Made by a program: the position numbers and the translations under genes. A stretch of 63,816 nt of DNA, the filler included, from Candidatus Rokuibacteriota bacterium (GTDB lineage Bacteria; JAUVQV01; DATDCY01), in NCBI GenBank assembly GCA_031406795.1. It is 7 parts of 7 records of this genome, joined end to end, with 100 filler letters (N's around TTAATTAATTAA, not from the genome) between each part and the next. Parts side by side here need not be neighbours in the genome. Positions count along the whole stretch, not along the records: positions 29,714 to 56,889 come from JANOHV010000093.1; 6 more parts are not named here. One strand, 5' to 3'. Position 1 is the stretch's first letter. Each line of letters starts with the position of its first letter. Positions 1 to 63,816 of the stretch are shown here, piece by piece. Under the pieces are notes generated by a model, which saw only the letters and a program-made list of their open reading frames with translations, made no database searches and was not told where the DNA came from.

Positions 1-1835
1 AGCATGTCCGTGCGGTCGATGACCTGGAACATCACGAGGTGGAGGTGGATCGGGTGGGCGTCGACCGTGAAGTTGTTGATCTCCCAGATCTCCGTGCTGC
101 CGAAGGCCGGGGTTTCCGTGATCGGGTCCATGAAGTTCATCGGAACGCCGACTCCGTTCACCACGGTGCCGAGCCTGGCGGAGACCGGACCCATCTCCAT
201 GCCGGTCGGGCCGCAGTTGGGCGGCGTCAGCCCCGGCAGGTAGGCCATCGTGACCGCGTCCACGCAGACGAGCGAGGACATGTCCTCGTTCAGGCTCACC
301 TGCCGCGTCGGCGCGCCGACTTCGCTGATCGGGGTGATCGCCGGGAATGCGAGCGTGGCCAGCGGGGGCGTGTCGACCGAGTTCAGCCGCACGACCCGGA
401 ACTGCATCACCTGGCCCGTCGTCGAGGGGTCGGCACGGTCGATCGGGGCGATCGGGAAGCCGCCGAACGGGGAGTCGGGGCCGAGGTTCCTCATCGTGAC
501 CGTGGCCCCGACCTTCATCTTCGAGAAGTCGATGATCACGTCCGCCCGCTCGGCCGGGCCGACGAGAAGCTGCGGGAGCCGCACCGGAGCCGGCAGGAAC
601 CCGCCTTCCGAGCCGATCTGGGTGACCTTGACGTTCATGTTGTTGAGGGCGAGCACGAGGAACCGCGAGTCGGAGCCGTTGAGAATGCGGAAGCGGTACT
701 TGCGCGGCTCGACGTTGAGGAAGGGCCAGGTCTTCCCGTTCACGACCATCGTGTTGCCGAAGAACTCCGGGTTGTGCATCGGGGCGACGTCGCTCGGGAA
801 GAACGCGTCCCCGATGTACGGACCGAGGAAGCCGTCGAAGAAGGCCCGGGTGTCCGGGTAGAAGAGCGAGCCGTTCGCGTTGAACGACCGGTCCTGGATG
901 ACCAGCGGGATCTCATACTTGCCGCGGGGAAGAGCGGTTGCGGGGAGATCATCGGCTCCGCCGCGCACGAGGTAGAACCCCGCCGGCCCCGCGTAGACGT
1001 TCGTGCGGGTCATGCCGAGCGTGTGGTCGTGGAACCAGAGGGTCGTGGCGCGCTGATCGTTGCGATACTGATAGAGCGCCTCCCCGGGGATTACGAGCGC
1101 GCCCGGGATCTGGCTCTGATTGAAGGTCGACCCCACGGTCGCGTACGTCGGATCGATGTTGTTCGCCGCCGGCAGGAACCAGGCGGTGGGGTAGCCGTCG
1201 CTGTGGTCCTCCACGTGCGCGCCGTGCAGGTGCGGGACCGACGGCACGGGGCCGCTGTAGGGGAGCTGGCTGAGGCCGCGGCAGTCGGGCATCGGCATTC
1301 CCGGCATCGGGTTGATGCAATCCTGCGGCGGGTTCGCCCAGTGCAGCGTCTGGTCCACCGGAAGCAGATGGGGCAGGAAATTGCAGGCCGGGTCGGTGGC
1401 CGGGCTCGCCGATGCCGCGCAGGCATCCGGGTTGACGACCAGCTGGTTCACCCACTTGACCCGCAGCGGCTTGTTGTACGCGGCTTCGATCGAAAGCGAC
1501 GGGTAGCTGAACGTCGCCGGGTTGGTCAAGGACCCGTACCCCCAGACCGTCGTCTTGGGGAGAGCCTTGTTCCTGGTGGACTTGGAGGAGAGCACCTGCT
1601 GTTTGAACTGCCGCAGGCCGATCTCGTAGTAGTCGATGCCCTGTCCGGCCAGGACGGGATCAGGTGTCTGCGGCATGACGCCCGGGATGGGCAGCGGGTC
1701 GACGAACTTGGCGATCGACAGGGGATTGAGCGTTCCTCCCGGCAGTGGCGCCGCGGAGCTTGAGGCGGACAATGCCGTCGCGACGAGTACCGCGGCCAGG
1801 ACAACAAAGCCAGGAACTTTTCTCGGTGAACTCAT
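1..1835 (-). CDS. Secreted multicopper oxidase (CotA/bilirubin oxidase-like), 3' end runs off the window; absent from the ORF track
   Basis: ATG at 1835 with GGAGG RBS; translation MSSPRKVPGFVVLAAVLVATALSASSSAAPLPGG (signal peptide); copper motifs VPHLHG, TLWFHDHTLG and AHPIHLH. Confidence 0.9.
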   Translation of the reverse strand, partial: MSSPRKVPGFVVLAAVLVATALSASSSAAPLPGGTLNPLSIAKFVDPLPIPGVMPQTPDPVLAGQGIDYYEIGLRQFKQQVLSSKSTRNKALPKTTVWGYGSLTNPATFSYPSLSIEAAYNKPLRVKWVNQLVVNPDACAASASPATDPACNFLPHLLPVDQTLHWANPPQDCINPMPGMPMPDCRGLSQLPYSGPVPSVPHLHGAHVEDHSDGYPTAWFLPAANNIDPTYATVGSTFNQSQIPGALVIPGEALYQYRNDQRATTLWFHDHTLGMTRTNVYAGPAGFYLVRGGADDLPATALPRGKYEIPLVIQDRSFNANGSLFYPDTRAFFDGFLGPYIGDAFFPSDVAPMHNPEFFGNTMVVNGKTWPFLNVEPRKYRFRILNGSDSRFLVLALNNMNVKVTQIGSEGGFLPAPVRLPQLLVGPAERADVIIDFSKMKVGATVTMRNLGPDSPFGGFPIAPIDRADPSTTGQVMQFRVVRLNSVDTPPLATLAFPAITPISEVGAPTRQVSLNEDMSSLVCVDAVTMAYLPGLTPPNCGPTGMEMGPVSARLGTVVNGVGVPMNFMDPITETPAFGSTEIWEINNFTVDAHPIHLHLVMFQVIDRTDM

Positions 1836-2008
1836 TTCCTTCCTCCTTGGTTGGCACCGTTTGTCTCGATGCTCTTCTGCCATGCCGCTTTGCATCTGGC
1901 GCGATGCATCGTCCCCTTCTTGCTTCCAGGCATATCCCCACAGATCATCTCCATTCGCGCCCACGAAGAGATGGTTGAATCAGCTGCTTCTCCCGACGGA
2001 CACCCGCG

Positions 2009-5000
2009 CTACCGCAGCGTGCCTCCCAGCGGGATGGTCCCGTCGAACCCGAACGTCGTCTGAGAGAACCCCTCCGTGCTCTTGAACAGGTACCAGTTGC
2101 CGCCGGTCGGATAGTAGACGCCGTAGTCATCGCGACCGTCACCGTCGAAGTCCCCGACAACCGGTTCCGTTCCCGCGTAGCCGAACGTCGTCTGCGAGAA
2201 GCCTTCCGTGCTCTTGAAGAGGTACCAGTTGCCGCCCGCCGGATAGTAGACGCCGATGTCGTCCCGACCGTCCCCGTCGAAGTCCCCGACCACCGGGATC
2301 GTGCCTGCGTAGCCGAACGCCGTCTGGAAGAAGCCTTCGGTGCTCTTGAACCGGTACCAGTTGCCGCCGGCCGGATAGTAAACGCCCAAGTCATCCCGGC
2401 CGTCCCCGTCGAAGTCCCCCACCACCGGGATCGTTCCTTCGAAACCGAACTGTGTCTGAAAGAACCCCTGGGCGCTCTTGAAAAGGTTCCAGTTGCCACC
2501 GATCTGATCGTAGACGCCGATGTCATCCCGGCCGTCCCCGTCGAAGTCGCCGACCACCGGGATCGTCCCTTCGTAGCCAAAGCCCGTCTCCTGGTGTCCT
2601 TCGGCGGTCTTCGAGAGGAACCACTTCCCGTGCTGATCGTCGTAGACCCCGATGTCATCCCGGCCGTCCCCGTCGAAGTCGGCCGCCACGGGGAGGGTTC
2701 CGGTGTAACCGAACTGCGTCTGACCAAACCCCTCCGTGCTCTTGAAGAGGTACCAACCGCCGCTGTCGGCGTGATAGGCGCCGATGTCCGTGCGGCCGTC
2801 ACCGTCGAAATCGTTCTTCGCGGCGTTTGCGCGGATCTGCTCCGTCACCTGCGGCGCGGCGTTGATGTTGCCGTCGCCGGCCTGGTCGAACGCCACCAGA
2901 CAGTCGCCGCTTGTAGCGGTCATCGTGACGGTCCCTGAACCCGTGCCGACGCCGCTGCACGCACCCGAGGCCGTGATCGCAACCGGCAAGCCGGATGTCG
3001 CCCTCGCCGACACCATGAAGCTGTCGCCGCGCCGCGCCCGCGCCGGGACGTGGTTGATCACGCTGATCGTCTGGGCGGAATTGAACGCGATGGCCGTCGA
3101 GAGCGCCGACCGGTTCCCCTCCGCGTCTGTGGCGCTCACGGCGATGGTATTGGATCCCGACTGAAAATTGGAGATCGACACGCTCCAATTCGTACCGCCG
3201 GCAATGACGACCGCTCCGGCCGTTACGGGAGGGGTCACCACCACCACCGGCACGATGCCGGCTTCGACCGTTCCGGAGACGATCTGCGTCGGCACGCCGG
3301 TCGGAGAGGCGACGGGATTGATGGTCAGAGCGGGCGCGCGCCAGTCCACGGTGATGCTCGTCGAGAGCGAGGTCAGGAGCCCTGCCGCGTCGACCGCGCT
3401 GACGGTGATGGTATTGTCCCCCTGCTGAAGATTCGAGACAAGCGAACTCCACGAGCTGCCCGAGACGAACGGCAGCGTGGCGGTCACCGGGAACGCGACC
3501 GTCACCACCGGCACGATTCCCGCCTCCACCGCGCCGGAGATGCTCTGCGTGGTCGTCGCGGTCGGGGATGCGACGGGGTTGAGGGTCAGCGACGGCGGCG
3601 TCGAATCGAGGGTGATGGTAACCGTCGCCGTCGTCAGAACGCCCAGAAGGTCGACGACGGTTGCCGTGACGACGTTCGCACCGTCGGCGAGCCCCGTCAC
3701 AAGAACATTCCAGTCAGCGTCGATCACGTTCACCCCGGCGACCGGGGTTCCATTGACCGTGATCGTCGGCGTCAATCCCGCCTCCACGGTGCCGGTGACG
3801 ACCTGGGTGGGGATCGAAGTCGGGGAGAGAACGGCGTTGATCATCAGGGTCGCCGACGGCGCCGGCACGCCGTCGGCGTCCGTGGCGGGCAGCCGGGTCA
3901 GGATTTCCGGCTCACCCTCCGGGAGGAGCAACTCCGGATGGTCGAAGGGAGCGGACTCGGCGGCAACCCGCGGGTCGGTCAGCGTTTTCATGAAGGCGAT
4001 CATGGCGGCGTGCATCGCCTCCTGGCCCTGGAGAAGGGGGAGCCCCCGGAAGATGACCGGGTCGATGTCGGCAAGATTATCGATGGGGAAGTTGCCGCCC
4101 CGTGTGTAGAAATCCATCACCCCATCGAGCGTCAGATCGCTGCCGTTGTGGAAGTAGGGGGCGGTGAGCTCGATGTTGCGCAGCGTCGGGGCCTTGAAGG
4201 CACCTTCTGCCGTCACGAGAAGACCAGGTGGGGTGAGCGGCGGAAAGAGCGGCGTGGCGAAGGGCAGACGGCTCTGATTCCACAGCTCGGCACGCCGCGA
4301 AAAGGAGAGCGGATACTGCGCGCCGGTCCGCGGATTCACGAAAGGCGTGGTTCCCCCCTGGCCGATGTCCTCCGTCGTCGGTCTGACGGCGGTGTTGTTG
4401 AAGCCGGTGTCGTAAATGGACGGCGCGCCGTTGGCGGTGAACATTATGTCGAATGCGCGGTTGTCGATGTTGTCCAGGAAGGCAACGCCATCGGCTGAGG
4501 CATTCGTGAAAACAGTACCGTCGTGGCACCCGGTGCATTCGCCGATGCCGGCGAAGAGCTGGAAGCCGGTCTGCTCCTGAGCAGTGAGTGCCGCGGGATC
4601 TCCGGCGAGCCATTGATCGAAGGGTGACTGATCGGAGACCAGGGTCGCCACATAGAGCTGGATCGCGAGTCCCCAGTACAGGGAGAAATTGGCTTCCATC
4701 TGGGTGTTGCCATCCGGCGTGAGATTGGCTGAGTTCCAGAGATTGTTCTGGAACGCGGCCTGGATCATCTGGGCATAGGTCGCGTTCAGCCCGTTCGCGC
4801 CGGAGATGCCCCCGCCCGGCAGGCTGGTTGCTCGGGAGAGAAGACCGAGCACGCTGTCGCCGGGGTGGACGACCTGACGGCCGAGCGGGGACAGACTCAG
4901 CATCTTTCGACCCAGCAGCGGGAAGGTGCGGCCCGCCGCGGACATCTCCGTGTCGTCGAGCGCCGGCCCGGTCGCCTGGGAGGCGAGGCTCGCGAACGGG

Positions 5001-5800
5001 ATGGCCACCCGCTGTTTGACAATGGTGCCTCCCTGGTTAAACCAGACGCCGGCGTCGGGATCGGCGGGGCCGAAGGGATTCACGCCGTTGAAGACATAAA
5101 AGGCCCGCCCGTCCCAGAACTGGTTGAAGTTGAAGATCGCGTTGATCACCGACGGGGACTGACGAGCGGTCACACGCCGCACGTTGAAGGTCGGATCCTC
5201 AACGGCTGGGTCGGGGGCGATGTTGAACACGGGATCCCAGACTGGCGTCACGGTGTCCACGGCGGAGCCGCGCACGACACTCACGAACGCCGCCCGCCGG
5301 ACGCCCTGGGAGCCGACGACATCGTTGGTGTCGGTAATGATGGGGGAGAATCGCGAGTCCGGCGGGTTCGCCCGCCGATGCAGCGGGAAATCGGTGTCGA
5401 GCAGGGTGTAATTCGGTCCGAACTGCGGAAAATCCGGCATGCCGGGGATGAGGTTGTTTCCGAAGACCGGGTCCCCTCCGGGGATCAGAGTATCCCTCGT
5501 CCCGGGGTTCAGCGTATTCTTGCGACGATTGTCGGCTCCGGCATGGAAATGGCAGGTCGCACAGGCCGTCAGGCCGTCACTGCCGACCTGCATGTCCCAG
5601 AAGAAGGCTTTGCCAAGGCGGATCGCGGCTGCCTTGTTCTTGACGAACTGCGCGAGATTGGGGGGTTCCGGAACGAAGACCTGATTCAGCGGAACGAAAC
5701 CGCGCGGGATGATGACCTGCCCCCAGGCAACGACCGCGGATACCAGACAAAGCACGAGGGCGCTCGCTACAATCGGCAGGGCCGGCACAGATCTTTTCAT
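2009..5800 (-). CDS. Large secreted di-heme cytochrome c peroxidase/MauG-superfamily protein with three Ig-like repeats and a C-terminal FG-GAP beta-propeller
   Basis: Signal peptide MKRSVPALPIVASALVLCLVSAVVAWG; LGKAFFWD, CATCH, FWDGRA, CTGCH, FKAPTLRNIELTAPYFHNG; DFDGDGRDD repeats. Confidence 0.88.
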   Translation of the reverse strand: MKRSVPALPIVASALVLCLVSAVVAWGQVIIPRGFVPLNQVFVPEPPNLAQFVKNKAAAIRLGKAFFWDMQVGSDGLTACATCHFHAGADNRRKNTLNPGTRDTLIPGGDPVFGNNLIPGMPDFPQFGPNYTLLDTDFPLHRRANPPDSRFSPIITDTNDVVGSQGVRRAAFVSVVRGSAVDTVTPVWDPVFNIAPDPAVEDPTFNVRRVTARQSPSVINAIFNFNQFWDGRAFYVFNGVNPFGPADPDAGVWFNQGGTIVKQRVAIPFASLASQATGPALDDTEMSAAGRTFPLLGRKMLSLSPLGRQVVHPGDSVLGLLSRATSLPGGGISGANGLNATYAQMIQAAFQNNLWNSANLTPDGNTQMEANFSLYWGLAIQLYVATLVSDQSPFDQWLAGDPAALTAQEQTGFQLFAGIGECTGCHDGTVFTNASADGVAFLDNIDNRAFDIMFTANGAPSIYDTGFNNTAVRPTTEDIGQGGTTPFVNPRTGAQYPLSFSRRAELWNQSRLPFATPLFPPLTPPGLLVTAEGAFKAPTLRNIELTAPYFHNGSDLTLDGVMDFYTRGGNFPIDNLADIDPVIFRGLPLLQGQEAMHAAMIAFMKTLTDPRVAAESAPFDHPELLLPEGEPEILTRLPATDADGVPAPSATLMINAVLSPTSIPTQVVTGTVEAGLTPTITVNGTPVAGVNVIDADWNVLVTGLADGANVVTATVVDLLGVLTTATVTITLDSTPPSLTLNPVASPTATTTQSISGAVEAGIVPVVTVAFPVTATLPFVSGSSWSSLVSNLQQGDNTITVSAVDAAGLLTSLSTSITVDWRAPALTINPVASPTGVPTQIVSGTVEAGIVPVVVVTPPVTAGAVVIAGGTNWSVSISNFQSGSNTIAVSATDAEGNRSALSTAIAFNSAQTISVINHVPARARRGDSFMVSARATSGLPVAITASGACSGVGTGSGTVTMTATSGDCLVAFDQAGDGNINAAPQVTEQIRANAAKNDFDGDGRTDIGAYHADSGGWYLFKSTEGFGQTQFGYTGTLPVAADFDGDGRDDIGVYDDQHGKWFLSKTAEGHQETGFGYEGTIPVVGDFDGDGRDDIGVYDQIGGNWNLFKSAQGFFQTQFGFEGTIPVVGDFDGDGRDDLGVYYPAGGNWYRFKSTEGFFQTAFGYAGTIPVVGDFDGDGRDDIGVYYPAGGNWYLFKSTEGFSQTTFGYAGTEPVVGDFDGDGRDDYGVYYPTGGNWYLFKSTEGFSQTTFGFDGTIPLGGTLR
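2030..2815 (-). repeat. Six tandem 132-bp (44-aa) FG-GAP/VCBS coding repeats
   Basis: Repeated GDFDGDGRDDIGVYYPAGGNWYLFKSTEGFxQTxFGY unit. Confidence 0.9.
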
Positions 5801-5904
5801 TGCAGCCCGCACTCCAGAAGTTCCCGGCCTGGTTCCTTCCATATAATCCGTCTCCCTCACCCTCTCCGTCTGGTTCCGTGGCGCGTATGCGCCGGTTCCG
5901 ATGG

Positions 5905-6138
5905 CTACCCGTAGGCCTCGGCTGCGAGGGCGTCCGCACCGGCGCCGCCGTGGTGGTGCGCGTAGATCTCGCACTTCTCGAAATCGCCGCCACAGTAGTC
6001 GATGGCCTTTTCCACTTCCGCGCTCCCCAAGCCCTTGATGTAACAGTCGTCGAAGGGCGTCTCCAGATGCGGACATCGCCTTTTTGGGCCAAGCGCCGTC
6101 ACGTAAGCAACCTGCCTTTCGATGAACGTTCGTCTCAT
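5905..6138 (-). CDS. Small (77 aa) four-cysteine hypothetical protein
   Basis: ATG at 6138; CPHLETPFDDCYIKG...YCGGDFEKCEIY; lies between the sigma54 activator and the di-heme gene. Confidence 0.6.
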   Translation of the reverse strand: MRRTFIERQVAYVTALGPKRRCPHLETPFDDCYIKGLGSAEVEKAIDYCGGDFEKCEIYAHHHGGAGADALAAEAYG

Positions 6139-6259
6139 GGTCCTTACAAGAATCGAGCCAGCGCGGAACCCTACGGCCGAGCAACCATTTGTTCCTGGAA
6201 AAACAATGAGTTCGAAGAAGCGACGCCGTTTGCAGCCAGGAAGTTGATCGAGCAGCGGA

Positions 6260-6273
6260 TGTGGCATGCCACA
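6260..6273. promoter_or_regulatory. Perfect 14-bp palindrome TGTGGCATGCCACA, candidate activator binding site
   Basis: Intergenic palindrome downstream of a bEBP gene and upstream of the small Cys gene. Confidence 0.35.
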
Positions 6274-6350
6274 GGTATGGGGCGCCACACAAGTGCTGCC
6301 TTTCAGGAAGATTATCGACGTGTGGCGGGACGGTCAGCTGAAGCGCAGAT

Positions 6351-6819
6351 TCACTCCGCGGGTCCATCCGGGAGGTGGTGCTTCTCCATCTTTCGATATA
6401 GGGTCTTCCGGTCGATTCCCAGTACCCTCGCCGCCCGCGCCTTGTTTCCGGCGGTCCTCTGCAGCGCCGCGAGGATCTTTCGGGCCTCGTCCCCCTGATG
6501 CAAAGGCGCAACGGCTGGAGTGGCGCCGTCGCCGCCCCTGAGCTGTGATGGCAGATGCTCGAGGCAGATCGTCCCGCCGGGACAGAATACCAATGCGTGT
6601 TCGAGGGCGTTCTGAAGCTCTCTGACGTTCCCGGGCCAGGGGTAGCCCGCGAGGAGGTGCTCCACGTCCGAGGAGAGCCCGGTGATCTCCTTGTTCAGCC
6701 TCGCGACGAGCTTCCTGATGAAATGCCGCACCAGAAGGGTGATATCCCCGCCGCGTTCCTTGAGGGGCGGGAGAGAGATCTCCACGACCTTGAGGCGGTA
6801 GTAAAGGTCCTCCCTGAAG
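6351..6819 (-). CDS. Sigma54-dependent transcriptional activator (NtrC/Fis family), C-terminal part, 5' truncated by contig end
   Basis: FREDLYYRLKVVEISLPPLKER, YPWPGNVRELQN, Fis HTH GNKARAARVLGIDRKTLYRK. Confidence 0.92.
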
Positions 6820-6919
6820 NNNNNNNNNNNNNNNNNNNNNNNNNNNNNNNNNNNNNNNNNNNNTTAATTAATTAANNNNNNNNNNNNNNNNNNNNNNNNN
6901 NNNNNNNNNNNNNNNNNNN
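6820..6919. other. Artificial contig spacer (N44-TTAATTAATTAA-N44)
   Basis: N run with six-frame stop linker, repeated identically six times in the window. Confidence 0.98.
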
Positions 6920-7421
6920 AGTCGAACCACTACCGTGCGGACAATTTCCCGCTCACGGTTCAACATGCCGATTACCGTACACAAACACCAAGCGGGTGTC
7001 CAGAGACAAATAATGCTGAGCTTTAGTAATTCCTTAGATCAGTGGATGACAGGGCCCTGCTCCTGCCCCGATCCGCGCGCACGCGCGGATCCAGCAGCAG
7101 AGGAAGCATTTCAACCGCGGAAAAAGCTGGACTTGTTGCAGGAAGCACGGCGTGGCAGAGGTCAAGCATCGCTTGAAGCATGCATTGCGATCAGATATGA
7201 GCAACGACGTGGATAAACCGGACCAGGTGACAAGCCTGACTTTCCTGATCCGCGCGTTACGCGCGGATTTGGGTCCTGCTTCAATTCAACGCGTCAGAAG
7301 CGACAAGTAGCACAATCCAACGCACCGCGTCGAAAAACCTCGCAGCCAAGGCTCGTGGACACTTGCCAGCGCGCGGCGCTCGTCCTACACTGTGCCGGCA
7401 AGCTCAATCACGGGAGGCGAT

Positions 7422-8456
7422 ATGAAGGCTGGCGAGCGGGGTTCACGGGTCGAAATCCTTGTCGCCGACGACGAGTCGAGCATCGCCGAATCGCTGCGGG
7501 CTTTCCTCGACGGGATCGGCTACCTGGTGTCGACCGCGGCCGACGGGCGCGAAGCGCTGGCCATCTTCCGCAAGCGCCTGATGCCCCTCGTCATCAGCGA
7601 CATCAACATGCCCCTGCTGGGCGGGCACGAGTTGCTGCGCGAAATCAAGTCCCTGGCCCCCGAGACCGAGGTGATCATCGTCACGGGGTTCGCCACGGTC
7701 GATGGAGCGGTCAAGGCGATCAAGGATGGGGCGTACGACTACATCATCAAGCCGTTCCGGATCGCGACCATCCAGCACACCGTCGAGAAGGCGCTCAATC
7801 ACCGCGCGCTCATTCTCGAGAACCTGCGCCTGCAGGAGAACTCGCTGAACGTGCTGCGCACGATGGTCAACGTGCTCGAGCAGCGCGACTCCTACACGGC
7901 CGGCCACTCGCGGCGGGTCACGGAGATCGCCATGGCCATCTCCGCCCGGCTGGACCAGTCCGAGGAGGAGGCCAAGACGCTGCGGCTGGCCGGGATGATT
8001 CACGACGTCGGCAAAATCGGCATCGAGGACACGATTCTGCGCAAACCCGGGCGACTCACCGACGAGGAGTTCGCGATGATCCGCACCCACCCCGAGCGCG
8101 GGGTGCAGATCATCGAACCGCTGGACTTCCTCAAGGGGGCGTTGCCGATCGTCAGGCACCACCACGAGTGCTTCGACGGCACCGGCTACCCGCTCGGGCT
8201 CAAGGGCGAGGCGATTCCGCTCGGGGCGCGAATCGTGGCGATCGCCGACACCTACGACGCGATCACCTCGTCGCGGGCTTATCGCCGGGCCCGGGGGCAG
8301 GAGGCGGCCTTGTCGGAGATCGAGCGCTGTTCGGGCACCCAGTTCGATCCCGAACTTGCCGCGCTCTTCATCCAGATCTGCCGCCCGCCGGGCGGCGGTT
8401 GCGCGCCATTCAATTTCGAAGACGCTGAGCAGCCCGATGCGGCGCTGCTCCCGTGA
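7422..8456 (+). CDS. Response regulator with HD-GYP c-di-GMP phosphodiesterase domain (RpfG-like)
   Basis: REC domain (ILVADDE, VISDINMP, YIIKPF); HDVGKIG, HHECFDGTGYP; GGAGG RBS. Confidence 0.93.
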   Translation: MKAGERGSRVEILVADDESSIAESLRAFLDGIGYLVSTAADGREALAIFRKRLMPLVISDINMPLLGGHELLREIKSLAPETEVIIVTGFATVDGAVKAIKDGAYDYIIKPFRIATIQHTVEKALNHRALILENLRLQENSLNVLRTMVNVLEQRDSYTAGHSRRVTEIAMAISARLDQSEEEAKTLRLAGMIHDVGKIGIEDTILRKPGRLTDEEFAMIRTHPERGVQIIEPLDFLKGALPIVRHHHECFDGTGYPLGLKGEAIPLGARIVAIADTYDAITSSRAYRRARGQEAALSEIERCSGTQFDPELAALFIQICRPPGGGCAPFNFEDAEQPDAALLP

Positions 8457-8559
8457 GCCGCCGGCCGACGGGGCGGCTCGAACCGCGTTGGGGCGATGAC
8501 GGTCGCCGCGAGGACGCGGGTGGACAACACGGTCTGACCGATAACGCAGGAGAACCGCG

Positions 8560-8811
8560 ATGGCACTGACGACGCTGCAGAAGAACCTGGTGTTTTTCGG
8601 GGGGGCGCTGCTGATGGTGGGCACCCTGACGTTCCTCGCCGGGGCGAGGAAGACGCGCTACGTGCCTCAGGACGAGAACCACCCCCGGCCCCTTGCGGTT
8701 ACCCTGTGCCGCGACTGCCACGCGCCGGGCAAGTCAGCGCCGCAGGCGGCGAAGCATCCGCCCAAGGATCAGTGCATGCTCTGTCACCGCGACGGGGCGA
8801 AGACGCCCTAG
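8560..8811 (+). CDS. Small membrane-anchored or exported di-heme cytochrome c
   Basis: Hydrophobic N-terminus; CRDCH and CMLCH; AGGAG RBS. Confidence 0.8.
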   Translation: MALTTLQKNLVFFGGALLMVGTLTFLAGARKTRYVPQDENHPRPLAVTLCRDCHAPGKSAPQAAKHPPKDQCMLCHRDGAKTP

Positions 8812-8825
8812 CCCGGCCGGCCCCG

Positions 8826-9092
8826 TCAGGTCCACTCCTTAACGACCTTGATCGTCTCGATCGAGGTCTTGCTGATCACCATGAACGGGAAGGCGTCGCC
8901 CGAGGCGACGTCCTTGGCGTCCTTGAGGTTGATGAACTGCTCCATGCGCGTCAGCACCTCCGAGAGGCGTTTGTCGGGGTATGGCGAGTAAAACATGCCC
9001 TCGTACTCGGCGCTTGCCGTGCGGATGCGCACCAGATACTTGCGCGACTGCGACCCCGACGACGACGACTCTACGACGATCTTCGGCTTCAT
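8826..9092 (-). CDS. Small hypothetical protein (DUF6812-like)
   Basis: AAGGAG RBS, coding-like codon bias, RLSEVL...FINLKDA...FMVISK pattern. Confidence 0.6.
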   Translation of the reverse strand: MKPKIVVESSSSGSQSRKYLVRIRTASAEYEGMFYSPYPDKRLSEVLTRMEQFINLKDAKDVASGDAFPFMVISKTSIETIKVVKEWT

Positions 9093-9314
9093 GCCGCTCT
9101 CCTTGCGCAGTGCTTGTGCCCAGACTCCGCTGCCGGCGATGCTACCGCCTTACGGCGCGGCTGACAAGGGGTGCGGACCCCCGTTCCGCGCCCACGCGCG
9201 GAACCGTGTGGCAGCGAATGTCTCCGGGACTTGATTTCCGCGCTACTCAGTGCTTCGCAGTCAGAGGTCCTTGCTCCGCCGTGCCTTGCGCGCGGATTTT
9301 GGCTGCCCACGAAG

Positions 9315-11543
9315 TCATTTGAACTGCTCCTGCCAGACCGTGACGCCGGTGTAATTGCCCCGTCCCGGGGTGGCGTTGCTGTAAGGGTTGACGCGCACCG
9401 AGCCGTTCCCCACGGTCGTCAGCAGCGTGGTCGGTGCTCCGGCCTCGTCGGTGACGGTGATCGTGAAATCGGCGGTGCCGGGAACCGCCGGTGTCGCCGC
9501 GAAAACCAGATCGAAGACGCCGGTGCCGGTGAACGGGATCCTCTCCGCCGGGTTCGGCGCGGTGAAGGTCGACCCGGAGATCGTCCATGTTTCAACGAGG
9601 TCGAAGAGCAGATTGGCCGCAAGCGCATAGCCGTCGGCGGACAGGGTCCAGCCCGCAGGCGCGGCGATCGCAACCCGATCGATGCTCGTCGGGTTGCCGC
9701 TCGCCGTGCTGCACCCGTGGTTCGTGATCGTCCAGGCCAGATGCTGATTCGTGCTCCGGGCGTAGGTCGTGTCGGGGCTGACGCCGACGGTGTAGCCGTT
9801 GATCTCCTGAGTATTTGAAGTCGCCGTCAGCGTCCGCGGGCCGCCGGAAGTGGCGTATCCGCTCACGTAATACCGGTCGTTCACGCCGCCGGTGACCGTC
9901 GCGGTCCAGGTGAAGGTCCCGGTTGCGCCGTGCGCGAGCGTGGCGACCGAGGCCGGCGCCGGCCCGGTGAAGGCGCCGATCGCCGCCGCTCCGGTGACGT
10001 GTCTCGTCAGCGGCGACGGGGTGACCGCATTGATCGGGACGCCCGTCCAGTTCGTGACGGTCATCGTGAAAGTTGCCGTGGAACCGGAGTAAAGGCAGGA
10101 GGGGGTCACGGCCAGTGCGGCGAAGACCGCGTAGTTGACGGTGCTGTCGTCGCGGGCGGTGTTGGTCCGGCTGTTGGCCGTCACGCTGGCGGTGTTCGTG
10201 ATCACCGTGCCGATGGGTGCGGCGGCGTTGACGGTCGCGTTGATGGAGAACGTCACGCGGCCGTCGTCGGGGAGCGCGGGTATGGTCAGCCCGGCGCCCT
10301 GCATGCCGGCAACCGTCAGACCGGCGGGGCAGAAGGCGCCGCCGACCGCGGAACAGGTGACTCCGCCGACGGTGAGATTGGCTGCGGCCGGATCTCTGAA
10401 GACAGCGGCATTGGCGGCGGCGGCGGAAAAGTCGGCGCCGGTGTTGTTGGTGATCGTCACGGTATAGGTTGACGACCCGCCGGGAATGACAACACTGACG
10501 CCGTCGGTGTTGGTGATCAGGGGCGGGGGGGACAACGTCACCGTGTCGATGTCGCTCACGGAGTTGCTCTGGCCATACACCGTCGCGCTGGCGGTGTTGG
10601 TGATCAGCGTGTCGATGGCTGCGCCGGCGTCGACAGTCGCGGTGATCGAAAATGTCACGTTGCTGCCGACCGGGAGCGCAGGAATGCTCAACCCTGCGCC
10701 CTGCATGCCGGCCACCGTCACGCCGGCCGGGCAGGAGGCGCCGTCGGCGGCGGCGCAGGTGACGCCGCTGACGTTGAGATTGGCCGCGGCCGGGTCCCTG
10801 AAGACGGCGGCGTTGCCGGCGGCGGAGGAATAGGCGATCCCGGTGTTGTTGGTGATGACCACGGTATAGGTGGTCACCGCGCCGGGCTTGATGTAGTCCG
10901 TGCCGTCGGTGTGGGTGACGAGGGGCAGGACGACCACCTCCACGGTTTGCAGCACCAGCGGCGCGTTGCACTTGGATTGCGCGGACGGGATGGGGTCCGC
11001 GATCGAGGAGCAGGTGCCGCCGGCGTTGACGTCCCAGGTCACCGTGAAGGGGATGGCGAGTTTGCCGCTCGTCGACCCGGCCGCGCTGCAGAGCACCGTG
11101 ACATTGGACATCCGGAAAGTGCCGGCCCCGGGGCCGTCGATGTCGCCGCAGACGTCGGCGTCCCAATCCTTGAACGGCAGCGGGTTTTTCGGCACCATGC
11201 CGACGCTGCAGGTGGCGGCGCCGTTGTGGGCTTTCGTGAGCCGGGTGCTCTTGCCGTCGTTGGCGAGAAAAACGCCGATGTCATAGCGCCTGGCGTTGCC
11301 GGCGTTGATGGTGACATCCAGGTCGAAGACCAGGGATTGCTCGCCGATGCACGAGGGCTGGCCGCCGGCGGCGATCGCGATGGAACTGATCGAGACGTCG
11401 CCGGCGGTGCAGCCCAGATCCGCGCCGAAACGGTCGGACGCGCACTGGTTGACCGGATAGGCCCGGGCGGCCGGGGTGAACGACGGCGCTGCCGACAGCG
11501 CCAGGATCAGGATCGTCAGCCGTGACGTGATGCGCATGCCCAT
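9315..11543 (-). CDS. Secreted Thr/Ala-rich adhesin with two DUF11-type repeats (MshQ/PilY1-position protein)
   Basis: Signal peptide; repeated TDG...PG...TYTVxITNNTG...ITNTASxT units; last gene of the minor pilin run. Confidence 0.75.
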   Translation of the reverse strand: MGMRITSRLTILILALSAAPSFTPAARAYPVNQCASDRFGADLGCTAGDVSISSIAIAAGGQPSCIGEQSLVFDLDVTINAGNARRYDIGVFLANDGKSTRLTKAHNGAATCSVGMVPKNPLPFKDWDADVCGDIDGPGAGTFRMSNVTVLCSAAGSTSGKLAIPFTVTWDVNAGGTCSSIADPIPSAQSKCNAPLVLQTVEVVVLPLVTHTDGTDYIKPGAVTTYTVVITNNTGIAYSSAAGNAAVFRDPAAANLNVSGVTCAAADGASCPAGVTVAGMQGAGLSIPALPVGSNVTFSITATVDAGAAIDTLITNTASATVYGQSNSVSDIDTVTLSPPPLITNTDGVSVVIPGGSSTYTVTITNNTGADFSAAAANAAVFRDPAAANLTVGGVTCSAVGGAFCPAGLTVAGMQGAGLTIPALPDDGRVTFSINATVNAAAPIGTVITNTASVTANSRTNTARDDSTVNYAVFAALAVTPSCLYSGSTATFTMTVTNWTGVPINAVTPSPLTRHVTGAAAIGAFTGPAPASVATLAHGATGTFTWTATVTGGVNDRYYVSGYATSGGPRTLTATSNTQEINGYTVGVSPDTTYARSTNQHLAWTITNHGCSTASGNPTSIDRVAIAAPAGWTLSADGYALAANLLFDLVETWTISGSTFTAPNPAERIPFTGTGVFDLVFAATPAVPGTADFTITVTDEAGAPTTLLTTVGNGSVRVNPYSNATPGRGNYTGVTVWQEQFK

Positions 11544-11553
11544 TCTCCCTGCT

Positions 11554-12543
11554 TCAGCGTTGGACCGTGGTTCTCGCGATGCGGGCGGTCGCGCCGACCG
11601 TGCCGGTGGAGACGATTTCCGCCTCGAAGTCGGGCGCGGCGGCGTTCGGGAGCAGCGGCGTCACGGGGGTTCCGGCCGCATGCGCCGGGGCGGGCGTGCA
11701 AGACGCGCAACTGCCGTTCCGACAGCGCTCCACGCCCCGGAGGGTCAGCACGCCGCCGGCGCTCGAGGAACCGGCGTAGGAGATTTCCTCTCCCGCCACA
11801 GCCAGGGTGCCGCCGCCGAGCAGCTTGGGGTGTGTGGCGACGCGCAGCGCGAGGATCGTGGCGCAGGTGTTGGGCAGGGCGTCGAGGAGCGTGGTGACCG
11901 GGTAGACCCGCGACCCGCGGGCGTGCGCTCCGGGGGTGCCGCCGCTGCCGCCGATCGTCACGTTGCGGGTGATGCCGGTGAAGGTGGCGCCGGCGATCCC
12001 GGTGTACTGGACGAACTCCGCGTCCGTCGCGAGGTCGTCCCCGATCTGGAGAAAACCGGTGCCGGGAAAGCGATCCGTGGTGTAGGCCCGGATCGCGGGC
12101 GGCGGGATGCAGGAGGGAAGCGCCGGGTTGCACATGCGCGCGCTGAGCATCGTCGCCGGCAGGGTCGTGGCGGCGGTGAACTTCCCCGCGCCGAGGTTCC
12201 TGCCGGTGGTGGTGAGCAGCGGGTCCGCGCTGCTGCGATACCAGTCCAGGTTCATCGCCAGATCGCGCTGGTGGAAGGCCAGGCCCCCTTCGGCTGCGGC
12301 GAAGGCGCGCGTGGACTGAAGCTCGTCCGTGCTGATCGACGTGCTCGTCGTGAACGTGGTGAGAAAGACGGCGCCCAGGAACGCCAGCACGATGAGCAGG
12401 AACACGGCGGCGATGATCAGGAAGGCGCCTCGTTGCCGGTCGGCGGTGTCGCGACGCGCGCGCGGGACCCGGACGGTGGCGCCGGTCGGCGGGGGGGCTT
12501 CGGGTTCCGGCGAAGGGTTCGGGAGGAGCGACGTCGCCGCCAT
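11554..12543 (-). CDS. PilX/MshP-like minor pilin or pilus assembly protein
   Basis: RQRG|AFLIIAAVFLLIVLAFLG, RAFAAAEGGL; TGATG coupling to upstream gene. Confidence 0.8.
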   Translation of the reverse strand: MAATSLLPNPSPEPEAPPPTGATVRVPRARRDTADRQRGAFLIIAAVFLLIVLAFLGAVFLTTFTTSTSISTDELQSTRAFAAAEGGLAFHQRDLAMNLDWYRSSADPLLTTTGRNLGAGKFTAATTLPATMLSARMCNPALPSCIPPPAIRAYTTDRFPGTGFLQIGDDLATDAEFVQYTGIAGATFTGITRNVTIGGSGGTPGAHARGSRVYPVTTLLDALPNTCATILALRVATHPKLLGGGTLAVAGEEISYAGSSSAGGVLTLRGVERCRNGSCASCTPAPAHAAGTPVTPLLPNAAAPDFEAEIVSTGTVGATARIARTTVQR

Positions 12544-13136
12544 CAGTTGAAATTCCGTGGGTGGACCCGGCTGCGGACCCGCAGGCTTTCGGTTGCCTGG
12601 GCGCAGGTCAGGTCGATTTCGACGAACCAGATGTCGGTTGCCGCGGCGGGATTCGGCGGCACGGGACACGAAGTGCTCGCCGCGCCGTTCATGTCGAGAA
12701 AACGGAACGGCTGGGCTGAGGTCACTCCCTGCGCGAGGGTGTCTCCCCCCCGGTTCAGGACCCCCCCGGCGACGCTGAAGGCCACCGCCACGCCGGTGAT
12801 GTCGGTGAAGGAGAGCGTTGCGGCGGGGTTGGCCGCGCCGACGATGTCCGCGCAGCTGCGGATCGAACGGGCCTCGCGGGTTACGCGCTCCACGGCGAGC
12901 CGCGCCTGGGAGTGCGCGTCCCCGCGGTCCTGCTCGGTCGAGTAGGAGCGGATTCCCTGGAGGGCGAACTGCGAGGCGACCGCGGCGATGATTCCCAGGA
13001 TGAGCATCGTGAGCACCAGTTCAATCAGGGTAAAGCCGCCGCTGTCTTGAGCGGGCGCGCTGCGGCGGGGGAGCTGCCGGACGCGCGTGCGACGCGAAGG
13101 GAGAGACCCGTGGCCCCCGTCGCGCAGTCTGTTCAT
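12543..13136 (-). CDS. Prepilin-type minor pilin (MshO/PilW-like)
   Basis: GG|FTLIELVLTMLILGII N-methylation motif. Confidence 0.85.
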   Translation of the reverse strand: MNRLRDGGHGSLPSRRTRVRQLPRRSAPAQDSGGFTLIELVLTMLILGIIAAVASQFALQGIRSYSTEQDRGDAHSQARLAVERVTREARSIRSCADIVGAANPAATLSFTDITGVAVAFSVAGGVLNRGGDTLAQGVTSAQPFRFLDMNGAASTSCPVPPNPAAATDIWFVEIDLTCAQATESLRVRSRVHPRNFN

Positions 13137-13169
13137 GGTGGCGAGTACGGCGGACACCGCGCGCTCCCG

Positions 13170-13598
13170 TCAGTAATCGGTCACGAGGGACTCCACCGTG
13201 ACCCCGCCGGAGAGTGCGGCATGCGCGACGGTGACGGTGGTGTGGAGATACCCGGAGGCGCAGGGCGGGGCGCCGGTGGAGGTGTTGAGGTCGGCGGCGG
13301 CGACGCAGAAGGCGGTTGTCGTTCGGGAGAAGCCCGGGAATCCCAGCGCGGCGGCGTTTTCCGCGGGATAGTTGACGGCGGCGTTTTCGACGAAGGCGTA
13401 GCCCCGCGCCGGGTTCATGCGGTCACCGATGATGGTGTCCAGCCGCTCCTGGGCCAGTTGCAGGGCCTGGTTCTCCAGCAACGGGTCAGCGCTCTTTTTC
13501 GTGCCGGTGCTGAAGACCGACATCAGCCCGGCGGAGGCGATCCCCAGGATCACGATGACGATCACGAGCTCGATCAGGCTGAACCCGTCTTCGTTCAA
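13170..13598 (-). CDS. Prepilin-type minor pilin (MshD/PilV-like)
   Basis: DG|FSLIELVIVIVILGIA; ADPLLENQALQLAQ. Confidence 0.85.
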   Translation of the reverse strand: MNEDGFSLIELVIVIVILGIASAGLMSVFSTGTKKSADPLLENQALQLAQERLDTIIGDRMNPARGYAFVENAAVNYPAENAAALGFPGFSRTTTAFCVAAADLNTSTGAPPCASGYLHTTVTVAHAALSGGVTVESLVTDY

Positions 13599-14128
13599 TT
13601 GACCGCTCCTGTCCCGGGGGCGACCGTGACGGTGCCGGCGGCGGCGGGGGCCTCCGGGACGGTGATCGTCATCCCGGCCGCGGCGACCGAGCAGATCGCG
13701 AGGTTGGACTGGCAGTCATAGGGCGTGCCCAGGGAATCGTATTCCAGGCAGGCGGGGCCGGCCGGGACGGTCGTGATCGTGATGCCGGCGTAGTCGCCGG
13801 TGCCGAGCGCGACGGCGAGGCTGCCGCTGCGATCCGGGCTGTCCACCGCGATGAAGGCGTTGCACAGCCCGGCCGCGCCGTCGACCACCACGGCGTACCC
13901 GGGGTCGGGCGCCCCCCCGGCGCCGTTGAAATAGACGCGCGCCCGCCGGTTCCTGGTCATCGCCACGCTCTGGGCGAAGCGGATGTCGGCGCGCAGTTTC
14001 TTCGCGAACGCCGCGGCCTTCATCGACGTGACATTGCCGATCTTTTCGACAAGAAACACCGAGAGGACGGCGACAACGAGCAGAACGACGACCAGTTCGA
14101 CGAGCGTGAAGCCCTTCTGGCTGAGCAT
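13595..14128 (-). CDS. Prepilin-type minor pilin (MshC/FimT-like)
   Basis: QKG|FTLVELVVVLLVVAVL; LRADIRFAQSVAM. Confidence 0.85.
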   Translation of the reverse strand: MLSQKGFTLVELVVVLLVVAVLSVFLVEKIGNVTSMKAAAFAKKLRADIRFAQSVAMTRNRRARVYFNGAGGAPDPGYAVVVDGAAGLCNAFIAVDSPDRSGSLAVALGTGDYAGITITTVPAGPACLEYDSLGTPYDCQSNLAICSVAAAGMTITVPEAPAAAGTVTVAPGTGAVN

Positions 14129-14147
14129 GTCCGCTCGCCCCCGGCCG

Positions 14148-15854
14148 TCATTCCTCGGCGGAGTGGCCGAAGGTGGCACGGATGATCTCCTCGAAGCTCG
14201 TCAGGCCCGCGAGCACCTTGTCCAGTCCGTCGTCCCGCAGGGTGCGCATCCCCTGCGAGACCGCTCGCGCCTGGATGATGTCGGCCGGCGTCCTGGTCAT
14301 GATCAACTCCTGGATCTGCGCGTCCACACTCAGCAGCTCGAACAGGCCGACCCGGCCCAGATACCCCGTGCCACGGCACTGCTTGCAGCCCCGGCCGCGA
14401 TAGAAGACCACGCCCTCCCGCCGCGCCACGGCGAAATCCTTGCGGATCTTCTCGCCCGGAGTGTGGGCCTCGCGGCAGTGGGGGCAGATCCTGCGCACCA
14501 GGCGCTGGGCCAGCGCGGCCTCGAGGGATGACGCCACCAGATAGGGGTCGAGCCCCATGTCGAGGAGTCTCGTGATCGCGGAGGCGGCGGTCTGCGTGTG
14601 CAGCGTGGAGAAGACCTGGTGGCCGGTGAGCGCGGCGCGGACAGCGATCTCGGCGCTCTCGAGGTCGCGGATCTCGCCGATCATGATGATGTCCGGGTCC
14701 TGGCGGACCATCGCGCGCAAGCCTTCGGCGAAGGTCAGACCCGCCTTGACGTTGACCTGGCCCTGCGTCAGGCCGTCGATCTTGTACTCGACGGGGTCTT
14801 CGATGGTCAGGGTGTTCTTGTCCTCGGAGCGCACCCGCTGCATGACGGCGTAGAGGGTCGTGGATTTACCAGCGCCGGTCGGCCCGACCACCAGGAAGAG
14901 GCCGTAGGGGCTGGCGATGGTCTCCTCGAGCCGCGGGAGCAGCGCCTCGGGCATGCCGAGTTCCCCGAGGGTCTTCAGGCCGAGGCTGCGGTCGAGGATG
15001 CGGATGGCGATCTTCTCCCCGTGGATGGAGGGATAGGTGGCGATGCGCAGATCCACGATCCGGTCGCCCAGGTTGAGCTCGACCTGGCCGTCCTGGGGGA
15101 TGCGCCGCTCGGCGATGTCGAGGTTCGACATGATCTTGATGCGGGAGGCCACCGGCAGCGCGAGGCGCAGCGGGATGCGGGCGAACTCCCGGAGACGCCC
15201 GTCGATCCGGAACCGGATCCTGATGTCCTCGGACCCGGGTTCGATGTGGATGTCGCTCGCCCGCTCCTGGATGGCCTGCGTGAGGAGCGAGTTGACCAGA
15301 CGCACCACCGGGGGGCCCTCCGCCAGGCGCTGCAGGCGCTGGGGCTGGTCCTCGCGGATCGCCGCGGCCTCTTCGGTGAAGCCGCGTATGCCCTCGACGA
15401 GGTCCGCGAGGGACTGGGACGTGCCGTAGTACTGTACGAGGGCCTCCTGGATCGCCGCGTCGCTGGACACGACCGCCTCCACCTCGCACTTGGCGTGGCG
15501 GCGCACCGAGTCCAGGGCCATGACATCGAGCGGGTCGGCCATGGCCACCGTCAGGACGTTCTCGATCTTGAAGAGCGGCAGGATGCGGTGTTGGCGCGCG
15601 ACCTTCTCGGGGACGAGGCGGATGATCTCGGGGTCGATCAGGTAGTCCTTCAGGTTCACGTGGGGCAGATTGAGCCGCTCCGCGAGGAAGGCGAGCAGTT
15701 TGTCCTCGGCGACCAGCCCCATCTTCACCAGCACCGTGCCGAGGGATTCGCCGGTCCTGGCCTGCGCGGTGCGGGCGCGGACCATCTCCTCCGCCCGCAC
15801 CAGCCCTTCGCGGACCAGGCGGTCCCCAAGTTCGCTCGCCGGGTTCTCCCTCAT
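14148..15854 (-). CDS. pilB: Type IV pilus/T2SS extension ATPase (PilB/MshE/GspE) with MshEN-like N-terminus
   Basis: ASDIHIEP, GPTGAGKSTT, TIEDPVEY, RQDPDIIMIGEIRD, LTGHQVFSTLHT, Cys tetrad. Confidence 0.93.
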   Translation of the reverse strand: MRENPASELGDRLVREGLVRAEEMVRARTAQARTGESLGTVLVKMGLVAEDKLLAFLAERLNLPHVNLKDYLIDPEIIRLVPEKVARQHRILPLFKIENVLTVAMADPLDVMALDSVRRHAKCEVEAVVSSDAAIQEALVQYYGTSQSLADLVEGIRGFTEEAAAIREDQPQRLQRLAEGPPVVRLVNSLLTQAIQERASDIHIEPGSEDIRIRFRIDGRLREFARIPLRLALPVASRIKIMSNLDIAERRIPQDGQVELNLGDRIVDLRIATYPSIHGEKIAIRILDRSLGLKTLGELGMPEALLPRLEETIASPYGLFLVVGPTGAGKSTTLYAVMQRVRSEDKNTLTIEDPVEYKIDGLTQGQVNVKAGLTFAEGLRAMVRQDPDIIMIGEIRDLESAEIAVRAALTGHQVFSTLHTQTAASAITRLLDMGLDPYLVASSLEAALAQRLVRRICPHCREAHTPGEKIRKDFAVARREGVVFYRGRGCKQCRGTGYLGRVGLFELLSVDAQIQELIMTRTPADIIQARAVSQGMRTLRDDGLDKVLAGLTSFEEIIRATFGHSAEE

Positions 15855-15855
15855 T

Positions 15856-16257
15856 TCAGGCCTGCGGCGGGTTCCCGCCGGGGGGGAGGTGCTTTCTCAC
15901 GAGGCGCAGCATGGTTTCCATCTCGAACGGCTTGGTCATGTATTCGTCCGCGCCGGTCTCCATGCCGAGCGTGCGATCCTTCTCCTGGGTGCGCGCGGTC
16001 ATCATGATGATGGCGATGTGCTTGAATTTCTCGTCGAACTTCAGCAGACGGCAGACCTTGAAGCCGTTGAGCTTGGGCAGCATGATGTCGAGCAGGATCA
16101 GGTCCGGGTTGGCCTCTCTCGTCATCCGCACGGCCTCGATGCCGTCGGCGGCCACGAGGCACTCGTAGCCGGCGTGCTCCAGCGCGAACTTCACCGTCTC
16201 GGCGATGAAGACCTCGTCGTCCACGATCAGGATTCTCTTCTTGCGTTCCTCGCTCAT
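15856..16257 (-). CDS. Single-domain response regulator
   Basis: ILIVDDE, PDLILLDIMLP, YMTKPF. Confidence 0.93.
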   Translation of the reverse strand: MSEERKKRILIVDDEVFIAETVKFALEHAGYECLVAADGIEAVRMTREANPDLILLDIMLPKLNGFKVCRLLKFDEKFKHIAIIMMTARTQEKDRTLGMETGADEYMTKPFEMETMLRLVRKHLPPGGNPPQA

Positions 16258-16303
16258 GCTGCCTCTTTCTGTGGCCTGGTCGATCGTCTGCCCTCGCGCC
16301 CGT

Positions 16304-18091
16304 TCAGGGTGGTTGAACCCGCGGCGTGAGGAAGATCAGGAGTTCATTGCGGACTTTCTGTTCGCTGCGCGAGCGGAACAGCCAGCCGAGCAGGGGGATG
16401 CGGCCGAGCAGGGGGACCTGGGACGTGACGCCGTCCTCCTGCTGGGTGTAGAGTCCGCCGATGACGCCGGTTTCGCCGTCCTGGAGCGTGACGCGGGTGG
16501 TCACCGACTTGGTGTCGACGGAGAAGTTCTTCTCGCCCTGGAGGATGATCTCCTGCCCGCGGGTATCCTTGTTCACCACCAGGTCGAGGATGATCCGCCC
16601 CCCCGGCAGCACGGACGGAACGACCTTGAGCTGCAGCACGATGTCCTTGAAATTGACGGTCTGCGTCGTCGTGGCGACGGAGCCGACGGTGCCGACGGTC
16701 GAGGCGGTCGAGGTGTAGGGGATCTGCTCGCCGACGCGGATGACGGCCTCTTTGCCCTGCATGGCCATGATCGACGGCGTCGAGAGGATCTTGATCTTGT
16801 CCATCTTTTCCATCGCGGAGAGCTTGAGGTCGAGCGAGAGCACGTTGGCGATGTGGCCCAGCGAGATGCCGACACCGGCGACCGGCGCGTTGGCAGGGAG
16901 GTTCACGAGGAAGTTCCCCGGAGGGCCCTGGGTCCCGCCGACGCTGACCGAGTTGGGAAAGGCGTACGGGGTGGCGTTGCCGTGCGCGGCGTCGGCGTTG
17001 AACTGGGCGCCCCACTGGATGCCCAGCTCCTTCTGGTAGATGTCCTTGACCTCGACGATCCGGGCCTCGATCTTGATCTGGGGGAAGGGCTTGTCGAGTT
17101 CCCTGATCAGGGCGGCGATCCTCTCGACGCGCTCCGGCGTGTCGGTGATGACCAGCGTGTTGATGCGCGGAAAGATCTTGATGCCGGGCATCTGCGCGAG
17201 CGCGCTGCTGCGGTGTTCGGGTGCCGCGGGGCCGCCAGCTGCCGTGCCGCCTTCCGGGCTGCTCTGCGCCGCGGACTCCCGCCCGGCCGGCACGACGCTG
17301 TCCTTCGGCGGCGGCGACGAGAGCATCGGCTGGAGCGTCCTGGCGAGGTTTTCGAGTTGTCGCTCCACGACATCGCCGGCGCCGGCGCTGACGCTGACGC
17401 TGACGGCATCCACGAGGTAGAGAATCTTGACGGCGCGGCTGACGAACGAGCCCGGGAGCGGGTTCCTGGTGACCAGGACGATGCCGTCCGTCGTCGAATA
17501 GGAGCTGCCGAAACCCTGCAGGATGAGGTGGAGGGCCTGGTCCAGCGTCACGTCCTTGAGACTGACGGAAATCCTCCCGGTGATCTCGTCCCCGACGATG
17601 ATGTTCAGACCGCTCTTCTGCCCGAGCAGGCGGAACACGTCCTTGGCCTCCGCGTCGCGAAAATCGAGGGAGAAGAGCCGGGCCGCGGGCTGCCCGCCGG
17701 CTGCCTCGCCTTCCTTCATCGTGATGACGATCTGTTCGGGAACGGCCTTCGCGAGCGCGCTTTTTCTGACGACGACGATGCCGTCGCTGGTCGAGGAGGA
17801 GTAGCCGAAACTCTCCAGGATGGAGGCGAGCGCCTGCTCCAGCGTCACTTCCTTGAAACTGACCGTGACTTTTCCGGTCACGTCGTCGCCGACGAGGATG
17901 TTGATGCCGTTCTCCTGTCCGAGCAGGCGCAGCACGTCCTTGATGTCGGCGTCGCGGAATTCCAGCGAAAACCGGCGGGGGGGCGGCGCCTGGCCGGTGT
18001 TCTCCTCGCCCCGGGCGAGCGAGCGGCCCGCGGCGCTGCAGCAGAGGGCGACGCTCAGCGCAGCCAGCAATGTACGTCCCCAGTTCTTCAC
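16304..18091 (-). CDS. pilQ: Type IV pilus secretin
   Basis: Two STN/N0-like repeats (SLEFRDADIKDVLRLL), PQIKIEARIVEV, VPLLGRIPLLGWLFRS, ELLIFLTPR. Confidence 0.92.
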   Translation of the reverse strand: MKNWGRTLLAALSVALCCSAAGRSLARGEENTGQAPPPRRFSLEFRDADIKDVLRLLGQENGINILVGDDVTGKVTVSFKEVTLEQALASILESFGYSSSTSDGIVVVRKSALAKAVPEQIVITMKEGEAAGGQPAARLFSLDFRDAEAKDVFRLLGQKSGLNIIVGDEITGRISVSLKDVTLDQALHLILQGFGSSYSTTDGIVLVTRNPLPGSFVSRAVKILYLVDAVSVSVSAGAGDVVERQLENLARTLQPMLSSPPPKDSVVPAGRESAAQSSPEGGTAAGGPAAPEHRSSALAQMPGIKIFPRINTLVITDTPERVERIAALIRELDKPFPQIKIEARIVEVKDIYQKELGIQWGAQFNADAAHGNATPYAFPNSVSVGGTQGPPGNFLVNLPANAPVAGVGISLGHIANVLSLDLKLSAMEKMDKIKILSTPSIMAMQGKEAVIRVGEQIPYTSTASTVGTVGSVATTTQTVNFKDIVLQLKVVPSVLPGGRIILDLVVNKDTRGQEIILQGEKNFSVDTKSVTTRVTLQDGETGVIGGLYTQQEDGVTSQVPLLGRIPLLGWLFRSRSEQKVRNELLIFLTPRVQPP

Positions 18092-18134
18092 ACTCGTACC
18101 CCTCCGCCGTGCGAAAAACACCGTATTTTCATTC

Positions 18135-18575
18135 TCACTCGCGGGAGAGCGGAATGTAAAGCTTTTCCTGCATGAAAAGCGTCACTTTCCCCTCGCCTCG
18201 CTGGAACAGCACCCGGTGCTTCGCGATCTCGAGCACCTTCATGTCCAGAAAGGCGTCCCCCGGCCGCAGGATCGTCCCGTTCACCACGGCAGCGACGCTC
18301 TCGGGACCCTGCAGGACCGCCGTCAGCTGCAGCGGCGGCAACGCGGGAAGTTTCGCCTGCTCGCCGGGCTCCGCGGCGCGCGGCACGATCGGGGATCGGA
18401 ACGGGTCTTTCACCGGCGGCAGCGGGGGCTCGGCGGCGGGCAGTTCGAGCACGCCGGAGAGAGAGGCCCGCGGCTCCTCCGCGGCTGCGCCCGCCGCGCC
18501 CGCGAGCGTCATCGCACCGCCGGCCGCAAGCCAGGTCGCCAGCGCCATGATCGGGATAGACCGGTGTCTCGTCAC
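18135..18575 (-). CDS. PilP/MshK-like protein
   Basis: KDPFRSP, LQLTAVL, AVVNGTILRPGD; position between pilO and pilQ. Confidence 0.7.
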   Translation of the reverse strand: MTRHRSIPIMALATWLAAGGAMTLAGAAGAAAEEPRASLSGVLELPAAEPPLPPVKDPFRSPIVPRAAEPGEQAKLPALPPLQLTAVLQGPESVAAVVNGTILRPGDAFLDMKVLEIAKHRVLFQRGEGKVTLFMQEKLYIPLSRE

Positions 18576-19177
18576 GGGCTTGTCCCCAGGACGAATGTCG
18601 CGGCCGCGATGGAAGCCCTCAGCCTGACCGAAGTGCCGGCCGCGCTCCCGAGCGCAACGCGCCGGATCGTCACCAGACGGGGGAGCGCTTCGAGGCGCGC
18701 GAGGTAACGGGTGAGCGACTGATAGGTGCCCTCGAGTTCGAGCGTGAACGGCAGTTCCTGGAGTTCGCCCCGCTTCTGCGGCGGCGCGGGGGTGATGGAG
18801 AGAAACACGACCCCGTCCTCCGCTTCGGGAGCGGTGAGATTGCGGAGGAAGGAAGCGAGTTCGCGGCGTTCGGGGACGCGGGCCAGCGTCTCCTTCAGTT
18901 GCCGGCGGGTCTCGGCCAGGGTGCGTTGCAGCGACTCCTCTCCCTGTGCGGTGCTCCTGAGGGCCGCGATCTGCTGGCGCAGCGCCGCCGTGCCGGGGAG
19001 CAGGGCCCGGATCTCCTCCTCCAGCTGCAGTCGGGCCTCGCGCCGCGGCAGCACCAGCGTGACCAGACCAAGCCAGAAAGCGAGCGCGACCAGAGCGCCG
19101 AGCAGCAGGTAGCGGGTGCGCGCGGGCGCTCTTCCCCAGGCTGTCCGAAGCGCGGCGCCTCCGGAGGGTTGACCCAT
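18572..19177 (-). CDS. pilO: Type IV pilus alignment protein PilO
   Basis: TM helix, coiled coil, ELPFTLELEGTYQSLTRYLARLEALPRLV. Confidence 0.88.
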   Translation of the reverse strand: MGQPSGGAALRTAWGRAPARTRYLLLGALVALAFWLGLVTLVLPRREARLQLEEEIRALLPGTAALRQQIAALRSTAQGEESLQRTLAETRRQLKETLARVPERRELASFLRNLTAPEAEDGVVFLSITPAPPQKRGELQELPFTLELEGTYQSLTRYLARLEALPRLVTIRRVALGSAAGTSVRLRASIAAATFVLGTSP

Positions 19178-19764
19178 CAGCGTGCCCGGACCTGGCAGGA
19201 GAGGTTGAAATCAACGATTTCGCGGTCCAGATACGTCCCCGTGGCAGTCGAGATCAACGCGACTTCCTGGAATTCCTGGTCGCGTTCGAGGTTGCCTAGC
19301 AGTTCGGAAATCCGCTGGTGTGAGAGGGCTTTGCCCTGGAAACGCAAGGCCAGGGGCGTCGGTGCGCCCGCGTCCGGCACGATGGTTTCGACGGCGGTGA
19401 GCCAGAGCCCCTCCGGCGTGAGGCGGCTGATCCTGACCAGGAGTTCGGACCATGATCGTCGCCCCTGCTGCAGGGACGCGAGCGCGTCGAGTCGGGCCTG
19501 CAGTGCGGCCTCCTCGGCGGCCAGCGCCTGGATCCGGCCGACGGCGGCAGCCGCGGTCTGCAGCTCCGCCGTCAGGAGGTCGCGCTCCCTGACGATTTCG
19601 CTGCGGCGCTGCGCGAGCGAGCCGCGTTTCAGGATCTCCCGGCCGCCGAGCAGCATGAGCGAGGCGGCCACGAGACCCAGTGCCAGCACAAACCAGCCGA
19701 TCTCGGGTCCGCCCGTCGCCCGGGCTCGCTTCTGGGAGGGGAGAAGGTTGATGCGCTCGATCAT
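19177..19764 (-). CDS. pilN: Type IV pilus alignment protein PilN
   Basis: MIERINLLP motif, TM helix, PEGLWLT. Confidence 0.9.
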   Translation of the reverse strand: MIERINLLPSQKRARATGGPEIGWFVLALGLVAASLMLLGGREILKRGSLAQRRSEIVRERDLLTAELQTAAAAVGRIQALAAEEAALQARLDALASLQQGRRSWSELLVRISRLTPEGLWLTAVETIVPDAGAPTPLALRFQGKALSHQRISELLGNLERDQEFQEVALISTATGTYLDREIVDFNLSCQVRAR

Positions 19765-20816
19765 CGCCCGGTGCGTCGTGTGGCTGCGCCGATTGCGGCC
19801 AAGAAGACGGGGCCGAGTTCTTCGATGCCGGCCTCCCGCCCCACGCCCGGGTCGAGCGGAACGATCTGCCAGGGTTGATCGACGCTCGACTCCAGCCGCA
19901 GCGCCTCGGAGAAATAGCGGGCGATCCCCGGCATGAGCGCGGTGCCGCCGCACAGCCGGACCGCGGTGAAAGAGGCGTCGCGATACTGCGCCTGATAGTA
20001 GTCGAACGACCGCTGGACCTCGACCGCAATCCGCTCCAGGACCTGCTCGAGAATCTGGCGAACTTTTTCCCCCTCCGGCCCTGCACCCGCCAGTCCCAGG
20101 CGGTGTTTGAGTTCGTCCGCCTGCGGGGGGGCGAGATCGAGGACGTCGGCCAGCGCCTGCGACAGGTCGTTTCCGCCGATGGCGATGTCCCGCGTGAAGC
20201 AGAGATGACGCTGCTGAAACAGGTGGATCCCGGTGCTGGTAGCGCCCAGATCGAGCAGGGCGCGGCAACCGCCGGCGTCCCAGGGATCGTGCAGGTCGGT
20301 GTACGCCAGCAGCGCCATGGCGCGAATGTCGATCGCCGCGAGTTGCAGGCCGATCCGGGCGAAATTCTCCACCCAGCGGTCCACCGTGGCTCGCGGCACC
20401 ATGGCGGCCACGATCAGCTGCTGCCCTTCGGGGAGTGCCGGAGCCGGCTCGTACGCGACGAAATCGGTGACCAGGTCCTCCGCGGGGAGCGAAGCGTGCT
20501 TCGCGGCCTCCCAGGCGACTGCCTGGGCCAACTCCTCGCGCGGCATTTTCGGCAGGGAGAAGAACCGGACGCTTGCCGATCTGCCGGGGAGAATGAGGCT
20601 CGCCGGCTCCTTCAGCAGGCCATTGCGCTCGAGGAGTTCTTTCACCAGCGAGACGAGTTCTTCCTCCCCCGTGTCCTCCTCGGCGGGAAGTCGCGAATAG
20701 GCAACCCTGATGGCTTTGAGTCCCGCCGACGAACGTTCGAGCTTGACCGCCTTCAGGGAGAACGAACCGATGTCAATCCCGAGGGTCAACCTCGCCGACC
20801 GGAAACCAAGTCTCAT
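19761..20816 (-). CDS. pilM: Type IV pilus assembly protein PilM
   Basis: GIDIGSFSLKAV, LDLGATST, RSFDYY, LCGGTA actin-like motifs. Confidence 0.92.
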   Translation of the reverse strand: MRLGFRSARLTLGIDIGSFSLKAVKLERSSAGLKAIRVAYSRLPAEEDTGEEELVSLVKELLERNGLLKEPASLILPGRSASVRFFSLPKMPREELAQAVAWEAAKHASLPAEDLVTDFVAYEPAPALPEGQQLIVAAMVPRATVDRWVENFARIGLQLAAIDIRAMALLAYTDLHDPWDAGGCRALLDLGATSTGIHLFQQRHLCFTRDIAIGGNDLSQALADVLDLAPPQADELKHRLGLAGAGPEGEKVRQILEQVLERIAVEVQRSFDYYQAQYRDASFTAVRLCGGTALMPGIARYFSEALRLESSVDQPWQIVPLDPGVGREAGIEELGPVFLAAIGAATRRTGR

Positions 20817-20917
20817 GGCGGTTCACACCTCTGTTCTTGGAAAGTTCAAGAACACAGTAACATCCCACGACCCACCCAGTCGATATTACACTCTTTTTTC
20901 CACCCGAGCGATGTCTG

Positions 20918-21703
20918 TCATCGCCGCAGACGCTCGTTGACGCGCCCGACCAGATCTTTTTCATCCGCAGCGGCGTTCTCGAGAAACTTCCGGTAGTGGG
21001 CCAACGCCTCGACTCGCCTGCCGAGCTTGTCGAACGTGATGGCAATGTTGAGATGGGCGGCGCCGTACCCCGGCCTTGACCTCAGGGCCTGCTCGAAGGA
21101 TTCGAGCGCCTCGCGCTGATGGCCCTCCTCGCTCAAGCAGAGGCCAAGATTGTTGAGCGCTTCCGGATATCCGGGCCGCAGTGCAAGGGCGCGGAGGAAC
21201 TCTTTCCTGGCCGCCGCGCGGTCGCCCCCGGCCTGGAGGACCATCCCAAGGTTGTTGTGCGCCTCCGGCATGGCGGGGGCGAGGTGCAGGGCCCGTTCGA
21301 GCAAGCGGCGGGATGCTTCCGTTCGGCCCTCCCGGAAAGCCGCCACCGCCCGGGCGTTGAGGCTCGCCGGCTCGGCGGCAGCGTCGGGTTCCGGCGGCGC
21401 GCTGGCGGTGACCGCCGCCGCCGGGGGGGAGGCCCCGGCCGATCGATCCAGGGCGCTGGGCGCCGGCGAAAGAAGGGTGGTGATCGCGCCGGGCGCTGAC
21501 GACCTCTCGGGCGGTGGGACCCGATGGCGGGACCAGGAGAGGCCGAGCAGGAGCAGGACGGCTGCTCCGAGGACGGCGACGGCGCCATGACGCAGCCGTC
21601 GTGATGGCGCCGCGGGAGCAGTGACTGCGACCGCAGCCTGGGGGATGAGCCCCGCCGAGCGTTCCCGTTCGGCCCTCTTGAGCGCTTCGTGAATGACGCT
21701 CAC
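20918..21703 (-). CDS. Membrane-anchored TPR protein (MshN/GspB-like)
   Basis: SVIHEALKRAERER N-terminus, TM helix, AHNNLG TPR repeats. Confidence 0.8.
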   Translation of the reverse strand: MSVIHEALKRAERERSAGLIPQAAVAVTAPAAPSRRLRHGAVAVLGAAVLLLLGLSWSRHRVPPPERSSAPGAITTLLSPAPSALDRSAGASPPAAAVTASAPPEPDAAAEPASLNARAVAAFREGRTEASRRLLERALHLAPAMPEAHNNLGMVLQAGGDRAAARKEFLRALALRPGYPEALNNLGLCLSEEGHQREALESFEQALRSRPGYGAAHLNIAITFDKLGRRVEALAHYRKFLENAAADEKDLVGRVNERLRR

Positions 21704-23355
21704 GGGGCCCTCAGCAGGGACGGGATCGCCTGATTGCCGAGTCGGCGCAGCAGCAGCCGCGTTTCGAAGCCGACGATCCCATCCTTCCCGATGCCGTACT
21801 TGTGCTGCAGGGCGAGTACCGCTTCCAGCGTTTCCCGGCCGTAGACGCCGTCGTGGCTGCCGCGCAGGTACCCGGCGCGTCGGAGTTCCTTCTGCAGCGC
21901 GAGCACGCCCGGTCCCTTATCGCCGGGACGCAGCGGCGGAGCGAGTGTGTCTTTCGGCACCAGGAAGAAGAACGATCCCCGGATACTTTTCAGCCACTCG
22001 GCGAGCGGCAGGACGCGGCGGCCCGCGACGGGGTCGAGGATGACGGCCAGGGTCTCCTGCAGGCCGGCGAGGACCACGAAACGGTGACCTTCGGCCGATT
22101 TTTCGGAGGCCAGGCAGGGGAGGTTCGTGGTGCGCAGGGAGGCCGTGGTGGCCGGCAGCGCGAGGATTTCCATCCCGTGGCTCTCAGCCAGGCCCGATTT
22201 CAGAAAGAACGCCGGCAGCGAGGAGTCCTTGAGGCTGACGAAGTGCCACGACCGCACCTCGGCGGCGAGCCGCTCCAGCTTCCACCGCTCGGCGAGCGTC
22301 GCCAGAGAGGCGCTAAGGGTCCCGCCGTCCGAGGGGGCTTCGGTGCCCGGCGTCGGGGTGAGCGGCTGCTGCGGGGACTCCACGGGCGCCGGGGCGCTCC
22401 GGGGCATGGCCGGGGCGGTTGCCGCCGGAGGCCAGGGCCGGGAGAGCGGGTACTCCTGTCGGAGCACAAAGCCGGCCGCGGCCGCCGCCAGCAGCAGCGG
22501 CACTGCCCAGCGGAGGATGGACGTCAGGCGCCGCCGACTATGGCCCGGTGTCGTCTGCAGATCCCGCCATGCCCGGTAGACGAGCCGGAGGCCGATCCGC
22601 TTGCGGCCGGCGGCAAAGGCGGCAAGCAGCGCGCGGTCGCACAGCGCGTTGATCTCCCGAGGGTAGCCCCGGCTCAGGCGGGAGACCGCGCGCAGCGCAG
22701 CGGCGGAGAAGAGTTCCGGGCGCTCGCGGCCGGAGGCCACGCGCAGTCGGTGAGCGACGTAGATCCGGATTTCCCGCGGGACCAGCGGTTGCAGATTGCA
22801 GCGGATGGCGATGCGCTGGTTTACCTGGCGCAGCTGCGGCTGGCGCAACTTGTCGAGCAGCTCCGGCTGTCCGACGAGGACCATTTGCAGCAGCTTCTCG
22901 CGATCCGTCTCGAGATTGGAGAGCAGTCGCATCTCCTCCAGCGAGCGGTCCGGAAGCGTCTGCGCCTCGTCGATGATCAGGACCACGTGCTCTCCCTGCC
23001 GCAGTTTCGCGAGCAGGAACCGGTTCAGGGATTCGATCAGATCGGCCTTTTCACCGCTCGCGGCGGCGATGCCGAAGTCCGCGACGATCGCCCGCAATAA
23101 CTCCAGGGGTTCGAAGCACGGGTTCAGAATCAACGCGGTGCTGGTCTTTTCCCCGAGACGATCGAGCAGGGCCCGGCAGAGCAGCGTCTTTCCGGTTCCC
23201 ACCTCCCCGGTGACCATCACGAAGCCCTGCCGCTGCTCGATGCCGTAACAGAGACTCGAGAGGGCCTGCTCGTGCGGGTTGCCGAGGTAGAAGAAGCGCG
23301 GGTCGGGCGTGACGCCGAAGGGGGCTTCGCGGAAACCGAACGCGTCAAGGTACAT
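21700..23355 (-). CDS. exeA: ExeA/GspA/MshM AAA ATPase with C-terminal peptidoglycan-binding domain
   Basis: MYLDAFGFREAPFGVTPDPRFF, GEVGTGKT, IIDEAQ, DGVYGRET...DGIVG. Confidence 0.88.
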   Translation of the reverse strand: MYLDAFGFREAPFGVTPDPRFFYLGNPHEQALSSLCYGIEQRQGFVMVTGEVGTGKTLLCRALLDRLGEKTSTALILNPCFEPLELLRAIVADFGIAAASGEKADLIESLNRFLLAKLRQGEHVVLIIDEAQTLPDRSLEEMRLLSNLETDREKLLQMVLVGQPELLDKLRQPQLRQVNQRIAIRCNLQPLVPREIRIYVAHRLRVASGRERPELFSAAALRAVSRLSRGYPREINALCDRALLAAFAAGRKRIGLRLVYRAWRDLQTTPGHSRRRLTSILRWAVPLLLAAAAAGFVLRQEYPLSRPWPPAATAPAMPRSAPAPVESPQQPLTPTPGTEAPSDGGTLSASLATLAERWKLERLAAEVRSWHFVSLKDSSLPAFFLKSGLAESHGMEILALPATTASLRTTNLPCLASEKSAEGHRFVVLAGLQETLAVILDPVAGRRVLPLAEWLKSIRGSFFFLVPKDTLAPPLRPGDKGPGVLALQKELRRAGYLRGSHDGVYGRETLEAVLALQHKYGIGKDGIVGFETRLLLRRLGNQAIPSLLRAP

Positions 23356-23433
23356 TTCGGAAAGTGTAAAGGATATCGGCCTTCGGGGACAGAATTGAAT
23401 TCCGGCCCCGGGCGTCACGGGAGCTGCGGCATC

Positions 23434-23461
23434 CTGGATCCGCGCGTACGCGCGGATCCAG
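23434..23461. repeat. Perfect 28-bp palindrome CTGGATCCGCGCGTACGCGCGGATCCAG; related copies at 7070-7091, 7248-7268 and 9184-9203
   Basis: Read directly from the sequence; intergenic, upstream of exeA. Confidence 0.8.
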
Positions 23462-23547
23462 CTGAACGCAGGCATCTCAACTCACCGGGAAAAGCCTGAT
23501 TTCGCTCACGAAGAGCAGAAGGGGCAGCGGATTTGGGGGCAGCCCGG

Positions 23548-23581
23548 AAAAAAAGAACCGGCCGTCGGGGACGGCCGGTTC
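23548..23581 (-). terminator. Rho-independent terminator after the major pilin
   Basis: 12-bp stem GAACCGGCCGTC/GACGGCCGGTTC followed by a U7 tract on the minus strand. Confidence 0.85.
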
Positions 23582-23606
23582 GCGAGTGCGGGTGAACCGC
23601 GATGAA

Positions 23607-23990
23607 TTACTGGAAGGTTCCCGATGCGGCGGTGTAGGTGTACGAGCCGCCGGCGGGGCCGACGAAGAGATTCGCGGCGCCTCTGGTCCAATCCGCGTCG
23701 ACTCCGGGAGAAATCACGTTGCTGAACAGCAGGTTCCCCGGTGCGGCGGCTCCGACCGCACCGCCGAGATCCGCGGGAAAATTCGTGGAACCGGCGAGAA
23801 GGTTGCTGGCGTATGAGATCGCGATGCCACCCCGCACTCCGCCGACCACTCCCTTTTCGGCGGCGGCCTTGGCCTTGGCGCTCATGTCGTAGAACTTCGG
23901 GATGGCCGTCGCGGCCAGGATGCCCAGCACCAGGATGATGATGACCAGCTCGATGAGCGTGAAACCATCCTGACTTCTCAGCCGTTTCAT
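23607..23990 (-). CDS. Major type IV pilin (MshA/PilA-like)
   Basis: QDG|FTLIELVIIILVLGILAATAIPKF; AGGAGG RBS; own promoter and terminator. Confidence 0.9.
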   Translation of the reverse strand: MKRLRSQDGFTLIELVIIILVLGILAATAIPKFYDMSAKAKAAAEKGVVGGVRGGIAISYASNLLAGSTNFPADLGGAVGAAAPGNLLFSNVISPGVDADWTRGAANLFVGPAGGSYTYTAASGTFQ

Positions 23991-24032
23991 AATGCTCCTC
24001 CTGTCAATACTGCAACGGCCCCGGTGGGCCTC

Positions 24033-25568
24033 CTAAATACTTTTTTGAACATAAGTATCAGGGATAAGTTTGTCAAGCGACAGCGACCAGGACTGGGCGT
24101 CGTCGCACGCGGGAAACACAGGCGCCTGGAAGCTCGCGCCCGCCCCGGCCAGGATACGGCAGACCCCTTCGCGGGCGAGGGGATGCTCTGGCTGCAGCCG
24201 GAGGGCCTGCCGGAAATGCTCCTCGGCACCCGCCGGGGCGCCGGTTCGCTCGAGCAGCGATCCGAGCAGGACATGCGTCTCGGCCCGGCCCGGCTGCAGT
24301 TCCAGAGCCCGGCGATAGTGCTGCATGGCCTTCGCCGCGTTTCCCTGGGTCTCCAGCGCGACGGCCATGCCGAGGTGTCCATCGGGGTAGAGAGGATTGA
24401 TCGCCAGACCCCGGGTGAATTCGACGACGGCTTCGTCGATTCTCGCGACCTGGAGCAGTTCGCCTGCCAGGCAGAAGCGCATCATGTAGGTGTCTCCTCC
24501 CGCGCTGAGCGCCTGCCGGAACAGGCTCTCGCCGTCGCGCCACACCGAAAGGTAGCGTTGGGTGGCGACGGAGAAGACCAGGGCCGCGGTCACGCCGACC
24601 CCGACGAGGACGGTCCTCGTCAGCCGCCGGCTCCGCGCGGCGTCCGCCGCCAACCAGACGGCGGCGAGAATCGCGCCGATGGACGGGAGGTAGGTGTAGC
24701 GGTCCGCCCAGGGCTGGTACCCGACCTGGACGATGCCGAGAACCGGGAGCAGCGCGATCAGGTACCAGACCCACCCGGCCAGAAGGTAGGGGCGTCGGCG
24801 GCGCCAGAGCAGCGCCGCCACGGTCACCAGGATCAGCAGCAGCACGGCCCCGGCGCCCGCCGGCACGCCGATGCCGCCGCGGGGCCGCGCATAGTACATC
24901 GACAGAGCTGCCGGCCAGACGATCTTCGACAGGTAGATCAGCAATGCGATGGCGGCGTTGGTCAGCCGTCTGACGATCGGCAGGGACGTCAACGGAACGA
25001 CCGCCCCGCCGAAGACCTGGGCCTGGTAGGTGATGGCGGCCGAGAGCGTCGAGAGAAGCAGGAACGGCACTTTCTCCAGAAGCAGCCGAACGACGCGCGC
25101 GCCGGGCCGGGCGGTCCCCGCGGTTCTGCCGAGGGGCCACCAGTCGAGCAGCAGGAGGATCAGGGGCAGGGTCACCAGCATCGGTTTGGCCATCAGTCCG
25201 AGCGCGAAGCTGACCACCGCCAGCGCGAGGCGCCCCGGCCCCGGCCGCCGCACGTGTCGCAGATAGGCCAGCAGCGTGAGCATCCAGAAACACGCGGAGA
25301 GGACGTCCTTGCGTTCGGCGGCCCAGGCCACCGACTCGACTCGCAGCGGGTGCACGGCGAAGAGAACCGCGGTGAAGAATGCCGGCCAGATCGCGCCGGT
25401 CAGCCGCTGCAGCAGCACAAAGAGCAGGGCCGCCGCAGTGGCGTGGTAGACGACGTTCATCACGTGCGGGCCGATGGGCAGGGGGCCGAAGACCCGGACG
25501 TCCAGCATGTGCGACAACCAGGTCAGCGGGTGCCAGTTGGCGCAATCGAACGAGGTGAAGGCCCAGCG
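24033..25568 (-). CDS. Polytopic membrane protein with C-terminal TPRs (TMTC/GT-C-like protein glycosyltransferase), 5' truncated
   Basis: ANWHPLTWLSHMLD, FAVHPLRVESVAWAAERKDVL, LMAKPMLVTLP, ADRYTYLP, then TPRs. Confidence 0.8.
   Translation of the reverse strand, partial: RWAFTSFDCANWHPLTWLSHMLDVRVFGPLPIGPHVMNVVYHATAAALLFVLLQRLTGAIWPAFFTAVLFAVHPLRVESVAWAAERKDVLSACFWMLTLLAYLRHVRRPGPGRLALAVVSFALGLMAKPMLVTLPLILLLLDWWPLGRTAGTARPGARVVRLLLEKVPFLLLSTLSAAITYQAQVFGGAVVPLTSLPIVRRLTNAAIALLIYLSKIVWPAALSMYYARPRGGIGVPAGAGAVLLLILVTVAALLWRRRRPYLLAGWVWYLIALLPVLGIVQVGYQPWADRYTYLPSIGAILAAVWLAADAARSRRLTRTVLVGVGVTAALVFSVATQRYLSVWRDGESLFRQALSAGGDTYMMRFCLAGELLQVARIDEAVVEFTRGLAINPLYPDGHLGMAVALETQGNAAKAMQHYRRALELQPGRAETHVLLGSLLERTGAPAGAEEHFRQALRLQPEHPLAREGVCRILAGAGASFQAPVFPACDDAQSWSLSLDKLIPDTYVQKSI
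24048..24076 (-). promoter_or_regulatory. Sigma70-type promoter for the pilin (TTGACA-N17-TATGTT)
   Basis: Consensus -35 and 17-bp spacer about 60 bp upstream of the pilin ATG, inside the 3' tail of the upstream gene. Confidence 0.6.
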
Positions 25569-25570
25569 CA

Positions 25571-25670
25571 NNNNNNNNNNNNNNNNNNNNNNNNNNNNNN
25601 NNNNNNNNNNNNNNTTAATTAATTAANNNNNNNNNNNNNNNNNNNNNNNNNNNNNNNNNNNNNNNNNNNN
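25571..25670. other. Artificial contig spacer
   Basis: N-TTAATTAATTAA-N. Confidence 0.98.
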
Positions 25671-26626
25671 GCGGCCAGCTTGGCCTCATCGACGAACATC
25701 TCGATGAAGTCCTGGTTGTCCGAGAGATGTGGAAGGATCTTCTTGATGGCGACGATCTTCTGGAAACCTTCCTCGCCGCGTTTCCTTGCCTTCCACACCT
25801 CGGCCATCCCGCCGGTGGCGATCTTTTCGAGGAGGACGTACGGGCCGAAGCGGACGCCGTCGGTCGGCTCGGGCTCTTCCTTCGCGGGGGCAAGAGGCTC
25901 GAACACCGGCGGTGGGGCGGTGAACACGCGGTCGGGTGCGGTCTGGTAAGTGGGTGCGGACTCGAGCGGTGAAGCAGGCTTTGCTACGCCGGGCGTCGTT
26001 TTCCTCTTCTCCAGCCCAGACAGCGAGTCGTTGAGAATCTTGTCCAGCTCCGCCTGGCTGGTCTTCGGCCGCGGCACAGCCGTGGTGCCAGGCATGGTCG
26101 ACTCCCTCTTTTTCGGCATCACGCCGGCGAGGCTGTCGGCCACGAGTTTGTCGATGTCGCCTTTCGAGCTCACCGGTCGTCTGGGAGTAGCGGCCACCGG
26201 CGCCCTGGCCTCTTCGAGAACATCGCCGAAGATGTCGTCGGAGGTGAACTTGTTCTCCGCCGGCGAGGCGAGCATCTGCTGGACCTTGCCGAGAAATTCG
26301 CTTTCCGAGAATGGCTTGGGGAGGATGTCGGAGGCGCCCAGCCGGACCGCGTCCTGCTGCGGGAACTTGCCGTTGTAACCGGAGACCGTCAGAAGGATGG
26401 GGGTCTGTGCGCCCCTGCCGCGGATGGCGCGGATCAGGTCGGGGGTGCTGATCTTCGGGATGACCGAGGAGAGTACGACCAGGCTGACCTGCAGGGAGTC
26501 GAGCGCGCGGAGCGCCTCCTCGCCGTCCTTCGCGAAAGAGGCAGTGATGGGCTGCCCGGCCAAGGCTTGCCGCACCCGGTCGTTATAACGAGGTTCGTAC
26601 TCGACGACGAGGATGTCTTCAGCCAT
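25671..26626 (-). CDS. Pseudo-receiver domain fused to a Ser/Thr protein kinase, 3' truncated
   Basis: N-terminal REC-like fold (LPKPF); kinase start FGPYVLLEKIATGGMAEVWKA...VAIKKILPHL...MFVDEAKLA. Confidence 0.85.
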
Positions 26627-26926
26627 AGGAAGGATCGAAAGTCGGTGAATTGTAACCGGAAGTCAGAAGCAGGGCTCAGGGCTCAGGGCTCGAGGCAGTT
26701 TTGACACCGCGCACTCGAGTCCGGCGGCAACTCTTCTGAGCCTTGAGAATTGAGCCCTGCCTCTTTCTTCTTGCTTTTTCCCCAAAAGGTCGTTGATACT
26801 ACGCCCGCACCTACTGCGACGATCAAAAAAGAGCAACCTGCCAGGCGTTTGAGAAGTCGATTTCTCCGCCGCAAATCGTCGATTCCAAGGGACCACAGGT
26901 GAAAAGCTTAGTGCTTTTAAGTTTGC

Positions 26927-27229
26927 ATGACGCCAGACAATCGAACCCCGCGTAAGCGCCGACGCCGCAGAGGCGGCCGCCCGCAGAGCGAAGCCGGCAC
27001 CGTTCCGGCCTCGCCAGGCAATGAACCAATGTCCGAACCAGGCAATCAATCAGATAATCCTTCTCAGTCGCAGCAACCAGGCGGAGAGCGGCAACCATTC
27101 GGTCGCCGCCGTCGCCGCTCCAGACGCCGGGGCCGCCAGAATGGTCGCGAAAACGGTGACGGCGGTTCATCGTCGGCGCCGATCGACGTCGCCCCGGGCG
27201 AGTTGGTCGCAGCCGCTGGTGTCCTCTAC
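26927..27229 (+). CDS. Probable transcription termination factor Rho, low-complexity N-terminal extension (3' truncated)
   Basis: Arg/Gln/Gly-rich RRRRRGGR extension ending in AGVLY, resembling the start of the Rho RNA-binding domain. Confidence 0.4.
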
Positions 27230-27329
27230 NNNNNNNNNNNNNNNNNNNNNNNNNNNNNNNNNNNNNNNNNNNNTTAATTAATTAANNNNNNNNNNNNNNN
27301 NNNNNNNNNNNNNNNNNNNNNNNNNNNNN
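27230..27329. other. Artificial contig spacer
   Basis: N-TTAATTAATTAA-N. Confidence 0.98.
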
Positions 27330-27525
27330 CCACCGAGTACTCCAGGATGTCGGCCGCGCTGACCTGCCCCGGCGCGACGTTGCGGGCCAGCAGGAAGCGG
27401 TCGCTGTGCTGGTTGTGGCGCGCGCTGACATGGCCAAAGGCATCGACGATCCTCTGGTGGAAGAGGATGCGATTGGCGTCCACCAAGTCTTCGATCAGCT
27501 GGGGATGGGCAGTGGTCTGGTTCAT
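27330..27525 (-). CDS. Class II aldolase/adducin family protein, N-terminus only
   Basis: LVDANRILFHQRIVDAFGHVSARH. Confidence 0.8.
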
Positions 27526-27583
27526 GTTGCCAGGGTATACCGAGTTGGGCGGCGGGAGACCCGGCCGCAGTACAGTGCAGCGC

Positions 27584-28586
27584 ATGAAAATCCTGGTCAC
27601 CGGGAGCTCGGGACATCTGGGCGAGGCGATGGTCCGGCGTCTGGTGCAGTTGCAGCACACGGTCGTGGGCGTGGACGTCGTGCCGTCCCCTTTCACGACT
27701 CACGTGGCGTCGATTGCCAGCAGGGATGTTGCACGCGAGTGCATGCGTGGCGTGGCGTGGATGCGGTAATCCACTCGGCCACACTGCACAAGCCACACGT
27801 GGCCACACACAGCCGTCAGGCTTTCATCGACACCAACATCACCGGCACACTCAACCTGCTCGAGGAAGCCGTGGCCGCTCGGGTCGGTGCTTTCATCTTC
27901 ACCAGCACGACCGGCACGTTCGGTGACGCCCTGACACCGCCCGCAGATGCACCGGCGGCCTGGATCACGGAAGAGGTCAGTCCGAGGTCAGTCCGCGCCC
28001 GAAGAACATCTATGGCGCCACCAAGACGGCCGCAGAGGATCTGTGCCAGCTGTTCAGCCGGAATCACGCTCTTCACTGCCTCGTGCTTCGCACCTCCCGC
28101 TTCTTCCCCGAGGTGGACGACAACGAAGAGGTCCGCTCCGCGCTAGCCGACGCCAACATCAAGGCCAACGAATTCCTTCATCGGCGCGTCGATATTGAGG
28201 ACGTTGTTTCAGCGCACGTTCTGGCGCTCGAAATGGCACCGCAACTTCACTTTGACAAGTTCATCATCAGCGCCACAACGCCCTTCACTCCATCTGACTT
28301 GGGCGGGCTGCGAACGGATGCCGCGGCCATTCTCAGGAGACGAGTGCCCGAGTTTGAAGCGATCTATTCCGCCAGAGGCTGGAAGCTGCCAACCGAGATT
28401 GATCGTGTGTACGTCAACGATCGCGCCCGCAGTCGCCTTGGATGGGCTCCCTTGTACGACTTCGGGCGCGTTCTGAGGCATCTGGCAGACGGCCGGGAGC
28501 CGCGCAGCGATCTCGCCCGAGTCGTCGGCAGCAAGGGCTATCACGGCGACCATCAATTCAAAGACCGTCCGTATCCTGTCGAATGA
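27584..28586 (+). pseudogene. NAD-dependent epimerase/dehydratase broken by two frameshifts
   Basis: MKILVTGSSGHLG; HSATLHKPH in a second frame; YGATK and LRTSRFFPE in a third; shifts coincide with 5-bp and 11-bp tandem duplications. Confidence 0.8.
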
Positions 28587-28687
28587 AGCCTTTGAGCAGA
28601 TCACATGGTACGCAGACGCCGCCTAACCATTAATTAGAGCGGACTCAGTGACAGGCCGCGCCACACCGCGCTTACTCGCAGCAGTAC

Positions 28688-28708
28688 AGTACCTGATCGT
28701 GGTACTAT
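28688..28708 (+). promoter_or_regulatory. hicAB operator palindrome AGTACC-N7-GGTACT overlapping -10 TACTAT
   Basis: Inverted repeat immediately upstream of the hicA GTG. Confidence 0.55.
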
Positions 28709-28714
28709 TTTCGT

Positions 28715-28969
28715 GTGAAGCGGAAGCACCGGCGCACTCTCGAACTGATCTTCGCCCGCCCCGCGAGTGGAAACGTCCAGTGGCGCGATGTCGAAGCGCT
28801 GTTTGTAGAACTGGGCGCCGAAGTCAGCGAGCGAGAAGGTAGTCGTGTAGCTGTGGTCTTGTTCGAAGAAGTGCGAGTATTTCACCGACCGCACCCCTCA
28901 CCGAATACGGACAAGGGCGCAGTAGCAAGCGTCCGCAAGTGGTTGGAACAACACGGAGTGGAACCATGA
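28715..28969 (+). CDS. hicA: HicA-family toxin
   Basis: KHRRTLELIFARP, EREGSRV, FHRPHP; ATGA-coupled to hicB. Confidence 0.9.
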   Translation: MKRKHRRTLELIFARPASGNVQWRDVEALFVELGAEVSEREGSRVAVVLFEEVRVFHRPHPSPNTDKGAVASVRKWLEQHGVEP

Positions 28970-29298
28970 ATGTAATGACGGTGGACGGCTATCGCGCGAA
29001 GATCGAATACGACGACGAACTCGATCTCTTTCGAGGTGAGATTCTTGGTCTGAGCGGTGGCGCCGACTTCTACGGCAAGAACCCGAAGGAACTTCGGACC
29101 GAGTTCAAGAAATCGCTCCAAGTCTTCCTGGAGGTGTGCAAGGAGAAAGGCCTTGAACCAAGGCGCCATTTCTCAGGCAAATTCAACCTGCGTATCTCAC
29201 CCGAGTTGCATGAGCGGCTTGCTATCGAAGCACAGGCTCAGGGAAAGAGCATCAACACTCTTGCCCAAGAGGCGTTGCAAGAACGGGTCGCTTCCTGA
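28966..29298 (+). CDS. hicB: HicB-family antitoxin
   Basis: GYRAKIEYD, FSGKFNLRISPELH, ribbon-helix-helix tail. Confidence 0.92.
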   Translation: MNVMTVDGYRAKIEYDDELDLFRGEILGLSGGADFYGKNPKELRTEFKKSLQVFLEVCKEKGLEPRRHFSGKFNLRISPELHERLAIEAQAQGKSINTLAQEALQERVAS

Positions 29299-29305
29299 GG
29301 GAAGC

Positions 29306-29348
29306 GGCTAACCATTGCATCGAGGGGATTCCAAAAAGGCTGCGCCTT
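29306..29348 (+). mobile_element. Truncated integron attC-like site (left half)
   Basis: GGCTAAC directly after the hicB stop, then CATTGCATCGAGGGGATTCCAAAAAGGCTGCGCCTT; no matching GTTAG right end. Confidence 0.5.
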
Positions 29349-29613
29349 GGCGCCCAGTGTTCTGTCGCGATTGGAAACCGATAACTTGAGGCAATCTTGA
29401 AAGCTCTCCTTAGTCTCACCTTGACCGCAGCCATTTCCGTCTCGGCCGGTCTCTCCTTCGGAGAGGAAGCTCCGTGTCCCTCCGGCAAGTCTGCATGAAT
29501 TGAGTTGATTGGTGTGGCAGCGAGGGTTGCGAGAGCGTTGGTGGAGCGAGTTCTCGGTTTCCCTCTCGGTTCCCCCCTTGCGTTCCGGCGCTGCCGCAGG
29601 TACCGTGTGGCCA

Positions 29614-29713
29614 NNNNNNNNNNNNNNNNNNNNNNNNNNNNNNNNNNNNNNNNNNNNTTAATTAATTAANNNNNNNNNNNNNNNNNNNNNNNNNNNNNNN
29701 NNNNNNNNNNNNN
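29614..29713. other. Artificial contig spacer
   Basis: N-TTAATTAATTAA-N. Confidence 0.98.
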
Positions 29714-32005
29714 AAGGTCGCCTGGATCCAGTGCGTCGGCTCGCGCGACCCGCACAACGCCAACCCCTGGTGTTCCTCGGTCTGCTGCATGTACGCGACC
29801 AAGCAGGCGATCATCGCCAAGGAGCACGACGCGCGGATCGAGCCGAAGATCTTCTTCATGGAGATGCGCGCCTTCGGCAAGGACTTCGACAAGTACGTCG
29901 AGCGGGCGAAGAACGAATACGGGGTGAAGTACCAGCGTGCGATGGTTTCGGCGATCCGCGAGGAGCCGGGGACCGGCAACCTGGTGCTGCGCCACGCGCT
30001 CGAGGACGGGAAGCTGGTCGACGAGGTCTTCGACATGGTCGTGCTCTCGGTCGGCTTCGAGCCGCACAAGGACGCGGCGCGGTTCGCGGAGATTTTCGGC
30101 ATCGAGGCGAACGACTACCGCTTCGCGAAGACCTCGGGGTTCGCCCCGGTCGAGACCTCCCGGCCCGGCGTGTTCGTCACGGGCACCTACCAGGGCCCCA
30201 AGGACATCCCCGACACGGTGACGCAGGGCAGCGCCGTGGCCGGGGGCGCGATGGCGCTGCTCGCCGAGGCGCGCGGGACCGAGGTCGTGAAGAAGGAGCT
30301 GCCGCCCGAGACCGACGTTTCGGGACAGGCGCCGCGGATCGGCGTCTTCGTCTGCCACTGCGGCACGAACATTTCCTCGACCGTCAAGATCGACGACGTC
30401 GTCGCGGCGGTCAAGGATCAGCCCGGCGTGGCGTTCGTCACCAACACGATCTACGCCTGCGCTCAGGACAGCCAGGAGGCGATGAAGCAGATCATCAAGG
30501 ACAACAATCTCAACCGCATCGTCGTCGCCTCGTGCACGCCGCGGACCCACGAGCCGCTCTTCCAGGAGACGATCCGCGAGGCGGGCCTCAACAAATACCT
30601 CTTCGACCTGGCCGACATCCGCGAGCAGTGCTCCTGGTGCCACAAGGGGCAGAACGCCGCGGCGACGAAGAAGGCGATCGGCATCGTGAAGATGGCGGTT
30701 GCGAAGTCCCGTCTCCAAGAGCCGCTGACCAGCGAGACAGTCGGCGTGACCCCCGCCTGCCTGATCATCGGGGGCGGCGTCGCGGGAATGACCGCCGCAC
30801 TTTCGATTGCGGATCAGGGGTTCCAGGTCCACCTCGTCGAAATGGACCCGGAGCTGGGCGGCCTGGCGCGCGGCCTGCGCTACACGCTCGAGGGCGGGGA
30901 CGTCCCGGCGTTCGTCGCCGGCAGGATCGCCGCCGTCTCAACGCACCCGCGCATCACGGTGCACACCGGCGCCGAGGTTGCCGCGACCGAGGGCTATGTC
31001 GGCAACTTCGTCACGACGCTCACCACCGGCGCCAGGGTCGAACATGGCGCAATCGTGCTGGCGACCGGCGGCGTGGAGTACGCGCCGACGGAGTATCTCT
31101 TCGGGACGAACGACCGCGTGATCACCCAGCGCACGCTGGAGCAGCGGCTGGCCGCGGGCGAGGTGGCGAAGGACGGCGCGACCACCGTGATGATCCAGTG
31201 CGTCGGCTCGCGCGAGGAGCCGAACCAGTACTGCTCGCGGGTCTGCTGCCAGGACGCGGTCAAGAACGCCATCCGGATCAAGCAGGCCGATCCGCGGGCG
31301 AAGGTCTTCATCCTCTACCGCGACGTGCGCACCTACGGCCTGCGCGAGGACTACTACCGCAAGGCGCGCGAGCTCGGCGTGCTCTTCGTGCGCTACGACG
31401 TCGAGCGCAAACCGGTGGTCGAGCCGGCGGGCGCAGGGCTGACCGTGAAGGTCTTCGACCCGATGCTCGACCGGGAAACCGAGATCGCCGCCGACCGGGT
31501 CGTCCTCTCCGTGGGCCTGCGCCCGCACCCGACGACCGACGCGGTCGGCGCGCGCTACAAGGTGACGCGCAACCCCGACGGCTACTACCTCGAGGCGCAC
31601 GTGAAGCTGCGGCCGGTCGATTTCCCGAGCGAGGGGCTTTTCGTCTGCGGTCTCGGGCACGCGCCGAAGAACCTCGACGAGACGATCGGCCAGGCGCAGG
31701 CGGCCGCCGGACGCGCCGGGGTCATCCTCTCGCACGAGCGGCTCGCGGTCTCGGGGATCATCGCCAAGCACAAGCGCGCGCTGTGCATGTCCTGCCTGAG
31801 CTGCCTGCGGGTCTGTCCGTTCGGCTCGCCGTACATCGACAAGGACGGGATGATCTCGCACAACGAGGTCAAGTGCATGGGCTGCGGGATCTGCGCCGGC
31901 ATCTGCCCGGCCAAGGCCTTCCAGGTGAACAACTTCCGCGACGATCAGATCTTCGCGATGATCGACGCCGCCGCCGAGACCGAACCGGGTTTGGTGGAAG
32001 CGTGA
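29714..32005 (+). CDS. hdrA: Heterodisulfide reductase subunit A-like (large HdrA/HdrL type), 5' truncated
   Basis: Two QCVGSR...CSxVCC motifs, RIGVFVCHCGTNI, GGGVAG FAD site, C-terminal 2x[4Fe-4S]. Confidence 0.93.
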   Translation, partial: KVAWIQCVGSRDPHNANPWCSSVCCMYATKQAIIAKEHDARIEPKIFFMEMRAFGKDFDKYVERAKNEYGVKYQRAMVSAIREEPGTGNLVLRHALEDGKLVDEVFDMVVLSVGFEPHKDAARFAEIFGIEANDYRFAKTSGFAPVETSRPGVFVTGTYQGPKDIPDTVTQGSAVAGGAMALLAEARGTEVVKKELPPETDVSGQAPRIGVFVCHCGTNISSTVKIDDVVAAVKDQPGVAFVTNTIYACAQDSQEAMKQIIKDNNLNRIVVASCTPRTHEPLFQETIREAGLNKYLFDLADIREQCSWCHKGQNAAATKKAIGIVKMAVAKSRLQEPLTSETVGVTPACLIIGGGVAGMTAALSIADQGFQVHLVEMDPELGGLARGLRYTLEGGDVPAFVAGRIAAVSTHPRITVHTGAEVAATEGYVGNFVTTLTTGARVEHGAIVLATGGVEYAPTEYLFGTNDRVITQRTLEQRLAAGEVAKDGATTVMIQCVGSREEPNQYCSRVCCQDAVKNAIRIKQADPRAKVFILYRDVRTYGLREDYYRKARELGVLFVRYDVERKPVVEPAGAGLTVKVFDPMLDRETEIAADRVVLSVGLRPHPTTDAVGARYKVTRNPDGYYLEAHVKLRPVDFPSEGLFVCGLGHAPKNLDETIGQAQAAAGRAGVILSHERLAVSGIIAKHKRALCMSCLSCLRVCPFGSPYIDKDGMISHNEVKCMGCGICAGICPAKAFQVNNFRDDQIFAMIDAAAETEPGLVEA

Positions 32006-32026
32006 TCGTGCGCCTAGTGGCACCCG

Positions 32027-32101
32027 CCGTAGGGGAGGGGTTCACCCCCTCCCGATATCTGCCAGGCCCGGACCGGGCGGGGATCAACCCCGCCCCTACG
32101 G
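32027..32101. repeat. GTAG-family REP doublet (REPIN-like)
   Basis: CCGTAGGGGAGGGGTTCACCCCCTCCC ... GGGCGGGGATCAACCCCGCCCCTACGG in inverted orientation. Confidence 0.75.
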
Positions 32102-32182
32102 ACCTCCATCGGCCTCGCTTCGCTCCCCCGCTGGAGGCCTCCCCTCCGCGCCACCCCTCCGCCGTGACTGTCACGCAAGCCG

Positions 32183-32377
32183 GGCGTGGGCGTGTCGGTG
32201 ACGGGCGGGCGCATGGCGGAGCGCGAGGGAACCGCGGCGTCCGCACCGGAGCGTCCCCGCAGGGGCGAAACGCACTGTTTGAGCCCGCAGGGCGAGTTGT
32301 GCGTTTCGAGCGCAGGGGCGGATATGCCGCGGTCGAGCGCGCAGCTGGCGACCGCACGGCACCGACATGCCCACGCC
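32183..32377. repeat. 195-bp nested inverted-repeat element (MITE or structured RNA)
   Basis: 17/18-bp outer arms, inner ACCGCGGC/GCCGCGGT and CGAAACGCAC/GTGCGTTTCG arms. Confidence 0.6.
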
Positions 32378-32432
32378 TTCACACGGGCAGAACTCCACCG
32401 ATCAGTGACCGTGCCGAAAGGAGAACCGCCGT

Positions 32433-32933
32433 ATGACGACTGCTGTCGAGGCTACGGAACCCGTCGCCTCAACGATCGAGGAGCGGCAACCGATACCGGT
32501 CGGCTGGGAGCCGAACGTCATCGCGTTCGCCTGCCATTACTGCGCTTTCGCGGCGGCGGATCTGGCGGGGGTGATGCGCCTCTCGTACCCGCCGAACGTC
32601 AAGGTGATCCGCCTGCCCTGCACCGGCAAGCTCGACCACATGCACCTGCTGCGGGCTTTCGAGAAGGGGGTCGACGGCGTTTTCGTCGCCGGCTGACTAC
32701 GCGGACAATGCCATTACCTGGAGGGTAATGCGTTCGCGGCGAGAAGGATCACGTACGTGAAGCAGCTTCTGGCGAAGCTCGGGATCGATCCGGAGCGCCT
32801 GGAGATGTACAATCTTTCAGCGGCCATGGGGCCGCGCTGGGCGGAGATCTGCACGCAGTTCGTCGAAAAGATGCGGTCCTTCGGACCGACGCCGATCCAT
32901 GCGGCGCAACTTCAACAGAAGTGTTCCTCATAG
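32433..32933 (+). CDS. mvhD: MvhD/FlpD [2Fe-2S] subunit, selenoprotein (UGA at 32694-32696 read as Sec)
   Basis: FACHYCAFAAADLAG, LPCTGK, GVFVAG-U-LRGQCHYLEGN; MvhD homology continues in frame to TAG at 32931-32933. Confidence 0.9.
32700..32738 (+). promoter_or_regulatory. Bacterial SECIS-like hairpin
   Basis: CATTACC-TGGAG-GGTAATG stem-loop starting about 15 nt after the UGA, with an extendable lower stem. Confidence 0.7.
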
Positions 32934-32957
32934 GAATTGGAGTACCTCATGACAGGG

Positions 32958-33083
32958 GCAGGTTGCTCAAAAGGGTCCAGGTGCAAGGCGCGCGAAATCC
33001 TGAGGAATGAGGCGTACGAGCAGTACGCCGCAGTGACGAGGGGTGAGTGCAACGCCGCAGATGGGCCGTTTTCGGCAACCTGC
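32958..33083. mobile_element. 126-bp MITE-like intergenic element
   Basis: Terminal inverted repeats GCAGGTTGCTCAAAA / TTTTCGGCAACCTGC; internal GGCGTAC-GAGCA-GTACGCC hairpin. Confidence 0.7.
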
Positions 33084-33097
33084 AGCGGGAGAGACGC

Positions 33098-33790
33098 ATG
33101 ATCGTCGGTACGCAGAAACCGTTCCCGGAACTCTGGGAGATGGTCCAAGGCTTCAAGAAGGTGCTGGTGCTCGGCTGCAACACCTGTGTCGCGATCTGCC
33201 ACGCCGGCGGCGGCAAGGAGGCGGAAATCATCGCGACGATGCTGCGGATGAAGGCCACCGAAGCGGGCGTCGCGCTCGAGGCCGACCACGACGCGGTGCA
33301 GCGGCAGTGCGAGCCCGAGTACTTCGAGCCCCTGCTCGAACGGGCGCGCGGCTACGACCTGGTCATCTCGACGGCCTGCGGCGTCGGCGTGAACTTCCTG
33401 ACGCAGCTCATCGGCAAGACGCCGGTCTACCCGGGGGTCAACACTTCGTTCTACGGCGCAGTGCCCAAGGCCGGGGTGTTCGTCGAACTCTGCGCGGGGT
33501 GCGGCAACTGCATCCTGCATCTCACCGGGGGTATCTGCCCGATCGCGCGTTGCTCAAAATCGCTGATGAACGGCCCGTGCGGCGGCACCGACAAGGGCAA
33601 GTGCGAGGTCAGCAAGGACATCGATTGCGCCTGGTACCTGATCGTCGAGCGGATGAGGGAGCTCGGCACCCTGGACAAGCTCGGCGAGATCCAGCCGCCG
33701 CGCAACTGGGCGACGGCCCGGGACGGCGGTCCCAGGCGCATCGTGCTCGAGCACATCGCGGATCTCGAAGAGACTGAGGCGAAGAAATGA
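33098..33790 (+). CDS. metV: MetV (MTHFR Cys-rich subunit)
   Basis: GCNTCVAIC, CAGCGNC, GGICPIARCSKSLMNGPCGG, CAW. Confidence 0.9.
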   Translation: MIVGTQKPFPELWEMVQGFKKVLVLGCNTCVAICHAGGGKEAEIIATMLRMKATEAGVALEADHDAVQRQCEPEYFEPLLERARGYDLVISTACGVGVNFLTQLIGKTPVYPGVNTSFYGAVPKAGVFVELCAGCGNCILHLTGGICPIARCSKSLMNGPCGGTDKGKCEVSKDIDCAWYLIVERMRELGTLDKLGEIQPPRNWATARDGGPRRIVLEHIADLEETEAKK

Positions 33791-34779
33791 CGACGACGAT
33801 GAAAAGTGGCAGTAATCTGGAGAAAGTCCTGGCGAGCGGCCAGCCGGCCGTCACCGGCGAACTCGGGCCGCCGATGTCCGCCGACCCGGCTGAGGTCGTG
33901 CACAAGGCCCACGTGCTCAAGGGCTTCTGCGACGCCGCGAACATCACCGACTGCCAGACCGCGGTCGTACGCATCTCGAGCGTCGCGGCGGCCGTCATCG
34001 CGCAGCGCGAGGGACTCGAACCGGTGATGCAGATGACCTGCCGCGACCGCAACCGCATCGCGATGCAGGCCGACCTGCTCGGCGCCTCGGCGCTCGGCGT
34101 CAAGAACTGCCTCTGCATCGCCGGCGACCACCAGTCCTTCGGCAAGGCCGGCAAGCTCCAGGGCCACCCCGGCGCGAAGAACGTCTACGACGTCGACACC
34201 GTCCAGCTGGTCGGCATCATGAAGAAGATGCGCGACGAGGGGCTGCAGCAGGGCGGCGACAAGCTCCAGGTCGCGCCGAAGTTCCTGATCGGCGCCTCCT
34301 GGACGCCGATGGGGGACCCGATGGACTTTCGGCCGGTCAATCTGAAGAAGAAGGTCGCCGCCGGCGCGGACTTCATCCAGACGCAGGGGATCTACGACGT
34401 CGAGCAGTTCCGCTCGCAGATGAAGAGGGCCGCCGACCTCGGGTGCTTCGAGCACACGGCGATGCTGGCCGGGATCATCGTCCCCAAGAGCGCGATGATG
34501 CTCAAGTACATGGACGGCAACGTCTCCGGGATCACCGTGCCGCCGGCGCTGATCGCGCGCATGGCCAAGGCCAGGGAGGCCGCCGGCGACGACAAGAAGC
34601 AGATGAAGGAACTCCAGGAGGCCGAGGGGATCAAGATCGCCATCGAATTGATCAAGCAGGTCCTCGACATCCCGGGCGTCAAGGGAGTGCACGTCATGGC
34701 GATCGAGTGGGAGAGCGCACTGGAGCCGATCGTCAAGGGGGCCGGGCTCTTCCCGCGGCCGACTTTCGCGAACGCGTAG
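33787..34779 (+). CDS. metF: Methylenetetrahydrofolate reductase
   Basis: ANITD, QMTCRDRNRIAMQADLLGA, KKVAAGADFIQTQ, GVHVMAI. Confidence 0.93.
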   Translation: MTTTMKSGSNLEKVLASGQPAVTGELGPPMSADPAEVVHKAHVLKGFCDAANITDCQTAVVRISSVAAAVIAQREGLEPVMQMTCRDRNRIAMQADLLGASALGVKNCLCIAGDHQSFGKAGKLQGHPGAKNVYDVDTVQLVGIMKKMRDEGLQQGGDKLQVAPKFLIGASWTPMGDPMDFRPVNLKKKVAAGADFIQTQGIYDVEQFRSQMKRAADLGCFEHTAMLAGIIVPKSAMMLKYMDGNVSGITVPPALIARMAKAREAAGDDKKQMKELQEAEGIKIAIELIKQVLDIPGVKGVHVMAIEWESALEPIVKGAGLFPRPTFANA

Positions 34780-34874
34780 CGGTTCCCCCGGCGCGACGTT
34801 GGCCCGCCGCGCCGGGGGATGTCTTCTGTCCACGTCCGCCCTCGGGGTCGGCGTGCAGCGAAGGGAGATTGGCC

Positions 34875-35396
34875 ATGAGGAAGATCTTGCTGGTTGCAGC
34901 GGTGGCGTTCGGTTTCGCCTGGCTGGCGTCGGCTCCGGTTTCGCTGGCCGCCACCCACCGCCTCGGGGCCGGAGCGAATTACTGGAAGACGCTCAGTGAC
35001 CTCGAGCCTCAGGATGTCACCGACATCGACGAGAGCGGGCTCTCCTGGCTGGCGAGCTACCAGTTCGTCCCCGCGGGAATCTTCAAGCTCGAAGTGGACC
35101 TGGAGTACTACCCGAACCTCGCCGGCGAACCGAAAGCGCTGTGGTCTCCCGAGGCCTTCGTGCTGGTCGGCGGCACGCTCTACGCCGGGGCGGGAATCGG
35201 CGTCTACTACAACGGCGAGATCTTCAGCAATCAGCCCTTCTTCATGCTGCGTGCCGGGGTCGACTTCCTCATTCTCCCGTTTCTCTCCCTCGATATCAAC
35301 GCGAACTACCGCTTCAACGACTGGAACACGCTGGAGACGAACGATCTCGACACGGACACGATCCGCCTCGGCGCGGCCTTGCGTTTTGCGATGTAA
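34875..35396 (+). CDS. Small outer-membrane beta-barrel protein
   Basis: Signal peptide, alternating beta strands (YAGAGIG, LRAGVDF, RLGAALRF). Confidence 0.75.
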   Translation: MRKILLVAAVAFGFAWLASAPVSLAATHRLGAGANYWKTLSDLEPQDVTDIDESGLSWLASYQFVPAGIFKLEVDLEYYPNLAGEPKALWSPEAFVLVGGTLYAGAGIGVYYNGEIFSNQPFFMLRAGVDFLILPFLSLDINANYRFNDWNTLETNDLDTDTIRLGAALRFAM

Positions 35397-35447
35397 CCTC
35401 AGCACTACTCCAGCCCAGACCCGGATGCCGGGAGAAAGAGGTGCCTC

Positions 35448-35579
35448 ATGAAAAAGTCGATGGTTCTCTTCGTTGCGATGATCGTGCTGCTCAGCGCCGT
35501 GCTTACCGGCTGTCCGCCGCCGTTCGGCAGACGCGGGCATCTGCCGCGGCCGCCTCACCCGCCGATCCCGCACCGGTAG
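35448..35579 (+). CDS. 43-aa proline-rich lipoprotein (not in the ORF track)
   Basis: GAGG RBS; MKKSMVLFVAMIVLLSAVLTG|CPPPFGRRGHLPRPPHPPIPHR with lipobox LTGC. Confidence 0.7.
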   Translation: MKKSMVLFVAMIVLLSAVLTGCPPPFGRRGHLPRPPHPPIPHR

Positions 35580-35793
35580 ACTCCCCCTCGCCCGGGCGCG
35601 CATCCAGGCCGACCCCCCTCTCGGTCGGCCCGGCCGTGCGCCCGGCGCTTTCACGGTCCGGCCACCAGGTTCTTGACAGGAAGGCCCCGGAGCCCGAAAA
35701 TCCTCCGGCCGGAAGCGGCTGGGGATGGGGGTTCATGGACGGCGCCGGCTGCCGGCGCGACGCGGGTAGTTTTCTTCAACTGACGGAGGTTCC

Positions 35794-37371
35794 ATGAAGG
35801 TTCTGATCAGCGATAACCTCTCGCCCCGCGGCGTGGAGATTCTGAAGCAGGCCGGGTTCGACGTGGACTTCCGGAGCAAGACGCCGGTCGAGGAAATCGA
35901 ACAGATCATCGGCGACTTCGACGCGCTGATCATTCGATCCGCGACCAAGGTCACGGCCGCGCTGCTCGAGAAGGCGTTGAAGCTCAAGGTCATCGGCCGC
36001 GCCGGCAGCGGCCTGGACAACGTGGACATCCCGGCGGCGACCAAGAAGGGCATCGTCGTGATGAATACCCCGGGCGGAAACACGGTCACGACTGCCGAGC
36101 ACACGATCGGCATGCTCTTCGCGTGCGCCCGGATGATCCCCCAGGCCTACGCCTCGATGAAGGCCGGCAAGTGGGAGAAGAAGAAGTTCGAGGGCGTGGA
36201 ACTCTGGGACAAAACGCTCGGCGTGGTCGGCCTCGGCGCGATCGGCGGCGTGGTCGCCAGCCGCTGTGCGGCGCTGGGCATGAAGGTGCTGGCCTACGAT
36301 CCCTTCATCTCGACCGAGAAGGCCCGGGCCCTCGGCGTCGAGCTCGCCGACCTGGAGACGATCTGGAAGCGCGCCGACTTCATCACCGTGCACACGCCGA
36401 AGACCAAGGAGACGGCGAACCTGATCAACACCGCCACGATCGCCAAGATGAAGGATGGCGTGCGCATCATCAACTGCGCCCGCGGCGGCATCGTCAACGA
36501 GCAGGACCTCTACGAGGCGCTCAAGAGCGGCAAGGTCGGCGCCGCCGCTTTCGACGTCTTCGAGAAGGAGCCGCCGGAGAACCACCCCCTGCTGTCCCTG
36601 GACAACTTCATCGCCACGCCGCATCTGGGCGCATCGACGCAGGAGGCGCAGGAGAACGTCGCCACCGCGGTGGCCGAGCAGGTCGTGGATTATCTCGTTT
36701 CCGGCACCGCGCGCAACGCGGTCAACGTCCCCTCTGTCCCGGCGGATCAGCTGACGACGCTTTCGCCCTACATCAACCTCGCCGAGCGCATGGGCCTGTT
36801 CCAGGCGCAGCTCTGTGAGTGCGGGCTGACGGAGGTCCAGGTGGAATACAGCGGCGAGGTCGCCTCCCTCAAGCTCGAGCCGCTCACCCTCGCGGCGCTC
36901 AAGGGCCTGCTGACCCCGATCCTCGAGGAGAACGTGAACTACGTCAACGCGCCGCTGATCGCCAAGGACCGGGGGATCGAGGTCAAGGTTTCGACCTCCT
37001 CGGGCGGTAGCGAGTACACGAGCCTGATGACGATCAGGATCAAGGCCGGCGGGAAGGAGCTCTCCGTCGCGGGGACCCTGAACAGCAAGAAGGAGCCGCG
37101 GATCGTCCAGGTCGACAACTTCCCGATGGAAGCCGTCCCCGAGGGCAACATGCTCGTGGTGATGAACAACGACAAGCCCGGCGTCATCGGCGGGATCGGC
37201 ATGCTGATGGGCGAGAACGGCATCAACATCGCCCGCATGCAGTTCGGCCGCGAGACGGCCGGCGGCCGCGCGATGTCCGTCGTGAGCGTCGACAGCCCCG
37301 TGTCCGAGGCGATCATGGCGAAGGTCAGGAAGCTGCCAAACGTGCTTTCGGCGAAGCAAGTCAAGGTCTAG
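35794..37371 (+). CDS. serA: D-3-phosphoglycerate dehydrogenase (type I with ASB and ACT domains)
   Basis: GRAGSGLDNVD, GLGAIG, INCARGG, TPHLGAST, ACT NDKPGVIG. Confidence 0.95.
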   Translation: MKVLISDNLSPRGVEILKQAGFDVDFRSKTPVEEIEQIIGDFDALIIRSATKVTAALLEKALKLKVIGRAGSGLDNVDIPAATKKGIVVMNTPGGNTVTTAEHTIGMLFACARMIPQAYASMKAGKWEKKKFEGVELWDKTLGVVGLGAIGGVVASRCAALGMKVLAYDPFISTEKARALGVELADLETIWKRADFITVHTPKTKETANLINTATIAKMKDGVRIINCARGGIVNEQDLYEALKSGKVGAAAFDVFEKEPPENHPLLSLDNFIATPHLGASTQEAQENVATAVAEQVVDYLVSGTARNAVNVPSVPADQLTTLSPYINLAERMGLFQAQLCECGLTEVQVEYSGEVASLKLEPLTLAALKGLLTPILEENVNYVNAPLIAKDRGIEVKVSTSSGGSEYTSLMTIRIKAGGKELSVAGTLNSKKEPRIVQVDNFPMEAVPEGNMLVVMNNDKPGVIGGIGMLMGENGINIARMQFGRETAGGRAMSVVSVDSPVSEAIMAKVRKLPNVLSAKQVKV

Positions 37372-37443
37372 CCGCGAAGGATCACATCGCTTCGGCCTGA
37401 CGGGGCGTGCCGGTACTTCCCACCACAACGACGGAGGCGCGGG

Positions 37444-37797
37444 ATGGCAGAGATCGAGGAATGCATTTTCTGCAAGGTGGCGCACGGGAAGCTCCCGGCG
37501 TACATCCTCCACAAGGACGACCACGTCGTGGCTTTCCACGACATCAACCCCCAGGCGCCCGTGCACGTGCTGATCGTGCCGATCAAGCACATCGCCGACC
37601 TCGAAACCGCCGCGGAGGAAGACGCGGACGTTGTCGGGCGGATGTTCCAGGTGGCGACCAGGATAGCCGGCGAGCTGCGATTTTCCAAGAACGGTTACCG
37701 GATGGTTCTCAACAATGGCGCCGGCGCGGGGCAGATCGTGCCCCACCTGCACCTGCATGTGATGTCGGGACGCCGGTTCGCCTGGCCGCCCGGGTAG
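37444..37797 (+). CDS. hinT: Histidine triad (HIT) nucleotide-binding protein
   Basis: CIFCK, DINPQAPVH, HLHLHV, WPPG. Confidence 0.92.
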   Translation: MAEIEECIFCKVAHGKLPAYILHKDDHVVAFHDINPQAPVHVLIVPIKHIADLETAAEEDADVVGRMFQVATRIAGELRFSKNGYRMVLNNGAGAGQIVPHLHLHVMSGRRFAWPPG

Positions 37798-37872
37798 GCG
37801 CCCGGCCCATTCGCCCGCAGCGTCTTCCCGCCCGCCGGCGCTTCAGGCGGGGCCGCCGCGGCGGGAGGGCCG

Positions 37873-38871
37873 ATGTTCGTGGAGCAACAGGGGATGACTT
37901 CCGGCTCGTCGGTGGTTGAAGCCGGGGAGCAAGGGGGGAGAGCCGTCGCCCGGGTGCGCCTCTTCCTCGGGTTGTTCGCCGCGCTTTTTGGCGTTGCCCT
38001 GGCCCTCTCGCTGTTCTTCAGCATCAGGGGTGCGGCGCGGGAGTATGAGGATCTCGCCCATTTCACCGCCCGTTCGTTCTTCCAGCAGGTGGTGGCCACG
38101 AGGCGCTGGAACGCGCTGCACGGCGGCGTCTACGTGCCGATCACGGCGATCGCTCAACCCAACCCCTACCTCGAGGACCCCCAGCGGGACATCGTCACCA
38201 CCGACGGGCTGCGACTCACGAAGCTCAACCCCGCCTATATGACCCGCCTCATTTCCGAGGTGATGCGGCAGGAGCGCGGGACGCAGCTGCACATGACCAG
38301 TCTCAAGCCGCTTCGCCCGGAGAATGCCCCCGACGATTGGGAGCGCAAGGCGCTGGAGTCCTTCGAGCGCGGCGCAACGGAGAGCGCGGCGGTGATCGGG
38401 ACGGGCGAAACGGCGATCTACCGCTACATCGCTCCGCTGACCACGGAGGAGTCCTGCCTGAAATGCCACGCCGGGCAGGGATACCAGGTGAACGACATTC
38501 GCGGCGGGATCGGCGTGAGCTTCCCCTACCAGCCCTTCAACGAGGGACTCTCCCGGCGGCAACGCGGGATCTATTCCAGCCACGTGCTCCTCTTTGTCAT
38601 CGGCCTCGGGTACATCTACTTTCTCGGGCACCTGCTGTTGACGCGGGTCCGCGAGCTGCAGGCAGCGGCCAGCCGCATCCGCAGGCTGGAGGGGCTGCTG
38701 CCGATCTGCGCCGGCTGCAAGAAGATCCGCGTCGCGGGCGGCGATGCCAAGGAGCAAAGCGACTGGGAGCCGATCGAGTCATACATCCGGGACCGCACGG
38801 ATGCAACTTTCACCCACGGCATGTGCCCGGAGTGCGTGCAGGAATATTTCGGCAACCTGACCAAGCGTTGA
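37873..38871 (+). CDS. Membrane sensor with heme c DUF3365/Tll0287-like domain and C-terminal LPICxxCKKIR...HGxCPxC domain
   Basis: RRWNALHGGVYV, NPAYMTR, CLKCH, IRGGI between two TM helices. Confidence 0.85.
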   Translation: MFVEQQGMTSGSSVVEAGEQGGRAVARVRLFLGLFAALFGVALALSLFFSIRGAAREYEDLAHFTARSFFQQVVATRRWNALHGGVYVPITAIAQPNPYLEDPQRDIVTTDGLRLTKLNPAYMTRLISEVMRQERGTQLHMTSLKPLRPENAPDDWERKALESFERGATESAAVIGTGETAIYRYIAPLTTEESCLKCHAGQGYQVNDIRGGIGVSFPYQPFNEGLSRRQRGIYSSHVLLFVIGLGYIYFLGHLLLTRVRELQAAASRIRRLEGLLPICAGCKKIRVAGGDAKEQSDWEPIESYIRDRTDATFTHGMCPECVQEYFGNLTKR

Positions 38872-38887
38872 AGCCGGGGCGGGCCCG

Positions 38888-39430
38888 TCAGAACCAGAAC
38901 TCGGGGTAGCGGCGGTGCTTCGGGATGTTGTTCACGAGCAGGGCGACGACGAGGAGCAGCAGGGCGCCACCGCCCACCGGGAACAGCGCGTACGAGAAAC
39001 CGAGGCTGTGGATCTTCTCGCCGCCGATGACCGCGATCAGCGCGGTTGCGCCACCCGGCGGATGAAGCGTTCTTGTCGCATGCATGACCGCAATCGCCGT
39101 CGAAACGGCCAACGCGGCCGCAATCCAGAGAGTGGAAGGAAACAGCTGCTGGCAGGCCACGCCGACGAGCGCCGACAGAATGTGCCCTCCCAGGAGGTTT
39201 CTCGGCTGTGCCAGCGGGCTCTTGATCGCGCCATAGATCAGTACGGCCGAGGCGCCGAAAGACCCGACGATCATCAGCAGGTCGATCTTGTCGAAGAGCC
39301 GGTAATTGGCAAACGAAATGAAACCGATGCCGAGGAAGGCGCCAAGCCAGGACCAGCCGATCTCCGACAGGCTGACGCGGGGAGGGCTCTTGGTCGTACC
39401 CCGCATCTTGTTGAAATAGGCGTTCATCAC
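38888..39430 (-). CDS. HPP family membrane protein
   Basis: GSFGASAVL, SPLAQPRN, LHPPGGA. Confidence 0.92.
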   Translation of the reverse strand: MMNAYFNKMRGTTKSPPRVSLSEIGWSWLGAFLGIGFISFANYRLFDKIDLLMIVGSFGASAVLIYGAIKSPLAQPRNLLGGHILSALVGVACQQLFPSTLWIAAALAVSTAIAVMHATRTLHPPGGATALIAVIGGEKIHSLGFSYALFPVGGGALLLLVVALLVNNIPKHRRYPEFWF

Positions 39431-40038
39431 GCTATTCCCGCAGGGCCGGCTGCGCGGAGGAGGTCGGCGCGCGAGACCAGACCGACGAGCTTGCCCGCGT
39501 GGTCGAGCACCGGCACCCGGTTGATGCTCTCCGTGGAGAGAAGCTCCCTGATCTCGAGGGACGAGGTGTCTTCACGCACGGTGATCACGGGCGCGGCCAT
39601 GATGTCCGAGGCCACGCCGCCGACGATCGGTGCCGCCACGCATTCCTTGCCTCCCAGGCAAGCTGCGATGACGCCCATGACCCGCGTCGTGTCTCCCGCG
39701 CCCATGCGGCTGAGGAAGTCCTTTTCGGAGATCATCCCGGCCACCCGGCCCGCCTCGTCGAGGACCGGCACCCCGGAGATGCTCCGGCGGGCCATGAGCT
39801 CGGCGACTTCCTTCAGCGGGGTGTCAATCCTGACATGGTGGACGCTCCGGGTCATGATCTGCGCCGCGCTGACCGGGCGCCCGACGCGTGCGAGGGCGTG
39901 ACGGAAGGCGTGGCGGTAGATATCCTTCAGGTCGGCGGGGGTGACGTCCAGGTAGCCCGGGATATCCTTCATCGCCTCGTAGATGTCGCTGTCGGAGAGG
40001 TCGGGACACTGCCCGCCCGGCGGATCGTTTGTCGGCAT
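39427..40038 (-). CDS. CBS domain pair protein
   Basis: PGYLDVTP, ISGVPVLD, INRVPVLD...GLVSRADLL. Confidence 0.9.
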   Translation of the reverse strand: MPTNDPPGGQCPDLSDSDIYEAMKDIPGYLDVTPADLKDIYRHAFRHALARVGRPVSAAQIMTRSVHHVRIDTPLKEVAELMARRSISGVPVLDEAGRVAGMISEKDFLSRMGAGDTTRVMGVIAACLGGKECVAAPIVGGVASDIMAAPVITVREDTSSLEIRELLSTESINRVPVLDHAGKLVGLVSRADLLRAAGPAGIA

Positions 40039-40311
40039 GGCTGTCCTTTCGACGTGCGCTGCTGCTGGTTCGGGAGACGGCAACGATTCTCCGGACATCC
40101 GATAGTTTGTCAAGGACGGGCGAGGCGGCGGGCGCTGCGTATTGACGAAGCGGGGTCATTCGGCCTATGCTTCATGAACACTTCTTCACAAGATTCGGTT
40201 CGCAGGGTCATGGTCACGTTGCTCCTCCGGGCAGGAGGGGTTGAACAGCGCGGCCATTGATTGCATCAGGTGGGAAAGCGGGGCCTAGCCTTCTCATCAA
40301 CCTCGCGGTTC

Positions 40312-40325
40312 TTGATGCAGGTCAA
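40312..40325 (+). promoter_or_regulatory. FNR/DNR/NnrR-type box TTGAT-GCAG-GTCAA
   Basis: One mismatch to TTGAT-N4-ATCAA, about 75 bp upstream of norC. Confidence 0.7.
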
Positions 40326-40400
40326 AGACGGGAGGCGGGAAAACGCGGATGCTGTCCGGCATAAACCCGGCACGAACGCCGGAGAGAAAGGGGATGTGAG

Positions 40401-41096
40401 ATGACATCGGGGAGTGCGAAGACCATCTTCTGGGTGGGGACGCTCTCGTCGGCGCTGATCTTCATTGCGCTGACGGTGGATTTCCACCGGCGTGAACCGG
40501 AGTTCGCGCACAACGAACGCATCACGGACCAGGTGGTGAACGGAAAGAAGGTGTGGCACAAGTACAACTGCAACGACTGCCACACGATCCTCGGCTTCGG
40601 GGCGTACTACGCGCCGGACATGACAAAGGCCTACTACCGGCTGGGCGAGGGGAACATCATCCACGTCGTGATGAACCCCGAGAAAGTCTACAAGAACTCC
40701 TTCCGCAAGATGCCGAAGCTCGGGGTGACGCCGGAGGAGGCCAAGGACCTCGTGGCCTTCCTGAAGTGGACGGCCGAGATCGAGAACCGCAAGTGGCCGC
40801 CGCAGGATGAGAAGTACGTGAAGGCGGCACGCGCCAAGGAGGCCCAGGCGAAGGAGGTGCCGCGAACCGATCTCGTGCTCGGTTCCTGCGGCGGGTGCCA
40901 CAGCTTCGCGAACCAGGGGCGGGACGTCGCCGGCGACCTCGCGGACCTGGCCCGCTCGAGCACCTTCGACCGCGAGACGATGATCCGCTTCATGCTCGAC
41001 CCGGCGGCGGTGAGCCCCGGCAGCGGCATGCCCCCCCAACAACTCTCCCGGGAGAAGGCCGAGCTGATCGCGGACTTCGTCCTCGGTCTCCGGTAA
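40401..41096 (+). CDS. norC: Nitric oxide reductase cytochrome c subunit with an extra C-terminal heme c domain
   Basis: TM anchor, CNDCHTILGFGAYYAPDMT, second CGGCH...SGMP. Confidence 0.9.
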   Translation: MTSGSAKTIFWVGTLSSALIFIALTVDFHRREPEFAHNERITDQVVNGKKVWHKYNCNDCHTILGFGAYYAPDMTKAYYRLGEGNIIHVVMNPEKVYKNSFRKMPKLGVTPEEAKDLVAFLKWTAEIENRKWPPQDEKYVKAARAKEAQAKEVPRTDLVLGSCGGCHSFANQGRDVAGDLADLARSSTFDRETMIRFMLDPAAVSPGSGMPPQQLSREKAELIADFVLGLR

Positions 41097-41108
41097 GGGA
41101 GGCGCGCC

Positions 41109-42440
41109 ATGATCAAGTATGAAAGTCAGAAGGTCGCCCTGTACTACATCAAACTCTCGCTGCTGCTCCTGCCCCTGCAGGTGCTGATGGGGCTCTGGCT
41201 CGCCGTCAACTACGGGTTCACGCTCCCCCAGGCCCTGATCGACGTCTTCTCCTTCGCCACCGCGCGCGCGCTGCACACGAACCTGCTCGTGGCCTGGCTG
41301 CTCCTCGGGTTCATGGGCGGGACCTATTTCATTCTCCCCGAGGAGTGCGAGACCGAACTCTTCAGCGTCAAACTCGCCTGGTTGCAGCTGGTGCTCTTCG
41401 CCGGCGCGGCCGTGACCGCCGTCGTCGGCTTCCTGTTCGGCTGGACGCAGGGCAAGCCGCTGCTCGAGATCCCGGTCCCGCTGGATCTGGTGATCGTCGT
41501 CTCGGCGCTGATCTTCATCGCGAACGTCGTGCTGACCATCGTCAAGGCCAAGCAGCGCTCGCTGATCCAGTACATGCTCGCCGCGGGCGTCATCTTCCTC
41601 GCGCTGCTCTACCTGATCGGCATCCCCTTCTTCAAGAACCTGAACACCGACTACTACTACTGGTGGTGGGTGATCCACCTCTGGGTCGAGGGCGCCTGGG
41701 AGCTGATCACGGCGTCGATCGTCGCGTTCATCATCCTCAAGGCGACCGGCGTCGAGCGCAAGGTCGTCGAGAAGTGGCTCTATGTCGAGACCGGGCTCTT
41801 CCTGTTCACCGGGCTCGTCGGCACCGGGCACCACTACTACTGGATCGGCGCGCCGGACTACTGGCTCTGGTGGGGCGGGTTCTTCAGCGCCCTGGAGCCG
41901 CTGCCGATCGCGCTGATGGTCGCCGACACCTGGCTGCATGTGCGCGAGCGCAAGGACAAGACCGTGAACCCGCTGCTGTGGACCTACATCGTCGGCATGG
42001 CGATCTACCACTTCTTCGGCGCGGGCGTCTGGGGCTTCTTCCACACGCTGCCGCCGATCAACTACTACACCCACGGCAGCCAGATCACCGTGTCGCACGG
42101 GCACATGGCCTTCTTCGGCGCCTACGCGCTCGTGAACCTGACGATCTACTACTACGCCCTGCCGCAATTCAAGGGGATCAAGCGCTACAAGGAGACGCTG
42201 GGGCAGTGGGGCTTCTGGAACATGTGCCTCTCGATGTTCTTCCTCTGCCTGATCTTCCTGATCGCGGGCGTGCTCCAGACCTACCTCGAGCGCTTTCTCG
42301 ACATCGGCTACATGACCGCGCACAGCGTGATGATGTTCTGGTTCAAGATCGCGCTCGGTCTCGGCGTGTGGTTCTTCGCCGGGGTGCTGATGACGGTCTG
42401 GCACCTCTTCACGCTGAAGCCGGAGTTGGAGAAGGCTTAG
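41109..42440 (+). CDS. norB: Nitric oxide reductase large subunit (cNOR)
   Basis: RALHTNL, WWVIHLWVEGAWEL, GTGHHYYWIG, SALEPLP, HGHMAFFGAY. Confidence 0.95.
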   Translation: MIKYESQKVALYYIKLSLLLLPLQVLMGLWLAVNYGFTLPQALIDVFSFATARALHTNLLVAWLLLGFMGGTYFILPEECETELFSVKLAWLQLVLFAGAAVTAVVGFLFGWTQGKPLLEIPVPLDLVIVVSALIFIANVVLTIVKAKQRSLIQYMLAAGVIFLALLYLIGIPFFKNLNTDYYYWWWVIHLWVEGAWELITASIVAFIILKATGVERKVVEKWLYVETGLFLFTGLVGTGHHYYWIGAPDYWLWWGGFFSALEPLPIALMVADTWLHVRERKDKTVNPLLWTYIVGMAIYHFFGAGVWGFFHTLPPINYYTHGSQITVSHGHMAFFGAYALVNLTIYYYALPQFKGIKRYKETLGQWGFWNMCLSMFFLCLIFLIAGVLQTYLERFLDIGYMTAHSVMMFWFKIALGLGVWFFAGVLMTVWHLFTLKPELEKA

Positions 42441-42544
42441 GCGACTGCTGCGATCAAGACCCTCCTCCGGCATGGTGCCGGGGGAGGACTTTGCCGCTGC
42501 CCGCGCAGCCAGCCAGTCAGGCTGGAAGAAGGAGGAAACTGGTC

Positions 42545-43162
42545 ATGGAAACGGTGAAAATCTCTCTCGGTGCCGTGGGGCTGCTGGTCACCTTTCTGCT
42601 CGCGCTGCCGCCGCTCGCCTGGGGCCACTGCGACACGCTGGAGGGTCCCGTGGTTGTCGACGCCAAGGCCGCCCTTGCCAAGGGCGACCTCACCCCCGTT
42701 CTGAAGTGGATCCCGGCGAAGGAGGAGGCGGAGATCCGCGACGCGTTCGCCAAAACCCTCGTCGTGCGTGGCAAGGGGAAGGAGGCGCAGGAACTGGCGG
42801 ACAATTACTTCTTCGAGACGCTGGTGCGGGTTCACCGGGCGAGCGAAGGCGCACCATACACCGGGCTGAAGTCGGGAGGCGTCGAGGAAGAGACGATCAT
42901 TGCTGCCGACCAGGCACTCGCCGCCGGGAAGGGCGACGGTTTGGTGAGGTTGGTGGGCGAAGCAGTCGAGAAGGGCATCCGCCACCGCTTCGAGGAGGCC
43001 GTGACGCGCAAGAAGCACGCCGATCACGACGTGGAGCACGGCCGGGCGTACGTCGCCTCCTACGTCGAGTTCATCCACTACGCGGAGAGGATCTACCAGG
43101 ACGCCGTCCACCCGCCGTCGCACCACGCGGAGGGAGCAGCGCCCGCGGTGCATGCACACTAG
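42545..43162 (+). CDS. Exported protein (DUF6448-like) with N-terminal HCD motif and His-rich tail
   Basis: Signal peptide then HCDTLEGPVV, FFETLVRVHRASEGAPYTGLK. Confidence 0.75.
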   Translation: METVKISLGAVGLLVTFLLALPPLAWGHCDTLEGPVVVDAKAALAKGDLTPVLKWIPAKEEAEIRDAFAKTLVVRGKGKEAQELADNYFFETLVRVHRASEGAPYTGLKSGGVEEETIIAADQALAAGKGDGLVRLVGEAVEKGIRHRFEEAVTRKKHADHDVEHGRAYVASYVEFIHYAERIYQDAVHPPSHHAEGAAPAVHAH

Positions 43163-43252
43163 AAAGACGAAAGGCGTAGACTCTCCGGCGCGCCCGCAAC
43201 CCTCCCCCGGCGTGGTGCCGGAGGAGGCGCCGGCCGCGCAGGGGGAGGGACG

Positions 43253-43726
43253 ATGAACGACAAGACCGTCAAAGAGACGAGCGTCACCATGGCACAGGTC
43301 ATGCTGCCGCAGGACGCCAACCCGGCCGGGAACGTGCACGGCGGGGTGATCATGAAACTGATCGACACTGCGGCCGCGGTCGTCGCGGGCCGGCACGCTC
43401 GCGCGAACACCGTCACGGCGTCCATCGACCGTCTGGACTTCCACTGCCCGGTCTTCGTCGGGGATCTGCTGTTCCTGAAGGCCAGCATGAACCAGGTCGG
43501 CAAGTCGTCGATGGAGCTGGGTGTCCGGGTGGAGGCCGAGAATCTCGTCACCGGCGTGGTCAGGCACACCGCCTCGGCGTACCTGACCTTCGTCGCGCTC
43601 GACGAAAACGGCAAGCCCAGGCCGGTGCCCGCGTTGGTCGTCGAAACCGCCGACGAGCGGCGCCGAAACGAGGACGCGCTGCTGCGAAGAAAAATGCGGC
43701 TCGATCTGCGAAACGCGCGCACCTGA
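43253..43726 (+). CDS. Acyl-CoA thioesterase (hotdog fold)
   Basis: DANPAGNVHGGVIMKLID, TFVALDENGKPRPVP. Confidence 0.92.
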   Translation: MNDKTVKETSVTMAQVMLPQDANPAGNVHGGVIMKLIDTAAAVVAGRHARANTVTASIDRLDFHCPVFVGDLLFLKASMNQVGKSSMELGVRVEAENLVTGVVRHTASAYLTFVALDENGKPRPVPALVVETADERRRNEDALLRRKMRLDLRNART

Positions 43727-43776
43727 AGCTGGCCCACCGCGGCGGGGCGGTTCCCCGCAACGAAAAGGGGGGGAGC

Positions 43777-44160
43777 ATGGACAAGAAGCTGCTGAAACAC
43801 GGAATGTTCAGTTGGTTCGAATTGCTGACCTCGGACGTCAAGGGTGCGAAGAAGTTCTACAAGTCGCTCTTCGGCTGGAAGATTGCCGACGTGAAGATGC
43901 CGGGCATGAAATACACCGCCATCTCGGTGGGTGAGGAGCAGGTCGCCGGCATGATGTCGCTGCCCCCCAACGCGAAGAAAATGCCGCCGATCTGGGGCGC
44001 GTACGTCACGGTGGACGACGTGGACGCCACCGCGGAGAAGGCCGTGAAACTTGGCGGAAAGATTCTCGTGCCGCCCCAGGATATTCCGGGCGTGGGGCGC
44101 TTCTGCGTGTTCCAGGATCCTCAAGGGGCGATGCTCTCGGTCATCACCTACACGGGCTGA
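43777..44160 (+). CDS. VOC/glyoxalase family protein
   Basis: WFELLTSD, FYKSLFGW, DIPGVGRF, DPQGA. Confidence 0.9.
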   Translation: MDKKLLKHGMFSWFELLTSDVKGAKKFYKSLFGWKIADVKMPGMKYTAISVGEEQVAGMMSLPPNAKKMPPIWGAYVTVDDVDATAEKAVKLGGKILVPPQDIPGVGRFCVFQDPQGAMLSVITYTG

Positions 44161-44242
44161 GCGGCGGCGGCCGCGCCGAGAGAGCCGCGGGGCCGCGAAC
44201 GGAGCCACCCGCTCAGCGGCGTCGGGGCCATCCACCCGCGTT

Positions 44243-46175
<1,933 letters not shown>

Positions 46176-46312
46176 GGTGCTCGTCTCCCTCTGTGAAGAA
46201 TCATGTTCGTTGTCAGGTGCGGAAGACCTGTTCACCGTGGCGGAGCGACCCGCCCTCGCTCGTCCTGTTTCTTCAAACATCCCTCCTTCCGTTTGTTCAT
46301 TGGCTGGGCCGC

Positions 46313-46328
46313 AGCATTTTTAGTGCCA
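46313..46328 (-). promoter_or_regulatory. Sigma54 -24/-12 promoter of amtB-glnK (TGGCACTAAAAATGCT)
   Basis: GG-N10-GC spacing, with an AT-rich region upstream (46350-46460). Confidence 0.75.
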
Positions 46329-46533
46329 TGACTGTATGTAACTGATAATGCACTGTTTATTTCTATCTTAAAGCAGTGAGAGTAATTAAATGGTACTAAT
46401 AGGTCTGTATGTAAATATATTGATACTTAATGGTACTTAATATATTTGATGAGTTACGCAAATAGCATTTTTCAGCAACTGCCGCATTCGACGCTGTATC
46501 CCGGCAACCTGACGTACTTCTCGCCCAAACAAA

Positions 46534-47244
46534 TCACCCGAGCGCCCGCCGTGGCTCCCGAGCCCCGGGCTTGACCTCCAGTGTCTCCCCCGGAGGGCCT
46601 TGACGGATGACGCACCCGCCGTCATAACAGATAACGGTGTCGGCAAGCCTCATCGCCTCCCCGGCGTCATGGGTGACCAAGATCGTGGGGAGCCGCATCT
46701 CACGTTGAACCTCCCGGAGCAACTCGCCCATGTCGTAACGCAGGCGTGCATCGAGTGCCGAGAAAGGCTCGTCGAGAAGCAAGACCGCTGGTCGGCGCAG
46801 CAGCGCGCGGGCGAAGGCCACGCGCTGCCGCTGGCCACCGGAAATCTCGTCCGGACGGTGCTGCTGGAGACCGGCGAGGCCGAAGCGCTGGACGAGGTCC
46901 CGTGCCCGTGCGCCGCGCTCCTCACGCTCGAGGCCATGGCCCCCGTAGAGCACGTTCTCAAGGACCGTCATGTGCGGGAAGAGCGCAAGGTCCTGGAAGA
47001 CGTAGCCGATGGACCGCCGCTGCGGCGGCAGACACACCGCGCGAACTGTGTCGAACAGGATGGCATCTCCCGCTGCGACGCGGCCGGATTCCGGTCGTGC
47101 GAGCCCCGCAATCATCCGCAGCGTCAGGGACTTGCCGGCGCCCGAGGGCCCGAAAAGAACAGCCAAATCCGCGCCGATCTCCCAGGAGACGTCGAGTTCG
47201 AAGCCGGGCAGCCGCTTCCGCAGCGCCACGGCGAGCCCGTTCAC
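46534..47244 (-). CDS. modC: Molybdate ABC transporter ATP-binding subunit
   Basis: GPSGAGKS, ISGGQRQR, LLDEPFSALD. Confidence 0.88.
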   Translation of the reverse strand: MNGLAVALRKRLPGFELDVSWEIGADLAVLFGPSGAGKSLTLRMIAGLARPESGRVAAGDAILFDTVRAVCLPPQRRSIGYVFQDLALFPHMTVLENVLYGGHGLEREERGARARDLVQRFGLAGLQQHRPDEISGGQRQRVAFARALLRRPAVLLLDEPFSALDARLRYDMGELLREVQREMRLPTILVTHDAGEAMRLADTVICYDGGCVIRQGPPGETLEVKPGAREPRRALG

Positions 47245-47909
47245 GGCGTGCTCCGGGTCAGCCGGTTCGCGCCGAATAGCGCCAGCGCGGAGATGCCGGT
47301 GAAGAGCAGGACGAGGAGGTGTGCGCGTCCCCACTCGCCGCTGGCGACCGCCCCGTAAATCTCCAGCGGCATAGTGCTCGTCCGGCCCGGGATGTTCCCG
47401 GCGAGCATCAGCGTCGCGCCGAACTCCCCCATCGCCCGGGCGAAGGAGAGGACCGCGCCCGCGGCGATCCCGCGGCGTGCAAGGGGGAGCGTGACCCGCA
47501 ACACCGTCCAAGGCTCGGAATGACCGAGCGTGTACGACGCATCGACGAGCGTGCGATCCACGGCCTCGATCGCGGCGCGGCTCGTCTTGATCATGAAGGG
47601 GAGGGCGACCACGAAGGACGCCACAACCGCCGCCTGCCAGGTGAACATTACGCTCCAGCCGGTCCACCGGTACAAAGGCGCGCCAAGCAGACCATGCCGG
47701 CCGAGCAGCAGAATCAGGTAGTAGCCGACGACCGTCGGCGGCAAAACGAGAGGCAGGGTGACGAGCGCGTCAATCAACTCGCGCCCGAAAAAAGCGCGCC
47801 GCGCGAGCAGATAACCGGCGGGGATGCCGACGAGCGCGACCAGCGTCGTGGCGATGGCGGCGACCCGAACGGAAAGGGCGAGGGCTTCCAAGGCAGCCGT
47901 ATCGAACAT
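47241..47909 (-). CDS. modB: Molybdate ABC transporter permease
   Basis: LPLVLPPTVVGY, FARAMGEFGAT, AGNIPG. Confidence 0.93.
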   Translation of the reverse strand: MFDTAALEALALSVRVAAIATTLVALVGIPAGYLLARRAFFGRELIDALVTLPLVLPPTVVGYYLILLLGRHGLLGAPLYRWTGWSVMFTWQAAVVASFVVALPFMIKTSRAAIEAVDRTLVDASYTLGHSEPWTVLRVTLPLARRGIAAGAVLSFARAMGEFGATLMLAGNIPGRTSTMPLEIYGAVASGEWGRAHLLVLLFTGISALALFGANRLTRSTP

Positions 47910-47954
47910 ATTCCCCTCCCTCCCGGATTGCCGCCTGCCGGCTTGGTCGCAACG

Positions 47955-48743
47955 TCAGCGCGCGGCCGAAACCGGCGTGAACCCGTACCGGGCAAGAATG
48001 GCCTGGCCAGCTTCGGAGCGAACCGTTGCCACGAAGGCTTTCGCGGCTTCCCGCTGCGTTGAAGCTTTGAGGATGGCGATCGGGTAGATCACCGGGCGGT
48101 GGCTGCCGGGGGGCGCAACGGCGGCGATTTTTACCTCGCGGGGCCGCAATGCGGCGTCGGTTGCGTAGACCACGGCTGCGTCGACTTCGCCGCGCGCCGC
48201 ATAGTCCATCGCCTGCCGGACGTTCTCCGCAAGGATGAGTTTTGGCCGGATGGCCTCGGTAATCCCGACGCTCGAGAAGACTTCCTCGGCGTACCGCCCG
48301 GCCGGGCCGGTCTTCGGGTTGACGATCGCGATCCGGGAGATCCCCGGTGTCGCGAGGTCCGCAAAGGACAAGACCCTGGAGCCGGATGCGGAAGGAACAA
48401 CCAGCACTATTTCGTTGGCGGCGATGTCGGCGCGGGTCTCCGGCAAGAGTGCGCCTTGCGCCTCAAGGCCGTCCATGTCCTTTGCGGCCGCGGCGGCAAA
48501 AACATCCACCGGCGCCCCGCCCCGGATCTGCGCCACCAACTCCCCCGAAGCGCCGAAGTTAAAGGATGGCCGCGGCGCGGTGGCCCCGGCGGTGATGAGC
48601 ACCCCGATTTCCTCGAAGGCGCTCTTGAGGCTCGTCGCTGCCGAGACCACGATGGCATCGGCGGCCGCCGCCGGGACCGGCAGCAGGGCGAGGGGCGCGA
48701 TAAGCGTAGCAACCGCGCACAGGATGGCGAGTGTCTCTCTCAT
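47955..48743 (-). CDS. modA: Molybdate ABC transporter substrate-binding protein
   Basis: SAATSL, FGASG, PAGRYA, ENVRQA, VYATDA. Confidence 0.93.
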   Translation of the reverse strand: MRETLAILCAVATLIAPLALLPVPAAAADAIVVSAATSLKSAFEEIGVLITAGATAPRPSFNFGASGELVAQIRGGAPVDVFAAAAAKDMDGLEAQGALLPETRADIAANEIVLVVPSASGSRVLSFADLATPGISRIAIVNPKTGPAGRYAEEVFSSVGITEAIRPKLILAENVRQAMDYAARGEVDAAVVYATDAALRPREVKIAAVAPPGSHRPVIYPIAILKASTQREAAKAFVATVRSEAGQAILARYGFTPVSAAR

Positions 48744-48758
48744 GGTGTCATCTCCCGC

Positions 48759-49640
48759 TCAAACATTGTCGCAATATTCTTCGCCGACCTGTGCGAGAAC
48801 CGCTTCGGTCTCCATGTCGCGGTCTTCGCCGAGCAGGCCGCAGGCATCTGAACGGCACTGTCGGCAGTGGTTGATGAGCGGCAGGTGCGGTCCGCAGCGC
48901 GTGCGCATGGCGTGGATCTGCGCTGGCGTCGGCGGCGCCACGCTGGCGAACTCCCCCTGCGCGATCAGCGGCGTGATGTTCATGACATTGACGCCGCAGG
49001 CCGCGGCGCGCGCGGCGATCAGCGGGATCTCGGTCTCGTTGACGCCGGGAACGAAGACACTGTTGACCTTGACGACGATGCCGGCCTCGTCCGCCCGTCG
49101 CAGTCCTTCCCACTGGCGTTCGACCATCAGGCGCCCCGCGTCGTGGCCGAAGAAGGTGGTTCCGCCGTAGCGGGCCCAGCGGTAGATCTTCGCGGCGGTC
49201 TGCGGCAGAAGCGCGTTCACCGTGACGGTCAGCGTCAGCCGGTGCAGCCGCTTCAGTTCGTCGATGACCTCGGGGAGCATCAAGCCGTTCGTCGAGAGGC
49301 AGAGCGTGACCTCCGGGAACTCGGCGTCGACCATCCCGAGCACCTGGAGCGTCTCGGGGTTGGCCAGCGGGTCGCCGGGTCCGGCGACGCCGATCACGCC
49401 GAGACGGCCGTCGCGCTCGACGACCGCGCGGACCCGCTCCATTGCCTCCGCGGCGCCGAGCACCACCGAGGCCACGCCAGGTCGCGACTCGTTGACGCAG
49501 TCGAACTTGCGGACGCAGTAGCGGCACTGGATGTTGCACTTGGGCGCCACCGGCAGGTGAATGCGTCCGTACTTGCGGTGCGCGCCGACATTAAAGCAGG
49601 GGTGTCGCTCGATGACGCTCAGATCCTTGTGCACCGCCAT
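48759..49640 (-). CDS. nifB: FeMo-cofactor biosynthesis radical SAM protein NifB (short form, no NifX domain)
   Basis: HPCF, LPVAPKCNIQCRYC, NESRPGV, AGPGDPLAN, CRQCRSDA. Confidence 0.93.
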   Translation of the reverse strand: MAVHKDLSVIERHPCFNVGAHRKYGRIHLPVAPKCNIQCRYCVRKFDCVNESRPGVASVVLGAAEAMERVRAVVERDGRLGVIGVAGPGDPLANPETLQVLGMVDAEFPEVTLCLSTNGLMLPEVIDELKRLHRLTLTVTVNALLPQTAAKIYRWARYGGTTFFGHDAGRLMVERQWEGLRRADEAGIVVKVNSVFVPGVNETEIPLIAARAAACGVNVMNITPLIAQGEFASVAPPTPAQIHAMRTRCGPHLPLINHCRQCRSDACGLLGEDRDMETEAVLAQVGEEYCDNV

Positions 49641-49671
49641 GACCCTTCTCCTTCGTCCCGGGCGCGTCGAA

Positions 49672-49956
49672 TTACGCCGCCGGCGCGTGCGTATAGCACT
49701 TCTTGGCACAGATGCGCGCGCAGGCCTCGCAGCCGATGCAGTCGCCGCGGTCCTTCACGCTCATCACCTTGTTGCCCATGCGGTCGCCGAACTCGTCGTC
49801 ATCGTCGCCTGCGAACGGCTTCTCCACGAGCGCGAGGACTGCGCGCCCGCAGGCCTTGTAGCACCGGCCGCAGCCGATGCAACGCTCGGGGTCGACGGAG
49901 ACGACGAACCGCGGTGTCCATTCCCGTCCGCCACAGGTCACCGGCATTTCGTTCAC
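49672..49956 (-). CDS. fdxB: nif-specific ferredoxin III
   Basis: WTPRFV, CIGCGRCYKAC, CIGCEACARIC. Confidence 0.88.
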   Translation of the reverse strand: MNEMPVTCGGREWTPRFVVSVDPERCIGCGRCYKACGRAVLALVEKPFAGDDDDEFGDRMGNKVMSVKDRGDCIGCEACARICAKKCYTHAPAA

Positions 49957-49969
49957 GGCGGCTCCTCTC

Positions 49970-50392
49970 CTAGGCGATAGCTGCGTCGCCGCGTTCGCCG
50001 GTGCGGATGCGCACGGCGTCCTCGATCGGCAGCAGGAAGATCTTCCCGTCGCCGTAGCGGCCACTGCGGTTGATCCCGACCACGGTCTCGACGACCCGCT
50101 CTGCCGGGACCTCGGAGACCACGATGTCGAGCAGGCTTTTCGGGACCCAGCAGACCGGCTTGGTCAGCGTCGATGCGCCGGCCATGCTCGACGGGGTCGG
50201 GAATTTCCAGATCTTCGAGACCGACTCGATGTTGCCGCGCATCAGCGGGTCGACGACCTCCATGATGTTTCCGCCCTGCTTGCCGCGCCCGTGCACGGTG
50301 TGCACGGTGACCGAGTCGACGCCGACGCCCGAGAGCGCCTCGAGCGTCTCCTTGACTTTGTCCTGCCGGATGATGGCGAAGATCTCTCTCAC
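49970..50392 (-). CDS. nifI2: NifI2-type P-II protein
   Basis: VREIFAIIR, GRGKQ, VPKSLLDIVV, GDGKIF. Confidence 0.8.
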   Translation of the reverse strand: MREIFAIIRQDKVKETLEALSGVGVDSVTVHTVHGRGKQGGNIMEVVDPLMRGNIESVSKIWKFPTPSSMAGASTLTKPVCWVPKSLLDIVVSEVPAERVVETVVGINRSGRYGDGKIFLLPIEDAVRIRTGERGDAAIA

Positions 50393-50703
50393 AGCCCTGC
50401 CCCCGTGCGGACGGTGACGGCCTCGTCGATGGCGCTGACGAAGATCTTCCCGTCGCCGATGAAGCCGGTCTTCGAGACGTCGGTGATCACGCCGAGCACC
50501 TTGGTAACGTCGTCGTCGTTGACGACGAGCAGCAGCAGAATCTTTGCCAGCATGTCGTAGTGCACCGGGCCGACCTGCAGCCCCTTCTGCTTGCCGCGGC
50601 CGAAGACGTGGGCCTTGGTCATCGCCGGGAAACCCGCCCCTTCGAGGGCGAGGACGACATCGTGCTCCTTCTCGGGCCGGATGATTGCTCGGACCATCTT
50701 CAT
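50389..50703 (-). CDS. nifI1: NifI1-type P-II protein
   Basis: MKMVRAIIRPEK, VFGRGKQKG...YD, GDGKIFV. Confidence 0.85.
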   Translation of the reverse strand: MKMVRAIIRPEKEHDVVLALEGAGFPAMTKAHVFGRGKQKGLQVGPVHYDMLAKILLLLVVNDDDVTKVLGVITDVSKTGFIGDGKIFVSAIDEAVTVRTGAGL

Positions 50704-51131
50704 CGCGCTTCTCCTTTTGTTTCGTGCGTTGCGTTGGCATGCGGCTTCAAAGCGAGGCGGAGCCAGGGCGGCGGCGCCGTACGGATCTGTTCCATGAGGC
50801 GTTCGGCAGACTCGAGAATGACGGTCCGCTCGGGGACCTTGACCGGCATGATCCCCAGCCGGGCCATGCGGGCTGCGGCGGGGCCGCCGATCGCCGTCAT
50901 GTAGACCAGGCGGCAGTCGCGGAGCCGCTCGACCTTCTGCACGATGGCGTTATCGTGCGCGTCGCCCTGGCCGCGCGTGCCCTCGACGGCCGCGTCCCGA
51001 CCTTCGGCGAAAACCAGATCCGGGAGCGGCGTGTAGCCCGCCATCGTGAAATCTAGGATCGCGAAGCGGCCGGCCCGGCCGAAGTGTTCATCGATCAGGC
51101 AGCCGTCCGTGGTCGCGAAAGCAACTTTCAT
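50700..51131 (-). CDS. nifX: NifX
   Basis: MKVAFATTD, DEHFG, AIGGPAAAR, PPPWL. Confidence 0.9.
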   Translation of the reverse strand: MKVAFATTDGCLIDEHFGRAGRFAILDFTMAGYTPLPDLVFAEGRDAAVEGTRGQGDAHDNAIVQKVERLRDCRLVYMTAIGGPAAARMARLGIMPVKVPERTVILESAERLMEQIRTAPPPWLRLALKPHANATHETKGEAR

Positions 51132-53704
51132 GGGGCACCTCCGTTCATGGCGTTGCCGATGTCGTTGACGAGGCCGAGGGTGCCCCGATAGCCGATATTG
51201 ACGCGCTGGCAGTGACCGAGTCGCTCGAAGACCGGAAATCCCCAGACAAAATGTGCGGCATGCAGGTCGCGCGCCGGGAGCTCCCCGTGGGAGCCGGCAA
51301 CGAGCAGGTCGACGCCCTGTTCGAGAGTGGCGTAGTCGCCGACGTCGACGCGCCGCGCGTTGATGGTGCCCAGAGCGGGCGATCTTGTAGGAACGACCGC
51401 CTGGTTCACCATGGCGTTCATCTCCGCAAGCAGCCCGGCGATAGCGACCGCCGCATCTGTTTCCAGCGCGAGGGCCGCGCGCCGGCCGCCGAACGCGGTC
51501 ATGGCATCGCGCATGCAGTCGACAACGATTCGACGCTCTCGCAAGAAGCGCTGGGGGGTGGGGATCCCCCCGGCGCTCGCGAGTAGTTCGAAAAAGGCAT
51601 CAACTGTGGCGAGGCCGATCGGGTAGGGCAGAACCTTGAACGGCACGCCGCAAGTCTGTTCCAGGTAGGCTGCGGCACCGGCGAGGCTCGCGCCGAGCGC
51701 AATCGTCAGGCCGGCGCTACCCATGGCGCGGATCGCGGCAAGCGGCGTGCCGCCCGAGGCGAGTGCGGAGTAATCACTGCGGCCGCCCTCGAGAGCCGAA
51801 AGATCAGGGAGGATGGTCGCCGTCAGACCGAAGGCGTCGGCTATCGCGCGCAACTCACGGCAGTCTGCGGGAGTCAGGCCGGGGCCGGCGAGGATGTTCA
51901 CGCGCCGTTCGTGCCGGCTGCCTGGGGTTGCCAGTCCCACCAACGCCTTGACCGCGGCGGCGAATCCCTCCTCAAGGCCTCCCGTGTAGTCAGGCGTCGA
52001 GATGGGGAGTATGACGGCCGATCCCGTGTCGATCCCGCGTAACGCGGAAACCGGCTCGTCCCCCTTGACCTCGGAGAGGCCGGAGGAGAGCGTGGCGACA
52101 AGGTCGGGCTTCTGATTTTCGAGCGCGCTGCGCACCGCGGCGGCGAGCAACTCCGGACCGCCGAGCACGAGGTCCTCCGAAAAGACTTTCGTCGATACAA
52201 GCGCGATCGGCTCGTGGAAGTGCTTCGTCAGCAGCACTTTCCCGAGAAAGGAGCAGCCTTGTGCGCCGTTGTGGACGACGGCGGCACGGTCGACGCCCTG
52301 CAGCGCCATCGCGGCACCGATGGCGGGCGAGTGGCGCAGCGGGTTGGTGCTCAGGGAGCGCTTGGATGCAGGGGTCACCCGCGGGGCGGGGGCTGCGACG
52401 CCCTCGCGGCCGATGCGGTAGAACTCGATCGCCTCGGTCATCCGCTGGGCAAGGTTCACGAGGCCTTCGTATCCGGCATACGCCGTGTGCCGCTCCTGGT
52501 TGGCATCGATGAAGGGGAAGCCCTCCTTGATCGCCAGGTACTGATTACGGCCGCCGGCGACCAGAATGTCCGCGCCGCTCTCGGCCATCAGGGTGCGGAT
52601 CTTCGCCGGCGACATGTTTTCGTGCAGCGGGGCGTCGGGTCCGAGGATCGCGCGCATCTTCTGCTCGTCCTCGTACGTGGCCTTCTTCGTGCCGACCGCG
52701 GCCAAGCTCAGTCCCAGGTCCTGGAGCGCGGAGATGAATGACCAGCTCTTGACGCCGCCGGTGTAAAGGACAGCCTTCTTTCCCGTCAGCGCGGCGTAGG
52801 GAGCAAGACGCTCGGCGAGGCGGTCCTCCTCCTCGCCGATGAGCGCCTCGACGCGGGCCGGCAGCAATGGGTCGCGCGAAACGAGAGCGGCGGCCATCGC
52901 TCGCAACGATCGGGCGATCTGCGTGCGGCCGAAGAAGGAGGCCTCGACGTACGGGACGCCCCAGCGCCGCTGCATCCCGCGAGCGACGTTGATCAGTGCC
53001 CGGCCGCAGACGACAACATTCAGATGTGCCCGGTGCGCGCCGCGGATCTCCTCGAAGGCGGCGTTGCCGGTGAGCCGGGCGTGGACGGTGATGCCCGCGC
53101 GCTCGAGCAGCGGCTCGATGAGGTCCTGATCGCCGGCAATGTTGTACTCGCCGACCAGGTTCACCGCGAGCGGTGCGACGGCGTCCGGTTCGGCCGTCCC
53201 GATCACGCGCTCGAGAAGCACCTCCCCGGCCATGCGGTTGCCGAGGTTCTTCGGACCGACAAAGCCCGGCGCGTCAACCGGGAGCACCGGGAGCCCCAGC
53301 TCGGCTTCGGCCTCGCGGCAGGCGGCGTGGATGTCCTCGCCGATCATGCCGGTGACGCAGGTTGCATAGACGAAGATCGCCCGCGGGCGGGCATCGCGCG
53401 CCGTCTCACGAATCGCTGCGCGCAGCTTTGCGGCCGCGCCGTAGACGATGTCCAGCTCCGAAAGGTCGGTCGTGTACGCCCGGCGGTGCAGTTCGCCCTT
53501 GGTCGTGCGTGTCCCGCGCGACTCCCAGGAGTTGCCGAGGCAGGCGATCGGGCCGTGCACCAGGTGTGCGGCATCCGCAATGCAGCCGAGCACGATCATC
53601 GCGCCGTCGAACGCGCACGACTCCCCCCCGCGCTGGCGGCAGACGCCGTTCATGGCGTCCGGCCGGCACGCGTCGGTAAACAATCGCTCCGTGGTGGCGG
53701 TCAT
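51128..53704 (-). CDS. nifEN: Fused NifE-NifN scaffold
   Basis: NifE: CAFDGA, HGPIAC, YTGGVKSWS, NQERH; NifN from STNPLRHSPAIGA, GAQGC, GFPVFERLG. Confidence 0.93.
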   Translation of the reverse strand: MTATTERLFTDACRPDAMNGVCRQRGGESCAFDGAMIVLGCIADAAHLVHGPIACLGNSWESRGTRTTKGELHRRAYTTDLSELDIVYGAAAKLRAAIRETARDARPRAIFVYATCVTGMIGEDIHAACREAEAELGLPVLPVDAPGFVGPKNLGNRMAGEVLLERVIGTAEPDAVAPLAVNLVGEYNIAGDQDLIEPLLERAGITVHARLTGNAAFEEIRGAHRAHLNVVVCGRALINVARGMQRRWGVPYVEASFFGRTQIARSLRAMAAALVSRDPLLPARVEALIGEEEDRLAERLAPYAALTGKKAVLYTGGVKSWSFISALQDLGLSLAAVGTKKATYEDEQKMRAILGPDAPLHENMSPAKIRTLMAESGADILVAGGRNQYLAIKEGFPFIDANQERHTAYAGYEGLVNLAQRMTEAIEFYRIGREGVAAPAPRVTPASKRSLSTNPLRHSPAIGAAMALQGVDRAAVVHNGAQGCSFLGKVLLTKHFHEPIALVSTKVFSEDLVLGGPELLAAAVRSALENQKPDLVATLSSGLSEVKGDEPVSALRGIDTGSAVILPISTPDYTGGLEEGFAAAVKALVGLATPGSRHERRVNILAGPGLTPADCRELRAIADAFGLTATILPDLSALEGGRSDYSALASGGTPLAAIRAMGSAGLTIALGASLAGAAAYLEQTCGVPFKVLPYPIGLATVDAFFELLASAGGIPTPQRFLRERRIVVDCMRDAMTAFGGRRAALALETDAAVAIAGLLAEMNAMVNQAVVPTRSPALGTINARRVDVGDYATLEQGVDLLVAGSHGELPARDLHAAHFVWGFPVFERLGHCQRVNIGYRGTLGLVNDIGNAMNGGAP

Positions 53705-53734
53705 GATCGTGTTGTCCTGTCGCGTCTTCGTTCG

Positions 53735-55165
53735 TCAGCGCAGCAATTCGAAATGCGCGTCGTCGCAGGTGCGGTCGACCTGCTCGATCAGCGCGTTGGC
53801 GATCCAGGTGATCAGGTTGATCGTCCCGCGGTAGCCGATCGTCGCATAGCGGTGCAGGTTCACCCGATCGACAATCGGGAAGCCGATGCGCACGTGCGGG
53901 ATGCCGGCATCGCGTGCCGCGTACTTGCCGTGGCTGTTGCCGATCAGCAGGTCCACCGGCTCGGTCATCAGCAGCGAGCGCAGGTGCCAGAGGTCGCGGC
54001 CGGCGTGCACCTGGCCTTCCGTGCCGAACGGCGAGGAGGCGAGCAGCGCCTGCATCTGGGCCGCCCACTTCTTCGTCCCGTTCGTCGAGACGATGTGTAC
54101 CGGTTCGGCGCCCATCTCGAGGAGAAAGCTCACGAGGCCGAGCAGCGGGTCGGGATCGCCGAAGAGGGAGATGCGCTTGCCGTGGAAGTAGGGGTGGGCG
54201 TCGGTCGCGGCATCGACCGCGCGGCCGCGCTCGGCCCGGATTGCTGCCGGTATCGGGCGCCCGGACATCTCGGAGAGCGTGGTGAGGAACCCGTCGAATG
54301 CGCCGATGCCCATCGGGGAGTGGAAAGCCTTCGTCTTCTGCCCCCACGTGCCTGAGAAGGCGGCGAGCGTCTTGGTCGTCGCGTAGGCCTGCAGCGAGAT
54401 CGTCGCCGCGGCGTTGACGCACTCGGCGGTTTCTTCGAGAGTCGTGCCGCCGTGATACATCGTGTACTCCCCGGAGAGCGGCGAGTCGAAGGACTCGCTG
54501 TTGTCGGCGAGCACCGTGACCGGGGCGCCCATCAGCGCGGCATAGCGGCGCAGTTCGCGGATGTTCTCCACGTGGGGGTCGAAGCCGGGAATGAGGTTCA
54601 CTGTTGCCGTGCGCTCGCCCTCGCGGTACTGCCCGGCGGAAAGCGCCTCGACGATGCCGAGCAGCATGCTGTCGTAGCCGGTGATGTGCGAACCGATGAA
54701 GCTCGGCGTGTGCGCGAGCGCCACCGGGAAACCCTTCGGCACCGATCCGGCTTCGCGCGCTCCGTCGAGGAAGGCCTTGAGATCGTCGCCGATGACCTCC
54801 GCCATGCACGAGGTGCAGACCGCGATCATCGCGGGCTTGTAGATGTCGTGGGCGTTCTTCAGCCCCTCGACCATGTTCGCGCGCCCGCCGAAGACCGCCG
54901 CATCCTCGGTCATCGAGTCGGAGACCGCGGGAAACGGCTCGCGGTAGTGCCGCGAGAGGTTGTTCCGGAAATACGCCGTGCAGCCCTGCGAGCCATGCTC
55001 GTAGGGGAGCGTTCCCTCGAAACCGGCCGCCGCGAAGAAGGCGCCGAGGGGCTGGCAGGCCTTCGTCGGGTTGATCACCAGGGCCTTGCGCGCGAAGTTC
55101 AGGTCCTTGTACTCGACGGTGTTGATCCACGCCGCCGTTGCCATCGTCGTGCTTACGTCGCTCAT
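53735..55165 (-). CDS. nifK: Nitrogenase MoFe protein beta chain
   Basis: INPTKACQPLG, HGSQGC, MTEDAAVFGG, CMAEVIGDDL, TPSFIGSH, RIGFPIVDR; AGGAGG RBS. Confidence 0.95.
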   Translation of the reverse strand: MSDVSTTMATAAWINTVEYKDLNFARKALVINPTKACQPLGAFFAAAGFEGTLPYEHGSQGCTAYFRNNLSRHYREPFPAVSDSMTEDAAVFGGRANMVEGLKNAHDIYKPAMIAVCTSCMAEVIGDDLKAFLDGAREAGSVPKGFPVALAHTPSFIGSHITGYDSMLLGIVEALSAGQYREGERTATVNLIPGFDPHVENIRELRRYAALMGAPVTVLADNSESFDSPLSGEYTMYHGGTTLEETAECVNAAATISLQAYATTKTLAAFSGTWGQKTKAFHSPMGIGAFDGFLTTLSEMSGRPIPAAIRAERGRAVDAATDAHPYFHGKRISLFGDPDPLLGLVSFLLEMGAEPVHIVSTNGTKKWAAQMQALLASSPFGTEGQVHAGRDLWHLRSLLMTEPVDLLIGNSHGKYAARDAGIPHVRIGFPIVDRVNLHRYATIGYRGTINLITWIANALIEQVDRTCDDAHFELLR

Positions 55166-55210
55166 CTCGAATCCCTCCTTGCGGGGTTGCATTCCGTTGT
55201 CACCGCAATC

Positions 55211-55225
55211 GCAATGCCCGTGCCA
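55211..55225 (-). promoter_or_regulatory. Consensus sigma54 promoter TGGCACGGGCATTGC directly upstream of nifK
   Basis: Exact TGGCACG-N4-TTGC match 46 bp above the nifK ATG. Confidence 0.85.
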
Positions 55226-55439
55226 GATGCCGTAAAAGCGAAATACACTGTGATGGCAAATGGTTGCGAATATCGCTGCCGATTGTGCGCTGCGCTGATG
55301 TCCGACACGAATGTGGTGTTACGACAAAGATGTGCGTTGCGGGCAAGATCGGGAAGTCGTCGCGCAATGGTCTCGACGCCGCGGAAATGATATTATATTA
55401 GTAGTGAATCGGCAACAGGCGTAATGAGAGGAGGGTCTT

Positions 55440-56021
55440 ATGGACGAATCCTCGGTGCAAAGCGTCATCGACAACCTGCGGGCCATGATCGAGCTCTCGA
55501 ACCTCGAAAAAGAGGTGCCATGGCAGCAATGGATCGAGTCCACGGTCCATAAGCGCGAGATTCGTTGCTGGGAGAAAACCAACTGCGGGAAGACCACGTG
55601 CCCCGCCTATCAGAGCGAATGCGGGCGCTGCTGGCTGATCGCCGGCACGCTCTGTGCCTGCGAGGTGACCGGCGAGAAGGCTCGGAAGATCGAAAGTTGT
55701 CTCAAATGCGAAGTATTTCAGGGCGCTATCGCAGCCGATCCTGCGGTCGAATTGCAGGAACTCCTGATCATCCTCGTGTACAACCTGCGCGAAAATCGTC
55801 GCCGTCTGGCCGAGACGCGCAAGGAGGTCAGATTACTCGAGGGGCTGCTGCCGATCTGCGCCGCCTGCAAGAAGATCCGCGACAGCGAACAGCGCTGGCA
55901 CCCGCTGGAATCGTACATCCACGACCATTCGATGGCGGAATTCAGTCATGGTCTCTGCCCCGATTGCCTGCCGATCTATTTCACGCCCGAAGGGGAGCCC
56001 CCGAACAAGAAAACGGAATGA
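55440..56021 (+). CDS. Cys-rich signalling protein: two-CW-type domain plus LPICxxCKKIR...HGxCPxC domain
   Basis: CWEKTNC...CPAY...CGRCWLIAGTLC...CLKC; C-terminus homologous to that of 37873-38871; GAGG RBS. Confidence 0.8.
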   Translation: MDESSVQSVIDNLRAMIELSNLEKEVPWQQWIESTVHKREIRCWEKTNCGKTTCPAYQSECGRCWLIAGTLCACEVTGEKARKIESCLKCEVFQGAIAADPAVELQELLIILVYNLRENRRRLAETRKEVRLLEGLLPICAACKKIRDSEQRWHPLESYIHDHSMAEFSHGLCPDCLPIYFTPEGEPPNKKTE

Positions 56022-56091
56022 CGGTTTCGCGCCCGCTCAGCCGCCGTCAGGGGTACCCGCGTGCAGGCGTTCGGGGCGCAGGTGGCAGGCC

Positions 56092-56185
56092 CTACGCGGC
56101 GAAGGGGTCCTTGACCAGTTTCCAGGCCGGGGAATTGATGGCCATGTCCATGTCGCGGGCGAAGATCGGGAAACCCGTCGTACCC
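56092..56185 (-). pseudogene. nifD: 3' remnant of nifD (about 30 codons, with a +1 frameshift)
   Basis: GYDGF / PIFARDMDMAINSPAWKLVKDPFAA* matches the NifD C-terminus. Confidence 0.8.
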
Positions 56186-56311
56186 GATGGGTTCCTCCAC
56201 CTCGTCCTCGGTGCCCTTGCAGGCTGCTAAAGAGCGGAGTCTGGCGTAGAATGCGCAATGAGTGGCAATGGCTCAGGATTAAGAAGCAGCCTACTTGAGG
56301 AGAGGTGCAGC

Positions 56312-56889
56312 ATGTCAGCGAAAAACCGAGATTCCGCCATGATCCACCCCGACGCGGGTCTGGCGGAAGGCATCACCGAGGTTCGACGCCAGGAGGCTTT
56401 GCTGAAGACCGGGGCCTTGCAGAACGCGATTTTGAACAGTGCCAACTTTTCAAGTATCGCCACCGACGAGAAGGGGGTCATTCAGCTGTTCAATGTCGGC
56501 GCCGAGCGCATGCTGGGCTACACGGCCGCCGATGTGGTGAACAAGATCACCCCGGCCGACATTTCCGATCCTCAGGAATTGATTGCGCGCGCAATGTCGT
56601 TGAGTGTCGAGCTCGGCACCCCGATTACGCCGGGCTTCGAGGCCCTGGTGTTCAAGGCCTCGCGCGGCATCGAGGACATTTACGAGCTGACCTATATCCG
56701 TAAAGACGGCAGCCGCTTCCCGGCCATCGTGTCGGTCACGGCGCTGCGCGACGCGCAGGACGCCATCATCGGCTATCTGCTGATCGGCACGGACAACACC
56801 GCCAGCAAGCGGGCCGAAGAGGCGCTTCTCAAGGCGGGAGCGCTTCAGAGCGCGATCTTCAACAGCGCCAACTTCTCGAGCATCGCCAC
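56312..56889 (+). CDS. Multi-PAS sensor protein, 3' truncated
   Basis: IQLFNVGAERMLGY, RKDGSRFP; the ALLKxGALQxAIxNSANFSSIA unit repeats. Confidence 0.85.
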
Positions 56890-56989
56890 NNNNNNNNNNN
56901 NNNNNNNNNNNNNNNNNNNNNNNNNNNNNNNNNTTAATTAATTAANNNNNNNNNNNNNNNNNNNNNNNNNNNNNNNNNNNNNNNNNNNN
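56890..56989. other. Artificial contig spacer
   Basis: N-TTAATTAATTAA-N. Confidence 0.98.
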
Positions 56990-57251
56990 ATCGAGTTTAC
57001 TTGAAGCGATGGAGGAACAGAACGTGACTGTGGACGGGAAAGTGTATCCGCTTGAGGCTCCATTCTTCGTGATGGCGACTCAGAATCCCGTGGAACTCGA
57101 GGGGACGTACCCGTTGCGTCGGCCGCTGTACCTGATCGTCAGGAAGCCGGCGAAACCGGCCGTCAAGGCTTTCGTCGATTTCGCGCTAAGTCCGAAGGGG
57201 CAGGACCTGATCAGCTCGTACGGGGCGATCTCCCTCCGAGAGATGAAGTGA
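56990..57251 (+). other. Chimeric partial ORF: MoxR AAA+ fragment joined to a PstS-like substrate-binding protein C-terminus
   Basis: LLEAMEE...[18 protein letters not shown] (MoxR) continuing as [10 protein letters not shown]...[11 protein letters not shown] (PstS-like). Confidence 0.65.
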
Positions 57252-59500
57252 GAGTCCCGCTGCGGCTGCGTGTTTCCCTGTTCGTCGTCCAGTCCGTTCT
57301 GAGCCTGAGCGTCGTCAGCACCCTGATGTTCGCCTGGTTTCTGCGCGACACCGCCGGGAGGGAGATCGTCGCCCGCGGCACGGCGCTTTGTCAATCCCTC
57401 GCGCGCGCGGCCGCGGACGGCCTGGCCGCGGAGGATCTCGATCTCATCGACCGTGCGGCCGACATCGTCCGGACCGAGGATGTCCTGTTCGCTCAGGTCT
57501 ACTCCAGCGTCTGGAGCCCGATCCAGGCCTACCCCTTCAGCGCGATGTACGCGCCGCCCGCCCCCGGTGCGCCGGCGCACTTCGAGAAGGGCGGCGGGCC
57601 GTTCTTCGTCAAGGCCGCCGACCGGTACGACTTCTACGCGCCAGTTGTGTTGAAGATCCCGCTCGCGGCCGAGATCACGATCGGGTATGCCCGCCTCGCC
57701 CTGTCGACCGCCGCGCTGCGCCATTCGCTGGCCTCGGTCGTGATCGGCAGCCTGGGGATAGCCGCGGCCATCACGCTGATCTTCGTGGCGATCACCCACG
57801 TGCTGATCGGCCGCACGGTTCTCGCCCCGCTGATGGACCTGCACCGGGCCGTCGGGCACTTCCGCGACGGGCACGTCGTCGCCATGCCGCCCGCGCGGGC
57901 CGACGACGAGATCGCGGACCTCTCCCGCGAGTTCAACGCGATGAGTCTCGCGCTCCTCGACCGGGAAGAGCGGCTTTCGGAGGAGAAGGAGCGACTCGCC
58001 GTGACGCTGCGCAGCATCGGCGACGGCGTCATCGTGACCGACGCGGACGGTCGGGTCTCGCTGCTCAACCGGGTCGCCGAGGATCTCACCGGCTGGACGA
58101 CGCAGGAGGCGGCGGGGAAGCCGTTCTGCGGGGTCTTCCGGATCCACCACGAGCTGACCCGCGAACCCTGCGAGAACATCGTCGGCCGGGTGATGGCGAG
58201 CGGCACGGTCGTCAGCCTCGCCAACCACACGGCGCTGGTTCGCAGGGACGGGCGGGAGATCGTTATCGAGGACGCGGCCGCCCCGATCCGCGACCGCGAA
58301 AGCCAGATCATCGGCGTCGTGCTGGTCTTCCGCGACGTCACCGAAAGACAACGGCTCGAGGCCGAGCTGCGCAAGGCCGAAAAACTTCAGTCCCTCGGCG
58401 TTCTCGCCGGGGGCATCGCCCACGATTTCAACAACCTGCTCACCGGCATTCTCGGCAACATCAGCCTCGCGGGGCTCGCCGTCGGACCCGCGACGCCGGC
58501 GCGCGCGCACCTCGAAGAGGCGGAGGCGGCCGTGCACCGCGCCGCCGAACTGACTAATCAGCTGCTGACTTTCTCCCGGGGCGGGGCGCCGGTGAAACAG
58601 GCCGCGGCGATCGACGAGATTCTCCGGGAGTCGGCGCGCTTCATCCTCTCGGGAACGAACATCAGGCCGGTTTTCGCCGTCGCGGCGGACGCCTGGCCGG
58701 TCGACGTCGATGCCGGGCAGATGAGCCAGGTCTTCAACAACCTCACGCTCAATGCGATGCAGGCGATGCCGGGGGGCGGGACGATCACCTACGCCGTGGA
58801 CAACGTCGCGCTCGGCCGGGGGGAGGAGCCGCTCCTGGCGCCGGGGGACTACGTACGCATCGCGGTCACGGACGAGGGCGCGGGGATCGCGGCCGCGGAC
58901 GTCGGCAGGATCTTCGACCCCTACTTCACGACGAAGCGCGAGGGCGCCGGCCTGGGCTTGACCTCCGCCTATTCGGTCGTCAAGAAACACGGCGGCCACC
59001 TCGCCGTCGCGTCGGCGCCCGGGGAGGGCGCGACTTTCGTGATCCACCTGCCGGCCGCGCGCGGCGCAATTCTGCCGCCGGCGGCGGGGGAGGAGGCGCT
59101 GCGGCGCGGGGAGGGACCGGTCCTCGTCATGGACGACGAACGGACGATCCGCGAGGTCGCCACGCAGATGCTGGAAATGCTCGGGTACGAGGCGGCAACC
59201 GCCGAGAACGGCGCCGAAGCGCTGGCGCTCTACGAACAGGCGCGGTGTCAGGGACGGCCGTTCCGGGCTGTGATTCTGGACCTGACGATCCCCGGCGGCC
59301 TGGGCGGGAAGGAGACGGTCGGCCGCCTGCTCGCGCTCGACCCCGGGGCGCGGGTCATCGTCTCGAGCGGCTACTCCAACGACCCGGTCATGGCCGAGTA
59401 CCGTTCGCACGGCTTCAGCGGAATGATGGTCAAGCCCTACAACGTGAAGGTGTTCGGCAGGACGCTCGCCGCCGTGCTCGACCAGGAGGCCGTAGCATGA
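57248..59500 (+). CDS. Hybrid sensor histidine kinase (TM-HAMP-PAS-HisKA-HATPase-REC)
   Basis: [40 protein letters not shown]. Confidence 0.93.
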
Positions 59501-62132
59501 ACGAACCGGTGCCCTCGCGCCAGTCGGCCGGCCGGATCGTGACGGTGGTCCTCTCCTACGCAGCCTTCGCTTCGCTGTGGATCCTGCTCTCCGACCGGGC
59601 CCTGGAGCTGTTGTTCAGCGACCCCGCACGAATCACGCTGGTGAGCACACTCAAGGGCTGGGCCTTCGTCGTCGTCACCTCCCTGTTGCTGTACATTCAG
59701 ATGCGGCGGCTTTCCCGTCCCGCAGCCGCGCCCGGCGCCCCGCTGGAGGGCCTCAAACCGCTGCTGGTGCCGCTGGGGCTTCTGGGCACGGCCATCGTCG
59801 CGCTGACTGCGGGCGGCATCGCGGAAAGGTTTGATCGTCAGAAACAGATCGATCTCGCCCGGCTCCAGGTCATCGCCGATCTCAAGAGCCAGCAGCTCGT
59901 CGCCTGGCTGGGGGAGCGGTGGGACGACGCACGGGTTCTGCAAACCAGCCCGCTGCTTGCCGACTGCTATTACCGCTGGCGCACAGCCGGCGACCCCGCC
60001 GGCCGCGAGTTGTTGCAGACGCAGCTCGCGGAATTCGGGAAGAGTCACGAACTGGCCGGCACGCAACTGCTCGACGGGCGCGGCGCGGTCCTGTGGGATT
60101 CCCGCAACCCTGCTCCCGTCCTCGACCCTGACCTGCGCGCTGCCGCCCTGCAGGCCGCCGCAGAGCGACGGGTCGGCCGTTTCGGTCCCTATCGCGACGC
60201 GGTCGGGCAGGTGCGCCTGGACTTCATCGCGCCCCTGACTTCGGCAGGCGCACCCCCCGCCATCGTCATCATGAGCGTCGACCCGGCGCAATTTCTCTAC
60301 CCCCAGCTCCAGAGCTGGCCGGTGCCCAGCCGCAGCGGCGAGATCGTGCTGATCAGGCGCGAGGGCGAGCAAGTGGTGTTCCTCAATCAGCTTCGACACC
60401 GCCCCGACTCGGCGCTGAAGCTTCGGGTCCCCTTCGCGGCCGAGCAACTGCCGGCATCCAGGATGCTCGACCGCGAGGGCAGGACGGGCAGCCCGGTGGA
60501 GGGCGCGGATTACCGGGGCGTGCCAGTTCTTGGTGTTGTGCGCGCCGTTCCGGGCACCGATTGGTTCCTCGCGGCCAAGCTGGACAAGTCCGAGTTGTAC
60601 GCCGATGCCGCCTCCGGCGCCCTCTGGATCGGCCTGGCCGGCCTGATGGCTTTGTGCGGCGCCGCCGCCGGCGCATTTCTGCTGCTGCAACGCCGGCAAC
60701 TCGCCGCAACCCTGCGCGAGCGGGAGGCCCAGGAGGAAAAGCTGCGCGCGCTGCGGCTGCTCGAAGCCATCGCGGAGAGTTCCGACGACGCCATCTTCGC
60801 CAAGGATCTGCAGGGGCGGTATCTGCTCTTCAACCGGGAAGCGGCGCGGATTACCGGCAAGTCGCCTGAGCAGGTGCTGGGCCGGGACGACTACGCGGTC
60901 TTCCCTCCCGCCGAGGCGGATCTGCTGATGGCCATCGGGCGGCAGGTTGTGGTCGAAAACCGGAAGGTGACCCACGAGGAGGAGCTGACCACCACCGGGG
61001 GCACCGGCGTCTTCCTCGCCACCAAGGGGCCGCTGCACGACACCGAGGGCCGGGTCGTCGGCTATTTCGGGATCTCGCGCGACATCACCGAGCGCAAGCG
61101 AACCGAGGAGGCGCTGCGCGAGAACGAAGCCCTGATCAGGGCCGTGCTGGACAATCTCCCGATCGGCGTGGCCGTCAACTCGATCAATCCCGCGGTCGCC
61201 ATCTACATGAACGACAACTTCCCGCTCTTCTACCAGACCACCCGGGAGAAGCTCGCCGACCCGGACGCGTTCTGGAGCGCGGTCTACGAAGACCCGGCGT
61301 TCAGGGAGCAGATGAAGAAGCGCGTGCTGGAGGATTGCGCCAGCGGCGACCCGCGCCGGATGCACTGGGTGGACGTGCCGATCACCCGCAGCAGAGGGCA
61401 GACGCATTTCATCACCGCGAGAAACACCCCGGTCCCCGGGAAATCGCTGATGATCTCGACTGTCTGGGACGTCACCGAGCGCAAGCGCGTGGAGGCGGAG
61501 AAGACCCTGCTCGAAGCCCAGTTGCTGCAGGCGCAGAAGATGGAATTGGTGGGGCGGCTGGCCGGCGGCGTGGCTCACGATTTCAACAACATGCTCTTCG
61601 TGATCATGGGCCACGCGGCCATGGCGCTGGAGCGCATCGGCCCGGAGGAGCCGCTCCACGCCGACCTCGAGGAGATCAGAAAGGCCGCACAGCGTTCCGC
61701 CGACCTCACGCGGCAGCTGCTGGCCTTCGCGCGGCGACAGACGGTCGCACCGCGGGTGCTCGACCTGAACCAGGTCGTCTCCGGCATGCTCTCGATGCTG
61801 CGGCGGCTGATCGGCGAGGACATCGATCTGGCCTGGCGGCCCGGGGAGGCGTTGTGGCCGGTCAGGATCGACCCGGCCCAGGTCGACCAGATCCTGGCCA
61901 ACCTCTGCGTGAATTCCCGCGACGCCATCGGCGGGACGGGCAGCATCACCATCGAGACGCTCAACGTCTCCTTCGACGAGGCAGCTCGTGTCGACAACCC
62001 GGAGATCGTCCCCGGCGATTACGTGCGGCTCAACGTCAGCGACAGCGGCTGCGGCATGAGCCTGGAGGTCCTCTCGCACCTGTTCGAACCCTTCTACACC
62101 ACCAAGGAAGCGGGGCGGGGCACCGGCCTCGG
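59497..62132 (+). CDS. Membrane PAS-domain sensor histidine kinase, 3' truncated
   Basis: Cache-like periplasmic region, two PAS domains, LAGGVAHDFNN, FEPFYTTKE. Confidence 0.92.
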
Positions 62133-62232
62133 NNNNNNNNNNNNNNNNNNNNNNNNNNNNNNNNNNNNNNNNNNNNTTAATTAATTAANNNNNNNNNNNN
62201 NNNNNNNNNNNNNNNNNNNNNNNNNNNNNNNN
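62133..62232. other. Artificial contig spacer
   Basis: N-TTAATTAATTAA-N. Confidence 0.98.
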
Positions 62233-62778
62233 ATGCACCTGGTCATAGCCACGCAGCGCCCCTCGACGAACGTCATCACCGGCATCATCAAGGCGAACCT
62301 GCCGGTGCGTATGTCCTTCAACGTCTCGTCCAAGATCGACTCGCGCGTCGTGCTCGACGCCAACGGCGCGGAGCTGCTGCTCGGCAAGGGCGACATGCTC
62401 TACCTGCCGCCGGGGACCAACAAGCTCGAACGCATCCACGGCGCGTTCGTCTCCGAGGACGAGGTCAAGCGGCTCGTCGAGCACCTCAAGGGCCAGGCGC
62501 AGCCGACCTACAATGAGGCGCTGCTGCAGCCGCCGCCGGCGGACGCCGCCGAAGCCGAGGGCGGGGACGGCGAGCAGGACGAGATGTACGACCAGGCCGT
62601 CGCGGTCGTCTCCGAGAGCGGCCAGGCCTCGATCTCGTACGTCCAGCGCCGGCTCAAGGTCGGCTACAACCGCGCCGCGCGGATGATCGAGGCGATGGAG
62701 AAGGCCGGCCTGATCGGCCCGGCGGACGGCGCCAGGCCGCGCAAGATCCTCGCGCGCCGCAATTACGACGAGGAGTAG
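62233..62778 (+). CDS. ftsK: FtsK/SpoIIIE DNA translocase, C-terminal part with gamma domain
   Basis: [43 protein letters not shown]. Confidence 0.93.
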   Translation: MHLVIATQRPSTNVITGIIKANLPVRMSFNVSSKIDSRVVLDANGAELLLGKGDMLYLPPGTNKLERIHGAFVSEDEVKRLVEHLKGQAQPTYNEALLQPPPADAAEAEGGDGEQDEMYDQAVAVVSESGQASISYVQRRLKVGYNRAARMIEAMEKAGLIGPADGARPRKILARRNYDEE

Positions 62779-62882
62779 TTAATCCCCATATTCTGCGGTT
62801 CTCAAGTGCTCTTGTCGCCCGATCAAACTTGAATGTGCCGAACCTGCGACCAGGTCCGTCATGTGGCAGTATTTTTATCATG

Positions 62883-62911
62883 TTGACTAATTTTATCGTT
62901 GTGGCTATTTT
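62883..62911 (+). promoter_or_regulatory. Sigma70-like promoter TTGACT-N17-TATTTT for mqsRA
   Basis: Correct spacing; predicted +1 falls at or next to the mqsR ATG (62918). Confidence 0.5.
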
Positions 62912-62917
62912 CTGGCC

Positions 62918-63226
62918 ATGGAGAAGCGATCTCCGCACTACCATGTTGAGGAAGTTCAGCGGGTAGTGGCCGATCCGGAGAGTCGCCCCTTTACGATGAC
63001 CGCGTTGCGCGGTGGTTTGGAGTTGGGATTGACCGAGCCCGAGATGAGGCGGACGGTGATGGGACTCCGGCGTGACAATTTCTACAAATCGATGACCACC
63101 CGCGTTGATCATCGATGTTGGCAGGATGTGTATCACGGGGAGACCGAGAGCGGCGCCGCCGTGTACATCAAGATAACGGCATGTGGCGATGATCGTCCTC
63201 CGGTCATTCAGTTCAAAGCAAGGTGA
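62918..63226 (+). CDS. mqsR: MqsR-family mRNA interferase toxin
   Basis: MEKRSPHY, FYKSMTT, WQDVYH, YIK, VIQFK. Confidence 0.92.
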   Translation: MEKRSPHYHVEEVQRVVADPESRPFTMTALRGGLELGLTEPEMRRTVMGLRRDNFYKSMTTRVDHRCWQDVYHGETESGAAVYIKITACGDDRPPVIQFKAR

Positions 63227-63236
63227 GGAGGTATCC

Positions 63237-63632
63237 ATGGAATGCCCTGCGTGCGGCACCGCCGCGATAGTGGCGAAGGAGTGCGACGAGACCCTGACCT
63301 ACGGGGGACAATCGCTGACCCTGCACGGGATGCGGGGCGATTTCTGCACCGCGTGCGGCGAAGGAACCTGGGATTCCTTGAGCTACCGGCGCTACACGGA
63401 GGCGCAGGCGTCCCTTCTCCGCGCCGTGAAAGGCGACGTGAGCGCCGATATCCGCCGCATTCGCAAGGGCCTCAACCTCACGCAGAGCGAACTCGCCGGG
63501 GTCTTCGGCATCGGTAAAGTGGCGTTCTCCCGCTACGAACGCGGCGAAACACGTCCCCCTGCACCCCTGGTGAAACTCCTTCGGCTGGTGGAGCGCCATC
63601 CTGAATTGCTCAAGGAGATGACGTCGGTGTAG
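63237..63632 (+). CDS. mqsA: MqsA-family antitoxin (zinc finger + HTH)
   Basis: CPACG...[26 protein letters not shown]. Confidence 0.92.
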
Positions 63633-63652
63633 CCGCCGGCCATTGTCTCCAA

Positions 63653-63816
63653 ATGATCCTGGCCCAGAGCGAGGCCGAGGACTCGATCACGCGGCTGGCG
63701 CAGCTCTCGCGCGCCGTCGGCATGCACCTGGTCATAGCCACGCAGCGCCCCTCGACGAACGTCATCACCGGCATCATCAAGGCGAACCTGCCGGTGCGTA
63801 TGTCCTTCAACGTCTC
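63653..63816 (+). repeat. ftsK: Second internal ftsK segment; 63722-63816 is identical to 62233-62327
   Basis: [34 protein letters not shown]; 95-bp exact direct repeat at the two contig ends. Confidence 0.88.

Follow-up and report, generated by a model that had tools for sequence, protein, structure and literature searches.

The nitrogenase gene nifK of this uncultured bacterium appears to be transcribed from a sigma54-type promoter of its own, on a contig (C6) in which nifD survives only as a frameshifted remnant, and a complete nifA-nifH-nifD set of 6.6 kb lies on another contig (C258) of the same assembly. We read this arrangement, at about even odds (a probability of roughly 0.5), as a nifK operon working from its own promoter and detached from nifHD in one genome with C258, which would depart only modestly from the usual single nifHDK unit. 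The NifD and NifK subunits occur in equal amounts in one tetramer and, to our knowledge, almost all diazotrophs keep the two genes adjacent and co-transcribed.

The window, that is, the whole stretch of 63,816 nt that was analysed, consists of seven contigs with N spacers between them, and positions 29714-56889 are the single contig C6 (27,176 nt). What the initial annotation had regarded as a chimeric contig end is an N-joined contig edge, the sequence past 56889 belonging to other contigs. The draft genome comprises 278 contigs (4,106,450 bases) and, as judged by overlaps at 92-98% identity in about 25 pairs of different contigs, chiefly at contig ends, is a mixture of close strains. Contigs of per-run assemblies, from runs including X1, X2, X4 and X5, were compared with C6; X1 and X2 are runs of a possible source study, and their contigs come from a different assembler than the draft. 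The features under discussion are the following.

48759..51131, minus strand: nifX, two P-II family genes, nif-specific ferredoxin III and nifB (TIGR02663, PF00543 twice, TIGR02936, TIGR01290)
51128..53704, minus strand: nifEN, fused, 858 aa (NF011047 895.9, TIGR01283 507.7, TIGR01285 334.2 bits)
53735..55165, minus strand: intact nifK for the beta chain of the nitrogenase MoFe protein, 476 aa when counted from the ATG at 55165 (TIGR01286)
55211..55225, minus strand: predicted sigma54-type -24/-12 promoter of nifK, TGGCACGGGCATTGC (motif; variants in L008 and G003)
55304..55327, minus strand: upstream activator-type element TTGTCGTAACACCACATTCGTGTC, 102 nt before the -24 box (pattern match)
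55335..56060, plus strand: inserted cassette of 0.7 kb, Cys-rich gene with its own leader (homology breaks; edges at about 55335-55365 and 56031-56060)
55440..56021, plus strand: Cys-rich protein, 193 aa, divergent from nifK, with a two-CW-like N-terminal region and a C-terminal Cys/His module
56063..56091, minus strand: remains of the post-nifD spacer (aligns to the 32 nt past the nifD stop of C258, and to G003)
56092..56186, minus strand: nifD 3' remnant, 95 nt (alignment to nifD of C258 and G003)
56187..56199, no strand: junction of the nifD remnant with the upstream region of the PAS gene (nifD homology stops at 56186)
56313..56889, plus strand: 5' portion of a gene for a multi-PAS sensor, truncated at the contig edge (PAS_9, PAS and TIGR00229 matches)

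The open reading frame of nifK spans 53735-55192, and its likely start is the ATG at 55165, which has AGGAGG 7 nt ahead of it, rather than the in-frame ATG at 55192. The encoded protein scores 678.9 bits against TIGR01286 (cut-off 427.3), covering positions 42-504 of this 516-position profile, and reaches 547 bits with solved MoFe beta chains, and in the alignment with a solved NifK chain it is identical at CQPLGA, GSQGC and T-CMAEVIGDD, which we take to be the conserved P-cluster-binding Cys motifs; with the equivalog cut-off exceeded over the full length, nifK is intact, as had been claimed. The gene opens a minus-strand run of nifK-nifEN-nifX-PII-PII-fdxN-nifB-modA on C6. Against the NCBIfam cut-offs nifK and fdxN score far above and nifE and nifN barely above, and the scores of the nifEN-fusion model, nifX and nifB fall below; nifB, here the radical-SAM part of 316 aa, reaches 308.7 against a cut-off of 343.65, since a separate gene encodes the NifX-like C-terminal domain. 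The dN/dS check proposed for nifK and nifEN gave 0.084 and 0.136, respectively, in comparison with L008, a second detached nifK locus, and 0.08-0.24 for the remaining genes, all free of stops, which indicates purifying selection.

The putative promoter TGGCACGGGCATTGC ends 46 nt ahead of the ATG at 55165, with GG and GC 10 nt apart in TGGCAC-N5-TTGC, and rpoN is encoded in the draft genome. The pattern TGGCA[CT]-N5-TTGC has 23 sites on both strands of the 4,106,450-base assembly, including one before nifK and one before nifH; the nifK box is conserved in L008 as TGGCACGGCCATTGC and has the variant TGGCACGCGCCGTGC in G003, a genome of the same genus. The proposal that nifK has its own sigma54 promoter thus agrees with a box at 55211-55225 and with the position of nifK as first gene of the predicted transcription unit. 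Of the 20 sequencing runs listed for this stretch, none is catalogued as RNA. A scan of 55100-56400 returned no terminator and one lone sigma70-like match, on the minus strand at 55415-55387. The classical NifA site TGT-N10-ACA, sought at about 80-150 nt upstream, was not found in the three nifK leaders scanned; an element with TGT-N9-ACA spacing stands at the distance expected for such a site. Its longer form, TTGTC-N8-ACR-N4-TGTC, occurs twice in the assembly, at nifK of C6 and 104 nt before the nifH promoter of C258, and is readable in all five nifH and nifK leaders compared, from which the motif was defined post hoc. A lineage-specific core, TTCGTGTCG, is common to the nifH leader of C258 and the nifK leaders of C6 and L008, and is absent from the G003 leaders.

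Neither nifH nor the rest of nifD was found on C6, as first reported, and a search of the whole bin located both, complete, on C258, where NifA (566.8 bits), NifH (473.6) and NifD (801.6) all exceed their cut-offs and NifD spans 2-466 of 466 profile positions with its own stop. The assembly holds one each of nifH, nifD, nifK, nifE and nifN, so that the six-gene set nifHDKENB is present in this strain-mixed draft, with nifK, E, N and B on C6 and nifH and nifD on C258. On C258, nifH is preceded by the sigma54 box and the upstream element that precede nifK on C6, in similar spacing, and the last 300 nt of C258 match C6 only in a search of the assembly; a loose end of C258-like sequence in X4 included a 14-nt piece found nowhere in the assembly. 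The nifA-nifH-nifD genes of C258 would be the partners of the C6 nifK in the same chromosome. Another candidate source of nifHD, contig C236 of genome G041, was discarded, its nifH and nifD fragment being only 74% and 67% identical to the C258 proteins and thus from another organism and uninformative. Among the options originally offered, a relocated nifHD and a natural split fit best, given the complete nifA-nifH-nifD on C258 and its matching promoter layout.

Comparison with relatives bears on the age of the nifK promoter. In G003 the order is a contiguous nifA-H-D-K-EN, and the nifD-nifK spacer, 371 nt long with a GC-rich hairpin, contains TGGCACGCGCCGTGC, the only sigma54-like box among 13 nifD-nifK spacers scanned (the other 12, most of them far shorter, have none). 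The separate nifK promoter is thus probably older than any split, since a congener with contiguous nifHDK has it already, and the suggestion that separate regulation was a product of the split is not borne out. As to a gene between nifD and nifK in relatives, nifD directly precedes nifK in 21 of 22 related loci and in G003 as well, and the cassette is absent from these. The detached locus L008, whose NifK is 95% identical to that of C6, has a glyoxalase-family gene and a type I restriction system before nifK, and nifD was not found on its 19-kb contig; with neither remnant nor cassette at its junction, L008 may have undergone the split independently.

The Cys-rich gene at 55440-56021 is placed as originally described, divergent from nifK, and by its homology breaks it is an inserted cassette with orthologues elsewhere in non-nif contexts. 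Homology to L008 ends at 55334, the left cassette edge; an orthologue at L050 (93% identical) is homologous over about 55365-56030; homology to the nifD flank of C258 picks up again at 56063, beyond the cassette; and the cassette is absent from G003 and L008. At L050 the gene adjoins a CobW/HypB/UreG-type GTPase gene, and in G002, a genome without a nitrogenase match, it lies between DUF4416 and M28 peptidase genes. The junction of cassette and promoter is bridged by contigs from two other studies, X4 record 20 (55163-55454) and X5 record 28 (55290-55440). The C-terminal Cys/His module of the protein is shared with many sensor proteins, and its C-terminal 60 aa match many longer proteins. The score against NF045718 (two_CW_domain), 32.6 bits, is under the cut-off of 35, so the likeness to proteins of that family is a resemblance only; a Pfam family search of the protein gave no match, and the nearest protein-atlas cluster (0.98) is a 'hypothetical protein' that names no function.

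Beyond the cassette, the frameshifted nifD tail of about 30 codons with one extra base, noticed at the outset, is borne out by alignment to the nifD end of C258: the remnant has 27 codons and the stop in frame, an extra base near 56177 and about three further codons upstream. Positions 56186-56063 are 89.6% identical to the last 125 nt of C258 (E 8e-40), with a 32-nt direct repeat, 56141-56172, identical to a stretch of C258 nifD, and the remnant is 85.5% identical to G003 nifD; searches with the remnant tail in L130, L132 and L042 gave no significant match. On the far side lies the leader of the PAS gene, with GGAGAGG ahead of the ATG at 56313; the PAS modules repeated in this gene find matches of 87-93% at the ends of contigs C95 and C191. 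A 92%-identical relative of this leader (X4 record 23) is alike only from 56200 onward and has no remnant; a search of G001-G003 and G041 with 56187-56480, run without a positive control, gave no match; and no recombinase gene was seen in the 700 nt of 56187-56889. The 8-bp inverted pair at 56221/56285 is present as described, and the significance attached to it falls away, such pairs being at chance level (116 within 100 nt of each other in the 27,176-nt contig).

Exact matches among the per-run contigs cover 55109-56105 (X1 record 2) and 56137-56398 (X2 record 13), and the latter spans the remnant/PAS junction, which indicates that the nifD remnant beside the PAS leader exists in the reads. 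Positions 56106-56136 have no exact record among those listed, and continuity there rests on the draft's assembler. No weight is given to a depth gap of X1 at 56217-56293, nor to the absence of a second nifK-like depth in 54600-54753 of the per-run contigs.

Under the preferred reading, a detached nifK operon in one genome with C258, the nifD-nifK spacer first grew longer in this genus and acquired a promoter, before any rearrangement, and the widened, promoter-bearing spacer thereby became a tolerated breakpoint. In the C6 lineage the 0.7-kb Cys-rich cassette landed in the spacer, and a later rearrangement broke nifD some 95 nt short of its 3' end, leaving the frameshifted remnant fused to the leader of the PAS sensor gene. 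In the present state, 48759-55327 would carry nifK-nifEN-nifX-PII-PII-fdxN-nifB as one unit with a sigma54 promoter and an activator-type element; NifA, encoded beside nifH on C258, would activate this unit, the identical promoter layout on C258 would drive nifHD, and NifD and NifK would be supplied from two parallel, co-regulated promoters instead of one nifHDK messenger. Several observations count against this reading. C258 and C6 are separate contigs, and their 125-nt overlap is 89.6% identical, whereas copies from a recent duplication in a single chromosome would be expected to be nearly identical; in a strain-mixed draft, the 6.6-kb C258 could come from a minor strain; and a cassette-less form co-occurs in X1 and X2, in one per-run contig each. 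That form runs from a nifD 3' end at 56076, where C258-like sequence starts to align, through 55328-55299 to the nifK start; its joints were detected with 30-letter sides at a likeness of 85%, and the form may come from another organism. We dropped the idea that it is a truncated 5' copy of nifK behind the C258 nifD, as coverage holes prove nothing.

A possible alternative, which we hold to be tentative, is that two populations are mixed in the bin: the C6 strain has lost nifA-nifH and most of nifD, being non-fixing or relying on nifHD that were not assembled, and C258 comes from a co-binned close relative with contiguous nifA-H-D-K and no cassette. The contig pairs at 92-98% identity speak for it, as do the 10% difference between the remnant and the C258 nifD end, two indels included, the end of C258 32 nt past the nifD stop within a stretch homologous to C6, and the cassette-less contigs of X1 and X2, in which a nifD 3' end is joined to the nifK leader; the PAS-leader relative without a remnant suggests that the truncation is young. 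The recent loss of nifHD, one of the first options, therefore stays viable in this strain-mixed draft. However, the bin yielded no further nifK, nifE or nifN, nor another copy of the nifK leader or start; the seven downstream genes are intact and under purifying selection in comparison with L008, which is also detached, although a very recent loss would look alike; the nifH leader of C258 has the TTCGTGTCG core of the C6 and L008 nifK leaders that the G003 leaders lack; and the depths of the cassette-less and C6 forms are similar in each run (10.1 and 13 in X1; 6.8 and 5 in X2).

It is improbable that the C6 junction is a misassembly in which the PAS flank was wrongly joined inside the conserved nifD end of a true order nifH-nifD-cassette-nifK: coverage is low (5-13x), per-run contigs end and begin at 56105 and 56137, and the junction lies 14 nt from the 32-nt C258-identical stretch, common to many nifD genes and with a depth of 56-623, but X2 record 13 includes both the frameshift and the junction, together with the C6-type base 56140 beyond the 32-mer, the C258 end and the C6 flank differ at about 8 of 80 nt after the 32-mer, and the far side of the junction holds no nifD, unlike the usual cross-organism chimera.

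A lineage that drives nifK and the cofactor genes from a duplicate NifA/sigma54 promoter would be one that can bear insertions and breaks in the stretch from nifD to nifK, which suggests that co-transcription of the two genes is not essential for a balanced supply of subunits and has a bearing on the refactoring of nif clusters. For genome surveys, a rule that demands contiguous nifHDK and one that accepts any six-gene bin can both err in strain-mixed drafts.

The canonical nifHDK operon under NifA/sigma54 control is of the Klebsiella and Azotobacter type. The locus on C6 shares with it the structural and cofactor genes, the kind of -24/-12 promoter and a NifA equivalog encoded nearby, and differs in that nifK does not follow nifD and has its own predicted promoter, the upstream element is TGT-N9-ACA instead of TGT-N10-ACA, nifE is fused to nifN, and nifX is followed by two P-II genes. 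Nitrospirota-type clusters (L009-L019) and G003 have the same order nifA-H-D-K-EN-X-PII-PII, with NifK 70-82% and NifD 77-87% identical; in them nifD directly precedes nifK, the long spacer with a box occurs only in G003 and the cassette in none. Split structural genes occur in slow-growing rhizobia, in which nifH lies apart from nifDK; there, likewise, the genes form separate NifA-dependent units, but the cut falls between nifH and nifD and the MoFe subunits remain co-transcribed, whereas in C6 it falls between nifD and nifK. Cyanobacteria such as Anabaena have elements that interrupt nifD. One is described in Calothrix NIES-4101 (PMC11249958), and excerpts of PMC8399215 hold nothing on a nifD/nifK split. 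As with the cyanobacterial elements, a nifD 3' piece is attached to nifK, nifH and the other nifD lie elsewhere, and C6 and C258 share the 32-nt identical repeat; here, in contrast, the C258 nifD is complete with its own stop, the remnant is frameshifted and the organism is not a cyanobacterium. A developmentally excised element was rejected, as nifD on C258 (801.6 bits) is not interrupted and, being complete, needs no excision. A long shot is that the C258 nifD end and the C6 remnant are the two ends of one large insertion in a single chromosome, where a circular element with a copy of the nifD 3' end and spacer integrated by recombination in the shared core 56141-56172 and left a complete nifD and a displaced remnant, much as integrative elements restore the 3' end of the gene they target. 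The extra base falls on the element's side of the core, so that a reverse recombination across the core would reunite an in-frame nifD with the cassette and nifK, and such an insertion would be a counterpart, outside the cyanobacteria, of the nifD element.

The nif genes of this draft assembly (G000; 4,106,450 bases, 278 contigs, rated 99.91% complete and 3% contaminated) lie on two contigs, an arrangement that we read, at a probability of about 0.5, as a split of nifHD from nifK inside one genome. The nifK/remnant locus, in which the remnant is a piece of the nifD 3' end, forms the right end of C6 (27,176 bases, window 29714-56889). All of the elements described in the initial annotation were recovered, namely nifK, its sigma54-type promoter box, the Cys-rich gene, the frameshifted nifD tail and the 8-bp inverted pair, the last of which occurs at a frequency at chance level. 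The "unrelated sequence" past 56889 turned out to be other contigs joined in the window, which is 63,816 bases long and consists of seven contigs and six intervening N-spacer blocks, each of two 44-N runs around 12 bases; inside C6 the sole synteny break falls at ~56187. A whole-genome search returned a single nifH together with one further gene of the nitrogenase alpha/beta family, and C258, a contig of 6,607 bases that ends 32 nt past the nifD stop, carries the two; because nifH and a complete nifD lie there and the rest on C6, nifHDKENB are each present once in the assembly.

Features of the nif loci, with copies of a dispersed repeat
Window 53735-55165, minus strand: nifK (NCBIfam/Pfam)
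Window 51128-53704, minus strand: nifEN, fused (NCBIfam/Pfam)
C6, minus strand: nifX, two P-II genes, nif-type ferredoxin III, nifB, modA (NCBIfam/Pfam)
Window 55440-56021, plus strand: Cys-rich gene, divergent from nifK
C258: nifA, 566.8 bits (cut-off 528.85)
C258: nifH, 473.6 bits (cut-off 394.35)
C258: nifD, complete, 801.6 bits (cut-off 653.55), profile positions 2-466 of 466
C258: P-II gene
C258: ammonium-transporter-matching gene, no NCBIfam call
C258 3909-4006 and 1794-1866, window 32096-32163, >40 other G000 places: dispersed repeat copies

This repeat, of 70-100 nt and with 80-94% identity between copies, is found on many contigs of the draft, with one copy in the nifA-nifH spacer and weaker copies in the same-genus genomes G002 and G003. 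Elsewhere in the window, a 1,584-base contig (62233-63816) carries the same FtsK/SpoIIIE-like coding stretch at both ends, with an identical peptide from 62233 onward and from 63653 onward, and likewise at both ends on the opposite strand; its structure could reflect either a circular path or an artefact of repeats.

With 678.9 bits, NifK is well above its cut-off of 427.3, and it aligns over nearly its whole length with solved MoFe beta chains, the cysteine motifs being intact, and AGGAGG precedes the ATG at 55165. Against L008, the locus of the closest NifK relative, a custom Nei-Gojobori script gave dN/dS values of 0.084 for nifK, 0.136 for nifEN, 0.236 for nifX and 0.11 and 0.08 for the P-II genes, with dS of 0.25-0.67 and zero stops. 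Since the C6 and L008 contigs both lack nifD upstream of nifK, the sequences argue that the detached nifK unit stays in use, although the junctions upstream of nifK differ between the two and C6 would give the same picture after a very recent loss. The P-II gene pair (49970-50703) comes not between nifH and nifD but after nifX, a position kept in Nitrospirota-type clusters (L011-L016, L019, L025-L028), and the window cluster has nifE and nifN fused and a nifB without NifX-like domain.

A NifK search with one genome per species yielded 22 loci, in 21 of which a NifD match stands directly upstream of nifK, at a gap of ~390 nt or less. The nearest counterparts of the window nif genes are in Nitrospirota draft genomes, which also provide the nearest named loci, with the order nifA-H-D-K-EN-X-PII-PII; the same order occurs on a single contig of G003, the one nitrogenase carrier among three same-genus genomes. 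In L014, L016 and L019, nifH, nifD or nifEN match as several adjacent pieces, which suggests assembly frameshifts. The exception among the 22 is also the closest locus: L008 has NifK at 95% identity and nifK at 90% nucleotide identity, and there ~170 nt of homologous leader are followed upstream by a glyoxalase-family gene and a type I restriction-modification system; nifD was not found on its 19-kb contig. In the L008 bin (G041), the NifH and NifD fragments (C236) are only 74% and 67% identical to the C258 proteins, so that they were set aside as a source of the partner nifHD, being of other origin and uninformative; contigs C38 and C236 of this bin probably come from different organisms. The glyoxalase-family gene, which lies directly upstream of nifK in L008, is found in C6 ~10 kb downstream of the nif-mod-amtB-glnK block (window 43729-44197 against L008 5240-5716, 82% nucleotide identity), so that the L008 junction corresponds to block 43729-55334 with its end connected to its start, the pattern of a tandem duplication or of a circular form of this block.

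The putative nifK promoter box, TGGCACGGGCATTGC, occupies minus-strand positions 55211-55225 and lies 46 nt upstream of the ATG. The pattern TGGCA[CT]-N5-TTGC has 23 copies on both strands of the genome, in which rpoN was also found; most directly precede a ribosome-binding site and start codon, and one stands before nifK and one before nifH. A second pattern, TTGTC-N8-ACR-N4-TGTC, is shared by each of the five nifH and nifK leaders from G000, L008 and G003. In the G000 assembly it occurs exactly twice, at 102 nt upstream of the nifK box and 104 nt upstream of the nifH box; because the pattern was chosen after inspecting those leaders, this uniqueness is suggestive and no test. The classical TGT-N10-ACA was not found in the nifK leaders. 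The TTCGTGTCG core is common to the C258 nifH leader and the C6 and L008 nifK leaders, which supports one genome, and is missing from the G003 leaders. In the 371-nt nifD-nifK spacer of G003, nifD is followed by a GC-rich hairpin, and TGGCACGCGCCGTGC stands ~45 nt before nifK; this spacer was the only one with a sigma54-like box among 13 spacers scanned (L009-L020, except L008, plus G003; nine loci at 53-55% identity excluded), the other 12 being 15-234 nt long. On our reading, the genus gained, ahead of any physical split, an additional NifA-dependent promoter that serves nifK and the cofactor genes.

The nifK leader is homologous to L008 up to 55334. A metagenome contig of 1,077 nt (L050) encodes a 93%-identical orthologue of the Cys-rich gene, preceded by a CobW/HypB/UreG-type GTPase gene, and is alike from ~55365 to ~56030 and unlike outside; a 75%-identical orthologue in G002 is flanked by DUF4416 and M28 peptidase genes, and this genome, 88% complete, gave no nitrogenase-family hit. 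From these homology breaks and the orthologues in other contexts, the Cys-rich gene is not a nif gene but an insertion of 0.7 kb that separates nifD from the nifK leader. L050 is the only full-length match among 80 metagenome loci kept; the others share a C-terminal Cys/His module of ~60 residues, which also terminates many longer sensor-like frames. The protein matches no Pfam family, its two-CW match is sub-threshold and the nearest atlas cluster is unnamed; our guess is a small metal- or redox-binding regulator.

The remnant (56186-56063) is 89.6% identical over 125 nt to the C258 nifD end, with one extra base near 56177. Per-run contigs, built with another assembler and carrying a single depth figure each, match the locus exactly in two runs of a possible source study: X1 record 2 (997 nt) at 55109-56105 and X2 record 13 (262 nt) at 56137-56398, the latter covering the shared 32-mer, the extra base, the end of nifD homology and the start of the PAS sensor gene. 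The cassette/leader junction is bridged in two other studies, by X4 record 20 (55163-55454, 12 differences) and by X5 record 28 (55290-55440, 10 differences). Of the 632 nt of X4 record 23, one part is 92% like 56200-56457 and the other 374 letters are off the stretch, so some relative has the PAS leader without the remnant. The PAS modules at 56313-56889 match per-run contigs with summed depths of 2,000-80,000 and the ends of C95 and C191 at 87-93%; a very abundant repeated sensor module probably caused the C6 contig break.

A tentative alternative is that C258 derives from a co-occurring relative and the C6 strain lost or moved nifHD. It gains from the remnant's identity of just 89.6%, from the termination of C258 within the stretch shared with C6, and from ~25 pairs of different contigs that overlap over 400-1,544 nt at 92-98%, mostly at their ends (for example the C6 start and C201, 95.3% over 531 nt); such overlaps are the signature of co-assembled strains, and the draft mixes closely related strains, its 3% contamination rating notwithstanding. 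It gains also from the cassette-less nifD-nifK joint, present in one contig each of X1 and X2 (depth 10.1 and 6.8), in which a nifD 3' end at 56076 passes to 55328-55299 and the nifK start; a C258-like loose end in X4 begins aligning at 56076 too. The criteria behind these joints were 85% likeness and 30-letter sides, so another organism may be their source. For one genome count the single copies of the six nif genes, the similar depths of the C6 and cassette-less forms, and the finding of no second nifK leader in the bin. The boldest reading, improbable in our view, makes the two nifD ends the flanks of a single integrated element that recombined within their shared 32-nt core. A misjoin seems equally improbable.

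In slow-growing rhizobia nifH stands apart from nifDK, and in heterocystous cyanobacteria such as Anabaena interrupting elements occur in nif structural genes. Such an element is also reported in Calothrix, another heterocystous cyanobacterium (PMC11249958). Split nif structural genes as such are already known; a limited literature search found no description of a variant in which nifD and nifK are the genes parted, the NifA-type promoter is duplicated and nifD is complete at another place. Whereas the rhizobial cut separates nifH from nifDK, the proposed one between C6 and C258 would have this latter form.
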